Origin: a virus
Lineage: Duplodnaviria; Caudoviricetes
Direction: 5' to 3' (one strand)
DNA length: 64,000 nucleotides
Virus record (IMG/VR): IMGVR_UViG_3300036546_000248
Shown: positions 1 through 64,000 of the stretch, one piece after another
Position numbering within the stretch: the first letter of the stretch is position 1
Layout of the letters: every line of letters starts with the position of its first letter
The notes under the pieces: model-generated
What the model was told of the DNA's origin: nothing
Database searches by the model: none
The model's input: the letters and a program-made list of their open reading frames with translations, nothing else
Translations under genes and position numbers: made by a program

Positions 1-28
1 TAAAATAAAAAAAAAAATAAGCTAAGAC

Positions 29-54
29 CTACACGGGGCCAAAGCCCCGTGTAG
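29..54 (-). terminator. Intrinsic terminator downstream of the HNH gene
   Basis: CTACACGGGG-ccaaag-CCCCGTGTAG stem; the A-tract at 1-20 reads as a U-tract on the minus strand. Confidence 0.75.
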
Positions 55-59
55 TGTTC

Positions 60-707
60 TTATGTTGCTTCATTGGCCGATTGCTTTGTTAGGTAATCTA
101 TAGCCTCTTCTGGAGACATTCCTTTCAACAGTCGATAACCTAACGAACTAACAGATAGGTTAAACTTATCAGCTAGCTCAGCTACTGTGTATCGCTCACC
201 TTGATAATGGACGTTCTTGTTGGATCTTCTATTGTTTGCCTGTACTTTGCGTGTGACCCATCTACAATTATCAGGATTATAGTGTCCGTCATTGTCTCGA
301 CGATCAATGGTGAGTTTATCGGTGTAGCCGTTACTCAAAGCCCAGTCCCTAAAAGCTTCAAAACTATCCGACCACTCTTTACATACACGAATACCTCTTC
401 CACCGTAGCGAGGGTAAGCCATCACTGTAGGTAGATCACACCGACGTTTCATTTGTGCCCATATGCGATACAGCCTAGTACTATTCTTCCCTGCTTCCCC
501 ATGTACAGTGTTTAGCTTGTGTGAAACCTCTCGTCTATGACAACCACAAGATTGTGTTTGACCACGTTTAACCGAGTGTGCTGCAGCTAGAGTCACTAGC
601 CCACAATCACATACAAAATACCAGTAAGCATTCTTTTGGTGATTGTGCGAATGAATGAGTGCAACGAGTTTATTAAATCGTTGACCTCGTATATCCATGA
701 TAGCCAT
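60..707 (-). CDS. Free-standing HNH-type homing endonuclease-like protein
   Basis: CDCG...SCGC Zn-like motifs, YPRYGGRGI, TIDRRDNDGHYNPDNCRWVT HNH motif; AGGAG RBS before ATG at 707. Confidence 0.8.
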   Translation of the reverse strand: MAIMDIRGQRFNKLVALIHSHNHQKNAYWYFVCDCGLVTLAAAHSVKRGQTQSCGCHRREVSHKLNTVHGEAGKNSTRLYRIWAQMKRRCDLPTVMAYPRYGGRGIRVCKEWSDSFEAFRDWALSNGYTDKLTIDRRDNDGHYNPDNCRWVTRKVQANNRRSNKNVHYQGERYTVAELADKFNLSVSSLGYRLLKGMSPEEAIDYLTKQSANEAT

Positions 708-780
708 AAGTACTCCTAAGGCATAGTTACCCTTTGATAGTATATACTTCAAATAGCTTTAACCCCAACGCGGCATAAAA

Positions 781-812
781 GCCTACAGGGAGGCGTGAGC
801 CTCCCTGTATGC
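781..812 (-). terminator. Terminator TACAGGGAGGC-GTGA-GCCTCCCTGTA followed on the minus strand by TTTTATGCCG
   Basis: Perfect 11-bp stem directly after the stop of 815..1222; near-identical copy at about 55202-55228. Confidence 0.75.
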
Positions 813-814
813 CC

Positions 815-1222
815 TTACGTGCCTGTCAGTACCTGTAGCAAGGTCTGGAGTGCAGAGACCAGCGCTTGCGTCATCTGCGACTTTTCTTCATCACCCACCC
901 CAGCAGGATTGAAGTGATAAGTAGCAAAGGTGCTAACCATTGCCATAACCACAGACAGCATTACCAAGCCTGCGCGTACATACGTCGCTTTAGTCTTGTT
1001 ACCGCTGTCTAGAATGGTGCCGACTTCCATCGACAACAACTTGATCTGGATCGCGTCCTTCAAAGTTGCAATCTTGGCGTATGCGTCATTCCCCGAGTCT
1101 GTCAACAGCAACTGATTCTTTTCGTTCAGGTGGCTGTTGCAGATATCAACGATGGTTTCCCCCCACTCGAACTCCCCCAACGGGCGCTTCCCAGCTGTCC
1201 CCAACGCCCCACCGATGTTCAT
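815..1222 (-). CDS. Single-TM membrane protein at the end of the spanin operon (possible holin/antiholin-like)
   Basis: One hydrophobic helix AGLVMLSVVMAMVSTFATYHF; starts 2 nt after the o-spanin stop. Confidence 0.55.
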   Translation of the reverse strand: MNIGGALGTAGKRPLGEFEWGETIVDICNSHLNEKNQLLLTDSGNDAYAKIATLKDAIQIKLLSMEVGTILDSGNKTKATYVRAGLVMLSVVMAMVSTFATYHFNPAGVGDEEKSQMTQALVSALQTLLQVLTGT

Positions 1223-1224
1223 GG

Positions 1225-1596
1225 TTATTTACCTCGCAAGTTGACCCTCTTGGCCGTTTCCTCATACCATTTCTGGAAAGATTCTTGCGTTGCAAAACAA
1301 AGACCCAGGTTTTTAGTCTGGATCATGTACGCCAATGAAGCCATCAACAGCTGTTCTTCAGGGGTTGCTCGGTTGAACGCTTCGAGATCCGGCGGGGGTT
1401 GTACCGGTGCTTTTCTTTGGTACTCCGGTGGGATCTGGCTTGGGAGGTCCGTTGAGGGATTGGGTGGAGGCATACGCGTTCCACATCCCGTTGATAGCAG
1501 AGCTAGCAATATCAGGACGAATACTAGCAACAGTGTTTTGAGGTTCGGGCTTTTTGGCGTTGACGGCCAGCTCGTACCGAAACTTAGTGAGCACAT
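1225..1596 (-). CDS. Rz1: Outer-membrane lipoprotein spanin (Rz1-like), overlapping the i-spanin in another frame
   Basis: Hydrophobic signal LLLVFVLILLALLSTG-C lipobox, then Pro-rich mature part; begins inside the Rz gene; exact start uncertain (ATG 1596 or a later TTG/CTG). Confidence 0.7.
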   Translation of the reverse strand: MCSLSFGTSWPSTPKSPNLKTLLLVFVLILLALLSTGCGTRMPPPNPSTDLPSQIPPEYQRKAPVQPPPDLEAFNRATPEEQLLMASLAYMIQTKNLGLCFATQESFQKWYEETAKRVNLRGK

Positions 1597-1870
1597 TTTC
1601 AACCTCGGTCTGGTAACCAAGTTGCACATCAGTAAACTTGGTGGTGGTGTTAAACCAATCCTCGACCGATTCGCGATCAATGCGCATTTGTTCACGCAGA
1701 TCTTCCACATCCGCCGTCAGGTCTGAAACCTTCTGTTGCGAATCTTCAAGCGAGGACGTTAGTTCGTTGATGGTTTTTTCTTGACTGTAAATCTTCCACT
1801 GCGTCCAACTCACCACAGCGACGATCGCAATCATGAGTAGATTGCGAGGGTTAAGAAAGAACTTGGACAT
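1358..1870 (-). CDS. Rz: Inner-membrane spanin (Rz-like)
   Basis: N-terminal TM (LLMIAIVAVVSW) followed by a long coiled coil; TAATG overlap with the upstream stop. Confidence 0.7.
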   Translation of the reverse strand: MSKFFLNPRNLLMIAIVAVVSWTQWKIYSQEKTINELTSSLEDSQQKVSDLTADVEDLREQMRIDRESVEDWFNTTTKFTDVQLGYQTEVENVLTKFRYELAVNAKKPEPQNTVASIRPDIASSAINGMWNAYASTQSLNGPPKPDPTGVPKKSTGTTPAGSRSVQPSNP

Positions 1871-2457
1871 TAAACTTCTCCTAGCAACCACTTACGTACC
1901 AGGGTGTACTTGTAGTACCCAACCGCAATGGCGTCGATGGTGTGTTCGTCAAAACTTTCCATCGATGTACCTGTGAGGTTGTTCAGGTGCGTAAGTTTGA
2001 GGATGCTTTCTTTGACGTTGTCTTTACTACCCTTTTTAACCAGAGCACCCACGGCCGATTTAGCACTGGGGGGATCAATGGTTTCCAACGGCATAAAGGC
2101 ATCGTACTGAGTCAGGGCTCTGCGAATCGTTGCCTTACACTCCACGAGGGATTCAAAGGCTTGTGGGAAACGTCCCAGAAATGGTGACTCGCAGATCAAC
2201 GCATGCGGTTGATAAGTCCGAAGCCAGTGGAGGATGTTTTGTTCATGCATAAAAAGCTTGGCCCAACGGTCACCGTGAATAGTGAAACTGTCAGGCGCTT
2301 TTCGACTCATGCGCAACCCCGAGGACGTGTAAGCAGACACCAAGTCCAACCCATACGTTCTCAGGTCCACATCCAGTACCGCCAACCCCATGGTGTCAGT
2401 CCCAGGGTCAATGGCACAGATTCGGTACTTACCCACCCCTTGTGGGACGGTAAGCAT
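1870..2457 (-). CDS. ruvC: RuvC-like Holliday junction resolvase (RNase H fold)
   Basis: ICAIDPGT, ICESPF and DEHTIDAIAVG acidic catalytic motifs. Confidence 0.8.
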   Translation of the reverse strand: MLTVPQGVGKYRICAIDPGTDTMGLAVLDVDLRTYGLDLVSAYTSSGLRMSRKAPDSFTIHGDRWAKLFMHEQNILHWLRTYQPHALICESPFLGRFPQAFESLVECKATIRRALTQYDAFMPLETIDPPSAKSAVGALVKKGSKDNVKESILKLTHLNNLTGTSMESFDEHTIDAIAVGYYKYTLVRKWLLGEV

Positions 2458-2466
2458 AACTACCCC

Positions 2467-3339
2467 TTAGTTCCTCAGCACCCCAGCCGTTACGACATCA
2501 GTCGCGGACAGCAGTGGTTCAGTCGCACCGAGTTCAATGTTCTGTTCGAACCCGCTGTTAGTGAATGCCACACGGTGATCGGTAGTGATGAAGCTACAGA
2601 TCTGTGCGCACGCCACTTCCATCATGTTGAACGATTGGTTACCGCCGCCTTGAACTGTGGCCAGTCGATCAACCCCCGAAACCAGACCGATCTCAGAGAT
2701 CACGGCGTAGGCTTCATTGTCGTACTTGATACGACAAGCTTCGATCAACTCGAGCACGTCTTTGGCAGTGAACAGCAGCTTCAGAATCGAAGACACCGAG
2801 AGGTAGTTACCCGAGGTGGTGATCACACCTTCATTCGGCACTTCCGGTGGCGTGGGGTTGAGGTTCGCCATCGTGAATTCGTACGGCGAGGAAATTTCAT
2901 TGTCGCCGTTCACCGCCGTGTGTTCAATCACAGGGAGTACGTCGGCAAGGTTGATGCGTTTGAGGTAATACGCCCAATAACGCAGGTTGTTGTGGGTTTC
3001 CAGTACACGCATACCGTACTGGGCACGCTCGGAGACGCTCAGGTCGTTGTCGACCGGACGCAGCACAAACGGTAAGTGGCGGTACAGGGCCGCGTGAGAA
3101 GACACGCGATGATGAGGGGTGCTGTAGGGAGTACCGTCACCGCCAACGCGGTTACGATGACCACCATTACCAATGGCGAAATAACCCAAATGGGGGACCT
3201 CACCCTCGTTCAGTTTCGCATCAGCCAACACACCGAACTTTTCGTTGAGTGTGGTGAAAGGTAGGATTTGCGGGCGAATACCCAGCAGCAGTGCGCTTTG
3301 CAGGGCCGAACCCATGATAGTACGCGTAATCGTTTTCAT
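2467..3339 (-). CDS. phiKZ-like conserved virion structural protein
   Basis: Start MKTITRT at 3339; GYFAIGNGGH motif typical of phiKZ-like tail/baseplate proteins (recalled); lies in the structural block. Confidence 0.6.
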   Translation of the reverse strand: MKTITRTIMGSALQSALLLGIRPQILPFTTLNEKFGVLADAKLNEGEVPHLGYFAIGNGGHRNRVGGDGTPYSTPHHRVSSHAALYRHLPFVLRPVDNDLSVSERAQYGMRVLETHNNLRYWAYYLKRINLADVLPVIEHTAVNGDNEISSPYEFTMANLNPTPPEVPNEGVITTSGNYLSVSSILKLLFTAKDVLELIEACRIKYDNEAYAVISEIGLVSGVDRLATVQGGGNQSFNMMEVACAQICSFITTDHRVAFTNSGFEQNIELGATEPLLSATDVVTAGVLRN

Positions 3340-3427
3340 GTGGGGATAAAACCTTATCAGGTGAGACTCACATAATAGGGCATAAAATGTAATTTGGCAT
3401 AGACGGGACCGAAGTCCCGTCAGATGG

Positions 3428-4015
3428 TTAAGCGTCAAGACTGGTGACTGGCGGTAACTGTTTGGTAGGACCAATCAAAGCCAAATCGGAACCGGTGGTA
3501 CTGACAATACGGATATAAAACGAATCACCCCCACGCACCTTAGGAATGAAACGAGGTGAGTGTTCGGCAATCTGCAATTCGATGGTGTAGTCGAAAGGTG
3601 CGTACATCGACTTTTGGAATGAATGTGTGTCAGAAAGTGTCTGGGTTGAGCTACCCGGAACCAATACGTCTTGGTTCTCAATCAAGACCCCATACGTCCC
3701 TAACAAGTGTGTCTTAATGGCACCCCAAGTCACAGGCCATTCCGAAGGGAAAAAGAACACAGGGCGTCCGTTGAAAAGAGTTTGCAGACTCTCTCGCCGA
3801 TAACGAACCGAAGCTTCGTTCATATACCGACCGGGTTGCATCTGGTCAGTCAGCGTCCGTGCCCGAATGTTCACCACCACATAGTCCCCATCCGCTTGGT
3901 AGCTCAAGGCAGTGTGGTCAGTGTCCAAGTCATGGTCATTCACCATGCTGTACAGATTCTCCAGCAGCGTCTTGGAATCTAAACGCAATACTTGACTGAT
4001 GGATAAAAGGCTCAT
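3428..4015 (-). CDS. Hypothetical, probably virion-associated protein
   Basis: 195-aa ORF in operon with its neighbours; YRRESLQTLF resembles the FYKRIDFGELF repeat of the next gene. Confidence 0.6.
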   Translation of the reverse strand: MSLLSISQVLRLDSKTLLENLYSMVNDHDLDTDHTALSYQADGDYVVVNIRARTLTDQMQPGRYMNEASVRYRRESLQTLFNGRPVFFFPSEWPVTWGAIKTHLLGTYGVLIENQDVLVPGSSTQTLSDTHSFQKSMYAPFDYTIELQIAEHSPRFIPKVRGGDSFYIRIVSTTGSDLALIGPTKQLPPVTSLDA

Positions 4016-4019
4016 GTGG

Positions 4020-5249
4020 TTATCTCTTGTAGTAAATCAGAAAACGACCGCCAAAGTACGTACAGTACTGTGGGTCCAAACGCACCACCCAGATCAGTGT
4101 AAGACGAGGATCGGGACTAGCTGGGTAACCAACGTTGCGTCCCAAATACTCCACCTCAGCATTGAACAGGTTCACTGGAGAAGGTGTAGGACTACATTGT
4201 GTTGTACCCTCAGGTAAACCCAAGATTCGATCCATAAACGTCAGATCTGGTAACGATGTTAAGACCGTACCTTCATAGAGCGCTTGGAAACCTTCCAGCT
4301 CCGGCGTACCATCCAACAATCCAGCCCACAACTCCGCAGGATACCGATATCCCTGTTCAGGGAATTCAGGTACCAACTTAGTGACTTGGGCGTTGTAGTT
4401 AAGTGTGAGAGGACCCCTTACTTTGGTGTTGAGGGCCTCGTCCAATTCAACCTGTAGTACTCGACTGACTGTGAAAACGTAGGGAGTAACTCCCAGATCG
4501 ATAGCCCGCCCATTGAAGGTCACTTTCGCACCTTTAAGGTTAGCTTCGGCCGGGACAGAAGAATGAACCCAACTGTAGTTGGTCTCACCCACTTCGAAAT
4601 AGACCCGACCCAATGCTTGATGAAGAATAGAATCGGCTGAGATATCACCCAACGGGATACGCTTGAGGTGATCTCCGTAAAAGCGACCGTCAGTAAAATG
4701 CTTACGGTGCTGAACGAAGTCACGCGTCTTACTGGGATCTATCAGTCTGCCGAAATCACTGACCACTGTCACTTGATCCAACGCTTCTTTTTTAAGCAGT
4801 GTCAGCGTCACCTGACCCCACCACCGAAGTGAATAAGGGGCTGCCTTAAGTACATACCCGTAGGCGTTCTCTGCGGTGATCAGTTCGTTAACATAATCAC
4901 TGCTGTCAAAGACGTAGCCGTAATGGTGACTCAACACCTGAATGACATCCGAGGTCTTACAAGGCAAGTCCATCTGAATGGACAGTTGGGTATTGGCAAA
5001 CAACTCCCCAAAATCAATGCGCTTATAAAAGAAGTCTACCGAACCCCGGTAGACCTGACCCATAAAGCTGTCATTGGGTTTGCGACCCGTCACCTGAATC
5101 ATGGTCTCACGACCCACCAAGGCTTGGGGTATACCAAACTCCATGTGATCAGGCGCAATAGAGACCTGATTACTGTGAGTGATGATTCGGACCAACGCTT
5201 GTTGCGGAGTCAGACTCAACAACTCTTTAAAATCGAGGGCATCAATCAT
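4020..5249 (-). CDS. phiKZ-like virion structural protein (repeated tail/baseplate module)
   Basis: Start MIDALDF at 5249 after a terminator; RGSVDFFYKRIDF module similar to GSQTHRYTRLDL in 54670..55188. Confidence 0.6.
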   Translation of the reverse strand: MIDALDFKELLSLTPQQALVRIITHSNQVSIAPDHMEFGIPQALVGRETMIQVTGRKPNDSFMGQVYRGSVDFFYKRIDFGELFANTQLSIQMDLPCKTSDVIQVLSHHYGYVFDSSDYVNELITAENAYGYVLKAAPYSLRWWGQVTLTLLKKEALDQVTVVSDFGRLIDPSKTRDFVQHRKHFTDGRFYGDHLKRIPLGDISADSILHQALGRVYFEVGETNYSWVHSSVPAEANLKGAKVTFNGRAIDLGVTPYVFTVSRVLQVELDEALNTKVRGPLTLNYNAQVTKLVPEFPEQGYRYPAELWAGLLDGTPELEGFQALYEGTVLTSLPDLTFMDRILGLPEGTTQCSPTPSPVNLFNAEVEYLGRNVGYPASPDPRLTLIWVVRLDPQYCTYFGGRFLIYYKR

Positions 5250-5261
5250 AAACCCACCCTG

Positions 5262-5288
5262 AAAAAAAAAGGCCTCCGAAGAGGCCCT
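5262..5288 (-). terminator. UUCG-capped terminator GGCCTC-TTCG-GAGGCC plus U9
   Basis: Stem-loop plus T-tract right after the stop at 5293. Confidence 0.75.
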
Positions 5289-5292
5289 GAGG

Positions 5293-7464
5293 TTAAATAT
5301 CGAGATCTTCTGGTGGCGTGTCCGGATAACGGTATTCATCACTGGTACGGACCGGGAAGACGTCTTCCAACTCCTCCAACGGACGCACCGTCAGCGTGGC
5401 GTAGACAGACGGAATCGTCATGCGCACACGGCTGGTGTAGCCAGTTCCAGATGACATGTCCAGTGTTGGATCAAGTCGATCGGTGTGAAACTGGGTCGCT
5501 GAGGTGTCTGATTCGAACGTGGCGTCCGATAGATCCACGTACTCGGCATTGTAACCCTTACCGAACAGATCCTGAACGTACACGTTACTTTGGTGAATGC
5601 GAGTCACCCCTTCACCAAGTCCTTGATAATCCCCCACCCGAATAGCCGGACAACCGACCACCGTGATGTTTTTACCTTGGAGTTCCGTGACCACTTGGAT
5701 TGAATAGCTGCTAAGCTGGCGCAGCAAACGCACCATACTCTCTTGTAGGTCACTCAAACCCACAGACACCTTAAGATCTGACCCTGTTGCAGTTGCCATC
5801 AGGTTGTTAGCCAGTAGATCAAACTCTTCACGGGACAAACCGTCCAATTCCAAGTTCTTAGCTTTCAACCAATCGGTGTAGTCCATACCACCGGCCAAGT
5901 CGTAGTGTACGTCTTGATACAGGTGATAAGCCACATTTTCAACTTGTCCACGAGTTACCATGTGTTCACGGAAGGCAATGAAATCACTGTGTAGCTTCCA
6001 CGCCTTATGAATCTCTTGGCACTTCTCGTAGAAAGCAGCGGTGGATATCACATCACCAATTACCGGTTGGTCTTCACGCAGGTAATGAATCCATTCCGTG
6101 GGGACACGAGAGGGTTGCGCCAGCGCCCGCATCTCAGCTACCGAAGGAATCACAGGCTTGCGAACAAAGGTGGCTACCACATCCGGGACTTGTTCCAACC
6201 GAACACCATGCGAGGCATTGTAGGCGTACAAGAACAGGATAAACGCTTCCTTAGCCGTAAACCACAAAGACTCACCATTGGCTGGGTTGTCGAAGTTGGT
6301 CATGGCCAAATAGTTGCCTTCACACGCCCAACTGATCCAGTGGTTCAGTAGGACATCCCCTAACTTAACGCTAAAGGCTTCAGACCGATCCACCACCGAG
6401 GACTCCAACACTTTGGTTGGGAGTTCGCTGTGAGTGTGTCGTCCGTATTTGTGCGTAAGGTCTTGGAGCGCTTCAGCTTGGTAATGGACGTTGTTGCGAG
6501 TTACTGACACTTCTTTCTGGATCAACTCATTCGCCGAATAAATGTCGCGTACAGTACCGCTGACATACTTCGTCAGATCAAAGCGTTTGGCGTTGATTGC
6601 CGGCAGTAATTTATTAGGCATCCCAGAAATATTGTGTTGCAGGCGATACTTAGCCAGCGGCAATAGGCGCTCTGTCAACAGGTTCTCAACCAACCAGTCA
6701 AAGGTTTCTTGTTTACCAGCATTGCGGTTAATGTACTGGATGTTCCGATACAAAAACAACATCTGCTTTTTATTGAGGTTGTCGATGTAGCTGTCCAATT
6801 TACCGTTGGATGCTAGGTATTGTCTGATATGGAAACTGTGCACCTTTTCGGTTCGGCAATTGGCTAACCGAATGTTCAAGATGAACAGGGGAATGTTCAT
6901 ATAAAGGATGGCCAAGTTAGCGGCTGGATACAGATCATCCACCTTCGCATAGTCGGCTACATCCCAACGGACTTTCCATCCATCGATTTTCTTTTGCAGC
7001 TCCGGAATCAGATTGGTTTCGTTGCTCTCAACCAGATTGGTGTCATAGCTGAGGATCTCTCCATCCCGTGCCGCAATGGCTTGTTGGATATCGATGGGTT
7101 CCAAGATCCCTTGAATCAGATCGATCTGGTTCGGGTATTTACGCACCAGTTCTTTATAGAAACGTGTACCGGGCAAGTAACCACGCTTAGTGGCACGATG
7201 CTCGACCAGATTGGCCTTGGAGAACTCGATCATTTCACGAGTATCCAATGAGGTGACAAACATCCGGGTGTCGGTACTATGGTACTCACCCGCCAAATTC
7301 AGGTAATACTTCCACGTTTCTGGTTGCTCTTCGAAGACTTCCGCTGCGCCTGAATCGCGAAAAAACTGGTTGATAGAATTCGCCGTACTTTCGCTTTTGA
7401 GGACGATCGAGCGGGCGAGCAAGAGCACATCGTCGACATACAGCTTATAGCGTGCATTGGACAC
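5293..7464 (-). CDS. Large conserved virion structural protein (phiKZ gp128-like position)
   Basis: GTG start at 7464 (MSNARYKLY); WKYYLNLAGEYH motif; divergent from the portal as in phiKZ-like genomes (recalled synteny). Confidence 0.6.
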   Translation of the reverse strand: MSNARYKLYVDDVLLLARSIVLKSESTANSINQFFRDSGAAEVFEEQPETWKYYLNLAGEYHSTDTRMFVTSLDTREMIEFSKANLVEHRATKRGYLPGTRFYKELVRKYPNQIDLIQGILEPIDIQQAIAARDGEILSYDTNLVESNETNLIPELQKKIDGWKVRWDVADYAKVDDLYPAANLAILYMNIPLFILNIRLANCRTEKVHSFHIRQYLASNGKLDSYIDNLNKKQMLFLYRNIQYINRNAGKQETFDWLVENLLTERLLPLAKYRLQHNISGMPNKLLPAINAKRFDLTKYVSGTVRDIYSANELIQKEVSVTRNNVHYQAEALQDLTHKYGRHTHSELPTKVLESSVVDRSEAFSVKLGDVLLNHWISWACEGNYLAMTNFDNPANGESLWFTAKEAFILFLYAYNASHGVRLEQVPDVVATFVRKPVIPSVAEMRALAQPSRVPTEWIHYLREDQPVIGDVISTAAFYEKCQEIHKAWKLHSDFIAFREHMVTRGQVENVAYHLYQDVHYDLAGGMDYTDWLKAKNLELDGLSREEFDLLANNLMATATGSDLKVSVGLSDLQESMVRLLRQLSSYSIQVVTELQGKNITVVGCPAIRVGDYQGLGEGVTRIHQSNVYVQDLFGKGYNAEYVDLSDATFESDTSATQFHTDRLDPTLDMSSGTGYTSRVRMTIPSVYATLTVRPLEELEDVFPVRTSDEYRYPDTPPEDLDI

Positions 7465-7508
7465 GTCCAAGCCCCCTTTAGTGGATTTGAAAAGATAGGA
7501 GTGTGAAA

Positions 7509-10340
7509 ATGAGTCGAAGTCCCGATTCGAACGAGTTGGCGCAACTGGGGTTGTCAACCCAGGAAAAGCGCCACGAACGCGTTAAGGCGTTCCGTCGTAA
7601 CCCCACATCGGCAGCCGTGGTGAACAAACTGGTTCGGGAAAATCAAGGCCTCTATGACCGTGATACTCGGGCTAAAGACCAGTTGAACGTTGGTGGGTAC
7701 CTGCGCCGTACTTCTGACGAAACCGCAGCCAACGTTACTGACTCCAGCAACCTGTATCAACTGTTGCCTGACACCGAACTGGCCGAGCAAATTCTCGTCA
7801 GCTCTATTCTGGCACCAAAAGACATGGTCAATGTGGAGTTGAACTTCAACGTCAACAGTCCAAAAATTCCCTTGGAGATCTCAGGTCCGATGCTTGGCAT
7901 CGTGGAAGAGTTCTTTACCAAGACCTATAAAATACCATCTCTTTTGCCGAAGATTTTGTCGGACGCGTTGTTTAAGCGCGGCAGCTACCCCATGTTGATT
8001 CTGCCAGAGAGTTCGATCGATGAGATCATTAACTCTTCAGGTCAAGTGGGTTTGGAAGACCTGTCTAACAACGACCCTTTCAAACTGTCGGTCGGTATTC
8101 TGGGTAACGCTTTGGATAGCGTGGGTCAAGCCATCCCTCGCCGCAAAACCAACGTATCGATGGAATCGGCTCGCGACATCCTGTCTACTCGGGTGGGTAC
8201 TTACAACCCCTCTGTCAATGCCAAAGGCAAAGATAAAAACCGGGTAGATCTCAAGGTGTTGGTGAGCGACAACCCTGACGTGCTTAAAGCACCCTTCCTG
8301 TACAGCCGTGTCCGTAGTCAAGCGGTGAGTAACCGGTTGGGCCTTTCGATGGAATCTCGTGCTGAACTCAACCGTTCCGACATCGAGGCTAGTTTCTACA
8401 AGCCACGTCAGTATCAATCCCGTGAAGTCGTAGGGTTGAAAACTGCAGCGCAGGTAGGTCGTCCTACGGTCGGTCACCCGTTGGTGATGCGTTTGCCTTC
8501 TGAGAGCATCATTCCGGTCCACGTGCCGGGCTCTCCTGAAGAACACGTAGGCTATTTCGTCCTATTGGATGCCACAGGTAACCCGCTGAACAAAGCCAAC
8601 AAAGCCGACTACTACAACGACTTGGGTCACAACCTTCAAGCTAACCGGGAACTGGCCAGTCAATTGATTGCCCAGTCGACGCGTGCGGTAGAGGGTTGGC
8701 GTGACGGCACCATCGACACCGCCGTCGATGAAGCCACACGAATGTACGCAACGGTCGTTGAGAATGACCTGATCTCTCGCCTGAAGAACGGGTTGTACAA
8801 TGACACCGTAGAGATTGCACGACCGCTGGAAGTGTACCGGATCATGCTGGCGCGCACCTTTGCCAACATGACTACACAGTTGTTGTATGTACCGGTGGAA
8901 CTCGTCAGCTACATTGCTTTCGATTACAACCAGTACGGTGTGGGTCAATCCTTGTTGGAAAACAACAAGATCCTGGCTTCTTTGCGTGTGAGTATGATGC
9001 TCGCCAACACCATGTCGGCCATCGACAACTCGGTGGCGCACACGGGCCTTAACATCACGCTGGACCCTGATGATCCCGATCCCTCTACCACGGTAGAGAA
9101 ATTGGTTCACAACTACGTCAATACGCGACGGGCAAGTTACCCCTTGGGTGCTTCCAGTCCTGTTGACATCATCAACTTCCTTCAAAACGCCGGGGTCGAT
9201 ATTCACGTCAGTGGTAACCCTGCGTATCCGGAAACTCGGATGGAGGTTGAAGACCGGGGTCGGAGCATCGTAGAGCCTAACAACGAGCTGGAAGAGTCGT
9301 TGAAAAAGCGCTACCTGATGTCGTTGGGTCTGTCACCTGAAACTGTGGACAATAGCTACAACGTGGAGTTCGCGACGTCCATCGTGTCCTCTAACCTGCT
9401 GTTGACCAAACGTGTTGTGTTGTATCAAGACATGTTTACTGAGATGCTGTCGGATTTCTTCCGTAAGTACATCAGTCAGTCGGGTGCCTTGCGAGATGCT
9501 CTACTCAAGTGTATTGCGTCTGCTCAACAAACGGCGGCTGAACAAGAAGCCAAAGAGAAAGAGGGACAAAGTCCTGCTGAAGAGAAAGCTCAAGCTTCCA
9601 ACCAAGGACCTGAACTTCAAACGGATGGTAAAGAGCAGAACGAACAACACCTTGAGTGGTACCGTGAGTTTGTGATGGCTCTGTCTGTGTCCCTACCACG
9701 CCCTGACAACATCACCATCGAGCGTCAGCTGGAAGCATACGACAAGTATGTAGAAGCGCTGGAGAAGGTGGTAGATGCCTACATCAACAGTGAGTTCTTG
9801 GACGGCACTGCGTTGGGTGAACAGGCCGACCAAGTCGATGTTATCAAATCTGCCATTCTTGCGTACTTCAAACGTAAGTGGCTGAACGAGAACAACGTCA
9901 TGCCTGAGTTGCTTGACTTGGTAACCTTCAAAGATGAAAAGCATCCGATGTTGGACCTTCTGGAAGTGCACAACGATCACATCACTGCGATCGGTGCCTC
10001 TATCCAAGGGTACATGGTTAAAGTGGCAGAAGCTCAGACTAAGCGTGATGAACTGAGCCGCGCCATTGAAGCCGACAAAGGCATCAAGTTGGGATCGGGT
10101 GACGAGTACGGTAGCGACAGTTCGTCTGATGACGACAGCGAAAGCTCGGACGATGATTTCGGAGACGATGATGACATGGGCGGAATGGACGACGACATGG
10201 GCGGTGAAGACGAAGAGTTGGATGCTGAACCTGAAGCTGAAGCCGAACCTGAAGAAGAGGAAGCAGAAGAAGAATCTGATGCGGATCTCGAATCAACGGG
10301 CGGTGTTGCAGGGGATGGGGTAATCATTCAACCTGAGTGA
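7509..10340 (+). CDS. Portal protein (phiKZ gp129-like) with acidic C-terminal tail
   Basis: About 943 aa; AGGAG RBS; S-M-E maturation-type sites; synteny with capsid and RNAP genes. Confidence 0.6.
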   Translation: MSRSPDSNELAQLGLSTQEKRHERVKAFRRNPTSAAVVNKLVRENQGLYDRDTRAKDQLNVGGYLRRTSDETAANVTDSSNLYQLLPDTELAEQILVSSILAPKDMVNVELNFNVNSPKIPLEISGPMLGIVEEFFTKTYKIPSLLPKILSDALFKRGSYPMLILPESSIDEIINSSGQVGLEDLSNNDPFKLSVGILGNALDSVGQAIPRRKTNVSMESARDILSTRVGTYNPSVNAKGKDKNRVDLKVLVSDNPDVLKAPFLYSRVRSQAVSNRLGLSMESRAELNRSDIEASFYKPRQYQSREVVGLKTAAQVGRPTVGHPLVMRLPSESIIPVHVPGSPEEHVGYFVLLDATGNPLNKANKADYYNDLGHNLQANRELASQLIAQSTRAVEGWRDGTIDTAVDEATRMYATVVENDLISRLKNGLYNDTVEIARPLEVYRIMLARTFANMTTQLLYVPVELVSYIAFDYNQYGVGQSLLENNKILASLRVSMMLANTMSAIDNSVAHTGLNITLDPDDPDPSTTVEKLVHNYVNTRRASYPLGASSPVDIINFLQNAGVDIHVSGNPAYPETRMEVEDRGRSIVEPNNELEESLKKRYLMSLGLSPETVDNSYNVEFATSIVSSNLLLTKRVVLYQDMFTEMLSDFFRKYISQSGALRDALLKCIASAQQTAAEQEAKEKEGQSPAEEKAQASNQGPELQTDGKEQNEQHLEWYREFVMALSVSLPRPDNITIERQLEAYDKYVEALEKVVDAYINSEFLDGTALGEQADQVDVIKSAILAYFKRKWLNENNVMPELLDLVTFKDEKHPMLDLLEVHNDHITAIGASIQGYMVKVAEAQTKRDELSRAIEADKGIKLGSGDEYGSDSSSDDDSESSDDDFGDDDDMGGMDDDMGGEDEELDAEPEAEAEPEEEEAEEESDADLESTGGVAGDGVIIQPE

Positions 10341-10347
10341 TCCAAGG

Positions 10348-10418
10348 CAAAAAAAAAACAGGAGGGGAAACCCTCCTGTTATGCCGCATAATAAGTCAGG
10401 GAGCCGAAGCCCCCTGAC
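10348..10418. terminator. Back-to-back terminators between convergent genes
   Basis: CAGGAGGG-gaaa-CCCTCCTG and TCAGGG...CCCTGA hairpins separated by TTATGCCGCATAA. Confidence 0.7.
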
Positions 10419-10427
10419 CTACCATAC

Positions 10428-12704
10428 TTACAGAGCAGTTACACGACGTACCAGCATCGAACCTGGAACCAGCCAGCCACGATGGACTTCCAGTACGTTA
10501 CCCACACTGTCCACGAAGTAGTGGTGTTTAACCCGCTTCTTCTGATCGCCGTGGTGACGACCAAAGGAGGCACGAATGGCACCCAAGAGGGCTTCATCCA
10601 TTTCCTTCGTGATTTGCAGTGCTTCATCGTCGCGGAACTCCGGACCGAACACACCCGGCAGGTGCACCACTACATTCTTCTCAACCAGCGACAGCACTGA
10701 CTGATACTGACGACGCTGCTCTTTTGGAGTTTTGTCGATCAGCTCATACAGGTATGCCGACTGGTCATCACCGGTCAGTACTTCCAGAGCCGGCAATGCG
10801 ATTGCGCTGTAGCGCTCCTTGTTCAGGGTGTGCCACATGGTGTGGTAACCATCCGAACGAATGGCGTCGCCCAAGGCATCCATATCGTAGATGAAGTCAT
10901 CAATGTTCAGCCCTTTGCCATAGCCCAGGTTATAGGCCAGTGCATCATTGACAGCTTCGGTCAGGATGGAGTTCAGTTTGGACTTCAGCAGCATGTCCAT
11001 GTCGGCATCACGCAGCATTGCAGACAGCTCTACCAACGTTTCACACTGACGCAGCTCAGAGAGCTTAGCCAGATGCGGCTTGGACAGGAACAGCGGTGTC
11101 ACCTTACGGAAGCTGTACTCCACTGGCATGTCTTCTGGCACATCGTGACAGATCATTTCCTTGTGGTAGTTCAGTTCGGCCTCTTCGAAGGTATGGCACG
11201 CCTTCTTGAGATCGAGGAGGAGGATATCCACCGGGGTGGGTTCCTGACCTTCTTCCAGTTTGGATTGAGCTTCTTCGTGCTCTTTGAGTTTCTCGACCGG
11301 CAGGGGTTCATGCGTCAACGCAGACCACGGTACCTCAGCGACCTTGACGTCCTCAGGCAGACGGTAATCAAGGCTCTTACGGATTTCGTGGTTCATGTAT
11401 TGCATGCTAGACCTCAGATCGTCTTCGATTTCGACCAGTTTCTCACGGATAAACATCGACCCGTCAGGATTGATCTTACGGATGTGGAACTTCATGAAGC
11501 GCTCAGGATCGCAGAACAATCCATAAGGCTGCGCCGGATCGTAGCTGACCTTCCAGCCACTGGAGTAAGCGGGACGTACTTCTTCACCCGATTCCAGTAC
11601 CAGTTGATCCCACAGACGATTGGGGTCCGAGGCAATGAAGCCCATCTTGTTGACGAACTGGAGACCCGACAGATCCAGAGGATGGAACTCACCCGGATTT
11701 TCCAGCGACTCGATTACCGTCATCTGCTTCGGTTTGCCGGTAGGCTGTTCCTGAACAGGTGCTTGGGTTTGAGCCGGCGGGTTGTAGGACCCTTGTTGAG
11801 TTTGCGGGACAGCACCCGACCCATAACGCTGCGAAGTTTCAGAACCCCATTCTTCCATGATCGCATCTACTCCCTGTAGTTTGGTCACTTCGACTTGCTG
11901 TTCTTCTTGAGAACTCTGGACTGCCGGGGTGTACGAGTTGCGCTCGTTGCTCCGACTAACCACAGCATCAGCGGTGTTGTTGTGCTGATTCTGTTGGCCC
12001 GCCCAGCTGGGCTGCTGCATTTGATTGCCCCACCCTTGCTGCGGTTGACCCCAACCAGACTGTTGGGTCTGTTGTGGCCAGTTCTGCTGCATCGGTTGTT
12101 GTTGGGTTTGGGCGGCTGCCCACTGACCACGCGGTTGCTGGAACTGCATGGAGTTCTGTCCCCACCCTTGTTGCATCGGTTGTTGCATACCACCCCAACC
12201 ACCCTGCATCTGCTGACGCATTTGGCCGATGCGCTGGGAGATTTGCTGATAGGTCGCAAGCAACGCTTGGATTTCTTGCTGCTGCTGAGGCGGCATGCCG
12301 TTCATCAGTGCAGGAAACTTCTGCGTGTAGATCGCAGCCAAACAGCTAGCCACTTGGTTGGCAGCTTGGACGATAGCCGCTTCGGGGTTGTTGCCTACTT
12401 GGCCGGAGCTAAGGAGAACAAACGCAAAGTCCGACACCGCCATGAAAGCGCTTTCGAACTCTGGGTTGACCCAGCGGTTCTGCGACAGCATGTTCGCAGT
12501 GAAGCAGCGCAGCGGGTTGCGGCCCGCGTTATCTTGAACCACCTTGATCAGATACCCAGCCACCATCGGGTTGAACTGTTGCATTTGGGGCAGGGAATTG
12601 AAGTTGAAGGAGACCGGGATGTTCGGAGCACTCGGGTAGAAGTTCTCCTGCATCGGACGGTCGATAGGTACAGGAAGCGAACCGTACATGGGTTGTTGGT
12701 ACAT
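10428..12704 (-). CDS. Conserved jumbo-phage hypothetical protein with Q/G/W-rich low-complexity region
   Basis: 758-aa ORF; residues about 135-330 dominated by Q with repeated GWGQ/QW units. Confidence 0.75.
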   Translation of the reverse strand: MYQQPMYGSLPVPIDRPMQENFYPSAPNIPVSFNFNSLPQMQQFNPMVAGYLIKVVQDNAGRNPLRCFTANMLSQNRWVNPEFESAFMAVSDFAFVLLSSGQVGNNPEAAIVQAANQVASCLAAIYTQKFPALMNGMPPQQQQEIQALLATYQQISQRIGQMRQQMQGGWGGMQQPMQQGWGQNSMQFQQPRGQWAAAQTQQQPMQQNWPQQTQQSGWGQPQQGWGNQMQQPSWAGQQNQHNNTADAVVSRSNERNSYTPAVQSSQEEQQVEVTKLQGVDAIMEEWGSETSQRYGSGAVPQTQQGSYNPPAQTQAPVQEQPTGKPKQMTVIESLENPGEFHPLDLSGLQFVNKMGFIASDPNRLWDQLVLESGEEVRPAYSSGWKVSYDPAQPYGLFCDPERFMKFHIRKINPDGSMFIREKLVEIEDDLRSSMQYMNHEIRKSLDYRLPEDVKVAEVPWSALTHEPLPVEKLKEHEEAQSKLEEGQEPTPVDILLLDLKKACHTFEEAELNYHKEMICHDVPEDMPVEYSFRKVTPLFLSKPHLAKLSELRQCETLVELSAMLRDADMDMLLKSKLNSILTEAVNDALAYNLGYGKGLNIDDFIYDMDALGDAIRSDGYHTMWHTLNKERYSAIALPALEVLTGDDQSAYLYELIDKTPKEQRRQYQSVLSLVEKNVVVHLPGVFGPEFRDDEALQITKEMDEALLGAIRASFGRHHGDQKKRVKHHYFVDSVGNVLEVHRGWLVPGSMLVRRVTAL

Positions 12705-12768
12705 AACAGTTATCCTTAAGCGCTAGGCTTATCAGTTTAGTGCGAGAAAGGGGTTGACCCTAAGGCCG

Positions 12769-14436
12769 TTAGTGCGTGTGTTGAATCTTTTTCTGTACGC
12801 TGTTTAGCAGTTTGACAAACCGCTGGTTACGCTTGACGCGACGCCCTTCTTCCAGTTGCAGGTACGGGTTGGTCCGTGTGCGACCGTCAGGGCTGGTCTT
12901 GGGTAGGTTGTTGTAACTTCCTACCTCAGCGATAGATGCGTGCAGATACTTCGATGGATCGGTCAGGGTCGTCTTCTTGTTTCCACGACCACCGCCAGTG
13001 GCACTGGTTTGCGGTACCAGGATCGAGGTGATCTTGAAGTACATGTTGTCGCCGGGACTTGAGATCCCCGCCACTTCACCGTGACCACGGTTCATCTTAG
13101 CAATTTCCTCTTGACCAATCTTGGTCTTGAGAGCGCCAATGATCTCCTCTTTAACCTTGGCTTTCTTGATGATTTTCTGGAGGGTGAACTTAAAGTGAGA
13201 GATGGCCTTATTGATATCGAACAGTGCATAACGCAGAACCATCAGTTCCTTGTCATACATCGTTGACTCAACGTTATCCGGTCGAATGACCATCTCAGCC
13301 AACATTTCGATCGCGCTGTTGAACAACATGTAGATGTCATCCGCCACCACACCAACGCTGGCCAGATCCATACGAGAGCGTTCGTCCATGTACTCATCCA
13401 ACGATTCAATGTGAGTATCCACATCGTCAGAGAGCTTAGCTTCACTTTGACCTGACCCGAAGATCAAGTATCCCATCAGGACTCGCCACAAGCGCGTGTT
13501 GTCCACGAACTCAGGTTCAATCCGGTCAGGGAAATGGTCCACTACATAGAAGAAGGATGCGATCAGTGCCTGCAGACCAATGCTGAGGTAATCCTTGCGC
13601 ACTGCCAGCCGTAGGTTACTTGGGAAGTACACCCGTTTACCATTGGCACCTGGAGCAACCTTCAGTGTTCTGGGTAGATCCTTAACACTCTCGCAGATCA
13701 ACCACTCTGAACGATCCATTCGCTCGTAGTTGATGGTGTCAGGATATCCCACTCGAACATCACAACCCGGCACCAGTTTTTGGAACGCTTCAGTAACACC
13801 GTACTTGCAGAACAAGTAATGACCCAGCGTATGCTTGGCCTTCACAAAGTACTGCCCCTGTCGTTTTGCGCTGTCTTGGTTATAGATCGTCGACCAAGCA
13901 ACGTTTGCTTCCACGCAGTACAGCGCATCCGCAGGCTCAGACTCCATCGACCCGACTTCGTTGTACTTATAGTCCAACCGTTCGAACGTCAACTTTGCCA
14001 CTTGCACTGGGATGAAGATGCTGTCAGAACCATAGCTGATTGCTCGGTCAGCCAATACAGGACTGATCGAAAAAGTACTGCCCCGAATGGAGATCAACCC
14101 GGCTTGACGCACATACGGCAAGTATATGTAACGGTCTGGCAGGTCTTCCCCGTCATAGCGAAACTTATACTTCATCATGAAGAAGTCAGAACGAGCGATG
14201 TCGATCGTGTACCGGTTGTTGCGTTTGCGGGTGATCTCTTGGTATTCCTCTTGGGGCGTGCAGCGCGAGCACCCAACGTATTTCAACTTCTCAGGGAAGC
14301 TCTTTGAAATACTGCGAAAGAGAGAGTCAACATAGAGTTCCACTCCTTTCATTTGTTCGACGGCCAACCCATTCATGATACTTGAGTTGAACTTGGGTGT
14401 TGCGTCAGCAACCAAGCTAAAGAGATTCATATCCAC
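12769..14436 (-). CDS. Non-virion multisubunit RNA polymerase beta-type subunit (phiKZ gp123-like)
   Basis: IYLPYV...GSTFSISPVLAD and C-terminal HASIAEVGS...GRTRTNPY motifs of split phage RNAP beta N-terminal halves; position next to the capsid gene. Confidence 0.75.
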   Translation of the reverse strand: MDMNLFSLVADATPKFNSSIMNGLAVEQMKGVELYVDSLFRSISKSFPEKLKYVGCSRCTPQEEYQEITRKRNNRYTIDIARSDFFMMKYKFRYDGEDLPDRYIYLPYVRQAGLISIRGSTFSISPVLADRAISYGSDSIFIPVQVAKLTFERLDYKYNEVGSMESEPADALYCVEANVAWSTIYNQDSAKRQGQYFVKAKHTLGHYLFCKYGVTEAFQKLVPGCDVRVGYPDTINYERMDRSEWLICESVKDLPRTLKVAPGANGKRVYFPSNLRLAVRKDYLSIGLQALIASFFYVVDHFPDRIEPEFVDNTRLWRVLMGYLIFGSGQSEAKLSDDVDTHIESLDEYMDERSRMDLASVGVVADDIYMLFNSAIEMLAEMVIRPDNVESTMYDKELMVLRYALFDINKAISHFKFTLQKIIKKAKVKEEIIGALKTKIGQEEIAKMNRGHGEVAGISSPGDNMYFKITSILVPQTSATGGGRGNKKTTLTDPSKYLHASIAEVGSYNNLPKTSPDGRTRTNPYLQLEEGRRVKRNQRFVKLLNSVQKKIQHTH

Positions 14437-14456
14437 GTTAGTTTAACCCTGCTGTG

Positions 14457-15635
14457 TTAGCGTAACGCAAGGAATAAAGCAGCACCAGCACCAATTAACC
14501 CAGGAACCCACTTGAAGAACTCAGAGCTGTCTTTACGACTGTAACTGCGTTCCTCGTAATGGTCTTTACGATGAAGTGACTCCATGGAGCGTTGGTGCTC
14601 CAAAGTAGCCACCTCCTCCTTCAGTCGCATCAAGCGAATTGACTGTTCAGATTCTTGGCGCTTCCACTCATTCTCGCGAGTTCTGCGGGCCTCCTCTTCC
14701 TGGAGACGCTCCAGTTCGAAAGCTCGCTTCTGTTCATCAAAGGCTCTATCGTGATTAAGCTTAGCGGCGTTGAACTCAGCAAGGTCACGCTTAAGTTGGA
14801 GTGCACGCTCTTCCAACTCACGACGTTGTTCCTCACTGATGTCACCCAATATCCGAGCTTCCTCAATGGTCTTGAAGAACCCCAAATACTGCTCAGCTTC
14901 CTCGAACGTATAGAGCATAGCGATTGGTGGTGGCACAACACCATTGTCCCCAATCGGTGCAGTTTTGGCGTGGTATACTCCACTTAGCCGACTGCGGTCC
15001 ACAATAGGACTGATCTCGTAAATTTCCTTATTAATGTTGATATACCGTTTACCGTAGATCCCCTCGTTGTCTACGATCTGAATGGCGTAACCAAATGAGC
15101 CTACTGTGTTGATTGTTTCCTCTCGTCCTACAAGGTAGTTTCGAATACCGTCGAGGTTGTGAGGATGACGCGGGACATAGTGCCCCTGCATCGTGGAGAC
15201 CACGATGTCAAGGTTTGTGAGATAAAGGGAGCCACCTCCTGCTTTGAGCTGTTCTTTGGTCACAGCGTAGGTTATAGAAGTTGCCATCTTACCGAAGGCA
15301 CCCTCTTTTACAGAGCCGTGACGTATGGCATCACGCAATGCTCGTGATGTTTCACACTTCGCATTAGATAGACGCTCAATGTCAATTTTTACACTTCTGT
15401 TGTAGGTGAAAGTGAATCTCACCAAGAAGGTATTGGGATACTCGATACGCATGGGTGCGATGGTAATCGGAAGGCCCGACCGACTCACCAGCGTAACTGG
15501 TTCGGACAGGCCGTTGTAAAACTCCTTTTCCATTTTGCAGGGAGTAGTCTCCCCTGAGTTGGGATTGAAGGGTTGGTCTAAGATGTTTGCCAGGGCATTA
15601 ATAGCTTCTGGATGATGAATGTACTGGTGCGTCAT
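14457..15635 (-). CDS. Conserved hypothetical protein with long coiled coil and C-terminal hydrophobic anchor
   Basis: E/R-rich heptad region from about residue 265; ends WVPGLIGAGAALFLALR. Confidence 0.75.
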   Translation of the reverse strand: MTHQYIHHPEAINALANILDQPFNPNSGETTPCKMEKEFYNGLSEPVTLVSRSGLPITIAPMRIEYPNTFLVRFTFTYNRSVKIDIERLSNAKCETSRALRDAIRHGSVKEGAFGKMATSITYAVTKEQLKAGGGSLYLTNLDIVVSTMQGHYVPRHPHNLDGIRNYLVGREETINTVGSFGYAIQIVDNEGIYGKRYININKEIYEISPIVDRSRLSGVYHAKTAPIGDNGVVPPPIAMLYTFEEAEQYLGFFKTIEEARILGDISEEQRRELEERALQLKRDLAEFNAAKLNHDRAFDEQKRAFELERLQEEEARRTRENEWKRQESEQSIRLMRLKEEVATLEHQRSMESLHRKDHYEERSYSRKDSSEFFKWVPGLIGAGAALFLALR

Positions 15636-15671
15636 TGTGCGTAGCCTTTTCTACTGACCACATTCATCTTG

Positions 15672-15700
15672 ATAATATATACCTGTTTTTACTTTCAATC
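15672..15700 (-). promoter_or_regulatory. Early-type promoter variant (TATATTAT plus A-rich upstream element)
   Basis: Plus strand GATAATATATACCTGTTTTT resembles the copies at 17080 and 62208. Confidence 0.5.
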
Positions 15701-15745
15701 CCAAAAAAAAAAATAAGGGACTAGGTCCCTTATTTTTTATGCTGG

Positions 15746-16102
15746 CTACTCAGCCCCGTTAACCGGCTCGTAGCGTACTGCAAGATCTTCGAAGAAAGCA
15801 TTGTCATCTTCGAGTGCTTGTAGCGAGGTCACGCGAGTCATCCGGCGCCGGACGTTAGCGGTGATCAGGAAGAAGTCCGAACGCCCAGCGCCCGAGACCT
15901 GAAAGCCTGCATCACGAATCTCGGTGATCATGCCACTGACGGTGGAGTCTTCGATGCGACTACGGCCGGTAATGGCCGTCAGTTCACCACGCGTGAATTG
16001 AACTTCAACATCATCCAGGCAACCGAACTTCAGGTTCAGTTCCAGACGGTTTTGCAGCAGGGTGATGATGTGTTTGCCCAGATCTTTATTACTCAGTTTC
16101 AT
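15746..16102 (-). CDS. Hypothetical early protein
   Basis: 118-aa ORF in the early cassette. Confidence 0.65.
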   Translation of the reverse strand: MKLSNKDLGKHIITLLQNRLELNLKFGCLDDVEVQFTRGELTAITGRSRIEDSTVSGMITEIRDAGFQVSGAGRSDFFLITANVRRRMTRVTSLQALEDDNAFFEDLAVRYEPVNGAE

Positions 16103-16155
16103 TAGAGGTTCTCTCTGTACAGTTTAAGGTTAAGGATTCTCGACGCTCTTCTTTC

Positions 16156-16368
16156 TTACCGAGCCAGCTGCAAGGTACTATTGCGTAGCATTTGAATCTG
16201 ATTGAGCTTCATCTGTAAGGTTTGAAGCTCCTGATTCAGTTGAGGGACTTTACTTAAATCGAAAGTCTCTGCATGCTCTTTGAGTTTCTCTCTGAACTCC
16301 AACATCAACGCGTATTCGATCTGAGCAAAGCTATCGGCCGCTTGTGTTACAGTGGTTGCTACTGACAT
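16156..16368 (-). CDS. Small coiled-coil hypothetical early protein
   Basis: 70 aa, helical heptads, GGGGA RBS. Confidence 0.6.
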   Translation of the reverse strand: MSVATTVTQAADSFAQIEYALMLEFREKLKEHAETFDLSKVPQLNQELQTLQMKLNQIQMLRNSTLQLAR

Positions 16369-16388
16369 GAGTCTATCCCCATTAAAGT

Positions 16389-16667
16389 TTAAACGGATTT
16401 GGCCACCAGAACAAATTGACGTTCTTTGACCATCTCTTCTACGGTGTCTTCATCGAACATTGCGTTCGACGTATTACGCTTCCAACTGAATTGAGTTTTG
16501 ACGAGGGTGTCAAAGTACTTGTGGCCATCGGCTTCAAAAACACCGCAGACCATCCAAATATCAGCACCGGTAGCAGCACGGGCCAGATACAACTCTTGTG
16601 GCATCTCGTCATCAACACCAACACGAGCGACTTGTTGGAAGACGTACATTGCTTTAATCAGATCCAT
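16389..16667 (-). CDS. Hypothetical early protein
   Basis: AAGGAG RBS before MDLIKAMY at 16667. Confidence 0.65.
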   Translation of the reverse strand: MDLIKAMYVFQQVARVGVDDEMPQELYLARAATGADIWMVCGVFEADGHKYFDTLVKTQFSWKRNTSNAMFDEDTVEEMVKERQFVLVAKSV

Positions 16668-16735
16668 TTTCGTTCTCCTTAGAACTAGATAAGACTGGGA
16701 AGACCTTTTGTCTCCCCAGGGTAACAAACGATGGG

Positions 16736-17020
16736 TTACCGGTACACGTGACAGAGTTCTTGAAACAACTCTTCACTAATACCGAACTCCGCGTTCAGAA
16801 AGATCAACCCTTGGTAGGATTGAACTCGTCCGAACAACACCCCTGCATCGTAACCCAACGACTTGCGGGATTTGAGTCGATCCACTTCCTTGTAGGTCTC
16901 CTCAGGAGTAATGGGCTTATTCGCCGCACTCCAGCCTCGGAAGAACTCCCCGTGTTTCATGGCCAACGATTCGTTGGGACACAGGCTACGGTTGAAGTGG
17001 GTATTGTAAACTGGTACCAT
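16736..17020 (-). CDS. Hypothetical early protein
   Basis: AAGGAG RBS; first gene after the TATATTAC promoter. Confidence 0.6.
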   Translation of the reverse strand: MVPVYNTHFNRSLCPNESLAMKHGEFFRGWSAANKPITPEETYKEVDRLKSRKSLGYDAGVLFGRVQSYQGLIFLNAEFGISEELFQELCHVYR

Positions 17021-17079
17021 AATAGATTCTCCTTAGAATCTTGGGGATGAATACAGTTATTTGTATTCTATTCCCTTGA

Positions 17080-17106
17080 GTAATATAGATCTGAAATTTT
17101 TTTAAC
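17080..17106 (-). promoter_or_regulatory. phiKZ-type early (virion RNAP) promoter TATATTAC with upstream A-tract
   Basis: Minus strand AAAAAAATTTCAGATCTATATTACTCAAG; exact match to the phiKZ early consensus; near-identical copy at 62208. Confidence 0.75.
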
Positions 17107-17239
17107 TAGAAAATAGACGGCATAAAAAGAAAGGAGCCCTCGGGAGGCCGAAGCCCCCCGAGGATTCCAGTGTCCCCACTTAAGGACCCGACTTCAACAA
17201 CCCGAAGATTGTTAAAGCTTTTCAGCCAGCTGCAATAAC

Positions 17240-19429
17240 TTACGGAGTTACGGCAACGACGGTCTGACGGTTCTTCAGTACCTTGTCCAGGTTCTTGACC
17301 TTGATGCGAGCAGCGACCGGAACGTTGTTCACGTGCAGGTTACGCGGCTGAACCATGGCCTCTGGGTAGGTACCGCCATCACGAGCAACCATCATGCTGG
17401 AAGCCAGTTCCGGAATCCACGCGTGAACGCCCCACTGCAGCGGGTCACCGGCTTCACACTGGCCGTCACGGGTCAGAGCGATGACGATGGTGTCGTCCAT
17501 ACGGGAGTCGAAGGTCGACTCGATCTGGTAGCTGGCGAACGCGATACCGAAGGTACGGCTGTCGCCGGTAACCATCAGGTGACGCTGCAGCAGTACGTCG
17601 GTACCGATCAGCAGCTTCGGCTGGTTGGAACCGTTGCTCGAGGCATTCAGCGCAGGCTGGAAGCCGGAAGCGCGGTACATGCGGTAGGACACGTCACGAA
17701 TGGCGTTGACCAGCAGAGCGTTGACGTCGGCCGCGCGGTCGATATCACGGATCGAGCTGATCTCTTGTTCCATGTCGATTTCGATGTCTTCGAAGAACGG
17801 GCTGACCAGGAAGCCACCCACACCTTCCACCGACGGCAGGCAACCTTTACGCTGAACGCCACCAACGTACTCTTTCAGAGTGCTGATGTAGTTGAGCAGG
17901 CGGGTCACGGCGTTGTTGGTGTTACGAACGCGAACGGCGTCGATCAGGCTTTCCAGGTCACGCGCATCGCGGTTGGAACCGGCCGGGCTCGGAGCAGAGA
18001 TCGGCGCACCCAGCGGGATGGTGTAACGGAAGACTTGATCGTTGTGGTCGAGCAGCAGACCACGGGTACGACGGTTGCTGTTGGTACGGGCAGCTTTCAG
18101 CTCGTAGCCGAGAACCTGCGAAGAAGCAGTCAGGGCTTGAGCGATGGTGCGGCCAGCGCCGGAGGCCAGGCTGATTTCGTTACCGTCTTCGTCGACGATC
18201 GAAGCCACGTTCACCTTGGAGGCGAACAGTTCAGCGTTACCCAGCTGCACGTTGACGGTACCGGTCACGTTGACCGACAGACGAACGGTGTAGTTGGCAT
18301 CACGAACAGCTTGCAGAACAGCCGGAGCAACGCCAGCAACGTCGGTGGTGTTCTTGTCCAGGACCAGGTCCTGAGTACGGAACGCCAGCGCCATTTCACG
18401 GCCGTCGCCTTCAACCGACTTCACGAAACCGGCACGAGCCAGACGCAGAGTGTTGAAACGAACGATGGTCGGAGCTACGTTGTTGGAAGCGTCGCCTTCG
18501 TCGAGTTGCACGTACAGCTTCTCGAGGCTGATGGCAGCGTCGATGGCATCGGTGTGATCGATGAAACCAGCGCCCAGCAGGCCCGGATGGCTGGACAGAC
18601 CCAGCAGGTCAACCTGCTGACCGATCAGCAGAGGAGCGGTAACGACGTCGACATTGCCGATACGGCGAGTGGTCGGTGCGACCAGAGCTTCCGGAACGAA
18701 CTTGTCGGCGTTGCTGCCGTTGGTCAGAACAGTCGGGATCAGCGCGGTGCTTTCGTCGGCCAGGATGGTGGCGTCGATAGCGGCGTGAACCAGGTTCTTA
18801 CGCTGCCAGTCGCTGCGGTTACCGCTGGACTGGTGCTGGATGGCGTTGTGCACGAGGGTGCGGCGCAGGTGGACTTCGTAGCCGCCCTGGTCGGGGCTGA
18901 CGACGGTAGTCGGGTAGAACATTTCGGAGAAGCTGTCCTGACGGGACGCTTTCACGTTGAAGGCGATCGAGTACGGGATGAACTTGGCCAGTTCACGCTC
19001 GTCGAACGCTTCGAGGGACGGAGTTTCGCGGACGTCGACCGAACCGGCGGCACCGGAGGTAGCAACTTCCAGACGCTCACCACCTTCAGCAGGAGCGGAG
19101 CGCAGAGCGATGTCGGCGTACTCGGCAGGTGCGCCAGCGGCCATGGCAGCGATGGCACCAGCTTCCAGTTGCGCGTCGGTCAGCTCTTCGCCAGCTTCGT
19201 CGCCTTCCATGGAAACCGACAGAGCGTTCTTGATTTCGCCTTTCAGCATGTCGGCAGTGCGGGTCAGTTCGCCCAGGGAGGCCGCGTCCAGCGATTCCAT
19301 GCTGATCACTTGTTGGGTGATCTGACGGGAGCTGAGGTCGGTACCTTGCGAGTCGATGGTGCTGCGCAGAGCGCCTACAGCAGTGGCCAGAGCGGAACCC
19401 TGTCCGGATTTCGAATTGATACGAGACAT
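17240..19429 (-). CDS. Major capsid protein (phiKZ gp120-like)
   Basis: 729 aa; propeptide with ISME/VSME/PSLE protease sites; strong codon bias; RQDSFSEMFYPT and ARTNSNRRTRG motifs; adjacent to DnaB as in phiKZ. Confidence 0.85.
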   Translation of the reverse strand: MSRINSKSGQGSALATAVGALRSTIDSQGTDLSSRQITQQVISMESLDAASLGELTRTADMLKGEIKNALSVSMEGDEAGEELTDAQLEAGAIAAMAAGAPAEYADIALRSAPAEGGERLEVATSGAAGSVDVRETPSLEAFDERELAKFIPYSIAFNVKASRQDSFSEMFYPTTVVSPDQGGYEVHLRRTLVHNAIQHQSSGNRSDWQRKNLVHAAIDATILADESTALIPTVLTNGSNADKFVPEALVAPTTRRIGNVDVVTAPLLIGQQVDLLGLSSHPGLLGAGFIDHTDAIDAAISLEKLYVQLDEGDASNNVAPTIVRFNTLRLARAGFVKSVEGDGREMALAFRTQDLVLDKNTTDVAGVAPAVLQAVRDANYTVRLSVNVTGTVNVQLGNAELFASKVNVASIVDEDGNEISLASGAGRTIAQALTASSQVLGYELKAARTNSNRRTRGLLLDHNDQVFRYTIPLGAPISAPSPAGSNRDARDLESLIDAVRVRNTNNAVTRLLNYISTLKEYVGGVQRKGCLPSVEGVGGFLVSPFFEDIEIDMEQEISSIRDIDRAADVNALLVNAIRDVSYRMYRASGFQPALNASSNGSNQPKLLIGTDVLLQRHLMVTGDSRTFGIAFASYQIESTFDSRMDDTIVIALTRDGQCEAGDPLQWGVHAWIPELASSMMVARDGGTYPEAMVQPRNLHVNNVPVAARIKVKNLDKVLKNRQTVVAVTP

Positions 19430-19483
19430 GTGTTGAGTCCTTACCTTATTTCAGATACAGTGGGGAGTACGGCAGAAGTCGCC

Positions 19484-19487
19484 TCAT
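19484..19487 (-). promoter_or_regulatory. Probable late promoter (TATG) of the capsid gene
   Basis: TATG about 55 nt upstream of the MCP start; the phiKZ late consensus is TATG; the motif is short, so evidence is weak. Confidence 0.4.
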
Positions 19488-19601
19488 AGTGTAGGTACAT
19501 CTACAGGAAACAATTTAATCTGCTATACCATTTGCAAAAAATCCACTTCCTTGCAGAAAGCAGAAACTTGTTGGCTTGGCGTTAAACTCCATAGAATAGA
19601 G

Positions 19602-20159
19602 TTAGGCGACCAATCCTTTCAAATAGTTGATAAACACCGGCTTGTCAGCCAACTCTGGCAACTTATGCTTCAGCAGGTGTTGACCAAACAACCGCTCCTT
19701 AAACAGGCGCTCGGCTTGTCGCACTACTTCGTTGGGCGTACCCACCTCGTGCTGACCCAGCGTGACGACGATGTACTCGTCATCCAGCACAGTGCAGCTA
19801 TAACATAGTGGCGCACCCTCCACGAAATTGCGGCCGATCAGATGCTCCAACGGATTGAACTGTTGGGTCTGAGCAGGGTTGTTAACCTCAGTGGCAGGAT
19901 TGAGCTTCATTTCCAGATAGCTCATATACGAACTGACTCGTGCATCCTGAAGGGCCAGAGCCTGTTCAGTGATCTCGTAACAGCCCGTATAGACGGCACC
20001 AGAGACGTGTAGCGGCCACGCATTAACCATGGCGTAAACCGATACATCTTCAGCTGATGTTATAGACAGAACTTTTTTAACGTCGGTGACAGCAGACAAC
20101 GGAAGCCCATGGGCTGCCAGGGTTTGCTCCAGCCACCGAGGAACAATGATCAACTTCAT
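19602..20159 (-). CDS. Conserved hypothetical protein between capsid and helicase
   Basis: 185-aa ORF with GGAG RBS. Confidence 0.65.
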   Translation of the reverse strand: MKLIIVPRWLEQTLAAHGLPLSAVTDVKKVLSITSAEDVSVYAMVNAWPLHVSGAVYTGCYEITEQALALQDARVSSYMSYLEMKLNPATEVNNPAQTQQFNPLEHLIGRNFVEGAPLCYSCTVLDDEYIVVTLGQHEVGTPNEVVRQAERLFKERLFGQHLLKHKLPELADKPVFINYLKGLVA

Positions 20160-20180
20160 GTTTTACTCCTAGGAAAGACA

Positions 20181-21713
20181 ATGGACTTCAATATTTTGCT
20201 GGTTCAGGTGATTACCCTTTTGTATCGGGAAAGTCAGCTGGACAACCGGACGAGTAACTCTGCCGAATTGGCGAATACCGTCGTAGGTACCATCAAGCTT
20301 CCTGACACCACCGTAGAGATGGATCGTAGTCGCGATACCTTGGTCTCTCTGCGCAGCACAGCCTTGTGGATGATCGGCAACCCGCCGACACAGGACTACG
20401 ATCGCGGAATGCTGCTTCAAAGGATACGTGTAAACGTTGGTGATGACGAGTATCTCTACCAAGCTGTGGAGATGGCCACACAAGACCTTCCTGACATCGG
20501 TGCTGTTAAGAAGGCAGTGCTCGAATACCGTGCTTCGCTGAACTCGTATGTCAACCTGGCAGCGGTTGAGGAAATCCTCAAGAACAACTACCACAAGCTT
20601 GCTTTTCATCGCGGTGCCATTGGACGAGACTTCGTAGGCGAGATTGTCACGGCCCTCGAACCTTACCAAGCCGGTACAGGTGCTATTGCTAACCCTGCCA
20701 TCGTTGGTGAAGCCGACCTTGATGACATGGAGAAGGTACTGGCTCTGTTGGAACAGTCGCGTGATGAACTGTCCAACGAAGGTATCCTCAAAACCGGTTG
20801 GCAAGCGATCAACCGGATGTTTGGTGATCAGGACGGTGCACGGCGCGGTGAGCAGATTCTGGTAGGTGCACTCCAGCACAACTACAAAACAGGTTTTACC
20901 CTGAACCTGTTTAAGCACTTCTGTATCTACAATAAACCGTACATGCGTGACCCTTCCAAGAAACCGATGGGTGTGCACATCTCGGCTGAGAACAACCTCA
21001 ACGACAACATCATGCAGCTCTACGTCTCGCTTCGTGAGAACGAAACCAAAGAGCCGGTGGTGTTGCGTGAGGTGGATATCGACTATGCCTCCAAGTACGT
21101 TAAGGAAAAGCTCCAGGAGACGGGTTACTCCATCCGGATGCTTCGGGTAGACCCCAGCCTTTTCACGTACCGGGACTACATGGACTTGATCACTCGCTAC
21201 GAGTCCGAAGGCTACGAAATCCACTTCTGTGTGTTCGACTACCTGAACATGATCAACAAGAAGGGTTGTCAGCAAGGCCCGCACGGTTTTGAAACACGTG
21301 ATCTGTTCCGGAGGATGCGTAACTTCAATACCCCACGAGGCATCACCTATATCACACCACACCAGTTGTCGACTCAAGCCAAAGAACTCGTACGTTCCAA
21401 CATCGAGAACTTTGTCCAAGAGATTGCCAACAAAGGTTACTACGACTCCTGCCGGACGATCGACCAAGAAGTGGATATGGAGATTGCGATCCACATCGAG
21501 AAGATGAATGGTAAGAGCTACCTGACTGTACAGCGAGGTAAGCACAGAAAGTTGGGGGTGACTAAGAACGAACACCTTTACACTGTACTTAAGTTTGAAC
21601 CTGTAGGGGGAGGAATACCCGACGACATTAATGGACCCGATATGTCTCTAAGAGCAGTTGGCGGAAGCGCCGTATCTTCAAGCGAACAGACTGACACTTG
21701 GTGGGCTAACTAA
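20181..21713 (+). CDS. dnaB: DnaB-like replicative helicase (phiKZ gp118-like)
   Basis: Divergent Walker A GALQHNYKTG, Walker B CVFDYLNM, ITPHQLS and QRGKHR motifs. Confidence 0.85.
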   Translation: MDFNILLVQVITLLYRESQLDNRTSNSAELANTVVGTIKLPDTTVEMDRSRDTLVSLRSTALWMIGNPPTQDYDRGMLLQRIRVNVGDDEYLYQAVEMATQDLPDIGAVKKAVLEYRASLNSYVNLAAVEEILKNNYHKLAFHRGAIGRDFVGEIVTALEPYQAGTGAIANPAIVGEADLDDMEKVLALLEQSRDELSNEGILKTGWQAINRMFGDQDGARRGEQILVGALQHNYKTGFTLNLFKHFCIYNKPYMRDPSKKPMGVHISAENNLNDNIMQLYVSLRENETKEPVVLREVDIDYASKYVKEKLQETGYSIRMLRVDPSLFTYRDYMDLITRYESEGYEIHFCVFDYLNMINKKGCQQGPHGFETRDLFRRMRNFNTPRGITYITPHQLSTQAKELVRSNIENFVQEIANKGYYDSCRTIDQEVDMEIAIHIEKMNGKSYLTVQRGKHRKLGVTKNEHLYTVLKFEPVGGGIPDDINGPDMSLRAVGGSAVSSSEQTDTWWAN

Positions 21714-21726
21714 AGTCGGCATAAAC

Positions 21727-21753
21727 GAGGTCTTCCCCTTCGGGGGAAGCCTC
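21727..21753 (+). terminator. Helicase terminator (UUCG loop)
   Basis: GAGG-CTTCCCC-TTCG-GGGAAG-CCTC followed by CCCTTTTATG. Confidence 0.7.
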
Positions 21754-21779
21754 ACCCTTTTATGACCTCTGTATTCTAG

Positions 21780-22060
21780 GCGGCATAAAAGTTATTCCGA
21801 CCACTAAGCCTACGGGTGCACTCCGCGCTTAGTGGTCGGTCTAACCCCGTCACCTAACAACACCCGCGCACAAAAGCTGGGTATAGGCTTGACGGCTGCT
21901 CACTGACTTGACGGGTCAGAAGCGTTCTCGTTCGTCCCCTGAGTGTCAATTCAGGGCACACGTTAAGCGCTCTTAGGCGCTGAAAGGGCTTTCGTAACCC
22001 TCACCACCTGCACGATGAGTCAGTGATGGAGCGTATCTTTAACACTCATTAAAAACCCCA
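21780..22060 (-). ncRNA. Candidate structured non-coding RNA A (about 280 nt)
   Basis: No ORF; 13-bp perfect IR 21797-21809/21827-21839; 9-bp long-range stem 21900-21908/22018-22026 enclosing three hairpins; AAAAATTAC middle-promoter-like motif upstream; TTTTATGCCG downstream. Confidence 0.45.
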
Positions 22061-22101
22061 CAAAAGTAATTTTTTACAGAATTGGGTAAAAGTATACTTT
22101 T

Positions 22102-22680
22102 TTTGACCATTAGTTTGAGAGTAATGTACTCTCTTCACTTAAGGTACCCCCAGTACCATAACCTAATCAAGCTTCGTGCTTGCGTATCGGACTAACCACT
22201 GTGAATAATCACAACGTCCTGAACGGGTGTGACTGTCGCCAGCAGTCACCAAAGACCCCGTTTGAAACTGGTTTAGCTCGTAACACCGTAACACCCTTCA
22301 CTGTCGCTGATCGTCAGCAAACCTCTCACGAGGGTTTTCTCAGTGTCGCGTTGTTCCTCTTGATCGGCGATCTTTCTAATAGAACCGTTCAGTGTGGGAA
22401 AACTGCAATTCATCGCGGTTTGGTAACTTTGTTGTTTAAGACAAAGCCTCTCTTTAAAGTTCTCTCCAACCAGAACTTTAGTCGGGTTTTTAAAAGTGTT
22501 CAGTTGGGCGTTGGCCGCAAGTCGCGTGTACTCTCTACACCTATTGTCGCAGCGTTCTACGCAGGTTCTTATTGTGAATACCTCACAACGAGTACCAACC
22601 GGTAACGATAGCGCCCCTGCCACAGGGCCACCCTTAGGAGGACTCCCGTGTAGGGAGCCTCCAAGGGATCGTTATGCCGC
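22102..22680 (+). ncRNA. Candidate large structured non-coding RNA B (about 570 nt)
   Basis: More than 10 hairpins and nested stems; only unconvincing ORFs; ends in a 15-bp interrupted stem 22631-22667 followed by TTATGCCG. Confidence 0.45.
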
Positions 22681-23067
22681 TTATTTTCCAAAGCCTTTTA
22701 TGCCGGCAGAGCTAAAGAGCCGTTTGGTACTGTAGTAACCAAAAGCTCGACCACTGTACCCGTGGCTTTTTGGCAGTGAGACTTCCACCACCATCAGTCC
22801 TTGATCGTCAAAACGACGTTCAAGCATCTCCCCTAAGCTGACAATGAAGTCGACTTCGCGGTGTTTGAGTTCAGAGAACAGGCTGTCACTGACATACAAG
22901 CAAAAGCGTTGGCGGTAGTATTGACTGTCATTCTTCACCCGGTAGGTGACATAACCACTACAGCTCTTCTCAATGTCATCCTCAATATCAGCGATGGGCA
23001 TGAAAATCGTGTTAGGTAATACTTGAATAACATCGCCGTTCTCCACCATAGCGTCCAATGTAATCAT
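22681..23067 (-). CDS. Hypothetical protein
   Basis: 128-aa ORF with GAGGT RBS. Confidence 0.6.
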   Translation of the reverse strand: MITLDAMVENGDVIQVLPNTIFMPIADIEDDIEKSCSGYVTYRVKNDSQYYRQRFCLYVSDSLFSELKHREVDFIVSLGEMLERRFDDQGLMVVEVSLPKSHGYSGRAFGYYSTKRLFSSAGIKGFGK

Positions 23068-23102
23068 CTACTACACCTCGGATTACGTGACTGGTGCTGT
23101 GG

Positions 23103-23624
23103 CTAAAGGACAGTCTTAAGGACAAACCCATCGAAGAAGTTTTTAAGCACGATTGGATCAGTTTGAAGGTGTACTTTAGCAGCGCTAGGTTTAGTGAATC
23201 TTCCGCCGGTGAAGGTCCGGTGTAGATCCACGCCACCTCGAATTAATGTGAGTTTCCACTTAGCCACTTTTAGTACTTGTAAAGCTTCGTAGAAAATGGA
23301 GTCGACTCGTGCCCGGCTGATCACCTTCGGTCCGGTCGGAGTCATGAGTTCTGGTTTCTCACACAGTTTGTCGTGTAAGGCTACCGCTTGGTCGTATTCA
23401 CCGTGACGCGGTAAGAGTGACCAGACAATGCGTGGGATATCGGCTCCATTGGTCAGAAAACCCAATTCGACGTCAACCCATTCGTCACTGCCCTTAGTAC
23501 CCACATAATACCGGAATGGTACACACACCCGCCAGAAATCTCCGGCCAGTATGAAACTTGCATTCTCGTCATAGGCAAACGCCGTGCGGTTACTCAGATT
23601 GGTGAATCCAACAAAAGTATCCAT
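23103..23624 (-). CDS. DUF1353-family protein
   Basis: GFLTNGADIPR...AVALHDKL matches the family pattern GFxTDxASIPR...HDxLY; AAGGAAG RBS. Confidence 0.7.
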   Translation of the reverse strand: MDTFVGFTNLSNRTAFAYDENASFILAGDFWRVCVPFRYYVGTKGSDEWVDVELGFLTNGADIPRIVWSLLPRHGEYDQAVALHDKLCEKPELMTPTGPKVISRARVDSIFYEALQVLKVAKWKLTLIRGGVDLHRTFTGGRFTKPSAAKVHLQTDPIVLKNFFDGFVLKTVL

Positions 23625-23725
23625 AAGCTTCCTTGTGAAGGCTAACGAAAAAAAAAAAGGACGAGGCCCTCTCATAAAATAGGCGGCATAGACGGGGCCG
23701 TAGCCCCGTCTAAACCAAGTAGCAA

Positions 23726-23863
23726 CTATTTCGCCAAGAGGTACAACCAATACCCAAGGTTCGCTAGCAGGAATGCGCAGTTACCCACCAGAAAGTTCCG
23801 GTCGGCTAGAAAGGCCCTACGACGCTCCTGTTGCAGCACCAGCGCTCTGTCGAACACTACCAT
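23726..23863 (-). CDS. Small (45 aa) hydrophobic protein missed by the ORF track
   Basis: AAGGAG RBS plus ATG: MVVFDRALVLQQERRRAFLADRNFLVGNCAFLLANLGYWLYLLAK. Confidence 0.6.
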   Translation of the reverse strand: MVVFDRALVLQQERRRAFLADRNFLVGNCAFLLANLGYWLYLLAK

Positions 23864-23886
23864 GGCTTACTCCTTAAACGCCTTGC

Positions 23887-24555
23887 TTAGACCAATCCAA
23901 AGGCGTTGTGTAGACGTTTGATCATCACACGGCCATCGTCCGCATGCTGTTCTTCGGTTTCCACTTGGATGGAGGTGATGTACCGCGAGGGTACTACGAA
24001 ACGACCTTTGTCATCGCGTGGGAAGAACTGTACAACATACTCGTTCTCCAGTTGATCAGTGACCATGTCGGCCGAAAGGACGTGGAACTGTTTCTGATCC
24101 CCGTACGCACGTAACGTGAGGTTTTCCAACCACCCCTCTTTACATTCGTCATCGGCGTAGTACCGAGGGAACTCGATATCGCGGGTCATGTTGGTGATGC
24201 GTACCGGCTGGTACTCACGCTTCATGAACTCTCGCACCAGGTTCAGGTTGTGTTCATCGTTGGCGAACATCCCGAAGGTATTGAAGCGACTGCCCAACAC
24301 CAACAGAATCACCCGACGGCGAAACGTTTTGCGTTCAGGGTCAAAGGTGGAGATGGGGGAGAAGCGTTCTTTGAAAGCTTCTTCGGTGTTGTAAAAGAGC
24401 GTGCCGCGCACACTGTCGAACGATTCGGTCAACAGGGAATACACCACCTGCTTTTGCGAACAGTCATCGGCGTGACTGGCCACCCCATGAAACATCACCG
24501 GAAAGCCGCTGCCGCTGATGTAGATGGTGCTCGTGATTGGGTTGTGGTCAAGCAT
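23887..24555 (-). CDS. Hypothetical protein
   Basis: GGAG RBS before MLDHNP; coupled to the upstream gene. Confidence 0.65.
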   Translation of the reverse strand: MLDHNPITSTIYISGSGFPVMFHGVASHADDCSQKQVVYSLLTESFDSVRGTLFYNTEEAFKERFSPISTFDPERKTFRRRVILLVLGSRFNTFGMFANDEHNLNLVREFMKREYQPVRITNMTRDIEFPRYYADDECKEGWLENLTLRAYGDQKQFHVLSADMVTDQLENEYVVQFFPRDDKGRFVVPSRYITSIQVETEEQHADDGRVMIKRLHNAFGLV

Positions 24556-24913
24556 TGATACTGTTCTCCAAAACAACGTAGCCAACGGTTCCGTTGGTCA
24601 GGTGATATTCCTGAAGCACCATGCCTTTCCACGGCACCTGCTGACCGACCTTAGCCCCTTCGAACAGGTTCTCAGCCGAGTTGGTCAACATCCGGACACT
24701 GCCGAGATGGCCGACGTGGTTGTTCAGCTCTTCGAGGGATTCGGTTGTAGCGTTGATGCGACACCCTTTGACATTGAAGTAGACGATGCCGCCGGATGCT
24801 TTACCGACCCCGACTGTGGTCCGCTTAGGGTGGAAGGTGTTAAAGTCCACACCCTCGATCACGCCCAGCTTCTTCCCCAACCCCAGTTTTTTGAAAGTCA
24901 TAAAGCTACCCAT
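24548..24913 (-). CDS. Hypothetical protein
   Basis: 121-aa ORF directly after folA. Confidence 0.6.
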   Translation of the reverse strand: MGSFMTFKKLGLGKKLGVIEGVDFNTFHPKRTTVGVGKASGGIVYFNVKGCRINATTESLEELNNHVGHLGSVRMLTNSAENLFEGAKVGQQVPWKGMVLQEYHLTNGTVGYVVLENSINA

Positions 24914-24916
24914 GTC

Positions 24917-25420
24917 TTACGCTCCTTGCTTTTTGTAGTGTTTAGTGACGACCTTTACCCCGTGCTCCCATTCCGTAAATGTCATGGGGCCCACATACCC
25001 GTCAAGGGGTGGGGTGTAGTAAGTATCGCCTTCGTAATCCTCATCGATGTGGGTGATGAGGTACTCGTCTACGCCGTAGGTGTCGGCAGTTTCGTAGAGT
25101 TGTTTTCCACCTATGACGTAAACAAAACCCGTTTCAGAAACACTTTTGGCAAAGGCCAGTGCTTCTGGGTACGTGTTGAAAACCCGAAGAGATTCATCTG
25201 TGGGCAGATTCAAAGAGCGTGTGACGACGATGTTGAGGCGGCCGGGTAGCGGCTTGCCGAGGCTCTTCCACGTATTGGCACCCATGAGGATCGGGCTGCC
25301 CATGGTGGTCTGGCGAAAGTACTGCATGTCGCACTTGAACCGGGGCCATGGCAAAGCGTTTTCCTTGCCAATAACTCCATTGCGAGCGATTGCAACGATT
25401 GAGCGAACTTTGACTGTCAT
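24917..25420 (-). CDS. folA: Dihydrofolate reductase
   Basis: NGVIGKENALPWP, MGANTWKSLGKPLPGRLNIVVT, VIGGKQLY and EGDTYY motifs. Confidence 0.95.
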   Translation of the reverse strand: MTVKVRSIVAIARNGVIGKENALPWPRFKCDMQYFRQTTMGSPILMGANTWKSLGKPLPGRLNIVVTRSLNLPTDESLRVFNTYPEALAFAKSVSETGFVYVIGGKQLYETADTYGVDEYLITHIDEDYEGDTYYTPPLDGYVGPMTFTEWEHGVKVVTKHYKKQGA

Positions 25421-25745
25421 TCGATGACTTCCTAGTTTGTACCGCAACTAAAGTGACTTGGCGACGCGCAAGGGCCGCGCACACCCACTCCAACTCGATC
25501 CAGGAGATGCCTGAGACATCTAACCCGTAACGCGGGGAGTGTTGAGCAGTTGGTTGTTTTATCCCTTCCAAGGTCAACAGGGCTATACATCCTTGTAGCC
25601 TCTGGAAGTGGTCCAGCATTTTACTTGCAGCGATTTCCAGCGGAACGTACCGCGCTCCGCTATTGCAGTAGAAGCGTAACTTCAACGTCGGGAAATACGC
25701 CAGAAATACCGAAAGCTGCTCAGAGTTGAGCGACGGCAGTTTCAT
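25194..25745 (-). CDS. Hypothetical protein whose 3' half overlaps folA out of frame
   Basis: The first roughly 105 aa look protein-like and fill the gap; the rest overlaps folA. Confidence 0.4.
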   Translation of the reverse strand: MKLPSLNSEQLSVFLAYFPTLKLRFYCNSGARYVPLEIAASKMLDHFQRLQGCIALLTLEGIKQPTAQHSPRYGLDVSGISWIELEWVCAALARRQVTLVAVQTRKSSNDSQSSLNRCNRSQWSYWQGKRFAMAPVQVRHAVLSPDHHGQPDPHGCQYVEEPRQAATRPPQHRRHTLFESAHR

Positions 25746-26343
25746 CCCCAAGACGACTTCTCCTTGCTGCTTGTTGAGCAGCCAATTCGTTGTGTGTGAA
25801 AGTTGCTTCTAAGACCTCACCCTCCCCAGGGTAATACAACAGGTCTTTGTAAGGAACCGGTCCACCGATGTTTTTGATTGCCCACCAACGAGGGATGCCT
25901 TTAAAACCCCAGTTACCGAACATCAAGAACTCCGCCTCGATGTTGTCTACAATGCGGTGATGCCAGATCAACCAAAAGAGCGCAGCGGTGTAGATTTCAG
26001 TTTCGTTCTCGTGGGCCCACAACAGGTCTTCTTCGGTTTCGTAGGTGACGTCAATGCCCCACACTACACCGTTGTGGATGACCATCCCCATTACACCCGC
26101 ATCGCCCAGCTTACGAGCAGGGAGTGCGTAATACAGATAGTCGTCAATGTAATTGTCAAGTTTACGGGAGGCTGACTCGACATTGCGGTCGAGAATACAT
26201 TTTTTGATAAAGCCTTGGGCCACTTCAGGTTTGACCTTGACTTTACCTTTGTACATGTCAACCGCTTTTTTATACATCGCTTTCTTACCATGGTTGATCT
26301 CAATCAACTTCAGAATCAAAAAAGCATCCAAGTCATGATACAT
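25720..26343 (-). CDS. Hypothetical protein
   Basis: 207-aa ORF with AAGGA RBS. Confidence 0.65.
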   Translation of the reverse strand: MYHDLDAFLILKLIEINHGKKAMYKKAVDMYKGKVKVKPEVAQGFIKKCILDRNVESASRKLDNYIDDYLYYALPARKLGDAGVMGMVIHNGVVWGIDVTYETEEDLLWAHENETEIYTAALFWLIWHHRIVDNIEAEFLMFGNWGFKGIPRWWAIKNIGGPVPYKDLLYYPGEGEVLEATFTHNELAAQQAARRSRLGDETAVAQL

Positions 26344-26453
26344 AATGCGTATCCTTTCTTCCGTTTAGGAATGTAAGTTTAAGTGAAACTCTACAGGGCT
26401 TAGGCGTGAGCCTAAGACCCTATAGAAAAATGCAGGAATGTTTTTATTTATCG

Positions 26454-27425
26454 TTACAGGCGACCCAAATAGCTATCGCGGAGAACCTGTATACCCGCGC
26501 TATGGGCATGTCCGCCCCCACCCCACTTCTCAGCAATGGTGTTGACCACAATCCCACCTTTCTTCGAACTGATGCGGTACACGCGTCCCATGGCGGTTTC
26601 GTGATAGATCATCACGATGGAGAAGTTGTCTTCCAACGCCCGACCGATTTGGGTGCAGAGGTACTTCGGTGCGTTGACCAACGCCACGTCATAGTAGGTG
26701 GTGGTGCGACCGTCACCGTTAGGCACCTCCAAGCTCACCACGCGCAAGGTGTTCTCGATGGCCCACTGAACGTGATTGTCCTCAGTCTCCATCAACAGGC
26801 GAGCCTGCTCCATCACGCGCAGATCGGAGGTAAAGCCATCAACCATGTACAGGTTCAGGAAATCGTCCACTGCACGCATGCTGGTCAGTTTGGCTTTACA
26901 GTACGCTGCAAAGGAGCGGTATTCAGCTTTCTGGGCATCCGGAAGCTGGAGGTCCCACGTCTGTACGCGGTCCAGCAGGCGCTTGTAGTGACGCATGTCA
27001 CCAATACGCACACAGGGGAACGCCAGCTCGTCAAACACCAGCTGTGCTCCGCAACGTTCTAGGTCAAAGACTAAGCGTACGTCAACCCCGTTAAAGTACT
27101 CCCCTGAGAGCCCTTCAAACATCCGAACGGCGGTGTCGTGGTGATCGTAGATGTGTACCCCAACAGCTTTCTCAGCGATCGCCAAGATGACGTCAGGCTT
27201 TGCTGACATGTCGGCAAAGACCACTTGATCGCCAGGCATTACGAAACTCAGCAGTTCGTCCTTGTAGGTCACCGCATGGAGTTCGTAGGGTTTACCAATG
27301 TACTCGAACACCCGCTTGAGCAAAGCCCCACTGAAGTAACCGTCGGTACAGTCTTTGTGATAAAAGCCCACCATGCGGGTAATGGCGGGGGCGTCTTTCC
27401 AGGCTTGAGTGATTGCGTGTGGCAT
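26454..27425 (-). CDS. DHH/DHHA1 phosphoesterase (nanoRNase NrnB-like)
   Basis: YHKDCTDG, FADMS, YDHH and GGGGHAHSAG motifs. Confidence 0.85.
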   Translation of the reverse strand: MPHAITQAWKDAPAITRMVGFYHKDCTDGYFSGALLKRVFEYIGKPYELHAVTYKDELLSFVMPGDQVVFADMSAKPDVILAIAEKAVGVHIYDHHDTAVRMFEGLSGEYFNGVDVRLVFDLERCGAQLVFDELAFPCVRIGDMRHYKRLLDRVQTWDLQLPDAQKAEYRSFAAYCKAKLTSMRAVDDFLNLYMVDGFTSDLRVMEQARLLMETEDNHVQWAIENTLRVVSLEVPNGDGRTTTYYDVALVNAPKYLCTQIGRALEDNFSIVMIYHETAMGRVYRISSKKGGIVVNTIAEKWGGGGHAHSAGIQVLRDSYLGRL

Positions 27426-27670
27426 TGTAGAACCTATTAGGTATTAGGGGTTAGGTGTCTCTTACCTAAGTAGATCGTGTGTTTACGCATGTCTACCTCG
27501 GGTAAAAAATAAAAAGGGAGGATAAGGCCTTTGTGTCCTTATCCAACCCCTTGTTAGGTAAAGCAAGAGCAGTGGTAGTCGTAAGGCAGAATAAACTGCC
27601 TTACTCCTTATTCTATCCGAATAAGCTCTCAATCAATAAGAGCTATCAGTAGAAATAAACCCGATAGGGT

Positions 27671-28537
27671 TTAAGCCTGATGCTTGTAACGCTTAAGGAA
27701 CATCAGATCCAGCACCTGCATACCCAAGTGCATCTGAGGCGTAGCCTGAATGCCTTCCTCGGTTTCAGTGATCTCAACCGGGATAGCTTTCACTTGCATG
27801 TGAATCCCATCCTCTTCCATACGAGGACCCATGAAGTACACCTGCTCAGGGCTATCTACCCGTACCACTAGCTCCCCTTCCTGCAGGTCCTGCCAGCCGT
27901 GGTTACGGATGTGATCCATGAGCTTACGGGTGACAGAGTTGACAGGGGTGAGGCCCGGCAAGCGCAGAGTACCGTTATGTAGTGCTTCACGCAACACCTG
28001 CTCACTGGTGGGTGTTGGTAGGATACGGAACAGGTTAGCATTGCTTAAGTGGTCCAGGTACAATTCCAAGACCCCATGATGAAGCACCACCTGACCGGCG
28101 ATTTGAGCCAGTTCCTTGTCCCGACCTGAGTAGGTCAGGTACTCACCCTCAACCCCAACAAACTTGAAGCTGTCAGTTAAGACCGTGTCGTGGTAGGTGA
28201 CTTGGAATTCAATTAGGGCAAACAGCTGCTCGAATAGTTCTGGGTGATCTTTGCCCTGGTAGGTTCCGAGGTGTGGGTCACGGAGACTGGCCATGCCAAA
28301 ACCACCGAAGTGCAGACCTGGGAAACGAGGGGTGGGGTACTGACTCAGGAACTGGTGCTTGCGGCAGAAGTATTGTTGGAACTGGTGATATTGCTTGGAC
28401 ACCACTGTGATGATGTCGATAACGTCCTGCGAATCCAGCTGCACCGATTCGATAGCTGTGGCCAGAACTTCTTCGAGGCAGACGCCGCTAGACGGGCTAT
28501 TGATAACGGTGTTGATGTTGAAGGTCTTCTTATCCAT
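27671..28537 (-). CDS. Hypothetical protein with its own early-type promoter
   Basis: 288-aa ORF; GGAG RBS; TATATCAT variant about 60 nt upstream. Confidence 0.7.
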   Translation of the reverse strand: MDKKTFNINTVINSPSSGVCLEEVLATAIESVQLDSQDVIDIITVVSKQYHQFQQYFCRKHQFLSQYPTPRFPGLHFGGFGMASLRDPHLGTYQGKDHPELFEQLFALIEFQVTYHDTVLTDSFKFVGVEGEYLTYSGRDKELAQIAGQVVLHHGVLELYLDHLSNANLFRILPTPTSEQVLREALHNGTLRLPGLTPVNSVTRKLMDHIRNHGWQDLQEGELVVRVDSPEQVYFMGPRMEEDGIHMQVKAIPVEITETEEGIQATPQMHLGMQVLDLMFLKRYKHQA

Positions 28538-28592
28538 GGTGGTGCTCCATTTAAGTTTAAGGTAAAGGGGTATCGCTAACTATTGCACTTGG

Positions 28593-28616
28593 ATGATATA
28601 GGTTTGAAAATATTTA
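28593..28616 (-). promoter_or_regulatory. Early-type promoter variant
   Basis: Minus strand AAATATTTTCAAACCTATATCATCC resembles the 17080 copy. Confidence 0.45.
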
Positions 28617-28783
28617 GGTTGGAATAAGAAAAAACACCTTGGACCTAGTGTATGCAAAGTGTCTAATTTCAGGTAAGGCGGGGCATCCCTGAGGTCCGTA
28701 GTCCGGATTGAATTCCGTTGACCCTATGGTATAGTTGGCACAATTTTTTAACCCCCGATTGACTTGAAGAAAAAGGTTTTCCA

Positions 28784-31273
28784 ATGCTTAAGACCATGGT
28801 GAAGTTCAACGGTACCGAAGAACCCTTTACAGCGAAGAAGGTCGCTCGTTGGGCAGAGTGGGCCGCCAAGAAGCTGGGTCACAAGGTTGACTGGCCGAGC
28901 ATCGTTATCACTGCGGTAAACGAATGTCCTGAGAAGATGTCCACTCAAGACTTCCAGAAGAAACTGATCGACGTCGTCCTGCGTGGCGAAGACTGGCCTC
29001 ATTACCAGATGGCCGGTCGGTTGTATGCCCCGATGATTTCGAAGGCCACTTATGGTCATGACGTCCCCACCGTCCAGCAACTGCATCAAAAGCTGGTCGG
29101 TTTGGGTTTGATGGACCATCTGAGCTACACCGACGCCGAATACGCTGCTGTGGAAAAGGTCATCGACCATGACCTGGACAAGGATTACATCCACTCGCGT
29201 ATCGAGTACATCTACAAGAAGTACGCGGTACAGAACCGTGTGACGGGTAAGAGCTACGAAACCCCACAGTTCGTCTACATGCGCATGGCCATGGCCTTGT
29301 CGGAAAGCTTCCCGACTGAACAACGCATGAAGCACATCCGCAAGTGGTATCACTACCTCAGCAGCGGTAAGCTCAATGCTCCGACGCCGAACTACGTCAA
29401 CCTGGGTACGCCGCTCAAGGGCTTTACCTCGTGTTGTATCTACACCAACCACGACTCGGCACGTTCGATCGGGGTGGGTCTGCATATTGCCTACACCATG
29501 ACCTACATGTCGGCAGGCACCGGTACGTACCTCAATACCCGATCGATCGGGGATGAAGTGCGTGGCGGAGCCATCGAACACCAAGGTAAGCTACCTTACC
29601 TGCGTGCTGAAAAGTCTATGGTTAAGTGTAACCTGCAAAACGGACGTGGTGGTGCACTGAACGTCAGCTGGTCGGCTTTTGATCCTGAAGCCGAAACGTT
29701 GGTGGCGGCGCAGAACCCGATGTCGGTGGAAGACAAGAAGATCCGCGGGATCGACTACACCATGACCATCTCCAAATTCATGGTGCGCTTCGCAGCTCGC
29801 AAGCAGAAGCTCTTCCACTTCAACAGTCACACCGCACCTGATCTGCACGACGCTCTGTTCTCCGGCGACGTTGAACACTTCGAGAACCTGTACAACAAGT
29901 ACGAAGCCGATCCGCTGTTCATCAAGACCTACTTCAACGCGCGTGAGCTGATCCTCAATGCGATGAACGAGGCCTACGAGACCGGCCGCTACTACTTGGC
30001 ATGGGCTGACACCATCAACATGCAGACGCCGTTCTATGACACCATTTGGGCAACCAACCTGTGTGTCGAGATCATGTTGCCGACCTCCGGGTACGCCGAC
30101 ATGCAGGATCTGTACAAGACCGAGGACGTGGGTTACATCCGTTTCCAAACCACCGATGGTAATCGCCATGAACTGACGGCTTCTCAACCGGTTTATGTGG
30201 AGCGGGCACCTGTCAATGCACTGCGTACCGCACGCCGTGTGATTCCGGCCATTGAGCTGGAGCAGGGTGAGCAGTTCCAGTTTGTCAAGGATGGTCTGCA
30301 CTTCAATGTGTTGCAAGTCGATGAGCGCAAGGCTGAGCCGGAAGTGGCGATGTGTAACATTGCCGGTATCTGTCCGGGACTGATCGAAAGTGACGAAGAA
30401 TACGCCGACGTGATGTATTACGCGCTGCTGATGATCGATCGTTGCATCCACATGACACACTACGAACTGCCACACATCGGCTTCACCTCGAAGAACCGCA
30501 TGAACGCAGGTGTAGGCATCATCGGTGACGCGTACTGGATGGCCAAGAACGGGTACAGCTACACCACCCGTGAAGGCAAGGGTAAACTGTTCGAGCTGAA
30601 CGAAACCCACTACTACCACGCCATCACTCAGTCGATTCGTCTGGGCCGTGAGTTTGGTAACGCGCCGTGGATTCACCGCACCAAGTACCCAGAAGGTTAC
30701 TTGATCTTCGACGATGGCGCTAAGGCCGTCATGGAGATCCATGATCAACCGTTCATGCGTGACTGGGACCAAGTCCGCAAGGATCTGGTAACGTACGGTG
30801 GTGGACGTTTCAGCTGCCTTGTAGCCCACATGCCAGGCGAGTCCAGCTCCAAAGGGGCCGGTCAACCTAACGGTCGTTATCCGGTTCGTAAGGCTGTGAT
30901 GACCAAGACCGACAACGGTATTGTGACGCGCTTCGCTGCACCTGAGAGCGATGTATTGCACTACGAATCGTGCTGGGATCTTTCCAGTGTGGATCAGATC
31001 GATATCTATGGTCTGGGTCAGTACTTCACCGATCAAGGGATCTCGGCTGACACCTGGAAGCGTCTGCCACCGGGTGAGACTGTCAAGACTTCTGAGATGA
31101 TGAATGACATCATCTACATGACCAAGATGGGCATGAAGTCGCGCTACTATACCAACAGCCTGACCTCCTCGCTCAAAGAGCTGGAAGACGGTACAGTGGT
31201 GATGGTGGAGCACCTCAATACCGATAATGCGGTGGAAGTGGCGAACTGTGCTGAAGGTGCCTGTTCTATGTAA
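28784..31273 (+). CDS. nrdA: Class Ia ribonucleotide reductase alpha subunit with ATP-cone-like N-terminus and a roughly 65-aa insertion
   Basis: NAPTP, TSCC, TNLCVEI, EVAMCN, KSRYY and C-terminal CAEGAC. Confidence 0.95.
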   Translation: MLKTMVKFNGTEEPFTAKKVARWAEWAAKKLGHKVDWPSIVITAVNECPEKMSTQDFQKKLIDVVLRGEDWPHYQMAGRLYAPMISKATYGHDVPTVQQLHQKLVGLGLMDHLSYTDAEYAAVEKVIDHDLDKDYIHSRIEYIYKKYAVQNRVTGKSYETPQFVYMRMAMALSESFPTEQRMKHIRKWYHYLSSGKLNAPTPNYVNLGTPLKGFTSCCIYTNHDSARSIGVGLHIAYTMTYMSAGTGTYLNTRSIGDEVRGGAIEHQGKLPYLRAEKSMVKCNLQNGRGGALNVSWSAFDPEAETLVAAQNPMSVEDKKIRGIDYTMTISKFMVRFAARKQKLFHFNSHTAPDLHDALFSGDVEHFENLYNKYEADPLFIKTYFNARELILNAMNEAYETGRYYLAWADTINMQTPFYDTIWATNLCVEIMLPTSGYADMQDLYKTEDVGYIRFQTTDGNRHELTASQPVYVERAPVNALRTARRVIPAIELEQGEQFQFVKDGLHFNVLQVDERKAEPEVAMCNIAGICPGLIESDEEYADVMYYALLMIDRCIHMTHYELPHIGFTSKNRMNAGVGIIGDAYWMAKNGYSYTTREGKGKLFELNETHYYHAITQSIRLGREFGNAPWIHRTKYPEGYLIFDDGAKAVMEIHDQPFMRDWDQVRKDLVTYGGGRFSCLVAHMPGESSSKGAGQPNGRYPVRKAVMTKTDNGIVTRFAAPESDVLHYESCWDLSSVDQIDIYGLGQYFTDQGISADTWKRLPPGETVKTSEMMNDIIYMTKMGMKSRYYTNSLTSSLKELEDGTVVMVEHLNTDNAVEVANCAEGACSM

Positions 31274-31321
31274 ACTACAGGAGGGTTTAGGCCCTCCTTT
31301 CCTTTTTTGTCAGAGTGTGTT

Positions 31322-32440
31322 ATGAAACTTAAACCCGTCGATATTGACCCGTCCATTTTTAACCTGAAGAAGACTGACTACGAGACCAAGAGTTTGTTCT
31401 TGGGTCAGCAACCGGGTTTGTTTGATACGATCAATAAAACGTATCCGCTGATCTGGGAAAACTACAAGACCATGAAGTCCCTGGACTGGGATGAGAATGA
31501 GTTCAACTACTCCAGCTGCATGGCCGAGTTTGAATCCGAAGACCCACGCAAGGTCCGTAAGATGATCTACTCGCTGGCGTGGCAATGGGAAGCCGATTCG
31601 GTGGCGGCGCGTTCGATCAGTCACATCGTTTCGTTGTTTGACCCAGCTTCTGAGTTATGGGCTGCCTGGCAGCGAATCAGTGACAGTGAATCGACACACG
31701 GGGCTACCTACTCAGAGATTGTACGGGCGAGTTTCAAAGACCCGCGCAAGGTTCTAGAAGACGTGTTAGGTATTGTGGAGGCTCACCAACGGTTGGCTGT
31801 AGTGGCGAATGAGTTTGCTTGGATTCGTCGTCGTGGTCTCCGGTATCAACTGGGCGACGTTCCAAATGACCAAGAAACCTACAACGCGATTTTCATGTTC
31901 ACCTTCCTGATGTTCGTACTCGAGCGTCTGCAGTTCATGTCCTCGTTCGTAGTGACCTTTGCCATGGGTGAAGAGAACAGCTTCATGCCGGCCTGTAAAG
32001 CAATTCAGAAGATCGCTCAGGATGAGTTTGAAGTGCACGTAGAGTTGGACCGCATGGTGCTGAACAACGAGTTGCAGACCGAGCGTGGTAAGATCGCTTA
32101 TCAGCAACTCAAGCCGCGCATGCAAGCGGTGTACGATGCAGTCATCAATGCCGAAGTGACCTGGCTCAAAGACGTTCTCTGGGCTGACGGTTACGACCTA
32201 CAGAACCTCAACCTCAAGCAAGCAGTGGATTGGGTTCACTGGTGTGGTCTGAACGTTGCGCGTCCTATGGGTCTGGAAGTGACTCACCCTGTGGTCGATC
32301 GCATTCCGGTTCACTACATGAAGACCTGGCTGAACATCTCTGACATCCAAGCTTCGCCTCAGGAAGAAGCCAACGGTCAGTATAAAGTGGGCATTATGGA
32401 ACGTGACGACGAGGACATCGAGTTCGCGGTGGACTTCTGA
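31322..32440 (+). CDS. nrdB: Class I ribonucleotide reductase beta subunit
   Basis: QWEADS, ESTHGATY (radical Tyr), LERLQF and QDEFEVH di-metal ligands. Confidence 0.95.
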   Translation: MKLKPVDIDPSIFNLKKTDYETKSLFLGQQPGLFDTINKTYPLIWENYKTMKSLDWDENEFNYSSCMAEFESEDPRKVRKMIYSLAWQWEADSVAARSISHIVSLFDPASELWAAWQRISDSESTHGATYSEIVRASFKDPRKVLEDVLGIVEAHQRLAVVANEFAWIRRRGLRYQLGDVPNDQETYNAIFMFTFLMFVLERLQFMSSFVVTFAMGEENSFMPACKAIQKIAQDEFEVHVELDRMVLNNELQTERGKIAYQQLKPRMQAVYDAVINAEVTWLKDVLWADGYDLQNLNLKQAVDWVHWCGLNVARPMGLEVTHPVVDRIPVHYMKTWLNISDIQASPQEEANGQYKVGIMERDDEDIEFAVDF

Positions 32441-32523
32441 TGAACACGGTTCTGTTAGTACTTTTCGCGGTGTTGCTGGGCGTTATTTCCTGGTGCGTGC
32501 GAAGTGAGGAAGACCATGGTTAA
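32440..32523 (+). CDS. 27-aa single-TM peptide
   Basis: TGATG coupling to the nrdB stop; MNTVLLVLFAVLLGVISWCVRSEEDHG; overlaps the next start. Confidence 0.5.
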   Translation: MNTVLLVLFAVLLGVISWCVRSEEDHG

Positions 32524-32785
32524 TCAAGTCCGTCCTCTGGAGCGTTTGGCATTTCTCTTCGAATGTCGGGAATACCCCATCCGTGAAGAGAACCGTCATG
32601 GTTATGTGGTGTCCGATCGAGACGAGAAGCGGTTCTTTACGATCATCAACGGCGTATGTCGACCTGATGAAGTACAGGACTACTTCAACACTCAAGGAAT
32701 CGGCCGTTTGGTATTGGACAATCCGCTGTTTGAAGTGGGTGAGCCAGTCGAGATTCACTTTAACACTCCTCTTTGTGGTTTCTAA
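32516..32785 (+). CDS. Hypothetical protein
   Basis: GAGGA RBS, ATG 32516. Confidence 0.6.
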   Translation: MVNQVRPLERLAFLFECREYPIREENRHGYVVSDRDEKRFFTIINGVCRPDEVQDYFNTQGIGRLVLDNPLFEVGEPVEIHFNTPLCGF

Positions 32786-32874
32786 CCACTTGGCCTCTAA
32801 GGGACTTCGGTCCCTTAGAGTGCTCTTTATGCCGGCATAAAACCCATGAGGCCCGAAGGCCTCATGGGTTCGCC

Positions 32875-33498
32875 TTAGGCTGCCGGAGCTTCCGGTTGAG
32901 CAAAGGTCCAGCTGATGGCGTTGAACGCAACATCGTCACCCAGCTCTGCAGCAGTTCGCAGTTGTTTCTCGATACCGTGGCGGTATGCGGTGAAGCCAGC
33001 CAGCGCCGGACTGTACACTGCATCATTAGCCAGGATACGCGAGACCAGGTCTTCGAAACCGTCGCCAACATTTGCAGCCACGCGCCCTTCGTTCAGTTCC
33101 ACCAGGAACGGAACTTCAGGAGCATCACCTACACGACCACCATCGATCCATGCTTGGTACGCACGGGCTTCAGTGACTTGTAGGGTCCACGTGTGTGTTT
33201 CAGCAGCGGGGTAATCGACATTGAGGACAGCCACCGCCTGATCGTAGTCAGCATTCAGACGACCCAGTTGGATGGTCAGACGCTCGGCCAGCGGCTTGGC
33301 CAGATACTCTTCTTCCGGAGTTGGGATGTGAGGTGCTTCTACAGCGATCGGATTGCCTTCGGCATCTGCATCGAGCACCTTACCGGCAGCCAACTCGATC
33401 ATCAGTGCGGTAGCAACTTCCTCGGTCAACAGAACCGCATCGTCACCCACCGGCAGGTTGAACAGGCCTTTACGAGAAGGCGAGAAATAGGTATTCAT
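32875..33498 (-). CDS. Tail fibre assembly (Tfa-like) protein
   Basis: N-terminus YFSPSRKGLF...DDAVLLTEE...GKVLDADAEGNPIAVEAP typical of Tfa chaperones. Confidence 0.7.
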   Translation of the reverse strand: MNTYFSPSRKGLFNLPVGDDAVLLTEEVATALMIELAAGKVLDADAEGNPIAVEAPHIPTPEEEYLAKPLAERLTIQLGRLNADYDQAVAVLNVDYPAAETHTWTLQVTEARAYQAWIDGGRVGDAPEVPFLVELNEGRVAANVGDGFEDLVSRILANDAVYSPALAGFTAYRHGIEKQLRTAAELGDDVAFNAISWTFAQPEAPAA

Positions 33499-33521
33499 TT
33501 AACGTACCTCAAGGTGATGAA

Positions 33522-34265
33522 TTACGGGGTGTACTTGATCCACAGGTCGCCGTCTTTACCGTCAGCAGCGACAGGGTCAACGGTCGACACGAAGATGTTG
33601 GCCGTCGAGGCAGTACCGAGGTTCAGTGCAGTTTGAACGTCACTGATTACCTGTGCTTTGGTGCGACCTTCAAGCTTAGCCGAATCAGCTGCCTGGGCAG
33701 TGGCGTTAAGCTTACCGGCCAGGTCGTCAGCCAGTGCAGCTTCGGCAGCCGCGACAGCTTCAGTTACAACCTGAGCTTTGCTCGAACCTTCCAACTTCTG
33801 AGAGTTTACAGCCGTAGCAGTAGCGTCCAGTTTCTGGCCGACCAGAGTGGTCAGTTCGGTGATCACATCCGGGTTGTTCTGTAGGGCTTCGGCCAGCTCA
33901 GCGATGGTGTTCAGGGCTTCCGGGGAAGCACCGATCAGCTCGTTGACAGCCGACTCGATAGCCGCTTTGGCCGACACAGCGGTGATGTACTTGACATCGT
34001 CAGTGCCCGCAACAGCTTCAGCAACCGAGGCCTTGGCGGCCACGAAGTCATTGAACCCTTGTTGCAGAGTGGCGAGGTCAGCACCCGAAGCCAGATCAGC
34101 CAGCAGAACGGCCAGTTCCAGTTCACCCACTTTGTATTGACCGAAGTCATCAGTCTTATCGACCTTGGACCCCAGCGATGCTGCGACGGAGGCAAGTGCC
34201 CCGTCTACTTTTTCCGACACCCAAGTCGAAAATTCGGCAAAGCCGAAAAAACGTTTATCAAACAT
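33522..34265 (-). CDS. Short tail-fibre-like protein (KRFFGF family, copy 3)
   Basis: MFDKRFFGFAEFSTWV; SPEALNTIAELAEAL and DSAKLEG fibre motifs; C-terminal DGKDGDLWIKY. Confidence 0.7.
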   Translation of the reverse strand: MFDKRFFGFAEFSTWVSEKVDGALASVAASLGSKVDKTDDFGQYKVGELELAVLLADLASGADLATLQQGFNDFVAAKASVAEAVAGTDDVKYITAVSAKAAIESAVNELIGASPEALNTIAELAEALQNNPDVITELTTLVGQKLDATATAVNSQKLEGSSKAQVVTEAVAAAEAALADDLAGKLNATAQAADSAKLEGRTKAQVISDVQTALNLGTASTANIFVSTVDPVAADGKDGDLWIKYTP

Positions 34266-34367
34266 TTTTGATGCTCCGTTGAGGTGAAAATAAAGCAAGC
34301 TTGAAAAAGGTGTGTCGAGAGGCCAGTTTCGAGAGCCCTTTTTCATCGCCCTCTCATAAGATTCTGA
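34266..34367 (-). promoter_or_regulatory. Conserved late leader (TATG promoter plus GAAACTGGCCTCTC motif)
   Basis: GAGAGGCCAGTTTC (34317) and TCATAAGATTCTGA (34354) recur with identical 37-nt spacing at 47581/47618. Confidence 0.6.
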
Positions 34368-34406
34368 TGTTTGGTCCGCTAAAGTCCTAGAACTCCCTTT
34401 ATTTTT

Positions 34407-35186
34407 TTAATCCTTTCTGATTAAACGGATGAACCAAGCTGCTGTATCGACTTCACCCTTTTTCATCACGGTGGTCCATGAGCGAGGATGTGCGTGGTGG
34501 TTGTTGTGTAAACCACAAGCACCAAAACTCAACAAGTGCATGCTCGGGGAGTTTTGAGAATGGTCGGGTGTGTCGAAACTACGGTAGTTCAGAGGTGCCT
34601 TAGCATGAAGCATGTAGTTTTGGACCGTAGAAAGAAAGGGTCCCAACGCCCAAGGCAAAAGTACAATGAACATCAACCCATTGATCCCCGCCAACCAATA
34701 CCACAGACACGCCCACCCCAACATCCAAAGAACGTAGTATTGGTGCAGTGATTTGTGGATAGGGTCACGAGCCAAGTAACGAACAGAATGTAACGTTCCC
34801 GTGTAAGGATAACGCCACACCAACAACTCCCAGAACTTCGAGTATTGTGCACTGTGTGGATCTTTCTCGGTATCCGAGTATTGATGATGGGCGGCGTGGA
34901 TCATCGCCCAACCCATGGTCGATCCAGTTCCCGGTACCACACTGGTCAGTACTGCCAATAACCACTCAACAGGTTTGCTAAGTTGATACGCCCCATGAGT
35001 ACAGAAGCGATGGGCAAAGGCTTCGATCAAACAAATGTTGAAAAACGCCACCACACCCAAAGTCGCCCACAACCACTGGTAATTCAGTTGTGTTGTGTAG
35101 TGAAGAACCGGTAGTAGTGTCACTACTAACAACACCTGCAGCGGCATGAACTCGCCCCGCGAACGAGTGTATTCCCAAAGTTTCAT
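34407..35186 (-). CDS. Membrane fatty-acid desaturase (delta-9/DesC-Ole1 type), copy 1
   Basis: His boxes HRFCTH, HAAHH(QYSDTEKDPH) and HNNHH; TM helices. Confidence 0.9.
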   Translation of the reverse strand: MKLWEYTRSRGEFMPLQVLLVVTLLPVLHYTTQLNYQWLWATLGVVAFFNICLIEAFAHRFCTHGAYQLSKPVEWLLAVLTSVVPGTGSTMGWAMIHAAHHQYSDTEKDPHSAQYSKFWELLVWRYPYTGTLHSVRYLARDPIHKSLHQYYVLWMLGWACLWYWLAGINGLMFIVLLPWALGPFLSTVQNYMLHAKAPLNYRSFDTPDHSQNSPSMHLLSFGACGLHNNHHAHPRSWTTVMKKGEVDTAAWFIRLIRKD

Positions 35187-35196
35187 ATCAACCCCC

Positions 35197-36120
35197 TTAA
35201 GACAAAAGTGTCACAAATTGTTCGAGGTACGATTCTTGGTTTGGGATTGCTCGATTAAAAGCAACCCGCAAATGATGCGTACCGTTGTAGGAGATCACTT
35301 GGAGTCTTCCCATCTGATTCTTCTTTAGAAACTGTACCAGTTCAGTAGGTTCAAAGTGACTGGAACCTATCGGGAAAGAGCCTACAAAGAAGTTTCCAAT
35401 CTTCTCACTCAAACCAAACTTCATGATCAAACGAGTGAAGTTTTCGTGACTGATGTCGAGCGAGAACTTCCCGTCTTTATTAGACCCTAAAGCATAGAGC
35501 GAGTAGTGTCCCCAATAGTCCTCACACCCTTCTACAAAGCGCGTGGTGATGATGTTAGGGTTATCCAATACCGTACAAGTCACTTGAGCGAGGTAGTCCT
35601 GTACACGCATCCCTAGGGCTTTAGCTTGACGCAAGTAACCGGTACCAATGGGGATGCTGTAGGTGTTGGCTAAACCGACCTCCCCTTCAAAGACAAAGGG
35701 TCTCAGTTCCATTGGTCCCGTCGGTTGTATTTTCGGTAAAGGTTGGTTGGATACATAAGTCCCTACCTCACCAGTTCGGGCAATGTGGAACAGTTCACGC
35801 GTGGTCTTCATGAACGTCCAACCATCAACAAACTCGTGGGACAAACCAATCCAAAATCCGTTATCGTCCTCGGTGACCGATAAGCAGGTTGGAATCTGTT
35901 GGTGGAGGTTACCGTGACCTTGTGTTACCAACACCCGATCATGTTCCACGACTTTACCATTGACCACACAGGCTTTAAGAAGTGGGATGTGATGAGTCAG
36001 TTCGTCCACCGCTTCTTGCATCAGGTTGCGGTCACATGGGAATAAAGGGACGTTCAAACTGCTGTACATCATCGCCTTTCCATCATTAAGAAAGGCTTTC
36101 TGAAGTAGGTTCAATTTCAT
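35197..36120 (-). CDS. Condensation-domain/CAT-fold acyltransferase-like protein
   Basis: LNLLQKAF (LSxxQ-like), QEAVDELTHHIPLLKACV (xALxxLxxRHxxLRxxF-like), SHEFVDGWT (HHxxxDG-like). Confidence 0.6.
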   Translation of the reverse strand: MKLNLLQKAFLNDGKAMMYSSLNVPLFPCDRNLMQEAVDELTHHIPLLKACVVNGKVVEHDRVLVTQGHGNLHQQIPTCLSVTEDDNGFWIGLSHEFVDGWTFMKTTRELFHIARTGEVGTYVSNQPLPKIQPTGPMELRPFVFEGEVGLANTYSIPIGTGYLRQAKALGMRVQDYLAQVTCTVLDNPNIITTRFVEGCEDYWGHYSLYALGSNKDGKFSLDISHENFTRLIMKFGLSEKIGNFFVGSFPIGSSHFEPTELVQFLKKNQMGRLQVISYNGTHHLRVAFNRAIPNQESYLEQFVTLLS

Positions 36121-36860
36121 CGTTTGATTAGCCTGATAAACCACGCCCCTGGGTCAATTTCGCCTTTTTTCATGGCCATGTCCCAGCGGTTGGGGAAAGC
36201 GTGGTGGTTGTTGTGTAGACCCTCACCCCCAAACAAAAGTGCTAAAAGTTTGGAGTTGCGTGAGTCATCATTAGTGTTCCAACTCTGGTATCCGAACCTA
36301 TGGACCCAGTCGAGCAAAACTGTTTTGCGTAATACCTGAGTACACGCCGTTGGGATCGCCCACAAATAGATCAGAGCCTCCCACGAGATCAAGGCTAGAA
36401 CACCGGCCGTTACTAGAGGATACAAAAGGTAGTACTTTTGAATACGCATCGCAACAGGGTCGTTTAGAAACTGTTTGAGTAACCGTCGGGGGATTGTGAG
36501 GTTCAGTTTCTTAGCGTTGACCAAACCCCAACCGCGATAATGGTTGTGGGGGTCGTTCGGGGTGTCTGAATGTTTGTGGTGCTCGCGGTGGATAGCAATG
36601 CTGATATAGGGATGGAGTCCTCCGGCGGCACAGATAGCCCACACCATAAACTCCCGCCAGAATGGACTGGTTTCAAATGAACGGTGTACAAAGTACCGAT
36701 GAGCCCCACAGGCGACGCCGCAGACCCAATACACTTGAAAGGCCATAAAACTCCCCAGTACCCATAAGGCACTGGGGTGAATTACGCAGAACAGACTGAT
36801 TCCCATTGCCAGCACAGCTACCAGAACCGAAGCCCTGCCACTGAACTGTAGATATTTCAT
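36117..36860 (-). CDS. Membrane fatty-acid desaturase, copy 2
   Basis: HRYFVH, HREHHKHSDTPNDPH and GEGLHNNHH. Confidence 0.9.
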   Translation of the reverse strand: MKYLQFSGRASVLVAVLAMGISLFCVIHPSALWVLGSFMAFQVYWVCGVACGAHRYFVHRSFETSPFWREFMVWAICAAGGLHPYISIAIHREHHKHSDTPNDPHNHYRGWGLVNAKKLNLTIPRRLLKQFLNDPVAMRIQKYYLLYPLVTAGVLALISWEALIYLWAIPTACTQVLRKTVLLDWVHRFGYQSWNTNDDSRNSKLLALLFGGEGLHNNHHAFPNRWDMAMKKGEIDPGAWFIRLIKR

Positions 36861-37645
36861 TTACGGATCACCTTGATAATCCAATAAGCTGGATCGAATT
36901 CCCACCACTTCTCACGAAGGTTAACGGCCGTTTGGTCGTGATGGTGGTTGTTGTGCCAACCTTCACCCCCGGAGATGAGTGATACGAACCACCAGTTGTG
37001 ACTCAAGTCAGGTGTTTCGTGGTTACGGTAACCCAGTCCCGGTACGTGTCCTGACCAAACCACAAACCGCAAAGTCATGTGACACATACCACCTGGAACG
37101 AGGTACAACCAGAAGAGTGCAGTCAGAGGATCAAGTCCTGCAAGTACACCCACCGAGGTCAGACCAGCTGCCAACAGCGCTACGATCAAGAAGTAATACT
37201 TGATAGTCAATCCGTGCATCGGGTCACTTGCCAACATCTTAAGCAACATGCGGTTGCCTTTGAAGTTTTCGTGGCTGAAGGGTGAGACTCCTGTGCGGAT
37301 AAAGTCGATATACGGATCATCGTCTTCATCGGCATGTTTGTGGTGCTTGATGTGCAGATCAGCCCATACACAAGGCGGACCTGTCAAGGCACCTACGCAA
37401 CTGACTGCCATCACCCACTGCCAGAAACGACTGGTTGTGAACATCCGGTGAGAGAAATAACGATGCGCTCCCACCACCAATCCCATCACTTGCAAAAACT
37501 GCCAGATAGCAAGGGTTGCAAACAACAGTCCCCAACTCATGCCAAAGACGTACGCCACCAAGGGCGCTGTAAGGACACAGGCTGCGGTCAACCGATTAAC
37601 GACTTTAAGTCGTGAGTAGGTAATCATGAAAGGTGGGGTTTGCAT
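36857..37645 (-). CDS. Membrane fatty-acid desaturase, copy 3
   Basis: HRYFSH, HIKHHKHAD and GEGWHNNHH. Confidence 0.9.
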   Translation of the reverse strand: MQTPPFMITYSRLKVVNRLTAACVLTAPLVAYVFGMSWGLLFATLAIWQFLQVMGLVVGAHRYFSHRMFTTSRFWQWVMAVSCVGALTGPPCVWADLHIKHHKHADEDDDPYIDFIRTGVSPFSHENFKGNRMLLKMLASDPMHGLTIKYYFLIVALLAAGLTSVGVLAGLDPLTALFWLYLVPGGMCHMTLRFVVWSGHVPGLGYRNHETPDLSHNWWFVSLISGGEGWHNNHHHDQTAVNLREKWWEFDPAYWIIKVIRK

Positions 37646-37648
37646 GCG

Positions 37649-38287
37649 TTACTCCTGAAGGCTTTCGACGGTGGCTAAACTCTCCACCGGAACGTTGGTA
37701 CATTGGGCTTTGACTTCTTCTACAGTTGCTTCATAAACATAGACCAGGAACGCATTGTCTTGTCCGGTATTACGGAAGCTGTAGTCTTGGGGTTTAGTCA
37801 AACGAAGGTGTTTGATGCTATTGAACACCCCGCCGTCATTTACCTGAAGAGCCCCTTCTACGATAAAGACATTTTGCTCCATCTCTCGAGGGGTGATCAC
37901 ACACGACTCACCGGGAGCCAACGCGTAGTTCTTCGACAGGTAGAGCTTGGCCATCGGGTCTTGTGCATTGATGCACATAAACCGATTGCGATCCTCCATC
38001 CCCAGCAGATGAAAACTACCCTTGATGGTCACACGACTCTCATCGCCACCGTCACCACGACTCCGAATGAATTCGGGTGTAACGGTAGAGCCGACTTTAA
38101 AAGCCCCTTCGATAAAGGCGTTGAATCGGTAGGTGTTGATACCTGCATCGCTGGAACCCAAAGTCGCTTGTGCGGGCACGTCTACAGGTACTGCGGCGAT
38201 CTTGTTTTTTTCCAGAACCAGTTCGAACAAGTCAAAGCCATTTACGCGAGTGACGTTCCAACCGTTACGGGTATAGGTTGTACTCAT
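37649..38287 (-). CDS. Beta-rich, cupin/RmlC-like protein of the desaturase cassette
   Basis: LAPGESCVI...NVFIVEGALQVN pattern typical of cupin barrels; no clear metal-binding His pair. Confidence 0.55.
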   Translation of the reverse strand: MSTTYTRNGWNVTRVNGFDLFELVLEKNKIAAVPVDVPAQATLGSSDAGINTYRFNAFIEGAFKVGSTVTPEFIRSRGDGGDESRVTIKGSFHLLGMEDRNRFMCINAQDPMAKLYLSKNYALAPGESCVITPREMEQNVFIVEGALQVNDGGVFNSIKHLRLTKPQDYSFRNTGQDNAFLVYVYEATVEEVKAQCTNVPVESLATVESLQE

Positions 38288-38524
38288 TTAAATCTCCTCC
38301 GTGACTTCTCGAGTCACTTGGGTTTCTTCCAATCCTTCGTTGTGATTGGTGGCGGGTTGATGAGGCAGACCGCAGTTGAACAGAACCGCATAGGCCATCC
38401 CTTGAAGGAATGCTTCGTCTGGAGGGAGTGCACCCACATCCATAGGCTCGTAAAAGATCTCCACATTCCCATGCAGTGTTTCTACCACCACACTCTTTTC
38501 ATTACGACTGACAAAATTAAACAT
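38288..38524 (-). CDS. Small acidic protein heading the desaturase cassette
   Basis: 78 aa; abuts the next gene (TAA-ATG). Confidence 0.6.
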   Translation of the reverse strand: MFNFVSRNEKSVVVETLHGNVEIFYEPMDVGALPPDEAFLQGMAYAVLFNCGLPHQPATNHNEGLEETQVTREVTEEI

Positions 38525-38534
38525 GGAGTCACCT

Positions 38535-39086
38535 TTATGGGAGGAGTTTAACGACAGTGGATTTATTGAGGATAGCGCTTCTTACAGTCGTAAATTGTGC
38601 CGCGGTTATAGCAACAGAAAAGACAATTGTACTGGTGCCAGTTTTAGTGTTTGTAACAACTGTAAAGGCTCCTGAGAACGTCACCCCACCAATTACCAGT
38701 TTGGTCGCGTAGGACCAAGCAGGTCTCGCTCCACCCGTATTGACTTCAAAAGACACACTGTAGCTACCGGCATAATTCATTACCGAACAAGTCGAAATGG
38801 CGTAGCCAGATAACGTGGTCGGTGAAACCGAGCCGTACGTGGCTGAGCCGAAACCCACATTCTCATACCCAGATGTGGGTACATAGGAAACGGCACCCAA
38901 AGTGATTTCAGCCAGACTGTTGTTAACGGCCTTGCCGCGCAACATCGACAAGTTCACCTGACCACTGAGTGCACCTACTAGTTGACGAATAGAGGCATCA
39001 CTCAAATTTAATTGTTGATTGGCAGGACGACCCAATTCAGTATTGATCATACTGAATGTGATCGGACCGGAAGTAGGCAATGCCAT
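38535..39086 (-). CDS. Putative tail-fibre tip adhesin
   Basis: MALPTSGPITFSMINTELG N-terminus common in genes following S74-chaperone fibres; beta-rich C-terminal domain. Confidence 0.6.
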   Translation of the reverse strand: MALPTSGPITFSMINTELGRPANQQLNLSDASIRQLVGALSGQVNLSMLRGKAVNNSLAEITLGAVSYVPTSGYENVGFGSATYGSVSPTTLSGYAISTCSVMNYAGSYSVSFEVNTGGARPAWSYATKLVIGGVTFSGAFTVVTNTKTGTSTIVFSVAITAAQFTTVRSAILNKSTVVKLLP

Positions 39087-39147
39087 GGTGTATTACCTCG
39101 CAATAAAAAAGGACTGAGTCGTAGCGGCTCAGTCCTATACACAGGGC

Positions 39148-40836
39148 TTATTTTTCGAGTTGGCTTTGGAGTTCGGTAAGTTGCACTTTGATTTGCTCAA
39201 CCGACAGCACCAATTGATCGAGTTTCGATCGATCATTGTCAGCCAAGTCCGCCAGCTCATTGATCGCCATTACCACGTACGGAAGTGTGCGGTGGTATTT
39301 CATTGTGAGGTAGTACTCACCCGATCTTGAGACATTCGGTTCCCCGTCGTCATCGTAATCAAAAGGTGCCAACTCAACAATTTCAGGCGCAACGACTTGC
39401 CATTCTTGAGCACTGAAACCCACCTCAGGTTTGAGGGGGTCGTAGCCAAACCCTGCGGCCAATTCGTTGGCCGTATAGCGATAGCCCGTGATGGTACGTA
39501 GACTTTCCAAAGCCCCTTCAATCGGCGTCATGTTCTCTTTCAGACGTTCGTCGGAGTAGAAGCCACTGATCTCACCTGTGGCTGCAATGTTACCCTCAAC
39601 GTAGAAACTCTTAGACCCGTACACACGAACCCAAGTAGTATCCGACATATGGATGCCGCCACCATAGGTCTCGCTATACCAACCTGTTGCTCCGGTGGAA
39701 CGGAACCAGTTCCCCGTATAGAAAGTCGAAGCCGTGATGTTACCGTTTACGGTACCACCCGACGTACTGAACTTGGCATCCAGAGCTGCTTGAAGACCCG
39801 ATACAGTCGAGATCGCTTGTGTACCCGTATGGTTACTACGGCTCAACAATGCAGCGTCTGTGGAGTTAACAGTGGCGCCGGCTGAGATACCATTGAGCTT
39901 GGCTTTATCGGCCGCACTTAACAACCCAGCCGCCGCAGTAGTGGCTCCAGGCAAACTGGCATTCGTACCCGTGGAGCTGGTTATAGTACCGGCAGTAGCA
40001 CCTGTGGTATAGCCCAAATCGGTAGGTACGTTGACTTGGGCGCCAGCAGCAATACCGTCCAGTTTGGTTTTATCCGCAGAGCCTGTCCACCATGCAGCAA
40101 TTGCCTGACGTACCCGTTGTGCAGTCCAAGCACGACGCGTTGTAGCCACACCTGTCTCTGCTTCAGACTGGGTGATCGTAGTCGCTGACCACTCACGGGC
40201 ATCTGTCAACCGTGTATCCGTCTTGTCGACTTTAGAAGCCAACTGGTTGGTGATGGTAGTTGCAAAGTTGGGATCATTACCCAATGCCGTTGCCAACTCA
40301 TTCAACGTATTCAACGCATCAGGAGAAGAATCTACCAGCGCCGAAATAGCTGCATTTGTGAAGGCTTTGTACTCAGCTTCGATTGTCGCCAGTTGTTTAC
40401 CATCAAGCGCGTCAGCATCCAATCCTGAGTTAGGACCGTCCACTGTCAACAGCTTAGCCAAAACGTCACCAGCGGTATAGCCAGATGCATTGAGTTTGGT
40501 GTTCAATGCGGCCTGAAGAACGTCAGGCTGTACCGCAGTGTCGGCCTTAACGCCTTGTGCGGCAGTTGCAAATTCGGTACGGGCCGTCACATCCAACTTA
40601 GTGTCTAGGTTGGCTGCTGCGATTGCCTCAAGAATAATCTGGGCTTTTGTTTTACCGTCAAGCAAGGATGAATCCACAGCTTTTCCAGCAATTGCCAAGA
40701 AAGTCTCAAGGGCTTCTTGTTTCGTGTGTACACTGGTTTTATCAGCTTTAAGGTTGAGGGCATCCATGACCCCCGTGACTTGGTCACGCACCCACATGCT
40801 GAAATCAGCAAACCCAAAATAACGTTTATTGGTCAT
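39148..40836 (-). CDS. Long tail fibre with C-terminal peptidase S74 intramolecular chaperone (KRFFGF family, copy 2)
   Basis: SPDALNTLNELATALGND, GLLSAADKAKLNGI, WFRSTG and YSDERLKEN...VGFSAQE. Confidence 0.85.
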   Translation of the reverse strand: MTNKRYFGFADFSMWVRDQVTGVMDALNLKADKTSVHTKQEALETFLAIAGKAVDSSLLDGKTKAQIILEAIAAANLDTKLDVTARTEFATAAQGVKADTAVQPDVLQAALNTKLNASGYTAGDVLAKLLTVDGPNSGLDADALDGKQLATIEAEYKAFTNAAISALVDSSPDALNTLNELATALGNDPNFATTITNQLASKVDKTDTRLTDAREWSATTITQSEAETGVATTRRAWTAQRVRQAIAAWWTGSADKTKLDGIAAGAQVNVPTDLGYTTGATAGTITSSTGTNASLPGATTAAAGLLSAADKAKLNGISAGATVNSTDAALLSRSNHTGTQAISTVSGLQAALDAKFSTSGGTVNGNITASTFYTGNWFRSTGATGWYSETYGGGIHMSDTTWVRVYGSKSFYVEGNIAATGEISGFYSDERLKENMTPIEGALESLRTITGYRYTANELAAGFGYDPLKPEVGFSAQEWQVVAPEIVELAPFDYDDDGEPNVSRSGEYYLTMKYHRTLPYVVMAINELADLADNDRSKLDQLVLSVEQIKVQLTELQSQLEK

Positions 40837-40943
40837 TGTGAAGTCTCCAGTTTAAGTATCGAGGCAAAAAAAAAATAAGGGCTAGACTTAAGTTTGGAAA
40901 AATGTCTTCTCTTTGTAAGTCTAGCCCTCTTCATAAAATTGCT
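40837..40943 (-). promoter_or_regulatory. Late leader with TATG, 14-bp hairpin and U-tract before the fibre gene
   Basis: AGGGCTAGACTTA...TAAGTCTAGCCCT stem plus T9; its 3' part TTTTTTTTTGCCT..TAC..AAACTGGAG..TTCA matches the 47525 leader. Confidence 0.6.
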
Positions 40944-40963
40944 TAGGGACAGACCCCCATTGA

Positions 40964-41527
40964 CTAACGCCAGTTAGAGTCTAACTTCACTACTGCGTTG
41001 GGTAAACCACCTGTGACTGGGATGCCAGAACCGCAAGGTGTCAGAGATAGTCGGTTAATACCTACCCTCACTACAGGTTTGAAGCCAGCATATTGTACGT
41101 TGTCACTCGCATCGTAACGAATAGAGCCTAGGTACATCGATTCCAAACTCTCAGGCATAATCTCCCTTCTAATCTGGTGTTCCACCACCCCGCCACCGAT
41201 AGTCAAGTAGACATGATAGACTTTATTAGCCGTCACTTCGTCTTGAATAACAGTTTCAAATTGATCGAACACCCTAGACTGCCCTCGGATAAACGCCACG
41301 TTTCGTTTAGTGAACCTTACTGTTTTTCCAGTAACGGAAACCCCGATGTCGTCGTCGTTAATTTCACCATAACGACTAACAGACAACGAACCCAGGGATA
41401 GCCTACTGTCCAAGTACTGATCCACGTATGTGGTGGTGACCCCTCCACAATTAACCAGCAGCAACCAATTGGATGTTCTCCAACCGCGAGGCTTTGCGTA
41501 CATCAATTGAGGTGATGGTGCTGGCAC
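40964..41527 (-). CDS. Tail/baseplate protein of the phiKZ gp131-like paralog family (start uncertain)
   Basis: LSVSRYG motif and YLGSIRY...RVGINRL C-terminus shared with its neighbours. Confidence 0.6.
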   Translation of the reverse strand: MPAPSPQLMYAKPRGWRTSNWLLLVNCGGVTTTYVDQYLDSRLSLGSLSVSRYGEINDDDIGVSVTGKTVRFTKRNVAFIRGQSRVFDQFETVIQDEVTANKVYHVYLTIGGGVVEHQIRREIMPESLESMYLGSIRYDASDNVQYAGFKPVVRVGINRLSLTPCGSGIPVTGGLPNAVVKLDSNWR

Positions 41528-44276
41528 CTGTCACCACACGCCCCAAATACAACAGAGTTGTGCTGTCGGCTTGTTTGGTCAGACTCACCAAGTATTTGGC
41601 TTCACCGTTTACCACTTGAACGTGAACGTAGAACGTTCTGTTCGCTGGTGTGGCGGTGAGAGTAAGTAGGTTAAAGTTTTGTGGTGGTAGTTTGTAGAAA
41701 CGTCCATTGAGCACTACAGAAGTTTCTTCTGTGAAATACAGTACCCACCCTTGCGCTACTTCCTGTGAGGTCAAAACACGGTAATTGGTTTTAGGGACGT
41801 TACCCAATACCCAATTGTCGAATTCACTCTCGGAGATCTTGGCAATCGGCACAAACACCAATTTAGTCAACTCATCGTTTGCTCCAGAGGAACCGACTAC
41901 GCCATAAATCATCCCTAGACCCAAGGACGGTGAGGCATAGTACGAGCGACTACTGTGTAGAGCATTATACGCCTCAAATCCCAGCCCAGCATCGAAAACA
42001 AACTGGCCGGTGGTTTTGTTGTACTTAAAACGGATGGACGTTTGAGGACCGTTCCCGACAAACAGATATCCAAAAGGTCCAGCGTACCCGATCAGACATA
42101 CAGACCCTACAGTGTAAATAACTGTCGCACCGGCGTAGAGTTGATAGCCTTGATAGCGTAACAGAGACAGGCCACCCGTGGACAAAAGAACCCGAGGTGA
42201 CAGTGAGTGTACGGTCACTTCAGTTACTGCTCCACTAGCTACACCACCGACCACATTCAAACGAGCCACAAACTTTTGGATGATACGGTTGGTATAAAGG
42301 ACCATCACCACTGCGAATGGAGGTACGCCTGAGGCTTGTGGGAACACCACATCAACAACCATGTCTTGAACCACACCCGCTTCACCAGCAGCCGATAACG
42401 CCACAGCTAATTTGGCTTTAAGGTCATCAATCACTGCTTGTGACATCGACCCTGAACCACTGGTAGTAAAGTCCGCATTAATGCGTACAGGGGCGGTGGT
42501 TTTTAAACCATCCAAATACCGCGTACCGGCTACTGTGTGAGAAGATCCATTTACCTCTACGATTGGTGCCGCAAGATCAATGGGGTTACTCACACCAATG
42601 TCGGTTAAGAAATCGCGGTTCGCTGACGGTTTATAACCACTGTAGCTACCGTTATAGATCGATTTGTGCGTATACCCGGTTGGGAGTCCTTCCAAGTCAG
42701 TATATGCCAATCCGGCTATTGTTTCACCGTTGCGTGACCGACCATTGGAGAAGAAGATCATGCGAGTATCCGACAACGCAATAGGGGCTGCCAACTTACC
42801 ACCCACAGCACTACCAAATGCTGGCGGTAGCGATATACCACTATAGTTCATAACAGACTGACGAGGTATGCGCAGAGCTTCGTATTTGTCACTGAAGTCA
42901 ACCATCTGTGAGCGATACAAAGCCACGCTATCTACTGTTTGGCTGTTGATCATGTGGAATACCCACCCACTCCCCGAATAGATGCGGGCGTCGTAGACGT
43001 TGCCGGTGGGCGGGTAACCTAAAGCCGATTCGGATTTAGAAAACAACGTTCCTGACGGAGTAATGGAATTGTTGTCTTGACGAGTCATCGTTGCTTGAAC
43101 AATGTTCGTCTCGTCCAGCGCAGCTGTTTTGCTCACAGGATCGTAGGTGAAGCTAAAGATCACTGCACCTCGAGTACTGGAGTAACTGTTAGCAAAATAG
43201 GAGCGTCCTATCACCAACCCGCGCAATTTACCGGTGACAGGGTCAGCAGCCAATTGAAGGTATGGTATCTCGTAGTGGAAGACGTTGCGGGCTGTAAAAC
43301 CAGTACCGACTGACAATACCAGCGGTTTAGTGGCCGGATCGTCACTAACGCTAACGTTGGCTAGATGGATCAAGCTAGCGTTTGCTACCGTTCCACTGAA
43401 TCCTGTAGTAGTGATACCTGTCACCAAGGTAAATGCTACAGTTCCGCCCGCTTGAACGGCCGCTTTAGAAACTTGGTAAACCAAATAACCAAACGCACCG
43501 CTTGCGTTAAGACCCGTCGGGATCATGTAGTAGATGGTGGAGCCGGCCAGAATGGCTGTTCCCCGTGAACCTTGATACGTAGTGGTTGAGATGAGGGCGC
43601 CAGTGTGTTTGGCGTCGTTGTAGGTACCGTTGGTTAGTGAGATAAAGTAATCCCCCAAAACACCATTCGCATCTTGGAGACGACCCATGATGACCGACTC
43701 GCTACAACTGATGACAAATGCCGCTTCCATACCCGCTGGAAAAAAGGATGGGCGGTACTTTTTATTGGTACGGATGGGTTGGCGAAGGTTACCGACCATC
43801 GCGTTTCTTAAATAGGCGTAGTATACACCTCGTCCTGAACCGTTGGTCCCATTTCTCAGTATGATCAATGTTCCATCGTCTTCCACGAACATACCAGCAT
43901 CTTTGGGTGAGGTGATGGTGGTGGCTCCTTCGAATGTGGCGGCCAAACCCACCGGCAGGTAGTCGGGTGTGCCGTACGAGGATAACGGCAGAATCCCTTC
44001 AGGCATCCGTGTGGCGGCCAAACTACGCACCTCAGCTTCACTATAACCACCAACATCCGCCGGCGTCAGGTTGTGTGGGTTGCCTTTAACCAGTTGATGG
44101 TCCATGATCGTTTGTAGGCTTTGTGTTTCCAGATCGCTGTACGGTAGGTCATTCAGTGCGTCGCTGTTGTCAGCACTGACGGTTGGCACCACACGTGAAA
44201 TGGCTTTATCATGTAAAGCCTGAAAGTACCGCCCCATCGCATCAGACAAGGTAGTTAGGTTGAGATTGAATTTCAT
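41451..44276 (-). CDS. Large tail-tip/baseplate protein (gp131-like family)
   Basis: 941 aa; HNLTPADVGGY and LPLSSYG motifs; long beta-rich body. Confidence 0.65.
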   Translation of the reverse strand: MKFNLNLTTLSDAMGRYFQALHDKAISRVVPTVSADNSDALNDLPYSDLETQSLQTIMDHQLVKGNPHNLTPADVGGYSEAEVRSLAATRMPEGILPLSSYGTPDYLPVGLAATFEGATTITSPKDAGMFVEDDGTLIILRNGTNGSGRGVYYAYLRNAMVGNLRQPIRTNKKYRPSFFPAGMEAAFVISCSESVIMGRLQDANGVLGDYFISLTNGTYNDAKHTGALISTTTYQGSRGTAILAGSTIYYMIPTGLNASGAFGYLVYQVSKAAVQAGGTVAFTLVTGITTTGFSGTVANASLIHLANVSVSDDPATKPLVLSVGTGFTARNVFHYEIPYLQLAADPVTGKLRGLVIGRSYFANSYSSTRGAVIFSFTYDPVSKTAALDETNIVQATMTRQDNNSITPSGTLFSKSESALGYPPTGNVYDARIYSGSGWVFHMINSQTVDSVALYRSQMVDFSDKYEALRIPRQSVMNYSGISLPPAFGSAVGGKLAAPIALSDTRMIFFSNGRSRNGETIAGLAYTDLEGLPTGYTHKSIYNGSYSGYKPSANRDFLTDIGVSNPIDLAAPIVEVNGSSHTVAGTRYLDGLKTTAPVRINADFTTSGSGSMSQAVIDDLKAKLAVALSAAGEAGVVQDMVVDVVFPQASGVPPFAVVMVLYTNRIIQKFVARLNVVGGVASGAVTEVTVHSLSPRVLLSTGGLSLLRYQGYQLYAGATVIYTVGSVCLIGYAGPFGYLFVGNGPQTSIRFKYNKTTGQFVFDAGLGFEAYNALHSSRSYYASPSLGLGMIYGVVGSSGANDELTKLVFVPIAKISESEFDNWVLGNVPKTNYRVLTSQEVAQGWVLYFTEETSVVLNGRFYKLPPQNFNLLTLTATPANRTFYVHVQVVNGEAKYLVSLTKQADSTTLLYLGRVVTGASTITSIDVRKASRLENIQLVAAG

Positions 44277-44944
44277 GCGACCACCTCAATCGTTCCGTCT
44301 CGGTTGGTGTATACCCGATATTGCGTCATCAGACGCGACACTTTACGAATCGCTGTGCTCAGGATGCCTGAGGCATTCGTGGTGAGAGTACCAATGTTCA
44401 TCAGTACGTCCGTCTCAGCCAACACCGATTCACTGAACCGGTAACGCAACGCCCCGGCATCTAACACCACATAAACGTAAATCGTTTTGTTGGCCGGGTT
44501 AACAATCGATTGCGACAAGTCGTAGTCAGCTGCTACCAACACCCCTTCTTGTCCCGTTAAGATCACCGGCACTGCGTTTTGGAAACTGACCACCCAGCCA
44601 CCACTACCGATCACCGTTGGGAAAGTAGTATCCATTGACCCGTAACGTGATACTGCCAACTGCCCTTGCGGCATCAAAGGTGCCAATAAGGCGTCTATCT
44701 GAGCCGTGGTGAGCATTCCCAAATGGGCTGCAGTGGTTTGGTGAGGATTGGATTTATTCGCTTCATGTGAGGCGACAACCACGTTCACGGTGTTGGTCAG
44801 ATGGGTCTGGGTTTTACCCTCAATGGCCAAGGCGTTATCTGCTACCGAGGCGTGAGCCAACTTTTTACTCAGTAGAGTTTTGATGTCGGTGAACATCGTA
44901 TCCAGCTGGTTACGCAAAGCGGTAATTTTTTCAATGATACTCAT
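44273..44944 (-). CDS. gp131-like family tail protein
   Basis: HQTTAAHLG and LAVSRYG motifs. Confidence 0.65.
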   Translation of the reverse strand: MSIIEKITALRNQLDTMFTDIKTLLSKKLAHASVADNALAIEGKTQTHLTNTVNVVVASHEANKSNPHQTTAAHLGMLTTAQIDALLAPLMPQGQLAVSRYGSMDTTFPTVIGSGGWVVSFQNAVPVILTGQEGVLVAADYDLSQSIVNPANKTIYVYVVLDAGALRYRFSESVLAETDVLMNIGTLTTNASGILSTAIRKVSRLMTQYRVYTNRDGTIEVVA

Positions 44945-45595
44945 TTATACCTCCCGAACCAAACCCAATGAACCATTGGCGTTGGTGACCATTCGACACA
45001 CGTCCAACCGAGACAGGTGCGTCAAAGTGTGGCTAGTGATAGCTGTCGCTGAGGTCACAACAGTTCCTAAAAACATGCTGGTCAATGTGTCTGGTGTTTT
45101 AGCGGTTTTGATCACATAGACCAACGACCCATTCGACACCTCTAAATACACGTAGTTGGTGCGATTGGTATAACCTGCAAAACTCAGTACCTGTTGTGGC
45201 AGATTGGCATACAGTCCAGCCAAGAAACAGGACACTGGTTTTAAGGTCAGGTTTAAACCTGAAGTAGTGGGCGCAATAGTGGTACCTGGTGCCCCGTAAC
45301 GAGAAATCGGTACATATTGAGCAGCCAACAGTTGTGCTAACGCCGCTTGTACTTGTGCGGTGCTATAGCTCCCTACTTGGGCAGCCGTGGTATTGTGGTT
45401 ATTACGACTGGCTATGTGAGCAGCTGCTGAAGTTTGACTGGCGGACATAATCTCAGCAAAGGTTTTACCGCCTAACAACAATGCGTTGTTGGCAGCAAAC
45501 GACGAAGCCACTTTCTTTTTCAGTGCCGTTGTAGTGTCGGCGATAACCTTTTCCACGCTGGCCTTAAGCGCAACCAGTTGTGTTTGAATTGTCAT
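44945..45595 (-). CDS. gp131-like family tail protein
   Basis: HNTTAAQVGSY and VPISRYG motifs. Confidence 0.65.
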   Translation of the reverse strand: MTIQTQLVALKASVEKVIADTTTALKKKVASSFAANNALLLGGKTFAEIMSASQTSAAAHIASRNNHNTTAAQVGSYSTAQVQAALAQLLAAQYVPISRYGAPGTTIAPTTSGLNLTLKPVSCFLAGLYANLPQQVLSFAGYTNRTNYVYLEVSNGSLVYVIKTAKTPDTLTSMFLGTVVTSATAITSHTLTHLSRLDVCRMVTNANGSLGLVREV

Positions 45596-45652
45596 GACGA
45601 TACCTTTTATAAAACCCACAGAGGCGTGTGACCGCCTCTGTGAGTAACCCCT

Positions 45653-46255
45653 TTAGAAGGTAACTGTAGAGGCCAGTGACATCCTAGCCACCAAGTCCCC
45701 ACGATTAAACATGGCACTCTCAGCCCCTGTAGACACCATCATCGAATCAATCGACATGGTAGAATAATAGATGCTGGAAAAGAACATGCGAACGATCACG
45801 TTGTTGTTACTGTCTACGTACACGGTCGGTGAGAAATTGCCTTTAGTAGCAATCCCTTCAGTCCGACCTGCCGACGCTTTACAATAACCCACTACGGTCT
45901 CGTCGATGATTTTAGCCGACCCGTAACAATAGCCTCGAAACCGCAGGTGAAACATACGGTTGTTGGTTGTGATCTTGAGCGGCAATTTAAAATGAAGGTA
46001 CACGTTACTTGTGTCGCCCAAATCTGTTCGAGGAAAATCGCCAGCCGCACCTAGACCCGGTGCACCACCTGTGGCGTAAATGATGCCCTGGAAAATCCCT
46101 CGACGAACACACCCTGGACGCGTTGGGTCACCTTCTACACTTTGCAAAGCATTAAGCTCTGCTAAGTCTTCTGTGACTTCACTCAAGCGCAACGCATAGT
46201 CAATCAACTGTTGTTCTGTTGCATTGACCAGCTGGTTAACCGATTCAATCATCAC
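45653..46255 (-). CDS. Tail-associated beta-sandwich protein, paralog A
   Basis: Clearly similar to 46493..47113 (GSAKIIDETVVGY...GNFSPTVY...SIYY). Confidence 0.65.
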   Translation of the reverse strand: MMIESVNQLVNATEQQLIDYALRLSEVTEDLAELNALQSVEGDPTRPGCVRRGIFQGIIYATGGAPGLGAAGDFPRTDLGDTSNVYLHFKLPLKITTNNRMFHLRFRGYCYGSAKIIDETVVGYCKASAGRTEGIATKGNFSPTVYVDSNNNVIVRMFFSSIYYSTMSIDSMMVSTGAESAMFNRGDLVARMSLASTVTF

Positions 46256-46267
46256 ACCACCTCACAG

Positions 46268-46483
46268 TTAGAAGGACGGTGTAGTCGGCCAAACAACCGC
46301 ATATGGCGATTCAATGGTCTCGGTTATGTCACGTAACTGTTGACGATACGCAGCCATCTCACTCTTTTGCTCGACCGACAGAGGACTGTCAGGCAATTGG
46401 GTGAAGTCGGTTTTGCGCAGCAGTTGGTTACGTGTTTCACGCACCGAAGCCCACGCCGCTTTAAGCACTTCTTCTTCGTTCAT
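46268..46483 (-). CDS. Phage tail assembly chaperone
   Basis: RNQLLRKTDFTQLPDSPL...YRQQLRDIT...VVWPTTP family signature. Confidence 0.85.
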   Translation of the reverse strand: MNEEEVLKAAWASVRETRNQLLRKTDFTQLPDSPLSVEQKSEMAAYRQQLRDITETIESPYAVVWPTTPSF

Positions 46484-46492
46484 AATTACACC

Positions 46493-47113
46493 TTAGAAGT
46501 TGACGTTAGCACTGAGCGAAAGACGAGCAACCAAGTCACCCTTATTGAACAACCGTCCATTACCCACCCGCATCGTGTCGATTTTAAGCGTGGTGTAATA
46601 GATACTTGGGAACAACAACCGAATCACCACGTTGCCACTGACATCGGTGTAAAGGGTTGGTGAGAAGTTCCCAGTGGCATTGTTATTCAACAGGGCTTTA
46701 CTAACCGCATAGCTGTAACCGACGATTGTCTCATCGATCATCTTAGCCGAACCAAACGCGTAGCCGGTCAGGTGAAACCACAACATCTCTGAATTGACGT
46801 TGATGTTCACCGGCACTTTGAGGTGTAGGTAGACGTTGGCATTGGTCCCCAAGTTCGGGACTGTACCAAAGTCACCCTGTGACCATATCTCTTCGCCGCC
46901 ACCGGCGATGTTACCTACGAACCCCTGGAATATCGCTTTACGGACAGTCCCGATGTTGTACGGAATACCGTCGACTTCCCGCAACTCAAGTAGCTGTGTA
47001 GCGTTGAGTTCTTGTGTAGCAATACCTGACTCCAATTGATCAGTCTTTTCCTGTATAGCTGTGGAAAAGCGATCAATGGACTGCAAAAGAGCTGCACGAT
47101 TTTCAGCATCCAT
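46493..47113 (-). CDS. Tail-associated beta-sandwich protein, paralog B
   Basis: See paralog A. Confidence 0.65.
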   Translation of the reverse strand: MDAENRAALLQSIDRFSTAIQEKTDQLESGIATQELNATQLLELREVDGIPYNIGTVRKAIFQGFVGNIAGGGEEIWSQGDFGTVPNLGTNANVYLHLKVPVNINVNSEMLWFHLTGYAFGSAKMIDETIVGYSYAVSKALLNNNATGNFSPTLYTDVSGNVVIRLLFPSIYYTTLKIDTMRVGNGRLFNKGDLVARLSLSANVNF

Positions 47114-47125
47114 ACATCACCTCAC

Positions 47126-47524
47126 TCAGACCGCATTGATCTTGTCAGCACCTTCGTTAAACGCAGCAGTGAGGTCAGTCAACATGGTGTTGACATCGGC
47201 TTCCAGTTGAGTTACCGCTTCTGCTGTGGCGTAATGGGTAGGGAGTTGTCCACCCAACTTAGCCGAATCTACCGCTGTAGCAGTAGCATCCAACTTAGTG
47301 TCTAATGCATCGGACACTTCGTTCTGATTGGCTTTGGTCGCTACCGCTTGATTGGTCGAATCCAAAGCACTTTGGTCGGCTTTGCTCTGAAGAGTTTGGT
47401 CCACCCCATCCATCCGAGTGTTGACTTCACTCAACTCCAGATTCAGATAATCGGTCAACGTTTGGACTTGGCTGCGCACCCACGCACCGAATTCCACGAA
47501 ACCGAAGAAACGTTTCTCAGACAT
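47126..47524 (-). CDS. Short fibre-like protein (KRFFGF family, copy 1)
   Basis: MSEKRFFGFVEFGAWV; LDATATAVDSAKLGG. Confidence 0.7.
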   Translation of the reverse strand: MSEKRFFGFVEFGAWVRSQVQTLTDYLNLELSEVNTRMDGVDQTLQSKADQSALDSTNQAVATKANQNEVSDALDTKLDATATAVDSAKLGGQLPTHYATAEAVTQLEADVNTMLTDLTAAFNEGADKINAV

Positions 47525-47631
47525 AATGAAGACTCCAGTTTGTGTATTAAGGCAAAAAAAAACAAGAACCCGACTTGCAAGAGAGGCCAGTTTCCCAAGC
47601 GTAGCCTTAGTTCCTTTTCATAAGATTCTGA
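47525..47631 (-). promoter_or_regulatory. Conserved late leader, copy 1
   Basis: Shares 5' motifs with 34266-34367 and its 3' part with 40837-40880. Confidence 0.6.
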
Positions 47632-47657
47632 ATAAATACGGTATAAAGCCCGCCCCG

Positions 47658-48089
47658 TTAATCGGGACGGACTTTGCGTATTTGTGTCAGAATTTGTTGG
47701 GTACAGCTCATCACACGAGTTGGGTACAAACGTAAGTCGTATGCCGAACCACAAGAAAGACGATCTTCGGTAATAAGGTCTTTGTTAACATGGACGATTT
47801 CATCGTAGTTTTCACGAATCAGAACGGTCAAGTAGTCAAAGAACTCATCACTGATAATGGTCTCATCCAAGTAGTAATAGGCGTAACTACCCATCAGCCA
47901 CCAGGATACTGCAATGTTTTTAGAGCGCTTAAGGAGGTTCGCTACATATACATCCAAAACACCATTGACCACCATCAAAGGAGGGTATTGGTAATTAGGT
48001 TGATGTTGATAACTGGCTAGGTAGCCTGACGCTTTGGGGGTCAGGCTTACCACATCAGACTCCTTAGGTGCAAAGAGGTCTATTTGCAT
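47658..48089 (-). CDS. Stand-alone NAD-dependent DNA ligase domain-Ia-like (Nlig-Ia) protein
   Basis: YAYYYLDETIISDEFFDYL resembles LigA YYxxDxPxISDxxYD; AGGAGG RBS. Confidence 0.65.
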   Translation of the reverse strand: MQIDLFAPKESDVVSLTPKASGYLASYQHQPNYQYPPLMVVNGVLDVYVANLLKRSKNIAVSWWLMGSYAYYYLDETIISDEFFDYLTVLIRENYDEIVHVNKDLITEDRLSCGSAYDLRLYPTRVMSCTQQILTQIRKVRPD

Positions 48090-48264
48090 CGATGCCTCCT
48101 TCACGCTGTCTGCTTTGATAAAAACGTTCACACTAAACCCCCAAAGAAAAGCTGTGCAGTCTCTATTAGATACCACACAACCGTTAAGTTTAACTGGTCA
48201 GCGAATGTCCATTAGGACCTCCAGTTTAAAAAAGAGGGTGGGGTGTCCCACCCTCTATGTCGTC

Positions 48265-49299
48265 TTACACCGCTGCTGCTGGGTACTTGATTGCCGGTTG
48301 TGGATGGTAGTCCACCACTTGAATATCGTCGATGGTGAAATCGAAGATGTCCTTCACTTCGGGGTTGAGGACGATACGAGGTGTGTACGGACCTTCGGTT
48401 GGACGCGCCAGCTGTTGATTGGCGGTGGTCACTTGGTCTTCGTAAACGTGGCAATCGCCACCCACCCAGACAAACTCACCCGTTTCCATGTTGGTGACAT
48501 GGGCCAGCATTTGGATCAGAAGCGAGTACTGGACGATGTTGAAGGGGACTCCGATCGGTACATCAGCGCTGCGCTGATAAAGCAGACCAGACAACCGATG
48601 GGTTGCTACTTGTTCCAGAGGGATGTCCCGTTCTTCAGCAATCACCTTGCGTTCCGTCAACCCGAGTTTGTACGGTTTGAGATGAAGGAGGGTGTGACAG
48701 GGCGGCAAAGCCATCTCGTCAATCTCCGCCACGTTCCATGCCGAGAGGATGATACGGCGATCGTCGGGGTTATTCTTGAGCTTATCGACCAACATCTGGA
48801 TTTGATCGTACTCCTTCTTCATGATGGCGTACGTCAGGTGGTCTTCAGGCTGATAGACTTCAGTCCAGAGCCGATACCCTTTGTCCCGGTAGTAATCGAC
48901 CAGAGGACTGTCATTGTCCACCGTCTTGATCGATTCCCAACGCCGCCACTGATGTTGATAGATCTTCGGAAGTTCACCTGCGACGAGTACACCGTCCACG
49001 TATTCCTCGGTGCCCTTCTTGACCCAACTGTCCCAGATATTCACCCCGTGTTGCTTGAGGTAGCGGATGTTGGTATCGCCTGAGAGCATCCAGATCAACT
49101 CGTGGATGATACCTTTGGTGAAGACCTTCTTACTGTGAAGCAGGGGAACTTTACCTTCACTAATGTTAAAGCGCATCACGCGCCCAAACACACTATGGGT
49201 GTCGATTCCGGTACGGTTCTCGCAATGGATGCCGTTATCCAGAATGTCTTCCATCAGGGCGTGATACTGACCGGTTGGGCTATTGTCGCGGTGAGGCAT
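48265..49299 (-). CDS. thyA: Thymidylate synthase
   Basis: PLLHSKKVF, ELIWMLSG, LPPCH, YQRSADVPIGVPFN and HVY motifs. Confidence 0.95.
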   Translation of the reverse strand: MPHRDNSPTGQYHALMEDILDNGIHCENRTGIDTHSVFGRVMRFNISEGKVPLLHSKKVFTKGIIHELIWMLSGDTNIRYLKQHGVNIWDSWVKKGTEEYVDGVLVAGELPKIYQHQWRRWESIKTVDNDSPLVDYYRDKGYRLWTEVYQPEDHLTYAIMKKEYDQIQMLVDKLKNNPDDRRIILSAWNVAEIDEMALPPCHTLLHLKPYKLGLTERKVIAEERDIPLEQVATHRLSGLLYQRSADVPIGVPFNIVQYSLLIQMLAHVTNMETGEFVWVGGDCHVYEDQVTTANQQLARPTEGPYTPRIVLNPEVKDIFDFTIDDIQVVDYHPQPAIKYPAAAV

Positions 49300-49337
49300 G
49301 AGTCGTTCCTTATCAAGGAGGGTTAGCGTTTAGTTGA

Positions 49338-49523
49338 TCAAATGACAAAACTGCTAGCTTCGGCGAGTGCGGCGAGGATTAGTCGTCTTAAATCTCCATC
49401 GTTCTCCAAATTTAAAGTTTCAATCTCAAGTACTGGGCGGGGGATATACCGAAACTTGATCGTACGGGAGTTGAATTCATACCAACAACTTAAGTAATGT
49501 CCTCGTGGGGCATATATAGACAA
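49338..49523 (-). CDS. Small hypothetical protein
   Basis: 61-aa ORF filling the gap in the operon. Confidence 0.4.
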   Translation of the reverse strand: MSIYAPRGHYLSCWYEFNSRTIKFRYIPRPVLEIETLNLENDGDLRRLILAALAEASSFVI

Positions 49524-49546
49524 CAGTCTGCGACAAAGGGTAGTGC

Positions 49547-50188
49547 TTAGAAAAAGAAGTCGAGGTCGATGTCTTTCTTGTCGAAGGTGTGGAACGCTTC
49601 ACCTACGTTTTCCAACGCTGTGGTAGCGGTTCTCATCAACTCTTCCACCGCTTTACGAGCTTCTTTAGGCTTGACGACAGTGGGGACGTAAAACGCTTCG
49701 AAGGCTTTGTCGTTGACCTTTACACCAGCGTAGCCAATGGTCGCCCACTCGGGTGCGAATTGTTTAACCAACACTTTAACGGCATCGGTCGACCACCACC
49801 AAGGATCAGTACGCAGTTCACTTTCAGAAGTGATGATAACGCGAATGTGTGGGACGCTTTCCAAGTTGTGTGACGGTGCTCGCACCACGGTCTCAGCGAC
49901 TTGAAGGAAACTGATAGGCCCGTTGTAACGTACCGACGCACCTTCGTTTTGTACCCACAAGCCCGTAGGTTCTTTGCCGTTACGGCGCATCTCGCTCAAG
50001 GTGGCATAACCTTCTGCCCCGTCGTATTGAACGATTTGAGATTCGTCGATCTCCAAAGACAACACGTCTTCATTGAAGTTGGGTTGGACGTAGTCCATGT
50101 CAGGATAGAAGGTCAGCGAGATCCCGGTATCCAGTTCCTTGAGGTGGGGTGTGATCAACGCATTCAGAGCAAAGTACATTTTACGCAT
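49547..50188 (-). CDS. Hypothetical protein
   Basis: AAGGA RBS; 213 aa. Confidence 0.65.
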   Translation of the reverse strand: MRKMYFALNALITPHLKELDTGISLTFYPDMDYVQPNFNEDVLSLEIDESQIVQYDGAEGYATLSEMRRNGKEPTGLWVQNEGASVRYNGPISFLQVAETVVRAPSHNLESVPHIRVIITSESELRTDPWWWSTDAVKVLVKQFAPEWATIGYAGVKVNDKAFEAFYVPTVVKPKEARKAVEELMRTATTALENVGEAFHTFDKKDIDLDFFF

Positions 50189-50246
50189 GGGTTATTCCTT
50201 TTACCGATCCAAAAAGAAAAGGCCAGCGAACTGGCCTTGAGTTGGG

Positions 50247-50681
50247 TTAAAGCACTACTGTAACACGGCCTGAGGCTTGTAACCCGGCCCAGAAGTGACT
50301 GAGTACGCGGTCTTTGTCACGTTCACGTTGGTGTTCACTGGCGTAGGTCATACACCCCTGTAGCTGATCAATGAACTGATCAATGGCATGGTCCAAGCCT
50401 TCAGGAAACCCAAGCCATACAGAGGGCTTTACAGGGACTTGGGCTAGGTCAACTGGAGGGATAGCATCACCCAAGGGTCGATCAATGACCGTAGTGAGCA
50501 CCACGATGGCACTTTCAGTCATGAAGGCTGTCAAGTGAAACGCACGCGCATGGTCTTTAGGGCAATCACCCAACACTTCGAAATGCCGATCCCACATATC
50601 GGGTTCTTCTTTAACGAACAGAGCCTCACGAGCTTGTGGGGCGAGGAAGGTGCGAAATTGACCGTAGTTTTGTGTTGACAT
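50247..50681 (-). CDS. Hypothetical protein
   Basis: 144 aa; AAGGA RBS. Confidence 0.6.
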   Translation of the reverse strand: MSTQNYGQFRTFLAPQAREALFVKEEPDMWDRHFEVLGDCPKDHARAFHLTAFMTESAIVVLTTVIDRPLGDAIPPVDLAQVPVKPSVWLGFPEGLDHAIDQFIDQLQGCMTYASEHQRERDKDRVLSHFWAGLQASGRVTVVL

Positions 50682-50701
50682 GGGAACTTAGTCCTTTAAA
50701 A

Positions 50702-51670
50702 TTAGGCAGTTGCTTGTTGGATTGAGGTAACCTGAGTTTTGTGAACGAGATCAACCAAGCTAAACATCCGCTCGGGGCGGTACGTGCTGTATTTGACAAT
50801 GGTCGTATCGCGACGGCCAGGGAAGTCAACTACAACCATGGTGGTTTCTTCTTTCTCTGAAGTACACTCACCCACAACCATTCCTACCCACGTAGGGGTC
50901 GCTACGAGGTCACCATAATTGAAACCGCCAAAACACGGGGTTCCCCACTTAGTGCGAACATGGGGATGGTCTTCTTCAACATAACGCTGAGTCTTGAAGG
51001 TCCAGCTGAACAAACTTTCCTCAGGTTCACTGGCTAATAACCAATGGCTGAGTAACGGACGACCCATCGGGATGGGATTTAATACCGCATTCCACAGGTG
51101 GCCTTTGGTGTAGTCCCAGTGGATAATGTGTTTGAACTTCAGTGTTTCAGCATCCAGGACATTGAAGTTGATGATACTGCCTTGGGAAAGACTAGCGCTG
51201 TCACAGGGACGAGACCCCGAGTACAGGGTCAGCAGATTACCAAAGGTATCTGTCCCGACCACCCATTCAACCACGCGGTGCAAAGACATCGCCTTGGCAG
51301 CGTAGGATGCCGCCAGACGTTCGTCCACACCTTGGGTGAGGGCTACATACCTGAAGTTACCAGCGGGCAACAGTGCGGCTTTGGGAACCTCTTCCACGGT
51401 GTAGGTAAAGGTACTGCGTTCGTGAGTGTAGGGGTTGAGTATTGCGTAGGATTCTTCGCGTTTACTGCGATCGTAGTCCGCACTTGTAATCATGCGAATT
51501 TGCGAACTAAGGCCGAGTTGACGACCTCCTAGATCGTTGTGGCGAACGTAGGCACACCCATCAGCTTTAATCGCAGCTTTCACTTTGATAAACAACTCAC
51601 TACGACGATGGGGTTTGGAGAATTTAAACAGCGCATTCGCTGCGCGTTGAATGAAGCCTGGGGTGCTCAT
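50702..51670 (-). CDS. Hypothetical protein
   Basis: 322 aa; AAGGA RBS. Confidence 0.65.
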   Translation of the reverse strand: MSTPGFIQRAANALFKFSKPHRRSELFIKVKAAIKADGCAYVRHNDLGGRQLGLSSQIRMITSADYDRSKREESYAILNPYTHERSTFTYTVEEVPKAALLPAGNFRYVALTQGVDERLAASYAAKAMSLHRVVEWVVGTDTFGNLLTLYSGSRPCDSASLSQGSIINFNVLDAETLKFKHIIHWDYTKGHLWNAVLNPIPMGRPLLSHWLLASEPEESLFSWTFKTQRYVEEDHPHVRTKWGTPCFGGFNYGDLVATPTWVGMVVGECTSEKEETTMVVVDFPGRRDTTIVKYSTYRPERMFSLVDLVHKTQVTSIQQATA

Positions 51671-51730
51671 ACTCGTTCCTTGATGACATAGCAGAGTGAG
51701 CCTTACGACCCACTCTGATACATTTATGGG

Positions 51731-52612
51731 TTACAGACGTTCAGCTTGACACTCTGCCGAACAGCCTTCTTCTGAAACAGTTTCTTGGGCTTCTTGCACG
51801 CCTTCAACACCACCCACGGCAACCAGACCTTTGAGGGCCTCTTCCTGTTGGGCTTTGAAGTCGGCGAACTGCACCGCTGCAGCCAGACCTGCTTGGGTCA
51901 GGTCTTCGATGAAGCTGTCTTCGAAACCTTCGATCAGCAGCTTCGACCAGTTTTCGAAGTTGTAGTCGGCCAGGGTTTGGCGCAGCTTGCTCAGCGGAAT
52001 GAAGCCCAGGCCGACAGCCGAGGATTCGCCCATGACCGGCTCGAGACCGTAAGGGATCATCATCAGCATGGTCACGCCGAGATGACGCTGACCGACCGGG
52101 TCGCTGTTGTCGTTCAGGTAGCCGTAGATGCTCGGTTGAGCACGGATGTTTTCGTCGAGCAGGGCTTGGATGATCGGCTGCCCTTTGAGGGTCAGTTCTT
52201 CACACAGCTCTTCCATCACGTTGTACATGATGGTCATGCCGAGGTTCAGGCTACTGTGGGCATCGTAGAACTGAGCATGGCTGACGTTGATGTGACCGCC
52301 CAGACCGATAGAGTGACGACCCAACAGGCGCTCTTCGCCGCTACCTTTCACACGCTGGTAAACGAAAACTTCGAGTTCACCTTCGGGGTTCACGCGGAAG
52401 ATCTGGACGTAGGGGAGCAGGTGACGATAGGCCGGGTTTTCTTCGACCGCCTCACGGCGCTTGATGGCCAGCCCTTCATTGAGAGCGGCTTCCAGTTGCT
52501 GGATATTGGCGAAGTTCGGGGCCATGTCCGTGCCGGTGGCAAAGCCTTCTTTCGGGAACAGGTCATTGATCTGAGCGGTGGGATGAACGAGGATCAGTTC
52601 TTTCTTCGACAT
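51731..52612 (-). CDS. NUDIX-fold phosphoesterase (YmaB/COG4112-like)
   Basis: EENPAYRHLLPY, RLLGRHSIGLGGHIN, EELCEEL and VGQRHLG. Confidence 0.8.
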   Translation of the reverse strand: MSKKELILVHPTAQINDLFPKEGFATGTDMAPNFANIQQLEAALNEGLAIKRREAVEENPAYRHLLPYVQIFRVNPEGELEVFVYQRVKGSGEERLLGRHSIGLGGHINVSHAQFYDAHSSLNLGMTIMYNVMEELCEELTLKGQPIIQALLDENIRAQPSIYGYLNDNSDPVGQRHLGVTMLMMIPYGLEPVMGESSAVGLGFIPLSKLRQTLADYNFENWSKLLIEGFEDSFIEDLTQAGLAAAVQFADFKAQQEEALKGLVAVGGVEGVQEAQETVSEEGCSAECQAERL

Positions 52613-52618
52613 GGGTCG

Positions 52619-52819
52619 TTATTTCCTTGTAGGTTGGGTAGGGGTTTTTGCGTTAGCAACAATCCAGTTGTCCACATCATCCAGTTTAAATAACACAACC
52701 GGCTCAGTTTCAACGGGGGTGAGTTCCTCCACACATCGCAGGATGGCTTGAACGTGATAGCCCTTACAGGCCAGTTTGGTGTACAGTTGTTCGCGTGCGA
52801 TGGTTTTAATAGCGGCCAT
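52619..52819 (-). CDS. Small hypothetical protein
   Basis: 66 aa, in operon. Confidence 0.55.
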   Translation of the reverse strand: MAAIKTIAREQLYTKLACKGYHVQAILRCVEELTPVETEPVVLFKLDDVDNWIVANAKTPTQPTRK

Positions 52820-52885
52820 AGTCTGACTACTTCGGGGAGGTTAAGGTTAAAGGCTTTTGCTCACAGCATGGGACTTGCTAGTTTT

Positions 52886-53164
52886 TTATAACTGTATGTT
52901 GTACTCTTCGACCAAGGCTTGGATTTCTTCTGGGGGTAAGAACTCAATATGGCTGCGGAACGGCCATTCTTTTACCAGAGCCAAAAACCGTTGCGTGGTT
53001 TCCGGGTGAGACTCACTATATTGAGGAAACGCCTCAACCACCCGCAAGGCCAGCGACGCAAGTCGGTCCACACCCAAATTTTGCAACAGGGTTGCATCCT
53101 TCGGGTGGTTTTCCATCGTGTTGATGGCTTTGTCGATAAAGGCTTTCCATTGGGTACCGCGCAT
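52886..53164 (-). CDS. Hypothetical protein
   Basis: 92 aa; GGAAG RBS. Confidence 0.6.
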   Translation of the reverse strand: MRGTQWKAFIDKAINTMENHPKDATLLQNLGVDRLASLALRVVEAFPQYSESHPETTQRFLALVKEWPFRSHIEFLPPEEIQALVEEYNIQL

Positions 53165-53175
53165 ACACCACTTCC

Positions 53176-53442
53176 TTACAGATTAAGATTGGCGGGATCT
53201 TGGTCGAGATAACCGATCCGCACGTTGTAGACATGACCGTCTTCACGTTGACGTACGATCTCTACGGGCCAGCCGTAGGTATCTCGTTCAAAGAAGACCA
53301 AGTCAATGTTATATTGTTCGGGGACATGGAAGTCAGGGTGTTCGAGCACCCCTTTGATGAACAACTCTTCCTCGAACTGGTAGGTGAGTACTACCATGGG
53401 TGCGTCTTGATAACCGCACTTAGTCAGTGTGACTGTCGTCAT
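53176..53442 (-). CDS. Hypothetical protein
   Basis: Start MTTVTL overlapping the upstream gene end. Confidence 0.55.
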   Translation of the reverse strand: MTTVTLTKCGYQDAPMVVLTYQFEEELFIKGVLEHPDFHVPEQYNIDLVFFERDTYGWPVEIVRQREDGHVYNVRIGYLDQDPANLNL

Positions 53443-54031
53443 CGTCAAGGTCCTCGAGGTCTTCCAAGGTTGCGGGACGGAAGTTTGGTGTAAACGCACG
53501 GCACGTATGGCGCCCTGCGCTGTCGACAATCCAGATGCTGGGGACTGTCGGGTACAACACGCTGTTGTCATCGAAAGCAGCGTAATTCAGGGTGAAGTAA
53601 TCACAGAGTTCGCCGCCGTCCAAGAAGTACGCGCGAGGGCGAGCGTTCTTCACACAGATGTCTTCGACTTCCTTACGCATCACCGTGTATTCGGCAACGT
53701 CATAAAAAGACAAATCCCCGATGACTACATAGCGGACATCAGGGGACAGGTTTGGTGAGACGGTCACCGGGACACCATCTACCCCTTCGATAACCACAGT
53801 GCGCATGACTCGGGGTTGAGGGATTTGGAGAATGCGAGCATACTGAATCACATCCTCACTGTTATCGTTGACAGGATGCCAAGCCAATACAAAGCCAGTC
53901 GCCCCATTGTTGATAAGGTCGCCCACCTCGGCCAATACTTCAGCGTCGAGTTCGCCATTACCAAGGTAACTCCCACGGATTTGGGAGAAACGGCTTTCAC
54001 CATTGATGCGGTCTTCGATCAGTTTAAACAT
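53420..54031 (-). CDS. Hypothetical protein
   Basis: 203 aa. Confidence 0.65.
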   Translation of the reverse strand: MFKLIEDRINGESRFSQIRGSYLGNGELDAEVLAEVGDLINNGATGFVLAWHPVNDNSEDVIQYARILQIPQPRVMRTVVIEGVDGVPVTVSPNLSPDVRYVVIGDLSFYDVAEYTVMRKEVEDICVKNARPRAYFLDGGELCDYFTLNYAAFDDNSVLYPTVPSIWIVDSAGRHTCRAFTPNFRPATLEDLEDLDDDDSHTD

Positions 54032-54032
54032 C

Positions 54033-54524
54033 TCAGATTCCTTGAGGAATGTAGGTTAAGTTTGGGGTTTTACGTTTACGACGAAGTTGTTGTTGATTGT
54101 GCACCGCACTGATCAGGTGATCAGGGACATCGAGTTCGATCTCCACCTGAATCAAACGGTAGTTTTTGAGTTGCCCTTGGTACATGACCAAGACCGACTC
54201 CTTTAATGGCTGAATCTTCCAAATGTGAGAGAAGTACTGAATGACCCTTAAGTACACCGAATAACTCAACATCACCAACGAATTGAACTCGTGTTCTTCA
54301 AGGTCGTTAATACGATCCATCACCACACGATCATCGTTGAAGTCTTCGTCCCACAACGTACCGTCAAAGAGGTATTCAATCATCTCGGTATGGAATTTCT
54401 CATACTCCATATAACGGTAGCTGGCGCAGTAGTTCAGGGCACAATCAAGCAGGTAAGGTTCTAGTAGACGAAACAGATGATTAGATCCCAAATGGAGGTC
54501 CGATACATCAACAGTCACCAACAT
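54033..54524 (-). CDS. Hypothetical protein
   Basis: 163 aa; TACATTAT early-like motif upstream at about 54556. Confidence 0.65.
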   Translation of the reverse strand: MLVTVDVSDLHLGSNHLFRLLEPYLLDCALNYCASYRYMEYEKFHTEMIEYLFDGTLWDEDFNDDRVVMDRINDLEEHEFNSLVMLSYSVYLRVIQYFSHIWKIQPLKESVLVMYQGQLKNYRLIQVEIELDVPDHLISAVHNQQQLRRKRKTPNLTYIPQGI

Positions 54525-54669
54525 GATACAACACCCAGTAGCAGAGTCACTTTTATAATGTATGTCTCAAATGTGTTTAATTACCGACTCAGGGTGTCAG
54601 GTATGGTATGAGAGGGGAAACGTACTCTCACTTTAAATGGGCAGTAGGAAACCAAAGGGGAAACAAACC

Positions 54670-55188
54670 ATGAAATACGATATCCTGAAAAGTGGTATTG
54701 AAAACATTCTGGCTCTGGTCAATGCGGACAACGCCCAAGCGTTCACTCTTGAGCAGATCTCGATCGGTGCACCTGCGGTATTCGTGGATGAGACGGGGGT
54801 CAATCCACGCAACACCCAGATCGTGGTCAGTGCTCAACCGGGCAGTGGTATGGTGGGTTCTCAGACTCATCGTTACACCCGTCTGGATCTGGCTGGTCTT
54901 CCGGTAGCTCCGATCGAAATTCAACTGGGTGAGACCACCACTCTGGCTGACGTCAAAGCCGACGTTGTTGGTCAGCTGCTGGTCTCTGACAGTGAAGTCG
55001 AATTCACCGTCGCCGAGATCCCTGCTTTCGAAGAAGGCGTAACCTCTCAGGTCCTGACTCTGCAGGCTATCGACGGTAGCTACGGCTATATCGGTTCCGT
55101 AGAGATCACCGTCCTGGCTTACGAGGCTCCGCCGGTTGAGCTGAGCAGCGTACTGCCGAACCAAGACCTGAATGGTTTTGAGTACTAA
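54670..55188 (+). CDS. phiKZ-like virion structural protein
   Basis: GMVGSQTHRYTRLDL module; strong codon bias. Confidence 0.65.
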   Translation: MKYDILKSGIENILALVNADNAQAFTLEQISIGAPAVFVDETGVNPRNTQIVVSAQPGSGMVGSQTHRYTRLDLAGLPVAPIEIQLGETTTLADVKADVVGQLLVSDSEVEFTVAEIPAFEEGVTSQVLTLQAIDGSYGYIGSVEITVLAYEAPPVELSSVLPNQDLNGFEY

Positions 55189-55197
55189 GTAGCAAAC

Positions 55198-55238
55198 GGC
55201 ATACAGGGAGGCGTGAGCCTCCCTGTAGGCTTTTATGC
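55198..55238. terminator. Bidirectional terminator, near copy of 781-812
   Basis: TACAGGGAGGC-GTGA-GCCTCCCTGTA between convergent genes. Confidence 0.75.
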
Positions 55239-55240
55239 GG

Positions 55241-55843
55241 TCACAAACCAGAACGGTTAATGACTTCATCAACCATCTTGTTCAAGTCGCGATGACCGGA
55301 CATCAGGTAGTAACGGCTAGGATCTGCTTCGATCTGATCCAAGAAGCCTTCACGCACCCTTTGGTGGTATTCCAACCCCTTGGCTTCCATCCGGTCCAGT
55401 ACCCCACGGGCACTTACTTTTTCGAAAGACAGTTTGGGGTCGACGTCGATCACCACAGTCAAGTCAGGACGAAATTCGCCCAACGTGGTGTTGACCAACG
55501 CATTGAAGGTGTGTCGTGAAAGGTTACCACCACGGCACTGGAGTGCGTAAGTCGAGTCAATGAAACGATCGCACAATACGATCTTACCCATACGGAGATG
55601 GGGTTTGATCACTTGTTCGATGTGCTGGCGCCGGCCGGCGAAGAACAACAGAGCTTCGGTCAGCGGATCAACTTTCTCGTCGCGGTGGCGCAGCAGTACT
55701 TCACGAATCTCTTCAGCCATCGGCGTACCGCCAGGCTCGCGAGTTTGAATCACCTCGTGACCCATGCACTCAAGGCGAGTGGCTAACGCATTACGCAGAG
55801 TGGTTTTGCCACATCCTTCCCCGCCTTCAAACACAATGAACAT
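55241..55843 (-). CDS. tmk: Thymidylate kinase
   Basis: FEGGEGCGKTT, TREPGGT, CDRFIDSTYALQ and PDLT motifs. Confidence 0.95.
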   Translation of the reverse strand: MFIVFEGGEGCGKTTLRNALATRLECMGHEVIQTREPGGTPMAEEIREVLLRHRDEKVDPLTEALLFFAGRRQHIEQVIKPHLRMGKIVLCDRFIDSTYALQCRGGNLSRHTFNALVNTTLGEFRPDLTVVIDVDPKLSFEKVSARGVLDRMEAKGLEYHQRVREGFLDQIEADPSRYYLMSGHRDLNKMVDEVINRSGL

Positions 55844-55845
55844 CG

Positions 55846-57186
55846 TTACTCCTCTTCCTTATCCAGGAATAAATACAGCGCCGTGTTGGATTTAAACCGT
55901 TGGCTCGTACCACCTCTACCTTCCATCGAGATAAAGTGTTGATCCCCCACCAGAACGCCATAACGAATGCGGACTTGGTTTTCATGCTCGTACATGAAGC
56001 GTACAGGCATGCCGGGGTAAAGCAGGGTGTGATCAGAGTTCTCCCACGTGGCAGTTACATTGTTGCCCTTGCGAAAGACTGTTTTAGACAACTCAGCAAA
56101 CAAGTTACTGGTTGCTTTGGCCCCACGCGTAACGTGTGCCAATCCCTCCACTGCTTGATCAATCAACACCTCCGTAACGTTCTTACCTCGAGAGGCTTTG
56201 GCTACGTTACCGACAGTGTGTACAAAACTGTCTAAGAGACCTTTGGCGTCGTTGAACCGAATACCAATCCCCTTGTCCAGCTTTGCTTTATCTGAAGTAT
56301 CGGTAATGTCCGTGCGACCAGTGGACAAGACAATCAATTGATTCCCTTTAGTCAGCCACGTTCGTTCGATACTCGGCATCTTCTCTTCTGGTACGTTAAT
56401 GACCGTGAGTCCACGAGGACTTTGGTCAAAACGTTTGGTGTTCAGTGCTGGCCATACATACCAGTCGCCTGCCAGTAAGTAAATACCCAACCCGGTGTTG
56501 TAAATCCCCCCACATTCTTCTTGAAGAAAATCAGCCAGTTCCACCAACGGCTTACCGTGAGGCACTACAATGTGGTCACGAGGTTCAAGGTTGTCTGGCG
56601 GTACCATGTCAACACGTCCTTGGGTACCCACCACCTCACGCGGAATCTCCTGGGTTTTAACCGTCAACAAAGTCAACAGAAGATCTGCTGCTGTACGTTT
56701 GCGGAAACTCCCACCCACTGAAACAGACCGCAACCACTCAACCGATCGATCGATCAACTGCAGGCGTACATTGGCAACGTTAGCTGAGTCAGCGACCTCA
56801 ACGTTATCCAGAATGCCTGAACCCGAAGCGGCAGCAATATCCTTGGTCTCACACAGAACGGCTTTGTATTCTCGGGTGATGATCGGTTCATCATCGGCTG
56901 TGGCGTGATCCCCAATGACTTCACGAGTGAGTTGCACCGACAGCCGCTCTTTATTGGGATAGATGTATTTGCTGTACGTCCCCACCCCAAAGACGATCGT
57001 GATATACGACTCATCGGCGAACGTCTTGAGGTAGTCACGGGCAATGTCAGTAGACACCACCCGTAACGGTACCAATTCACGACCGTCCGGTAGGCGTACA
57101 CTACAACTGTAGCGATATTGGGGAAGTGGCGTACGGCTGTCCGTCACTTCCCGCACAGCGTTGATTAAGGAACTATTCTCCAGCAC
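55846..57186 (-). CDS. phiKZ-like virion structural protein (possibly baseplate hub-like)
   Basis: GTG start 57186 after GAGGTAAGGA; GGIYNTGLG and LLYPGMPV motifs. Confidence 0.6.
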   Translation of the reverse strand: MLENSSLINAVREVTDSRTPLPQYRYSCSVRLPDGRELVPLRVVSTDIARDYLKTFADESYITIVFGVGTYSKYIYPNKERLSVQLTREVIGDHATADDEPIITREYKAVLCETKDIAAASGSGILDNVEVADSANVANVRLQLIDRSVEWLRSVSVGGSFRKRTAADLLLTLLTVKTQEIPREVVGTQGRVDMVPPDNLEPRDHIVVPHGKPLVELADFLQEECGGIYNTGLGIYLLAGDWYVWPALNTKRFDQSPRGLTVINVPEEKMPSIERTWLTKGNQLIVLSTGRTDITDTSDKAKLDKGIGIRFNDAKGLLDSFVHTVGNVAKASRGKNVTEVLIDQAVEGLAHVTRGAKATSNLFAELSKTVFRKGNNVTATWENSDHTLLYPGMPVRFMYEHENQVRIRYGVLVGDQHFISMEGRGGTSQRFKSNTALYLFLDKEEE

Positions 57187-57760
57187 TGTCCTTACCTCCG
57201 CGTTTATCAACCATGTCCGTAATGGCGTGCGCCAGCGCATTGTGGGTATAATCCACTTTTGGCATTTCAGCCTGCTCTTGGGACGCACGTCGACGAACAC
57301 TACGACGACTGTTGAGTCGATCCAAGGCGTTGAACAGCTTGGAATTGGTCGGTTGGGTTTCCATGTACATCCGAGCCATGGGGAAGAGCTGTTCGGCGAA
57401 CTCTTCCAAGGTAGCCAGGTCCTCTACCGGTGCATCGCGACGGTTGGGGTCTAACAACAGAGCATCGTGCCAGTCACTGATATGGTCCCGAATCCATTCA
57501 TAGATCTGTTTGGAATCATCGGGGTTGATCAGTGCAATCTGGGCACCCTGGCGGGCTTTATCCGCCATCTGCGCAACCGTCAGACGCGCAGGAACAGGAG
57601 CGTTCATACGTCCGTTGTCCACAGCATCATCCATCGAGGTGTGCAGGCCGAAGTGTTCGGCAAACGATTGGTCGATCAGATACAGCTGTGGGATCATGCA
57701 ATCGACGTAGTATTTGAAGATCTTTTCGGCGGGGGTGTGCCCAGGTTTTTCGATGATCAT
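57173..57760 (-). CDS. Conserved hypothetical protein
   Basis: 195 aa, coupled to both neighbours. Confidence 0.6.
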   Translation of the reverse strand: MIIEKPGHTPAEKIFKYYVDCMIPQLYLIDQSFAEHFGLHTSMDDAVDNGRMNAPVPARLTVAQMADKARQGAQIALINPDDSKQIYEWIRDHISDWHDALLLDPNRRDAPVEDLATLEEFAEQLFPMARMYMETQPTNSKLFNALDRLNSRRSVRRRASQEQAEMPKVDYTHNALAHAITDMVDKRGGKDSAGE

Positions 57761-59170
57761 TTAGTAATCTGCCATGGCGTACTTGATGAGGATCAACACC
57801 AGTGGGATGTAGTAGAAGCGCTCAAGGTTGGGCCAAGTCTTAGCAGACTCTACCAATCGTAACAGATCGGCTTTATCCACAGGCTTGCCTTCCAAGGTAT
57901 TGCGCGTCGCCAACTCCAACACGGATTGACCTTGTTCTTGGTAGTAGAATGCCCGACTGAGGACGTAGAAGTCGTCAATGGTCACCGGATGGATCAGTAC
58001 CGGCTCACTACCTGATCCCTTTTCAAAGCCTGCGAGGTCAGTGCTGGCTTGAAGGATCTTGTTCAGGTTATTACTGCGACGAGAACCTCCCACAATACGT
58101 TCGGGTATCAGTGGGTCTATGTATTCACACCCGTAGTTCAATCCTTGGTAATCAGTCCGATCACTGCGTGTCGAATCCACCACCTTAAGATTGGTTTTGT
58201 CGGTGGGGTAGACAATCGATTCAATACCGCTGTAATAGAACCCATTGAACTGTGGGTGCTCGTTGAAGCGTTCGCGTGGTGCCACTCCGGCTTGATAAAA
58301 AGCCATGGTCAACAGATCCACGTTGTTCTGCGCCAAGCACTGCCACAAGTTAACTTCCTTGAAAGCCGGATCGCGTTCAACGTTCAACACTTTGATCCGG
58401 TAGATCAGCGGATGTTCACTCTGCTCAACGGTCGACAACACCCCACTGACCAAGAAGGGGTCGTACAGCTTCTCCGGTTGATCGGGCACCAATAACGTTT
58501 GGTGTTCGATGTTGAAGAAGTCTCGGAAGTAATGCATCACCAAGTGTTTGTAACCTGCCTCGATTTTGGCCAGTTGTTCGAACTCGGTAGTGACCAGGGT
58601 GGCATTACGATTGGTTTGGAGGGTGTTTCTAACAAACACCTGTTCCACCACAACCTTACTGTCGAGGTCACGTCGATGCAAGTCATCCATCTCAGAACGC
58701 ATTTTGTACGAGATGGTGTACACCGCATCATGAAGACGAGACTTCTTCTCAGAAGCCGTAACAGTAAACAGGCCTTCTTTACCGTCGCCGATGTCTGCAA
58801 TGAATACGTCACCTACGTTAGGAATCACTCCTGCGTAGACAGTGGCTTCACCAGATACTTCCCACGTGCGGGTATTGGCATCTTGGCTTTGGGAAAGCTC
58901 GCCGGTAACCTTGAGTTCCAGAAGCTTTACCAAACGGTATTGTTGATAGGCCGCCTCTTGGTTGACTTGGAGATCAGAGACCTCATCATCTTTACCTAAG
59001 ATTTGGCTGTAGTAGTTGACAATCCAACTGGCCCCTTCCACGTACGCCAACAGTGACTTGTGAGGTTGGTACCGGGTATCGACCACGTTACTTTGAATTT
59101 CGGGCGCAACGGCATGGCCCAGGTTTTTCTCTGGAGCGGGTGCTGGCGCTTTGGGATTAAGAATCGGCAT
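57761..59170 (-). CDS. phiKZ-like virion structural protein
   Basis: Start MPILNPK; LLAYVEGASWIVNYYSQ and PNVGDVFIAD motifs. Confidence 0.65.
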   Translation of the reverse strand: MPILNPKAPAPAPEKNLGHAVAPEIQSNVVDTRYQPHKSLLAYVEGASWIVNYYSQILGKDDEVSDLQVNQEAAYQQYRLVKLLELKVTGELSQSQDANTRTWEVSGEATVYAGVIPNVGDVFIADIGDGKEGLFTVTASEKKSRLHDAVYTISYKMRSEMDDLHRRDLDSKVVVEQVFVRNTLQTNRNATLVTTEFEQLAKIEAGYKHLVMHYFRDFFNIEHQTLLVPDQPEKLYDPFLVSGVLSTVEQSEHPLIYRIKVLNVERDPAFKEVNLWQCLAQNNVDLLTMAFYQAGVAPRERFNEHPQFNGFYYSGIESIVYPTDKTNLKVVDSTRSDRTDYQGLNYGCEYIDPLIPERIVGGSRRSNNLNKILQASTDLAGFEKGSGSEPVLIHPVTIDDFYVLSRAFYYQEQGQSVLELATRNTLEGKPVDKADLLRLVESAKTWPNLERFYYIPLVLILIKYAMADY

Positions 59171-60677
59171 GGAGATCTTCCTTCGGTCGGACGATGATGC
59201 TGTAACTACCCACAGTCCGCATCGTTGCTTGTCGACTGGTGCGATCAAGGAGTTGTTGAAGCGTCTTACGGGGCAGTAATTTATCGCCGAGCAGTTTAGT
59301 GTCTTTGGGGTCGATGGACTTTTGCGGGTAAAGTACCTTAACCAAATCCAGCGCCAATTGACCATGTTGACGCAAACGTTCCAACGCCTGAGGACTCAGG
59401 ATCTTAAGATCACAGATAGTCATCACCACGTGGTACATTTTACGAGGATCGAGGTCGACTGTGGTTCTCACATTCAGATCGGCGTCCACTGTCAAAACCG
59501 TCTCCTCCATTCGGGTGTCGCCATTGAACAAATGGAGGTTGAAAACAGTCTGTGCAGGCAGATTCAAGTACCGACACTCGTCTGAGAGAAACGCCAGAAC
59601 TTGTGGTGTGAACTCGTGTGTACCCAACTCCTTAAGACTGAACAACTCACGAGGGTCTTCAGGATTAACACCCATCAACAACGTCAGTACTGGGTACATG
59701 TTCTTAAACTGGGTAGTGGCAACCCAGTCATCGTACTCCGGAATGCGTACACCTTTAAAGGGATAGAGTACATCGGTGTACAGACGTGTGAACTTGTCCA
59801 AGTGACGACGTTCATCGTTCGGTCGGCGGGCGATGTTGGCCAGTTCGTAGGTCAATTTCTCTTGACGGTACTTCTGATCCACCACTTGGTTGTGGACAAC
59901 AATCGGGTAGCGCATCGCACAGGCCACAGGCTTGTCGTACTGGAATCGGTATTCAAACCCGATCTCCCAAGGAGCCCCTTCATTCGCAGCACCGCCTTTG
60001 TCGGGCTGGGCCATAAAGTCAAACCAGCCGATGACCCCTACCTGACGTTCAGCCATGGACAACAGTGCACCGCGCCCCGCTTGGTTAGTAACCGAAACTA
60101 CCCGAGGACTGAAGTGTGCTCGTAGGTATGATTTCAGATCTTCTCCATAACCGTACTCGGCTTCTCTCATTCGCCACAGTTCGCGCAAGATGAGTAGTTC
60201 GGCCTTAGGGAGGGGGTAGTGGTAGTCGAACTCGTGCAAGAGTTCCTGTTGGCCTTCAGAGACCTTCAAACGCATCCGATCTCGCCACCGTAGGGCGCTG
60301 GTGCGATCTGGTGCTCGGTAGCGGAAACTGATCGCTACCTCTGTCCGTACATAGACGGGTTTGATGTGAATACCCAGTACCGGGTCTGAGAAAATGAACT
60401 GTTCGTTCGGTTTACGAACCGCGGTGGTGAGGGTACGTTCTTCAATGTACTCCTCCTCCACTTCTACATAAACCCGCCCAGTGAAGCCGTACTTGTTTTC
60501 AGCAGTAGGGTCCATGGGACTGGCCGATTGGTATTGTGCTTCAGTGGCGCCGTAATAATCGATCCCGGTGTCTTTAGGCAACCCCATATAAGCTACCAGG
60601 TCTTTGATCATCTGAACGCACACTGGTCGAGTCACCGAGTTATACGTCTCGGGGATCTCAGAAACAATGTTGGGCAT
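59157..60677 (-). CDS. phiKZ-like virion structural protein
   Basis: Start MPNIVSE (AGGAG RBS); 506 aa. Confidence 0.65.
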   Translation of the reverse strand: MPNIVSEIPETYNSVTRPVCVQMIKDLVAYMGLPKDTGIDYYGATEAQYQSASPMDPTAENKYGFTGRVYVEVEEEYIEERTLTTAVRKPNEQFIFSDPVLGIHIKPVYVRTEVAISFRYRAPDRTSALRWRDRMRLKVSEGQQELLHEFDYHYPLPKAELLILRELWRMREAEYGYGEDLKSYLRAHFSPRVVSVTNQAGRGALLSMAERQVGVIGWFDFMAQPDKGGAANEGAPWEIGFEYRFQYDKPVACAMRYPIVVHNQVVDQKYRQEKLTYELANIARRPNDERRHLDKFTRLYTDVLYPFKGVRIPEYDDWVATTQFKNMYPVLTLLMGVNPEDPRELFSLKELGTHEFTPQVLAFLSDECRYLNLPAQTVFNLHLFNGDTRMEETVLTVDADLNVRTTVDLDPRKMYHVVMTICDLKILSPQALERLRQHGQLALDLVKVLYPQKSIDPKDTKLLGDKLLPRKTLQQLLDRTSRQATMRTVGSYSIIVRPKEDLHADS

Positions 60678-60771
60678 GGTTAACTCCTTGGGTTGTGTAG
60701 TGTCAACCACACGTTTAGTCTAAGCCATACCATACGCGGCATAGGAGGAGGGGCTAACCCCCCCTCCTTAC

Positions 60772-61188
60772 TTATGCTTTCTCGAGACCTTCGACTTGTC
60801 GAACCAGTCGGTCCAGGGTCCTTTGTTTAAGGGCATCCAAAGCTTTGCCCACGTGTAGCAGTGCTTCTGCATTATAGTTGTTGGAGTATGGTCCTGACTG
60901 GAAACCAGACAAACGGTGTTCGCAGATTGCCAACAGTGCTTCTATGGTTATGCCGTTCTGACCACATTCGGGTACGGTACCGTGTTGGAATATCACCGGC
61001 AACCTACTGAAACTGGAAACATAGCCTTCAGCGTTACTATTACTGGGATTGGATTTAGTATCAAAACCAGTGATGGTGTAGTGATGGTTAGCATTACCTG
61101 GTCCTGGTTGATCTACGGCTTCAACTACTAGGGACTCTTTATGGTCACCAAAGATAACCAGATGGCGGTGAAGGGTTTTATTACTCAT
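60772..61188 (-). CDS. tad1: Tad1-family anti-defence sponge protein
   Basis: GPGNANHHYTI, FQHG, LLAICEHRLSGFQSGPY, NAEALLHVGKAL and RTLDRLVRQVEG align by eye with the recalled Tad1 sequence (GPGGAYHEYVI, FQKG, LLEIVRDRLKSFQAGPF, NACALTHVEEAL, RVEDRIERNVLG). Confidence 0.8.
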   Translation of the reverse strand: MSNKTLHRHLVIFGDHKESLVVEAVDQPGPGNANHHYTITGFDTKSNPSNSNAEGYVSSFSRLPVIFQHGTVPECGQNGITIEALLAICEHRLSGFQSGPYSNNYNAEALLHVGKALDALKQRTLDRLVRQVEGLEKA

Positions 61189-61284
61189 ATCGACTACTTC
61201 CATTAGTGGTGGGTTGTCTATAGTATCACTAAACAATGTAAAAAAAAAAAGAGGCCCGAAGGCCCCTTTGTTTATTGTGTAGCC

Positions 61285-62148
61285 TTATGCCACATACAGA
61301 CGATGCAGACCCAACGGAATACCAGGACCTGTCAACAGCGTAGCACGCATCATCGAGAAGAGATTGCTACGATCTTTACGCATGTGATCAAGACGGGTTT
61401 GGCGTTCACGCTTGTAACTCACCAGACTTTCGAGATGTTCGAGTATCTCAGTTTCAGGCTCGTTCAGTTCGCCGGCGGAGCGCAGGGTCCGGATCAAACG
61501 TTCGCTACGTTCCAGGTCTTCTTCAGCGGTCACCACCGGAGCGGGGGTAACTTTGGTGATGGTTTCTTCTTTACGCACCTGTTCGACATTCGAGGTTTCG
61601 GCCGAGGCTTCTTCCTGAGTGGCGACACGCACCGGAGTCATACCTGCAGCAATCATGGCCTGAACCAGGCTGTCTTCATCAGACAGCATGTCAGGATCAA
61701 CCTGCTTGATGGCCTGATCGACGGTGGTCATGGTGGCAGCCAGAGCACTGCTGATCAGTTCTTCACCAGAGACATTACCGCCTTTGGCGTCGTACTGACG
61801 AATCATGTTGTTGAAGCTGGCCATGATGATCGCCTTTTCCATCATGTTGCAATGGAAGAACAGCGGATTGATCAGACCCATCTTCTCGCAGTAGATGGCG
61901 AATGCGTCCTTGACCGGAAGGTCGTGACCCGGCTCGAATTTCACAGCCCCCTTCAGGCGCTTATTGGTGAAAGTGATTTCGCCTTTATCGTCCACTGTGA
62001 TGTTGACCGGGTAGTTGTAATCGCTGATCAGGAAGATACGTTCTTCCTTGTCAGTGGCCACGCCGGCGTAGAGTTCGTCACCTACCCGCCCGCCATTGTC
62101 CATCAGTTGGACAATAGCTTTGATCAAATTGATGTTGTTAACTTTCAT
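61285..62148 (-). CDS. Hypothetical early protein
   Basis: AGGAG RBS; directly downstream of the TATATTAC promoter. Confidence 0.7.
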   Translation of the reverse strand: MKVNNINLIKAIVQLMDNGGRVGDELYAGVATDKEERIFLISDYNYPVNITVDDKGEITFTNKRLKGAVKFEPGHDLPVKDAFAIYCEKMGLINPLFFHCNMMEKAIIMASFNNMIRQYDAKGGNVSGEELISSALAATMTTVDQAIKQVDPDMLSDEDSLVQAMIAAGMTPVRVATQEEASAETSNVEQVRKEETITKVTPAPVVTAEEDLERSERLIRTLRSAGELNEPETEILEHLESLVSYKRERQTRLDHMRKDRSNLFSMMRATLLTGPGIPLGLHRLYVA

Positions 62149-62207
62149 GGTGAATCTCCTCAGATAAACAATGGTAGTAGATACGTTAGTGTATCCTATT
62201 CACCTGA

Positions 62208-62233
62208 GTAATATAGACTTGAGATTTTTTTAT
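62208..62233 (-). promoter_or_regulatory. phiKZ-type early promoter TATATTAC
   Basis: Minus strand AAAAAAATCTCAAGTCTATATTACTCAG. Confidence 0.75.
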
Positions 62234-62314
62234 TTAGCCTTTATAACAGGCGGCATAAAAGCCCACCCTTCTGGGTGGGCTTTTACAGTGCTCTAAAGCA
62301 ACCCCACCGAAGAA

Positions 62315-63601
62315 TTACTTCTTCTTAGAAGGACCGGCTTTGTGAGCGGCAACGCCACGATCAACCAGAGCCAGTGCGGCGCGAACAACAGCGAACTCGT
62401 GCGAGTACACTTGGTTCACAACGCGGGACAGGTCGAAGTTGGCCTTACGCATGATCATGGAGGCAGCAGCCTGCTTGGCGCTTTCCTTGATCTTCTTGGT
62501 CCAACCTTCAACCTTGGTCTCGGTGGCTTTGAGCGCTTTCTCGCGAGCAGCGGTCAGCTTCTCGAGAGGCTTCTTCTTCTCTTCCAGCTGAGCGATCAGC
62601 TTACCGGAAGCTTCGAGAAGCTTCAGCAGTTCGGCCTTGCTCGGTGCATCGATTTCAGTACTGACATCGTCGATGGCCTTGAAGCCGTAACCTTTGATCA
62701 GCTTCGGTGCGCTGAGGTTGGTGTCGGAGCCTTTTTCCATGCTCTGAGTAACTTCAGCACGAACAACGGCGTCGCCGGACATCGGAGCGGAGACGGAAGT
62801 GATCTTCTTGATCACACCTTCAACGCCGTCAGTGGCTTCGCTCAGAGCTTTCTGAAGCTCCTCACGGGCGAAGTCATTAACTTCGGCTGCTTCAAGCAGA
62901 CGAGGAACGCGGATTGCGTAGAAGGTTTCAGCGGCGTCGCCGAGATCCTTGAGGATGCCGGCAGCCTGTTGGTGAGTGGCACCCATGCCGGAGAGGATCG
63001 AACCGATGTCAGCCTTGCCTTTGTAGCGCAGGGTATTGGCGTTCGGGACTTTGATCTTGTCACCGTTTTCTTCCTTGATTTCCTTGACAGCCTTTTTCAG
63101 GGCTTCTTGGCGGCTCTTCAGCTTGGAGACGCCGCCGAAGATCTTGGAGAAGAAGTTCTTGATGGCCTGGATGGCCTTGGAGACGGCGTTCTTGATCGCC
63201 AGCCAGATCTTCTTCAGGGTTTCGCCGATACCTTCCATCGAGATGGTGGTAGCAGCGGCTTGGCCAGAAGCGCCACCGAAGGATTCCATCGACGGGGTGA
63301 CGTCGGAGGCTTCCAGGCCGAGGCGGCCAACGTGGGCTTGAACGGCGTGCTGCATGAACAGGGCTGCTTGCGGGTTCAGACCGCCGTCTTGCATGGCGCT
63401 TTCCATGGAGACCAGGATGCCTTCCAGACCTTCGGAGATGTCGCCCAGCTCTTCGACGTTGTCGCCTTGCTCTTCGAATTCACCTTCGGCTTCGCCAGCT
63501 TCGGCGATTTCGATTTCGAGGGTATCGTCGGCAGAGACGACCAGCTCGGTTTCGTTGGTGGCTTCATCTTCCATGGAGATGAACAGTTGCTTCAGACTCA
63601 T
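62315..63601 (-). CDS. Inner head (ejection) protein, phiKZ gp93-97-like paralog family
   Basis: Acidic propeptide with four S-M-E sites; LFMQHAV and IWLAIKNAV...IKNFFSKIF amphipathic helix; TATG upstream; strong codon bias. Confidence 0.8.
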   Translation of the reverse strand: MSLKQLFISMEDEATNETELVVSADDTLEIEIAEAGEAEGEFEEQGDNVEELGDISEGLEGILVSMESAMQDGGLNPQAALFMQHAVQAHVGRLGLEASDVTPSMESFGGASGQAAATTISMEGIGETLKKIWLAIKNAVSKAIQAIKNFFSKIFGGVSKLKSRQEALKKAVKEIKEENGDKIKVPNANTLRYKGKADIGSILSGMGATHQQAAGILKDLGDAAETFYAIRVPRLLEAAEVNDFAREELQKALSEATDGVEGVIKKITSVSAPMSGDAVVRAEVTQSMEKGSDTNLSAPKLIKGYGFKAIDDVSTEIDAPSKAELLKLLEASGKLIAQLEEKKKPLEKLTAAREKALKATETKVEGWTKKIKESAKQAAASMIMRKANFDLSRVVNQVYSHEFAVVRAALALVDRGVAAHKAGPSKKK

Positions 63602-63687
63602 GAGTAAAACTCCGTAACGTTAAGGATAGTCATGCGACTAGGTTTTGCGCACTTGTGCATACAATACACTGATTGTGCGAAAAATGT

Positions 63688-64000
63688 TTAAGCGAAAAGC
63701 TGGTTGAGCTTTTTGATCCGATCGGCTGTCGATTCCGTGGTGTCTTGCTCAAAAGAAGAGCCAAACATCAACCAGATCGTCATAACCATATCTTCAAAAC
63801 CATTCGGGTGGGAACACCAGAGGGCAACGACCTCAGCTCCTGGGCGACCCATGAATGGCTTAAAGACATCACCCAGCTGGCCACTACTAGCGCGCTGCTT
63901 GTGCTCAGAACGGGGTTCGGCCCATTCAGCCAGCAAAGGCTTCCAGTTGTGAATGGAGACCTTGCGGCATCCAGTCTGGATGAACTTCAGCGTATCCAGC
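63688..64000 (-). CDS. 3' part of a hypothetical (probably virion) protein running off the window
   Basis: Open frame LDTLKFIQTG...KKLNQLFA continuous to the window edge. Confidence 0.55.
   Translation of the reverse strand, partial: LDTLKFIQTGCRKVSIHNWKPLLAEWAEPRSEHKQRASSGQLGDVFKPFMGRPGAEVVALWCSHPNGFEDMVMTIWLMFGSSFEQDTTESTADRIKKLNQLFA

Follow-up and report, generated by a model that had tools for sequence, protein, structure and literature searches.

The stable RNAs C and D of phage T4, which lie in a tRNA cluster, are accessory phage RNA genes. Other structured RNAs encoded by phages include ROOL (RF03087), GOLLD (RF02032) and OLE, which are 600-800+ nt long and of unknown function, ROOL being non-essential (Kretsch et al., 10.1101/2024.12.08.627333). 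ROOL and GOLLD form oligomers by way of kissing loops, some of which are palindromic (10.1101/2024.12.08.627333), and kissing loops are the likely assembly points of all three RNAs. The phi29 pRNA, which is essential for packaging and contains a three-way junction, has two stem-loops that share four complementary bases (PMC7357161). In nucleus-forming jumbo phages few non-coding RNAs have been described, the ones known from phiKZ and 201phi2-1 being for the most part short leaders or 3′ fragments. One of them, the structured phiKZ 5′UTR-p40 RNA of about 180-196 nt, was confirmed by northern blotting (Gerovac et al., 10.1101/2020.12.06.403469) and lies in the non-coding gap that immediately follows the DnaB operon. 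Here we describe RNA1, a free-standing gene for an RNA whose fold is backed by covariation and whose ends are predicted, in a 64,000-nt stretch of the viral record IMGVR_UViG_3300036546_000248 (hereafter the window), which belongs to a jumbo phage of the phiKZ-like, nucleus-forming kind. Judged from sequence comparison, RNA1 is very probably a genuine RNA gene of the minus strand, predicted to be non-coding, and its natural alleles provide a ready mutational scan.

RNA1 (21787-22047, minus strand) converges with the gene of a DnaB-like replicative helicase of the phiKZ gp118 type (20181-21713, plus strand; phrog_3213, E 7e-171), for which the nearest cultured phages show merely 45-50% identity. 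DnaB is separated from the following gene (22681-23067, minus strand) by 967 bases, the largest gene-free gap nearby; RNA1 fills its left third, adjoining the DnaB terminator. The major head protein gene (17240-19429) lies 2.4 kb away on the same strand as RNA1, and normally no same-strand gene follows RNA1 downstream. The phiKZ 5′UTR-p40 RNA is a positional parallel only: it lies on the DnaB strand as the 5′ leader of a gene and has two stem-loops, unlike RNA1, and neither the covariance model of RNA1 (R1) nor sequence comparison gave a match to phiKZ. The shared position suggests that this neighbourhood is often home to RNA genes. In phiKZ this gap (114629-115313; L292:6630-7314) is 685 nt long and rich in hairpins, of which the first 180-196 nt alone have been described as a non-coding RNA, and it has a short motif of the AAATAAA-GCCC-TACGGG-CGATCC type in common with the corresponding gap of 201phi2-1 (L293:8780-8830). 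Two more long gaps in the window, at 59586-60771 and 57241-57760, lack an ATG-started frame of 70 codons.

To compare alleles, syntenic loci were collected through the helicase and its downstream gene, yielding 14 distinct full RNA1 alleles, and every phage that supplied one has a DnaB identity of about 90% or higher; RNA1 is about 260 nt long in the window and 225-260 nt in the relatives. Across these alleles the minus strand forms a string of nine local helices, P1-P9, in which 97.3% of 994 cells are paired, compared with 32-46% in slid-partner controls. Two-sided changes were found at 21 pairs versus 7.9 in shuffles, counts that overstate the independent events because the alleles are few and related, the structure moreover having been derived from the same alleles. 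P1, P5 and P6 each show at least three independent pair types, and a single allele, L054, supplies a large share of the signal from P2 and P9. Folding alone cannot assign the strand, since the z scores against shuffles are equally strong on both (-4.75 minus, -4.79 plus; still -3.4 when the 3′ hairpin is left out). The wobble cells, 81 G-U versus 3 A-C, identify it as the minus strand, and the consensus energy is -86.9 on that strand versus -60.6 on the opposite one. Furthermore, 105 of 258 columns are invariant, when the four-fold sites of DnaB are merely 40-49% identical between the most distant alleles; on this comparison RNA1 is under purifying selection. No conserved reading frame was found, the allele lengths differing in all three phases. 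A 9-codon frame starting at AUG 22049 overlaps the predicted start, has no ribosome site that is conserved and, in L054, is shifted, and a GUG frame at the base of P5 changes phase between alleles; both were rejected. RNA1 has its own promoter and terminator, a covarying structure and no conserved frame, as an independent gene would. Provided that the gene is real, the local-hairpin fold derived from these alleles is almost certainly its structure.

From the predicted +1, the transcript would begin with P1 (22029-22047), a 5′ hairpin with a variable loop that is 100% paired and shows two-sided changes in two of its five pairs. P2 (22002-22028; 99% paired, 2 two-sided changes) presents a 10-nt loop, ACUCAUCGUG (22011-22020), in which all ten positions are invariant. 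P3 (21986-22000) and P4 (21966-21981) are short hairpins with variable loops that are rebuilt differently in L054. P5 (21929-21962) is a variable stem of 9-10 bp on an invariant 3-bp base, with two-sided changes at four pairs; it retains UGAC in its loop (21945-21948) and measures 26-27 nt in all alleles. It is joined by an invariant, purine-rich linker, AGAAC (21924-21928), part of the invariant AACGAGAACG, to P6 (21898-21923), an 8-9 bp variable stem with two-sided changes in five of seven pairs, whose 7-nt loop retains GUCA (21909-21912) and whose length is 24-26 nt throughout. P7 (21847-21895) has an invariant 5-bp base and an upper part that can be dispensed with (about 14 to 50 nt across alleles), and P8/P9 (21790-21846) form a long 3′ hairpin containing a 13-bp repeat (z -6.75; 6 two-sided changes in the stem), with invariant apex pairs and an apex loop that retains the palindrome GUGCAC (21816-21821). 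The loops of P1, P3 and P4 and the top of P7 are thus free to vary, and the linker AACGAGAACG, the P7 base and the P2 loop are fixed. The P5 and P6 stems are nearly randomised, only 10-15 of about 32 bases being identical with pairing kept, and this divergence is seen even where the neighbouring gene of the phages is 98% identical; RNA1 modules are exchanged between close relatives and lineages. Helices that keep their length but not their sequence, together with complementary loops and invariant joints, typify an RNA that acts through its tertiary shape.

A preliminary description of this DNA had proposed a minus-strand structured RNA of about 280 nt, and an RNA of about that size is borne out by the 14 alleles, the covariation and the strand bias. 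All the repeats and motifs that it named lie at the positions given: 21900-21908 is the exact reverse complement of 22018-22026, and the hairpins CCCTGA/TCAGGG (21937-21956), AGCGC/GCGCT (21966-21981), AGGG/CCCT (21985-22001) and CTGAC/GTCAG (21903-21919) are present. The fold assigned to them is a different matter. The 9-bp long-range helix, said to close a multi-branched junction, has all its pairs in 3 of the 14 alleles and retains 3-5 of the 9 in the others, 66% of cells being paired overall; covariation, the check that had been suggested, favours the local hairpins P1-P9, whereas the long-range helix stays at shuffle level with one two-sided change versus 1.1 in shuffles. Its lack of conservation follows from its 3′ arm being the 3′ strand of P6, which covaries with the 5′ strand of P6. 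The CTGAC/GTCAG hairpin, taken to be the alternative state of a switch, is in fact the conserved one. For the window allele, calculation does give the long-range fold the lowest energy, 3 kcal/mol below that of the conserved fold with loop-loop contacts left uncounted, which accounts for the first reading. The preliminary description thus found the right object with the wrong fold, and the long-range helix is a coincidence confined to this allele or, at most, a misfold peculiar to it.

As to transcription, the same description had noted AAAAATTAC (22066-22074, minus strand) as a phiKZ middle-like promoter pointing into the RNA, a reading that is supported. The element belongs to a middle-type promoter (22062-22077, minus strand) consisting of GTAA, an A/T run, TAC and TTTT, with a spacer of 17-18 nt to TG(+1), and its A-run and TAC are invariant across the alleles. 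An inverted copy of the element lies at 22086-22101 on the plus strand and would drive a divergent neighbour, RNA2, so that window positions 22062-22101 hold back-to-back copies of a single promoter class. The element common to both genes reads GTAA, an A/T run, TA(C/T) and TTT, followed 17-18 bases after TAC by TG and then AG. When the matrix was trained solely on RNA2 promoters, the 22047 site ranked third of 263,018 positions, and the site of rank 2 stands directly before a gene. The support for the promoter comes from its positional conservation, since the word AAANNTTAC alone occurs at chance level (6 found versus 7.5 expected). The putative RNA1 promoter fits the middle motif of phiKZ, in which TACT follows an A run some 22 nt upstream of the start (PMC8244752). 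From the matrix and the first base of P1, the RNA1 start is predicted at G22047; in both RNA1 and RNA2 the predicted +1 G is the first base of the first hairpin. Further matrix-predicted promoters lie, relative to the window, at 79442, 15362, 54554 and -34471 (minus strand).

For the 3′ end, the perfect 13-bp inverted repeat (21797-21839) followed by the tail TTTTATGCCG (21781-21790, minus strand) had been taken as the terminus, and tail enrichment supports this, the exact position being inferred. The form TTTATGCCG (21781-21789, minus strand) is typical of the terminators of this phage. The window contains 9 copies where 0.43 would be expected, and 16 of the 17 TTTATGCC sites of the contig lie between genes. 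RNA1 would accordingly end at P8/P9 plus the U tail. The claimed convergence on the helicase terminator was likewise upheld: beyond this end, a hairpin at 21717-21753, assigned to neither strand, carries a second minus-strand TTTATGCCG and, by fold and motif count, acts as a two-way terminator after DnaB that shields DnaB from read-through. The loop of this DnaB terminator varies freely among relatives.

RNA1 is an accessory gene of a narrow clade, dispensable in close relatives. It is missing already at 82% DnaB identity (L056, L278), where the DnaB terminator abuts an AT-rich spacer, and in sister phages of 63-66% DnaB identity its slot holds 3-5 small same-strand genes; the phages without RNA1 retain the same neighbourhood. 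One of the small genes in the slot (L059:4940-5275, L066:4961-5326) gives weak winged-helix matches below the Pfam cut-offs. Inside the clade, R1 found a single copy per genome. It gave nothing better than E 0.17 in a further 45 jumbo-phage records, among them phiKZ, 201phi2-1, RAY and six genomes of the sister clade (one complete), and no homologue was found among about 215 pattern-matched loci. DNA-pattern scans of viral, metagenome and genome contigs returned the known clade and chance matches alone (for the metagenomes, among the matches listed), blastn against cultured phages and plasmids gave no meaningful match, and no cultured clade member or known host was found. The contig L307 was rejected as a homologue, having only the P9 apex in common (10 bits, E 0.1); the intergenic hairpin concerned (L307:462-503, minus strand) lies in an unrelated 88-kb viral contig and has a 16-nt identity with the P9 apex of L054. 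The window gave no match to Rfam 15 at the gathering threshold, the families considered including ROOL, GOLLD, OLE, 6S, SRP, RNase P, tmRNA, ribozymes and riboswitches; in searches of three alleles at E 10, generic hairpin matches alone were seen (10-22 bits versus thresholds of 35-87), with none for L054. Literature searches returned no account of RNA1. RNA1 is judged real and new as an RNA family, matching no catalogued one.

Two features of the loops bear on what RNA1 might do. The P5 loop UGAC and the P6 loop GUCA are exact complements of four invariant bases each, a match whose chance of arising among the loop pairs we estimate at about 1 in 25, and a fifth pair would be U-A or U-G in 10 of 14 alleles and a mismatch in 4. 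The four pairs are invariant in all 14 alleles, so that the contact is a candidate without covariation; from the sequences we regard a P5-P6 kiss as probable. The same four-base arrangement between two stem-loops is seen in phi29 pRNA, and the Neurospora VS ribozyme presents a UGAC loop of the U-turn type that faces a GUC loop, the I/V kiss pairing U696-G697-A698-C699 with 630-632 (PMC4138328). The loop motif is all that RNA1 has in common with the VS ribozyme, as it lacks the conserved cleavage loop and an A730-type loop. The P9 loop offers the GUGCAC palindrome found in the apical loop of the HIV-1 dimerisation initiation site (PMC7357161); in RNA1, however, its 3′ flank is C, versus the purine required in HIV-1, and the context is unrelated. 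The chance that any of four invariant loops would contain a 6-nt palindrome is roughly 1 in 8 by our estimate, and dimerisation through GUGCAC is a tentative proposal. The P2 loop could pair with the linker AACGAGAACG; both are invariant, and this pairing is likewise a candidate only. Mimicry of an anticodon loop was considered and not adopted, since U at position 2 plus a purine at position 6 occurs only in the P5 loop.

The reading that we favour, with slightly less than even confidence, is that RNA1 acts in trans, with a kissing-loop core and perhaps as a dimer, by binding a protein that it sequesters or scaffolds; taken by itself, an end function as protein-binding decoy or scaffold has about an even chance of being right. 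The non-virion RNA polymerase of the phage would start RNA1 at G22047 from the middle-type promoter and stop at the P8/P9 hairpin and U tail, and the transcript would fold into the string of local hairpins that the covariation shows. The length-fixed P5 and P6 stems would position their loops for a UGAC-GUCA kiss, round which the P2 loop and the invariant linkers would pack into a compact core, and the GUGCAC palindrome might join two molecules. The folded or oligomeric RNA would then act by its shape, neither pairing with messages nor switching, and would tie up or scaffold a protein in mid to late infection. The likeliest partner would be a host factor involved in translation, RNA decay or defence against phages, as suggested by the slot, which carries small accessory genes in sister phages; RNA1 may thus exemplify an RNA in a host-interaction job. 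What favours a trans-acting, protein-binding RNA is that no gene lies downstream and neither a seed target in the phage nor a reverse transcriptase, Ro60 or tRNA partner was found, and that RNA1 is dispensable and its modules are swapped. No reverse transcriptase (PF00078) was found in four genomes, one of them complete, which led us to reject a retron or DRT RNA. The complete relatives have no Ro60/TROVE gene, nor does RNA1 have the tRNA-like domain of a Y RNA, and no tRNA genes occur in G000-G003, of which G001-G003 are jumbo-phage genomes of 221-223 kb, one complete. As regards type III antitoxin mimics and RNA anti-CRISPRs, which would show tandem units of 34-45 nt or a CRISPR-repeat-like unit, RNA1 is single-copy and has no tandem units.

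The same loops could serve an assembly made of RNA only, in which UGAC and GUCA pair between molecules and GUGCAC joins dimers, giving rings or cages with no dedicated protein partner. Two complementary four-pair loops plus a palindromic loop are the parts that such an assembly needs, both contacts have precedents in the four pairs of pRNA and the GUGCAC of the HIV-1 site (PMC7357161), and the major capsid gene is near and on the same strand. As in ROOL, GOLLD and OLE, the product is a phage-encoded structured RNA whose loops would be compatible with such contacts. Nevertheless, RNA1 is far smaller than ROOL and GOLLD, being a hairpin string without a proven pseudoknot network, and differs from both in having neither a tRNA island nor a match to their Rfam models; the C after the palindrome departs from the flanking purines that the HIV-1 site requires, and a role in packaging would be essential, yet close relatives lack RNA1. 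We consider RNA-only assembly unlikely, and a pRNA of the phi29 type was rejected, RNA1 being absent at 82% and 63-66% DnaB identity and having no proven junction. A new ribozyme or ligand-binding RNA, with a pocket docked by the kissing loops, would explain why about 60 invariant bases cluster at the base of P5, in the AGAAC linker and where P6 joins P7, and could draw on the resemblance of the loop pair to the I/V kiss, of U-turn type, in the VS ribozyme (PMC4138328) and on a possible L2:J5/6 pseudoknot. This too is decidedly unlikely, given that no Rfam ribozyme or riboswitch matched even at E 10, that P6 has no conserved internal loop of the VS cleavage-loop kind, and that there is neither a downstream gene for a riboswitch nor an intron context. 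Alignment inspection excluded a VS or hairpin ribozyme proper, the internal mismatches of P5 and P6 being variable and AGAA and GUCA not contiguous. A combined reading, that RNA1 belongs to a new class of small self-assembling or catalytic RNAs in which a VS-like kiss and a DIS-like palindrome build a defined oligomer or active pocket, stands in for accessory proteins in a host-interaction slot, neutralises a host defence or translation factor and forms half of a back-to-back RNA gene pair, is likewise unlikely.

A small RNA that pairs with host or phage messages through the invariant P2 loop or the linker as seed would account for the CAU, the complement of a start codon, within that 10-nt loop. 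We found no perfect complement elsewhere in the genomes of three relatives, one-mismatch sites were at control level and matches to E. coli rRNA were of chance length; the constraint, moreover, falls mostly on structure, and a base-pairing role is improbable. T4 origins of replication use middle promoters, and the adjacent helicase, the AT-rich spacer (22050-22115) and the middle-type promoters would suit an origin in which the divergent transcripts prime as R-loops or the hairpins act in single-stranded DNA. That reading is quite improbable, as the cumulative GC skew of the partial genome has no turn at the locus, the neighbourhood is unchanged in relatives without RNA1 and a double terminator closes the transcript. 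Hairpins are abundant in phiKZ-like spacers, and the locus might hold only terminator hairpins and decayed intergenic DNA; nine covarying helices, the strand bias, the invariant loops and an own promoter speak against this, as does the adjacent true DnaB terminator with its freely varying loop, making the absence of an RNA gene very improbable. Finally, a switch between a multi-junction and a local hairpin, mutually exclusive and both functional, can point to two folds within 3 kcal/mol of each other in the window allele, with the long-range one as minimum. That helix is incomplete in most alleles and does not covary, there is no expression platform, and with no gene downstream on the minus strand a switch would have nothing to control; as a conserved feature it is largely refuted, a functional pair of folds is extremely improbable, and a riboswitch was rejected because the alternative helices are not both conserved.

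Exchange at the locus has a possible agent. In L274 (3098-3823, minus strand), and likewise in L275, a freestanding GIY-YIG/I-TevI-type nuclease gene lies right behind RNA1, between its 3′ end and a replaced DnaB terminator, and it is absent elsewhere; it comes after the terminator of RNA1, and so does not supply the gene that a riboswitch would need downstream. In T4, segB, a freestanding GIY-YIG nuclease beside the RNA genes, can spread flanking alleles (PMC2330249), and the nuclease here could similarly drive allele exchange at RNA1. The T4 RNAs C and D themselves are about half the size of RNA1 and show no sequence or model match to it.

The divergent neighbour RNA2 (22117-22690, plus strand) is about 570 nt long, has covarying hairpins and is more widely conserved than RNA1; the longest stretch of complementarity between the two RNAs is 8 nt. 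RNA2 has UNCG-type loops and 38 pairs with two-sided changes, and most of its alleles contain a long stop-free frame on the plus strand. In the relatives at 82% DnaB identity, which lack RNA1, it is shortened to about 420-450 nt. In sister phages of 63-66% DnaB identity, the RNA2 position is a gap of 650-700 nt (L059:5583-6277, L061:5648-6293, L066:5916-6613) with common 5′ and 3′ motifs, which may represent either a distantly related RNA2 or a gene of low conservation. These gaps carry an early TATATTAC promoter in the opposite direction, pointing into the small genes.

Follow-up and report, generated by a model that had tools for sequence, protein, structure and literature searches.

An intergenic region of a phiKZ-like jumbo phage of the nucleus-forming type encodes a structured RNA of about 570 nt whose fold is under selection: about a dozen of its local hairpins have been retained across seven lineages. 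The RNA is real and has not been described before; it has a narrow range, and its architecture so far is an array of hairpins only. The reading that we prefer, at a probability of roughly one half, is that of a clade-specific, bifunctional RNA, structured and at the same time translated, in which a frame of 134 codons is most likely read by ribosomes. The RNA was found in a window of 64,000 nucleotides, the whole stretch of DNA that was analysed. The window comes from a 131.5-kb IMG/VR contig, which is itself a fragment estimated at ~47% of the genome, and its phage encodes a PhiKZ-type major capsid protein (17240-19429, minus strand).

The structured stretch is part of a gap of 967 nt (21714-22680) that is bounded by the stop codons of a gene for a divergent DnaB-like helicase (20109-21713, plus strand) and a convergent gene for a 128-aa protein (22681-23067, minus strand), the latter bordering the gap on its 3' side. 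A gene for a DUF1353 protein (23103-23750, minus strand) belongs to the same neighbourhood. Relatives were reached from the helicase protein, the 128-aa protein and the product of the open reading frame (ORF) in IMG/VR, ENA, and Logan assemblies. The gene order was identical in all of them, and they form seven lineages of one phiKZ-like clade with 65-97% nucleotide identity: the window group (92-97% over the gap), the lineages L004, L005/L020, and L019 (75-80%), and the lineages L025/L026, L027, and L028 (65-70%). The gap sequence had no blastn match among 50,697 phage records, and DNA-pattern scans of IMG/VR and the JGI metagenomes recovered only the same clade. More distant chimalliviruses (Xanthomonas phages RTH11 and LucasX, and L007) instead have a gene for a membrane protein of 115-118 aa after the helicase gene, and this protein is unrelated to anything in the gap. 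That the ORF product is a relative of this membrane protein was considered and rejected (hhalign probability of 0.2%). A covariance model of the RNA core (R1) had no significant match (best E = 0.42) when run against five genomes of more distant chimalliviruses that are complete or nearly so, and a second copy of the core was not found in the contig of the phage itself. Thus, the RNA element appears to be single-copy and specific to the clade.

A consensus fold of ten sequences contained 144 base pairs, 96.9% of them canonical, and 35 pairs changed on both sides, compared with 4-10 when partners were slid. Since this structure was derived from the same sequences, we ran held-out tests, in which the lineages used to train a structure were different from those used to test it. 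When L027 and L028 were kept out of the training and then tested, 22 of 24 doubly novel pairs were canonical, and the split that kept out L004, L005, L019, and L025 gave 16 of 20. Together, 38 of these 44 doubly changed pairs in local hairpins still pair, against ~47% in slid controls. In the core (22422-22600), 98% of cells are paired across the seven lineages, and 7 pairs change on both sides (2.9 ± 1.2 in shuffles, none of 500 as high). Local hairpins also kept 36 of 49 double changes when the structure was taken from the window alone. With the structure taken from the window alone, long-range helices kept pairing in 24-25% of changed cells, and the global minimum free energy structure in 40.6%, which is not above the controls. 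A candidate closing helix (22416-22433/22587-22601), which would give a four-way junction, appeared only with L027 and L028 in the training set. A 19-nt inverted repeat (22049-22067/22475-22493) was not conserved in relatives and was treated as chance. Compensatory change in independent lineages, the mark of a structured RNA, was found for the local hairpins only. Paired columns are variable in 13-28% of cases and unpaired columns in 51-56%, at all three codon positions. Stems are conserved and covary while loops and linkers drift, so that selection acts mainly on the RNA; since it is mostly the fold that is selected, this is a real structured RNA.

The 5' leader (22117..22182, plus strand, as are all parts of the RNA) has three small hairpins (22117-22133, 22143-22157, and 22168-22182) with compensatory changes, from GGTAC/GTACC to GGTG/CACC and GGCAT/ATGCC and from CAAGC/GCTTG to CGAGC/GCTCG. 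All of its held-out doubly novel pairs form, and its linkers ACUUAAGG and CCAUAAYCUAAUC are near-invariant. Next comes a stem GGAC/GUCC (22189..22219), which becomes GGAU/AUCC in L027; its loop holds the GUG start codon in a mini-hairpin, UGUG(A)/(U)CACA. The following extended hairpin (22220..22264) has an outer stem (22220-22227/22257-22264) and an inner stem (22229-22236/22242-22249). Double changes turn GC into AU and UA into CG, and its held-out doubly novel pairs were kept in 4 of 4 and 2 of 2 cases. Two short hairpins in 22306..22333, GCUGA/UCAGC (22306-22318) and CCUC/GAGG (22322-22333), also show compensatory changes (2 of 2 and 3 of 3 kept in the held-out tests).

The long hairpin (22443..22490) consists of a stem 22443-22449/22484-22490 around a perfect 10-bp stem (22454-22463/22472-22481) that is capped by the invariant loop CUCCAACC at 22464-22471. 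All 70 of its cells are canonical in the seven lineages. Double changes turn AU into GC and CG into UA, and it kept 4 of 4 pairs in the held-out test. It is followed by a G-U-rich hairpin (22506..22557; stem 22506-22520/22544-22557) that is capped by an invariant GCGUGUA/UACACC stem (22524-22541). Four or five of its G-U pairs alternate with A-U or G-C pairs among the lineages, which would be C-A mismatches on the minus strand, and 12 of 14 novel cells were kept in the held-out test. In the 3' domain (22600..22679), an invariant helix GGUAACGAU/AUCGUUAUGCC, which includes the stop codon and the TTAT of the terminator, encloses two elements, a hairpin at 22613-22628 and the terminator stem of 15 bp at 22631-22667.

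The first-pass annotation, which was made from the sequence of the window, had listed many of these hairpins. The three of the leader, 22229-22249 nested in 22222-22262, 22427-22446, 22455-22480, and the terminal stem 22631-22667 are all present where it placed them, and its GTGTA/TACAC and TTGTGA/TCACAA are found at 22526-22540 and 22573-22589. The CACTG/CAGTG helix that was thought to close a three-way junction did not hold up, as helices drawn for that region from the window alone keep 10-41% of changed cells. The 579 nt of the plus strand fold better than dinucleotide shuffles (z of -4.07, none of 100 shuffles equal), and the minus strand is weaker (z of -2.69). In windows of 240 nt, z-scores in the interior lie only between -1.7 and -2.0, the background of the whole window being -0.9 ± 1.6, and the noise of such sliding-window scores is too high to single out the locus. 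Therefore, stability alone is weak evidence and is not our main argument.

The plus strand is probably the transcribed one, judging from G-U asymmetry and the energy of the alignment fold. For the plus strand this energy amounts to -132 kcal/mol, compared with -103 kcal/mol for the minus strand, and on the plus strand 47 pairs exchange Watson-Crick and G-U pairing compared with 11 that exchange Watson-Crick and A-C. At the 3' end, the terminator stem (22631-22667) is followed by TTATGCCG at 22672-22679, and the stem covaries, CCCTTAGGAGG changing to CTCAATGGAGG with a matching 3' arm. The intrinsic terminators of phiKZ have as their consensus a G+C-rich hairpin followed by TTATKYYGT (Putzeys et al. 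2024, PMC10914365), and the stem followed by ATCGTTATGCCGC belongs to this type. The observation that TTATGCCG trails terminators throughout the window was right, with 13 sites against 1.2 expected, and the motif is the one already known from phiKZ (PMC10914365). The convergent minus-strand gene contains, immediately within its 3' end, a second TTTTATGCCGG copy (22696..22706, plus strand), which is conserved in relatives. Upstream of the RNA is an AT-rich hub (22040..22116) with a perfect 14-bp palindrome, AAAAGTATACTTTT (22088-22101). In AT content, the hub ranks in the top three 100-mers of the 131-kb contig, and blocks such as GTAATTTTTTACAGAAT are conserved. Its motifs TTTTTTACAGAAT and TATACTTTT do not recur elsewhere in the contig, and a sigma-70 scan was at chance level. 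The hub is presumably a divergent promoter region, serving the plus-strand RNA, whose 5' end it would set, and a minus-strand RNA at its left.

All or part of the gap is present in 20 public runs from 13 studies, six of which are on record as RNA. Four RNA runs were compared with the stretch, as assembled contigs, which give neither strand, true ends nor expression level. A tick metatranscriptome contained one contig of 507 nt that covers 22135-22637 and nothing else, and a single-organism transcriptome from a different study contained a 380-nt contig of 22314-22689 only. A wastewater RNA run had four short pieces within the gap, and the long contigs of a sediment RNA run could be either DNA or RNA of the whole phage. 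Regions of the stretch that no RNA contig covers, and the absence of runs X16-X20 from the list of capsid-gene holders, were not counted as evidence. These assembled contigs alone hint that the unit is expressed and comparatively abundant, and the plus-strand RNA seems abundant enough for stand-alone assembly from unrelated metatranscriptomes. Because the held-out pairs, the G-U strand bias, the phiKZ-type terminator and the two contigs from RNA libraries together point there, we consider the product to be probably a discrete, structured plus-strand transcript.

The same strand carries a reading frame. The earlier claim that no plus-strand gene is present was wrong as stated, since an ORF of 134 codons with a GTG start and a TAA stop (22201..22605) is conserved in frame. 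No lineage has a stop within the plus-strand frame 22162-22605, and the GTG at 22201 is invariant; the other frame that the first-pass annotation had pointed to, a minus-strand ORF at 22273..22623, is not conserved in relatives. One explanation is that the RNA is purely non-coding and its open frame a coincidence or by-product that is never translated. We regard this as unlikely, and the indels argue against it. Six distinct indel events inside the ORF are of 3, 3, 6, 3, 3, and 3 nt, all multiples of three, whereas none of ~11 events upstream and downstream of it is a multiple of three (1, 2 or 4 nt); with five or six internal events counted, Fisher's exact test gives ~1e-4. A 1-nt indel lies 15 nt before the invariant GTG, and the constraint on the frame starts right after it. 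The 22201-22605 frame is the only one open in all lineages, and among 5.8 billion protein clusters there were no split, truncated or broken versions of the ORF as separate clusters. Since four of the seven lineages were found by protein searches based on the ORF, their intact frames are biased and the unbiased evidence rests on L004 and L005, two divergent lineages that were found without reference to it. Their probabilities of being free of stops by chance are 0.145 and 0.069; stop avoidance alone (P of 0.07-0.15 per unbiased lineage) is thus modest evidence for selection on the frame and leaves room for a non-coding RNA. Stop avoidance and indels combined give ~1e-4 for the unbiased evidence. 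By its lack of stops and its indels in multiples of three, the frame is conserved as in a protein gene. The comparative evidence leans towards translation of 22180..22605, and the earlier label of non-coding is doubtful for an RNA in which a frame over 70% of the length is kept open and internal indels come only in multiples of three.

The product of this frame does not look like a protein, which speaks for a non-coding RNA. The dS of the ORF is 0.39-0.45 and its dN 0.26-0.32 (omega of 0.67-0.76), against a dS of 0.9-1.6 and an omega of 0.05-0.16 in the neighbouring genes. Changes at the three codon positions number 32/30/36 in the ORF, compared with 50/22/198 in the helicase gene. Across the codon positions GC content is flat, and all three positions evolve alike at ~1/3 of the neutral rate, synonymous sites being equally constrained; the codon periodicity with dN much below dS that marks a protein gene was not found. 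The GUG has no Shine-Dalgarno sequence at a distance of 5-10 nt, although the neighbouring genes have strong ones, and both the start codon and the only GGA are within conserved stems, so the ORF has neither the ribosome-binding site nor the accessible start of a protein gene. The position of the stop is not conserved in distant lineages. Neither a foldable nor a recognisable product was found: the AlphaFold2 model had a pLDDT of 30.7 and gave no usable lead, and ESM recognition was low (1115, while known families reach 2300).

An ordinary, fast-evolving gene for a small basic protein, for example one for host interaction or anti-defence, with hairpins that stabilise or regulate its mRNA, is unlikely for many of the same reasons. 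In unpaired columns, codon positions 1, 2, and 3 are equally variable (0.55, 0.51, and 0.56), and the variability of the ORF tracks pairing, not codon position. An HMM search among 1.84 billion representative proteins found homologues in members of the clade only, searches of Pfam and PHROG gave no match, and an ESM Atlas search gave no usable lead. Lineages do not share the hydrophobic or polar character of the product. The last ~10 codons of the three most distant lineages change frame through indels of 2, 4, and 13 nt, and in L027 and L028 the ORF passes through the terminator into the convergent gene. What a protein gene would explain is the conserved GTG start and reading frame, and also part of the substitution pattern. 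In the comparisons with L004, L005, and L019, synonymous codon changes are about twice as frequent in frame (14-17) as out of frame (6-10); in L025, L027, and L028 the in-frame changes are no more synonymous than out-of-frame ones. Measured against the neutral dS of the neighbours, the dN of the ORF is little above that of the DUF1353 protein (0.15-0.21). Gene callers predict the ORF in at least 58 variants, none of them on more than 5 contigs, compared with one variant of the neighbouring 128-aa protein on 52 contigs. Public annotation of the ORF by gene callers as a hypothetical protein may mislead.

The bifunctional, translated RNA that we favour combines these observations. Its plus-strand unit would run from the AT-rich hub (~22.05-22.11 kb) to the phiKZ-type terminator (22631-22679), and its product would be an apparently abundant RNA of ~570 nt with at least 12 local hairpins. 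Since the frame is kept open by selection, ribosomes most likely traverse the GUG frame of 134 codons at 22201-22605. The sequence of the polypeptide would be hardly constrained; what counts is probably translation as such or a small, unstructured, basic peptide, and not a folded protein. The array of hairpins, together with its invariant loops and linkers, would do the work of the RNA, either as a platform to which a phage or host factor binds or as a decoy for such a factor, and the passage of ribosomes would modulate or protect it. The invariant CUCCAACC, ACUUAAGG and CCAUAAYCUAAUC suggest such a platform. A more specific version holds that the function of the RNA needs the passage of ribosomes and not the encoded protein, for example as a translated decoy or sensor for host ribosomes or ribosome-associated factors, paired with the divergent structured RNA through a shared palindromic promoter hub; we consider this a speculative and rather improbable proposal.

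It is very unlikely that the locus is a cis-acting replication origin, with the hub as its unwinding element and the flanking structured transcripts as primer or activator RNAs. Such RNAs exist: the structured RNA II of ColE1 is ~550 nt long and its fold matters, and oriF and oriG of T4 are R-loop origin transcripts. Like them, the phage RNA has a promoter, here a presumed one, by an AT-rich element beside replication genes. The unit is directly downstream of the replicative helicase gene, the hub with its perfect 14-bp palindrome is in the top three AT-rich spots of 131 kb, and two divergent structured RNAs flank it. However, there is no extremum of cumulative GC skew at the hub and there are no iterons or repeated boxes; the G-U asymmetry indicates selection on RNA folds 100-500 nt away from it. 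An origin would leave the conserved frame unexplained, a conserved ORF and a strong 3' terminator are not features of primer RNAs, and related clades have the small membrane-protein gene at the same position. The proposal of a degenerate group I intron or other ribozyme is effectively refuted: a GACUA...UAGUC pair resembling P7 can be drawn and stays pairable in relatives, but GACUA overlaps and competes with the covarying local stem GGAC/GUCC, the long-range and junction helices fail the held-out tests, no gene is interrupted in a stretch between the stop codons of two convergent genes, and there is no Intron_gpI or other intron or ribozyme match at E<=10 on either strand.

The RNA matches no Rfam family. 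At gathering thresholds, the whole window had 0 matches among 4227 families, and a cmscan search of both strands of 21500-23000 at E<=10 returned only a miRNA-like hairpin and a lncRNA fragment, and no RF00028. ARAGORN found no tRNA or tmRNA. The nearest analogues are dual-function RNAs such as RNAIII in working principle, and ROOL and GOLLD in size and phage association. Dual-function bacterial RNAs include RNAIII/hld of Staphylococcus aureus, SgrS/SgrT, and SR1/SR1P, whose frames have 26-43 codons. Similar to these, the phage RNA is a string of hairpins of ~0.5 kb with a reading frame, and its RNA structure is visibly selected; it differs in that it belongs to a phage, its frame of 134 codons covers 70% of its length with no Shine-Dalgarno sequence, and this frame shows no constraint at the amino-acid level. 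With ROOL (RF03087) and GOLLD (RF01998) it shares the size class of 0.5-0.8 kb, the association with phages and the many conserved helices, but it matches neither covariance model, has no validated multi-way junctions or pseudoknots, carries a conserved ORF, and is confined to one narrow phage clade. Of the earlier suggestion of a large, ornate, ROOL/GOLLD-like RNA, the size of ~570 nt and the discrete plus-strand transcript with conserved hairpins and its own terminator are supported, while the multi-junction or long-range architecture failed the held-out tests.

Among phages of the same family, ONT-cappable-seq of phiKZ and 201phi2-1 has revealed sRNAs and other ncRNAs of less than 250 nt that are mostly derived from 5'-UTRs, for example upstream of gp182 (PMC10914365, PMC11512511). 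They likewise are short, independent intergenic units, and their terminators have the same form of a hairpin followed by TTATKYYGT. Unlike them, the RNA described here is ~570 nt long and follows the helicase gene, and the more distant chimallivirus genomes that were searched do not have it; the RNAs in the phiKZ and 201phi2-1 transcriptome literature that we searched all map to other loci and are shorter than 250 nt. Phages of the phiKZ-like type serve as models of the phage nucleus and are candidates for therapeutic use, and their biology at the RNA level is hardly known. In the RNA of this clade, a clearly selected fold, a frame that is kept open and undetectable selection on amino acids form a rare combination, and the locus is well suited to the question of whether a structured RNA can be selected for its translation as such.

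On the other side of the hub, the minus strand encodes a divergent structured RNA of ~270 nt (21781..22050) that ends in a 13-bp hairpin followed by TTATGCCG. Its alignment fold has an energy of -79 kcal/mol on the minus strand compared with -58 kcal/mol on the plus strand and contains 27 compensatory pairs. Exchanges between Watson-Crick and G-U pairs outnumber those between Watson-Crick and A-C by 20 to 4. The two divergent structured RNAs replace the small membrane-protein gene that is found at the same position in related clades. The minus-strand RNA lies outside the 570-nt RNA, yet the two form one unit.

A further structured RNA, also conserved, occupies the left half of the gap that follows the helicase gene (21781-22050, minus strand) and lies on the strand opposite to the ~570-nt RNA. 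The alignment fold of this region reached -79 kcal/mol on the minus strand versus -58 kcal/mol on the plus strand. There were 27 compensatory pairs, and changes between Watson-Crick and G-U pairs numbered 20, against 4 between Watson-Crick and A-C. In the hairpin at 21937-21956, about five different covarying stems were found while the GUCA loop was conserved, and covariation was also seen in the helix that encloses the invariant loop ACUCAUCGUG. At its 3' end the minus-strand RNA has a hairpin of 13 bp with TTATGCCG directly after it (21788-21781).

Related clades of chimalliviruses have, downstream of the helicase gene, a conserved gene for a membrane protein of 115-118 aa (L017, 6743-7090; L018, 6728-7075; L007, 7617-7973), with the conserved sequence LLGLLL.KH..LAHVID.GYS... 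In the window's clade, the two-RNA block stands in place of this gene. In L027 and L028, the two most distant lineages of this clade, the ORF of the plus-strand RNA has 163 codons (L027, 3501-3992) and 189 codons (L028, 3501-4070); in both the frame stays open across the terminator hairpin and extends over the 3' end of the convergent gene for the 128-aa protein.

The two divergent RNAs are separated by an AT-rich hub (22040-22116, 29% G+C), one of the three most AT-rich 100-mers in the contig. It contains the perfect palindrome AAAAGTATACTTTT (22088-22101), which in both reading directions gives an A-rich run and then TACT. As a sequence pattern, this resembles the description of the phiKZ middle promoter; no other copy of the motif was found in the 131 kb of the contig. 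The remaining most AT-rich spots in the contig, at 17002-17130 and 15642-15750 of the window, lie downstream of the capsid gene and could be further promoter hubs.

The terminator of the helicase gene looks bidirectional. Its region (21726-21770) contains the hairpin GAGGTCTTCCCC/GGGGAAGCCTC; the sequence that comes after this hairpin is CTTTTATGACC when the plus strand is read and GTTTATGCCG when the minus strand is read. TTATGCCG occurs at 13 sites in the window versus 1.2 expected. Between convergent genes at 32827-32840, two overlapping copies form the palindrome TTATGCCGGCATAA. Other sites are at 771, 2089, 10379, 17118, 38768, 60948, and 62251, and those at 2089, 38768, and 60948 are apparently within ORFs.

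The capsid gene and the helicase gene each have a very long ORF on their antisense strand (17333-19489, plus strand, 718 aa; 20169-21575, minus strand, 468 aa), probably in each case a shadow ORF of the genuine gene. Two public runs, one an oligo-dT metatranscriptome from a tick (X19) and the other the transcriptome of a single organism (X20), each contain a contig of the ~570-nt phage RNA only, which suggests that this RNA, or its phage and host, is often carried along in RNA libraries made for unrelated purposes.

Follow-up and report, generated by a model that had tools for sequence, protein, structure and literature searches.

The desaturase block and its condensation-like gene

The window, that is, the whole 64,000-nucleotide stretch of viral DNA analysed here, belongs to a 131.5-kb IMG/VR record (IMGVR_UViG_3300036546_000248) that is ~47% complete. 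The ribonucleotide reductase genes of this record are similar to those of jumbo phages that infect Pseudomonas, Xanthomonas and Ralstonia, and a large ORF of the window (10428-12704) matches PhiPA3-type phages at ~24% identity only. The virus is therefore deeply, but recognizably, related to the phiKZ-like jumbo phages. The block studied here lies on the minus strand (Table 1) and reads, in the order of transcription, as a tail fibre with an S74 domain, p183, p78, p212, the desaturases des262 and des247, the condensation-like (C-like) gene, a third desaturase (des259) and a second fibre-like gene that has its own leader. From p183 to des259 the spacing between genes ranges from a 4-nt overlap up to 10 nt, and no convincing terminator was seen within this run, where hairpins occur no more often than they do in shuffled sequence.

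Table 1. Genes, motifs and other features of the block, in window positions; L002-L005 and L024 are the five related IMG/VR loci described in the text.
Feature	Positions	Strand	Remarks
fib562, tail fibre with C-terminal S74 intramolecular-chaperone domain	39148..40836	-	Peptidase_S74 E 1.6e-10; heads the block
p183, adhesin-like, conserved N-terminal MALP.SGPI motif	38535..39086	-	PHROG 26817 E 4e-7; conserved in L002-L005 and L024
p78, small conserved protein	38288..38524	-	homologue detected in L002-L005 only
p212, cupin-like protein	37649..38287	-	conserved in 5 of 5 related loci
des262, second divergent desaturase	36857..37645	-	PF00487 E 2.5e-15; 33% identity to des247
des247, SCD/Delta9-type membrane desaturase	36117..36860	-	PF00487 E 1e-12; 8 His kept
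ATGA overlap	36117..36120	-	des247 stop and C-like start; same 4-nt overlap in L002, L004 and L024
C-like gene P0001	35197..36120	-	ORF with translation, 307 aa; predicted soluble miniature condensation-superfamily protein
LNLLQKAF, C1-like N-terminal helix motif	36091..36114	-	L3, N4, Q7, A9 and F10 conserved in close homologues
EAVDELTHHIPLLKACV, C2-like helix/turn	35965..36015	-	P46 invariant; HMMER weakly aligned this stretch to the McyA C2 region
SHEFVDGW, C3-type catalytic motif	35818..35841	-	H95, D99 and G100 invariant in the family
des259, third desaturase	34407..35186	-	PF00487 E 3.4e-14; window and L002 lineage only

The C-like ORF opens with an ATG at 36120 and closes with a TAA at 35197-35199. 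A GTG eight codons upstream is a possible alternative start, but the ATG is favoured because every homologue opens with M[KR]L and still overlaps the preceding desaturase by ATGA. No separate Shine-Dalgarno sequence was seen at the start of the C-like gene; a strong one (GGGGG) precedes the downstream desaturase, which begins 10 nt past the C-like stop. The protein would be soluble, since it has no transmembrane or hydrophobic segment (the maximum Kyte-Doolittle average over 19 residues is 0.86) and a near-neutral pI. The gene is real and strongly conserved, and its pairwise dN/dS of 0.04-0.19, taken over pairs with unsaturated dS and low along the entire protein, indicates that it is under purifying selection.

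The initial annotation had described this gene as embedded between desaturases, and this is what we find. The three flanking genes score 49-57 bits for PF00487 (cut-off 29.7), and all of them carry the three histidine boxes of the family with eight of eight histidines in place (H61/H66, H98/H101/H102, H231/H234/H235). They are only 29-33% identical to one another, and their closest cellular relatives, at ~35% identity, are annotated as acyl-CoA or stearoyl-CoA Delta9 desaturases; des247 also has a match to the DesA family of NCBIfam, far under the cut-off.

We considered p78 as an acyl carrier protein and rejected it: its homologues in L003-L005 carry an ACP-like DLGGLS, but a proline replaces the serine in the clade of the window, no PP-binding domain was detected, and the protein has no match in Pfam, PHROGs or the PDB. 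The AlphaFold2 model of p212 is poor (pLDDT 61), with a C-terminal half that resembles cupins (Z ~9), and the ESM Atlas points to cupins as well (0.86-0.87). A role as a metal-dependent oxygenase was rejected given the quality of the model and the absence of an HxH metal motif.

Motif and predicted fold of the C-like protein

The motifs on which the gene had been singled out lie where the initial annotation placed them, and its description of the protein as carrying C-domain-like signatures with a variant of the HHxxxDG active site agrees with the family as a whole. The N-terminal LNLLQKAF resembles what we take to be the C1 consensus of non-ribosomal peptide synthetase (NRPS) condensation domains, and it is followed by C2- and C3-like motifs; these three are the only ones recognizable in the family, against C1 to C7 in a canonical NRPS C domain. 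An alignment of 10 family members (A2) has 11 invariant positions, among them H95, D99 and G100, which are kept across identities of 26-86% in a motif of the form [S/T/N/D]-H-x-x-[ILV]-D-G-[W/Y]. The first histidine of HHxxxDG is thus replaced by serine, threonine, asparagine or aspartate.

By itself, the HxxxDG motif is not beyond chance in this window, where it occurs seven times in the six-frame ORFs, or ~0.06 times per 307 aa. What raises it above chance is the invariance of its three residues down to 26% identity, together with the fold described below and the matches of the family profile in the PDB. Searched against PDB sequences, the A2 profile returned three matches only, all of them NRPS C domains aligned at HHxxxDGWS: bacitracin synthetase 3 (the best, E 0.0048), McyA and McyB. 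The motif also aligns with YHHLLVDGFS of EntF by hhalign, in an alignment that covers the C3 region only and has a probability of 2%. Judged from sequence, homology outside the motif is marginal. No curated family threshold is reached in Pfam, PHROGs or NCBIfam; PF00668 gives no match even at E<=10 with all 10 members searched; the WS/DGAT families PF03007 and PF06974 give none in Pfam; and a DFGWG-like BAHD motif is absent from every member searched. The ESM Atlas neighbours of the protein (cosine 0.96) nevertheless fall in clusters annotated as CoA-dependent acyltransferase, Condensation, WS_DGAT_C and AATase, with WS_DGAT_C present in 15% of the members of one of these clusters. Measured against a canonical NRPS C domain, then, the family scores under the PF00668 threshold, has lost the first histidine, is short (287-321 against ~430-450 aa) and has no NRPS partners in the phage records searched.

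AlphaFold2, run with A2, gives a model with a pLDDT of 93.3 and a pTM of 0.90, all five models being at 90.7 or above. Foldseek against the PDB returned 257 chains at E<=1e-3, and among the matches listed all belong to the condensation superfamily. By VIA-align, the 307 residues superpose colinearly, without exception, on ~415-423 residues of the target structures, and over the whole set of matches 280-307 residues are aligned across both lobes with Z values of 15-23. The highest is AzeD (Z 23.1, rmsd 3.2, 307 residues aligned, 14% identity), followed by the Cy domain of pyochelin synthetase (PchE, 23.0), Fuscachelin PCP-C (21.9), the lipo-starter C domain CDA-C1 (21.8), the starter C domain of RzmA with C8-CoA (20.7), TRI3 (19.6), the free-standing SgcC5 (18.6), PapA5 (18.5) and VibH (16.1); BAHD enzymes lie at 15-18, in the same range as the complexes CER6-GL2 and KCS6-CER2. 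The Z values of AzeD, C and Cy are tied within ~1, C domains of the true condensing and starter types lie within 1-2 units, and E domains are, like Cy, also near the top. No WS/DGAT structure appears among the top 50 matches listed.

The expectation of a CAT-like fold in the initial annotation is therefore borne out at the level of the model, which puts the protein among the stand-alone members of the NRPS condensation/CoA-dependent acyltransferase superfamily. It is predicted to have both CAT-like lobes and to do without ~110 residues of the canonical domain, so that its donor and acceptor tunnels may differ from those of a canonical C domain. In the model, SHEFVDGW comes after the strand 89-93 and opens the helix 100-116, which we take to be the canonical C3 site known from VibH, CAT and C-domain structures; the colinear superposition would place H95 facing the solvent channel between the lobes.

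Distribution of the family and conservation of the linkage

The family is small. Of the nine proteins that HMMER retrieved from 1.84 billion cluster representatives, eight are homologues of 287-321 aa; P0012 was left out because its match is marginal (495 aa, a protease by annotation, E 8e-4, residues 107-141 only). With close relatives included, the family comprises ~30 sequences among 15 billion, all metagenomic, and contigs of 75-270 kb carry several of them. A search for longer or fused relatives (563-2000 aa) found none, and there was likewise no relative in the genomes of 185,579 prokaryotic species (one genome each) or in JGI metagenome contigs, and one of the homologues (P0011) was not found in IMG/VR. 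The family is thus phage-restricted, its known members being on phage contigs only. It is also rare there, as had been supposed from the start: neither the C-like protein nor p212 has a tblastn match in 50,697 GenBank phage records, and the viral structure library BFVD holds a single match to the C-like protein at E<=0.001, from a eukaryotic giant virus.

Five further IMG/VR loci carry the gene and form, with the window, three lineages, in which the C-like protein is 86% (L002), 45-46% (L003-L005) and 37% (L024) identical to that of the window. All five keep the same order of S74 fibre, p183-like gene, p212-like gene, des262 orthologue, des247 orthologue and C-like gene, and the 4-nt overlap of the last two is kept wherever the gene ends could be read out. 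The linkage with desaturases probably extends to two distant homologues, P0005 and P0008, found on short Logan contigs of exactly the same lengths as those that carry P0030, P0047 and P0035, which are des247 and des262 orthologues. The third desaturase is different. No des259 orthologue lies 3' of the C-like gene in L003-L005 or L024, and outside L002 the best matches of des259 are desaturases of other viral arrays, at 34-37% identity compared to 29-33% with its own neighbours. Since only the window and L002 carry it, and since it is slightly closer to the desaturases of other viral arrays, des259 was a later addition.

The initial annotation had gone further and argued that the cassette is a pathway and not a set of separate auxiliary genes. 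The conserved order and the translational coupling with desaturases in three diverged lineages speak for this. Taken together, the block points to a virus-encoded lipid-tailoring pathway that has not been described before.

The partners that such a pathway might be expected to bring along are missing from the phage sequences searched. We found no PP-binding domain in the record of the window or in the records of four related phages, of which three are 96-100% complete; within the record of the window, ~47% complete, we also found no AMP-binding domain or ligase, no rubredoxin and no Fer2. Within these scopes, thioester donor and electron donor must both be supplied by the host, and a phage-encoded electron donor was discarded on the same grounds. 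Discarded too was a cluster of the polyyne/JamB type, which comprises a ligase, an ACP and three desaturases: no ACP turned up in the five phage records, nor a ligase in the record of the window, and the conserved core of the block holds two desaturases only.

Viral tandem-desaturase islands form a large set, of which the cassette is one architectural variant. A profile built on the des247 orthologues hits 455 viral stretches in IMG/VR, and among the best 80 of these loci 59 have at least two short SCD-like desaturases within ~10 kb, up to seven in tandem in one case (L041). In two others (L031 and L050), four or five desaturases in tandem lie directly before an S74 tail fibre. The C-like gene is found at only five of these 80 loci and at none of the other 75. 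A GNAT acyltransferase adjoins the arrays in 20 of the 80, which makes an acyl-transfer partner a repeated theme of viral desaturase arrays; PP-loop (QueC-like) proteins (24/80), AspH-like hydroxylases (20/80) and B12-radical-SAM enzymes (11/80) also recur nearby, as do CMD, Rieske, TauD, cupin and aminotransferase proteins. At another locus (L088), a p183-like gene is paired with a desaturase. Neighbour families such as u210, u221 and u241 were considered as cryptic C-like proteins and dismissed, with hhalign probabilities all below 1%. The only desaturase match among GenBank phages, 'Acinetobacter phage MD-2021a', was likewise set aside as a phage example, its context being that of a bacterial chromosome (trpBC, btuB, baeSR).

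Proposed function and comparison with known systems

We favour a function in acyl transfer, in which the C-like enzyme would take an acyl group held as a thioester on host ACP or CoA and pass it on to the hydroxyl or amine of an acceptor, using the desaturated chain, and we give this reading a probability of roughly 0.55. A single late transcription unit headed by the tail fibre would make the C-like enzyme together with two (here three) SCD-type desaturases, its translation being coupled to that of the second desaturase, des247. The desaturases would put double bonds into host-derived fatty acyl chains, either before or after transfer; H95 would activate or position the hydroxyl or amine of the acceptor, which would attack the acyl-ACP or acyl-CoA thioester, and the product would be an ester- or amide-linked unsaturated lipid. 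We assign the thioester to the host since no gene for a carrier protein (five phage records) or a ligase (record of the window) was found. Candidate acceptors named in the initial annotation are the adhesin, the 78-aa protein, lipid A and phospholipids. It is the combination of fold, C3 motif, ESM neighbours, purifying selection, linkage and stand-alone form that favours acyl transfer, with the fatty-acyl-handling starter C domains, PapA5 and SgcC5 as working analogies. Against it count the replacement of the first histidine, the ~110 missing residues and the dehydratase activity of AzeD, the top structural neighbour. From this balance we infer the acyl-transfer chemistry, the use of the desaturated chain and the origin of the thioester donors.

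The same histidine-based site could also perform a chemistry other than transfer, such as dehydration, isomerization or epimerization of a free or lipid-bound intermediate, and so tailor the product of the desaturases. This is the main rival reading, though unlikely in our view. The best structural match is precisely a stand-alone C-family dehydratase with a PHxxxDG motif, about a third of whose clade is reported to vary the first histidine as the C-like family does; Cy and E domains rank high as well, and neither a carrier protein (five phage records) nor a ligase (record of the window) was found. However, true condensing and starter C domains follow within 1-2 Z units, AzeD is matched at 14% identity with no match at the sequence level, the motif continues as DGW[ST], the form that C3 takes in NRPS condensation domains, and the ESM neighbours are annotated as acyltransferases.

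A more specific version of acyl transfer concerns the target. The mini-C enzyme might attach a di- or tri-unsaturated chain to something particular to infection, either p183 and the fibre tip or a receptor lipid of the host envelope, which we consider a rather doubtful proposal. Such lipid tailoring would then serve adsorption or superinfection exclusion, a purpose for which we hold out equally little expectation. In the case of fibre-tip lipidation, target and enzyme would share a transcript, that of p183. The proximity of the C-like gene to the fibre and adhesin genes is suggestive; it may also carry no functional meaning, tail-fibre neighbourhoods being common sites of cargo insertion. Attaching lipid to a fibre, an adhesin or a receptor lipid is not a known role of the C fold, and we are aware of no report of it from a phage.

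It could also be that the protein has no catalytic role and docks on the desaturases to set their substrate, chain length or regiospecificity. There are precedents in the superfamily: the plant CER2-like BAHD proteins modulate the condensing enzyme KCS, and the X domain of NRPSs recruits P450s. The ATGA coupling to des247 in three lineages suggests co-assembly in fixed stoichiometry, complexes of the CER2 kind (CER6-GL2, KCS6-CER2) are among the structural matches, and the domain is heavily trimmed. Yet a scaffold would not be expected to keep H95, D99 and G100 invariant over such deep divergence, the motif is usually lost in relatives that have no catalytic function, the X domain among them, and dN/dS is low over the whole protein, so that we see only a slim case for this possibility. 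That the gene is an independent cargo gene, a 'moron' that landed among desaturases by chance and acts on an unrelated host substrate, is very improbable: tail-fibre regions are cargo hot spots and this one accretes genes, as the later addition of des259 makes clear, but every retrievable member lies directly 3' of the same desaturase orthologue, with the 4-nt overlap where gene ends were read, and the family turned up nowhere without that desaturase, neither in the genomes of 185,579 species nor among the 75 other viral desaturase loci.

If acyl transfer by the C-like enzyme is confirmed, this would be the smallest functional condensation/acyltransferase fold, ~25% shorter than the known stand-alone members, and it would help to define how small the catalytic core of an NRPS C domain can be. 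It would also mean that phages carry multi-step lipid-tailoring pathways that go beyond single 'membrane fluidity' desaturase genes, and it would provide a handle on the 455 IMG/VR stretches of viral tandem-desaturase arrays, while the fixed place of the genes behind a tail fibre and an adhesin gene would raise the question of a link between lipid chemistry and host recognition. The fold assignment alone still leaves a phage-exclusive and deeply divergent branch of a well-known superfamily.

Among the closest known systems is AzeD (PDB 8S6L), a condensation-family dehydratase of the azetidomonamide pathway of Pseudomonas aeruginosa that acts on a free small molecule, dehydrating a bicyclic carbamate, and that belongs to a 'C_standalone' clade in which about a third of the members vary the first histidine (10.64898/2026.07.17.738954). 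Like the C-like protein, AzeD is discrete, has no NRPS modules attached and adopts the two-lobe C fold; both have another residue in place of the first histidine of HHxxxDG and retain the catalytic His, Asp and Gly. The combination that marks this clade, a discrete protein with an altered first histidine and a retained catalytic one, is found in the C-like family. The differences are in size (433 residues in AzeD against 307) and in genomic setting, AzeD lying in a bacterial NRPS/BVMO cluster, the C-like gene next to membrane desaturases within the tail-fibre operon of a phage.

The chemistry that we propose has to be compared with that of the starter C domains CDA-C1 (4JN3/5DU9) and RzmA-Cs (7C1L), which share the fold and use the histidine of HHxxxDG to transfer a fatty acyl group from acyl-ACP or acyl-CoA to an amine. 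These are, however, domains of ~430 aa within NRPS modules with an aminoacyl-PCP as acceptor, whereas for the C-like protein the five phage records yielded no PCP, and the record of the window no A domain. In VibH (1L5A), SgcC5 (4ZNM) and PapA5 (1Q9J) the same fold is, as here, stand-alone, and it couples an acyl group held as a thioester with an amine or alcohol that is free, yielding lipid esters in the case of PapA5; but these enzymes have ~400-440 aa, both histidines and dedicated carrier or PKS partners, and the C-like protein has no such partner. The CER2-like BAHD proteins bound to KCS (9UU3, 9KQG) offer another parallel, that of a soluble member of the superfamily paired with a membrane lipid enzyme, with the difference that they are thought to be non-catalytic modulators and the C-like family keeps its catalytic residues invariant. 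Against this background, the C-like protein is a miniaturized, phage-restricted and deeply divergent branch of the condensation superfamily, with 307 aa instead of ~400-450.

Finally, on the side of the desaturases, viral tandem-desaturase islands are described nowhere that we could find in the literature, where the abstract of one report presents single desaturases of cyanophages, vFAD-I and vFAD-II, of the Delta9 type and read as modifiers of host lipids (Roitman et al., ISME J 2017, PMC5776448). The genes of the window are likewise phage-encoded Delta9-type membrane desaturases. The vFAD genes are presented as a desaturase auxiliary gene, and that abstract makes no mention of an acyltransferase partner, whereas the present phages, jumbo phages related to phiKZ, carry two to three mutually divergent desaturases in an operon with a C-fold enzyme, behind a tail fibre.

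Small proteins of the block and the third lineage

The cupin-like protein p212 is kept in six of six loci, and the C-terminal half of its low-confidence model (pLDDT 61) has a cupin-like look, with a Z-score of about 9, and is without the usual metal-binding His residues. The homologues of the 78-aa protein p78 in the L003-L005 lineage carry the stretch P-L-D-L-G-G-L-S-V-K-E-A-F, which resembles the phosphopantetheine site of ACPs; Pro replaces that Ser in the window and in its relative L002 (D-V-G-A-L-P-P), and p78 gave no match to a PP-binding domain or in the PDB. In L024, the third lineage, an endolysin-like Peptidase_M15 gene follows the cassette, and the block there sits between fibre and lysis functions.

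Feature coordinates
Feature	Locus	Position	Strand
207-aa gene, next after shorter fibre-type gene	window	32875-33498	
Shorter fibre-type gene	window	33522-34346	-
des259, third desaturase	window	34407-35186	-
p212	window	37649-38287	-
p78	window	38288-38524	-
Longer fibre-type gene	window	39148-40836	-
p78 homologues	L003-L005	5590-5823	
Peptidase_M15 gene	L024	7209-7757	
Example desaturase array	L041	4953-10493	
Example desaturase array	L031	1870-5792	
Tail fibre (Phage_fiber_rpt, Peptidase_S74), after 4-5 tandem desaturases	L031	7454-9943	
Same	L050		
p183-like gene adjoining desaturase	L088	3582-4421	
Further example desaturase loci	L058, L062		
trpBC-btuB-baeSR region	L009	49237-61899	

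Cassette growth and the fibre association

The desaturase des259 is confined to the window and L002 lineage. It resembles desaturases from other viral arrays (34-37% identity) more closely than it does its own two neighbours (29-33%), so the cassette expanded through gene acquisition rather than tandem duplication. Both fibre-type genes of the window share the N-terminal anchor KR[YF]FGFA[DE]FS.WV, the longer one also bearing a Peptidase_S74 intramolecular chaperone and a Shufflon_N-like segment. An S74-chaperone tail fibre also adjoins desaturase arrays in L031 and L050, two contigs that are otherwise organised differently, and L088 pairs a desaturase with a gene like that of the adhesin-like protein p183. 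The association of fibres with desaturases therefore recurs outside the C-like clade.

Desaturase arrays in other viruses

Short SCD-like desaturases are widespread, a profile of des247 orthologues having recovered them on 455 viral stretches in IMG/VR. Among the best 80 of these 455 loci, where the C-like gene is absent from L025-L099, they usually lie as 2-7 mutually divergent tandem copies. Their recurring neighbours (L025-L099) encode GNAT, a PP-loop/QueC-like protein, an AspH-like hydroxylase and B12-radical SAM, as well as CMD, Rieske, TauD, cupin and aminotransferase proteins. The GenBank contig CAKLQH020000002.1 (L009), named 'Acinetobacter phage MD-2021a', carries trpBC, btuB, baeSR and a 390-aa desaturase, and appears to be bacterial chromosomal DNA, not phage. 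The viral arrays and their neighbours seem to form a so far undescribed class of islands for tailoring lipids or metabolites.
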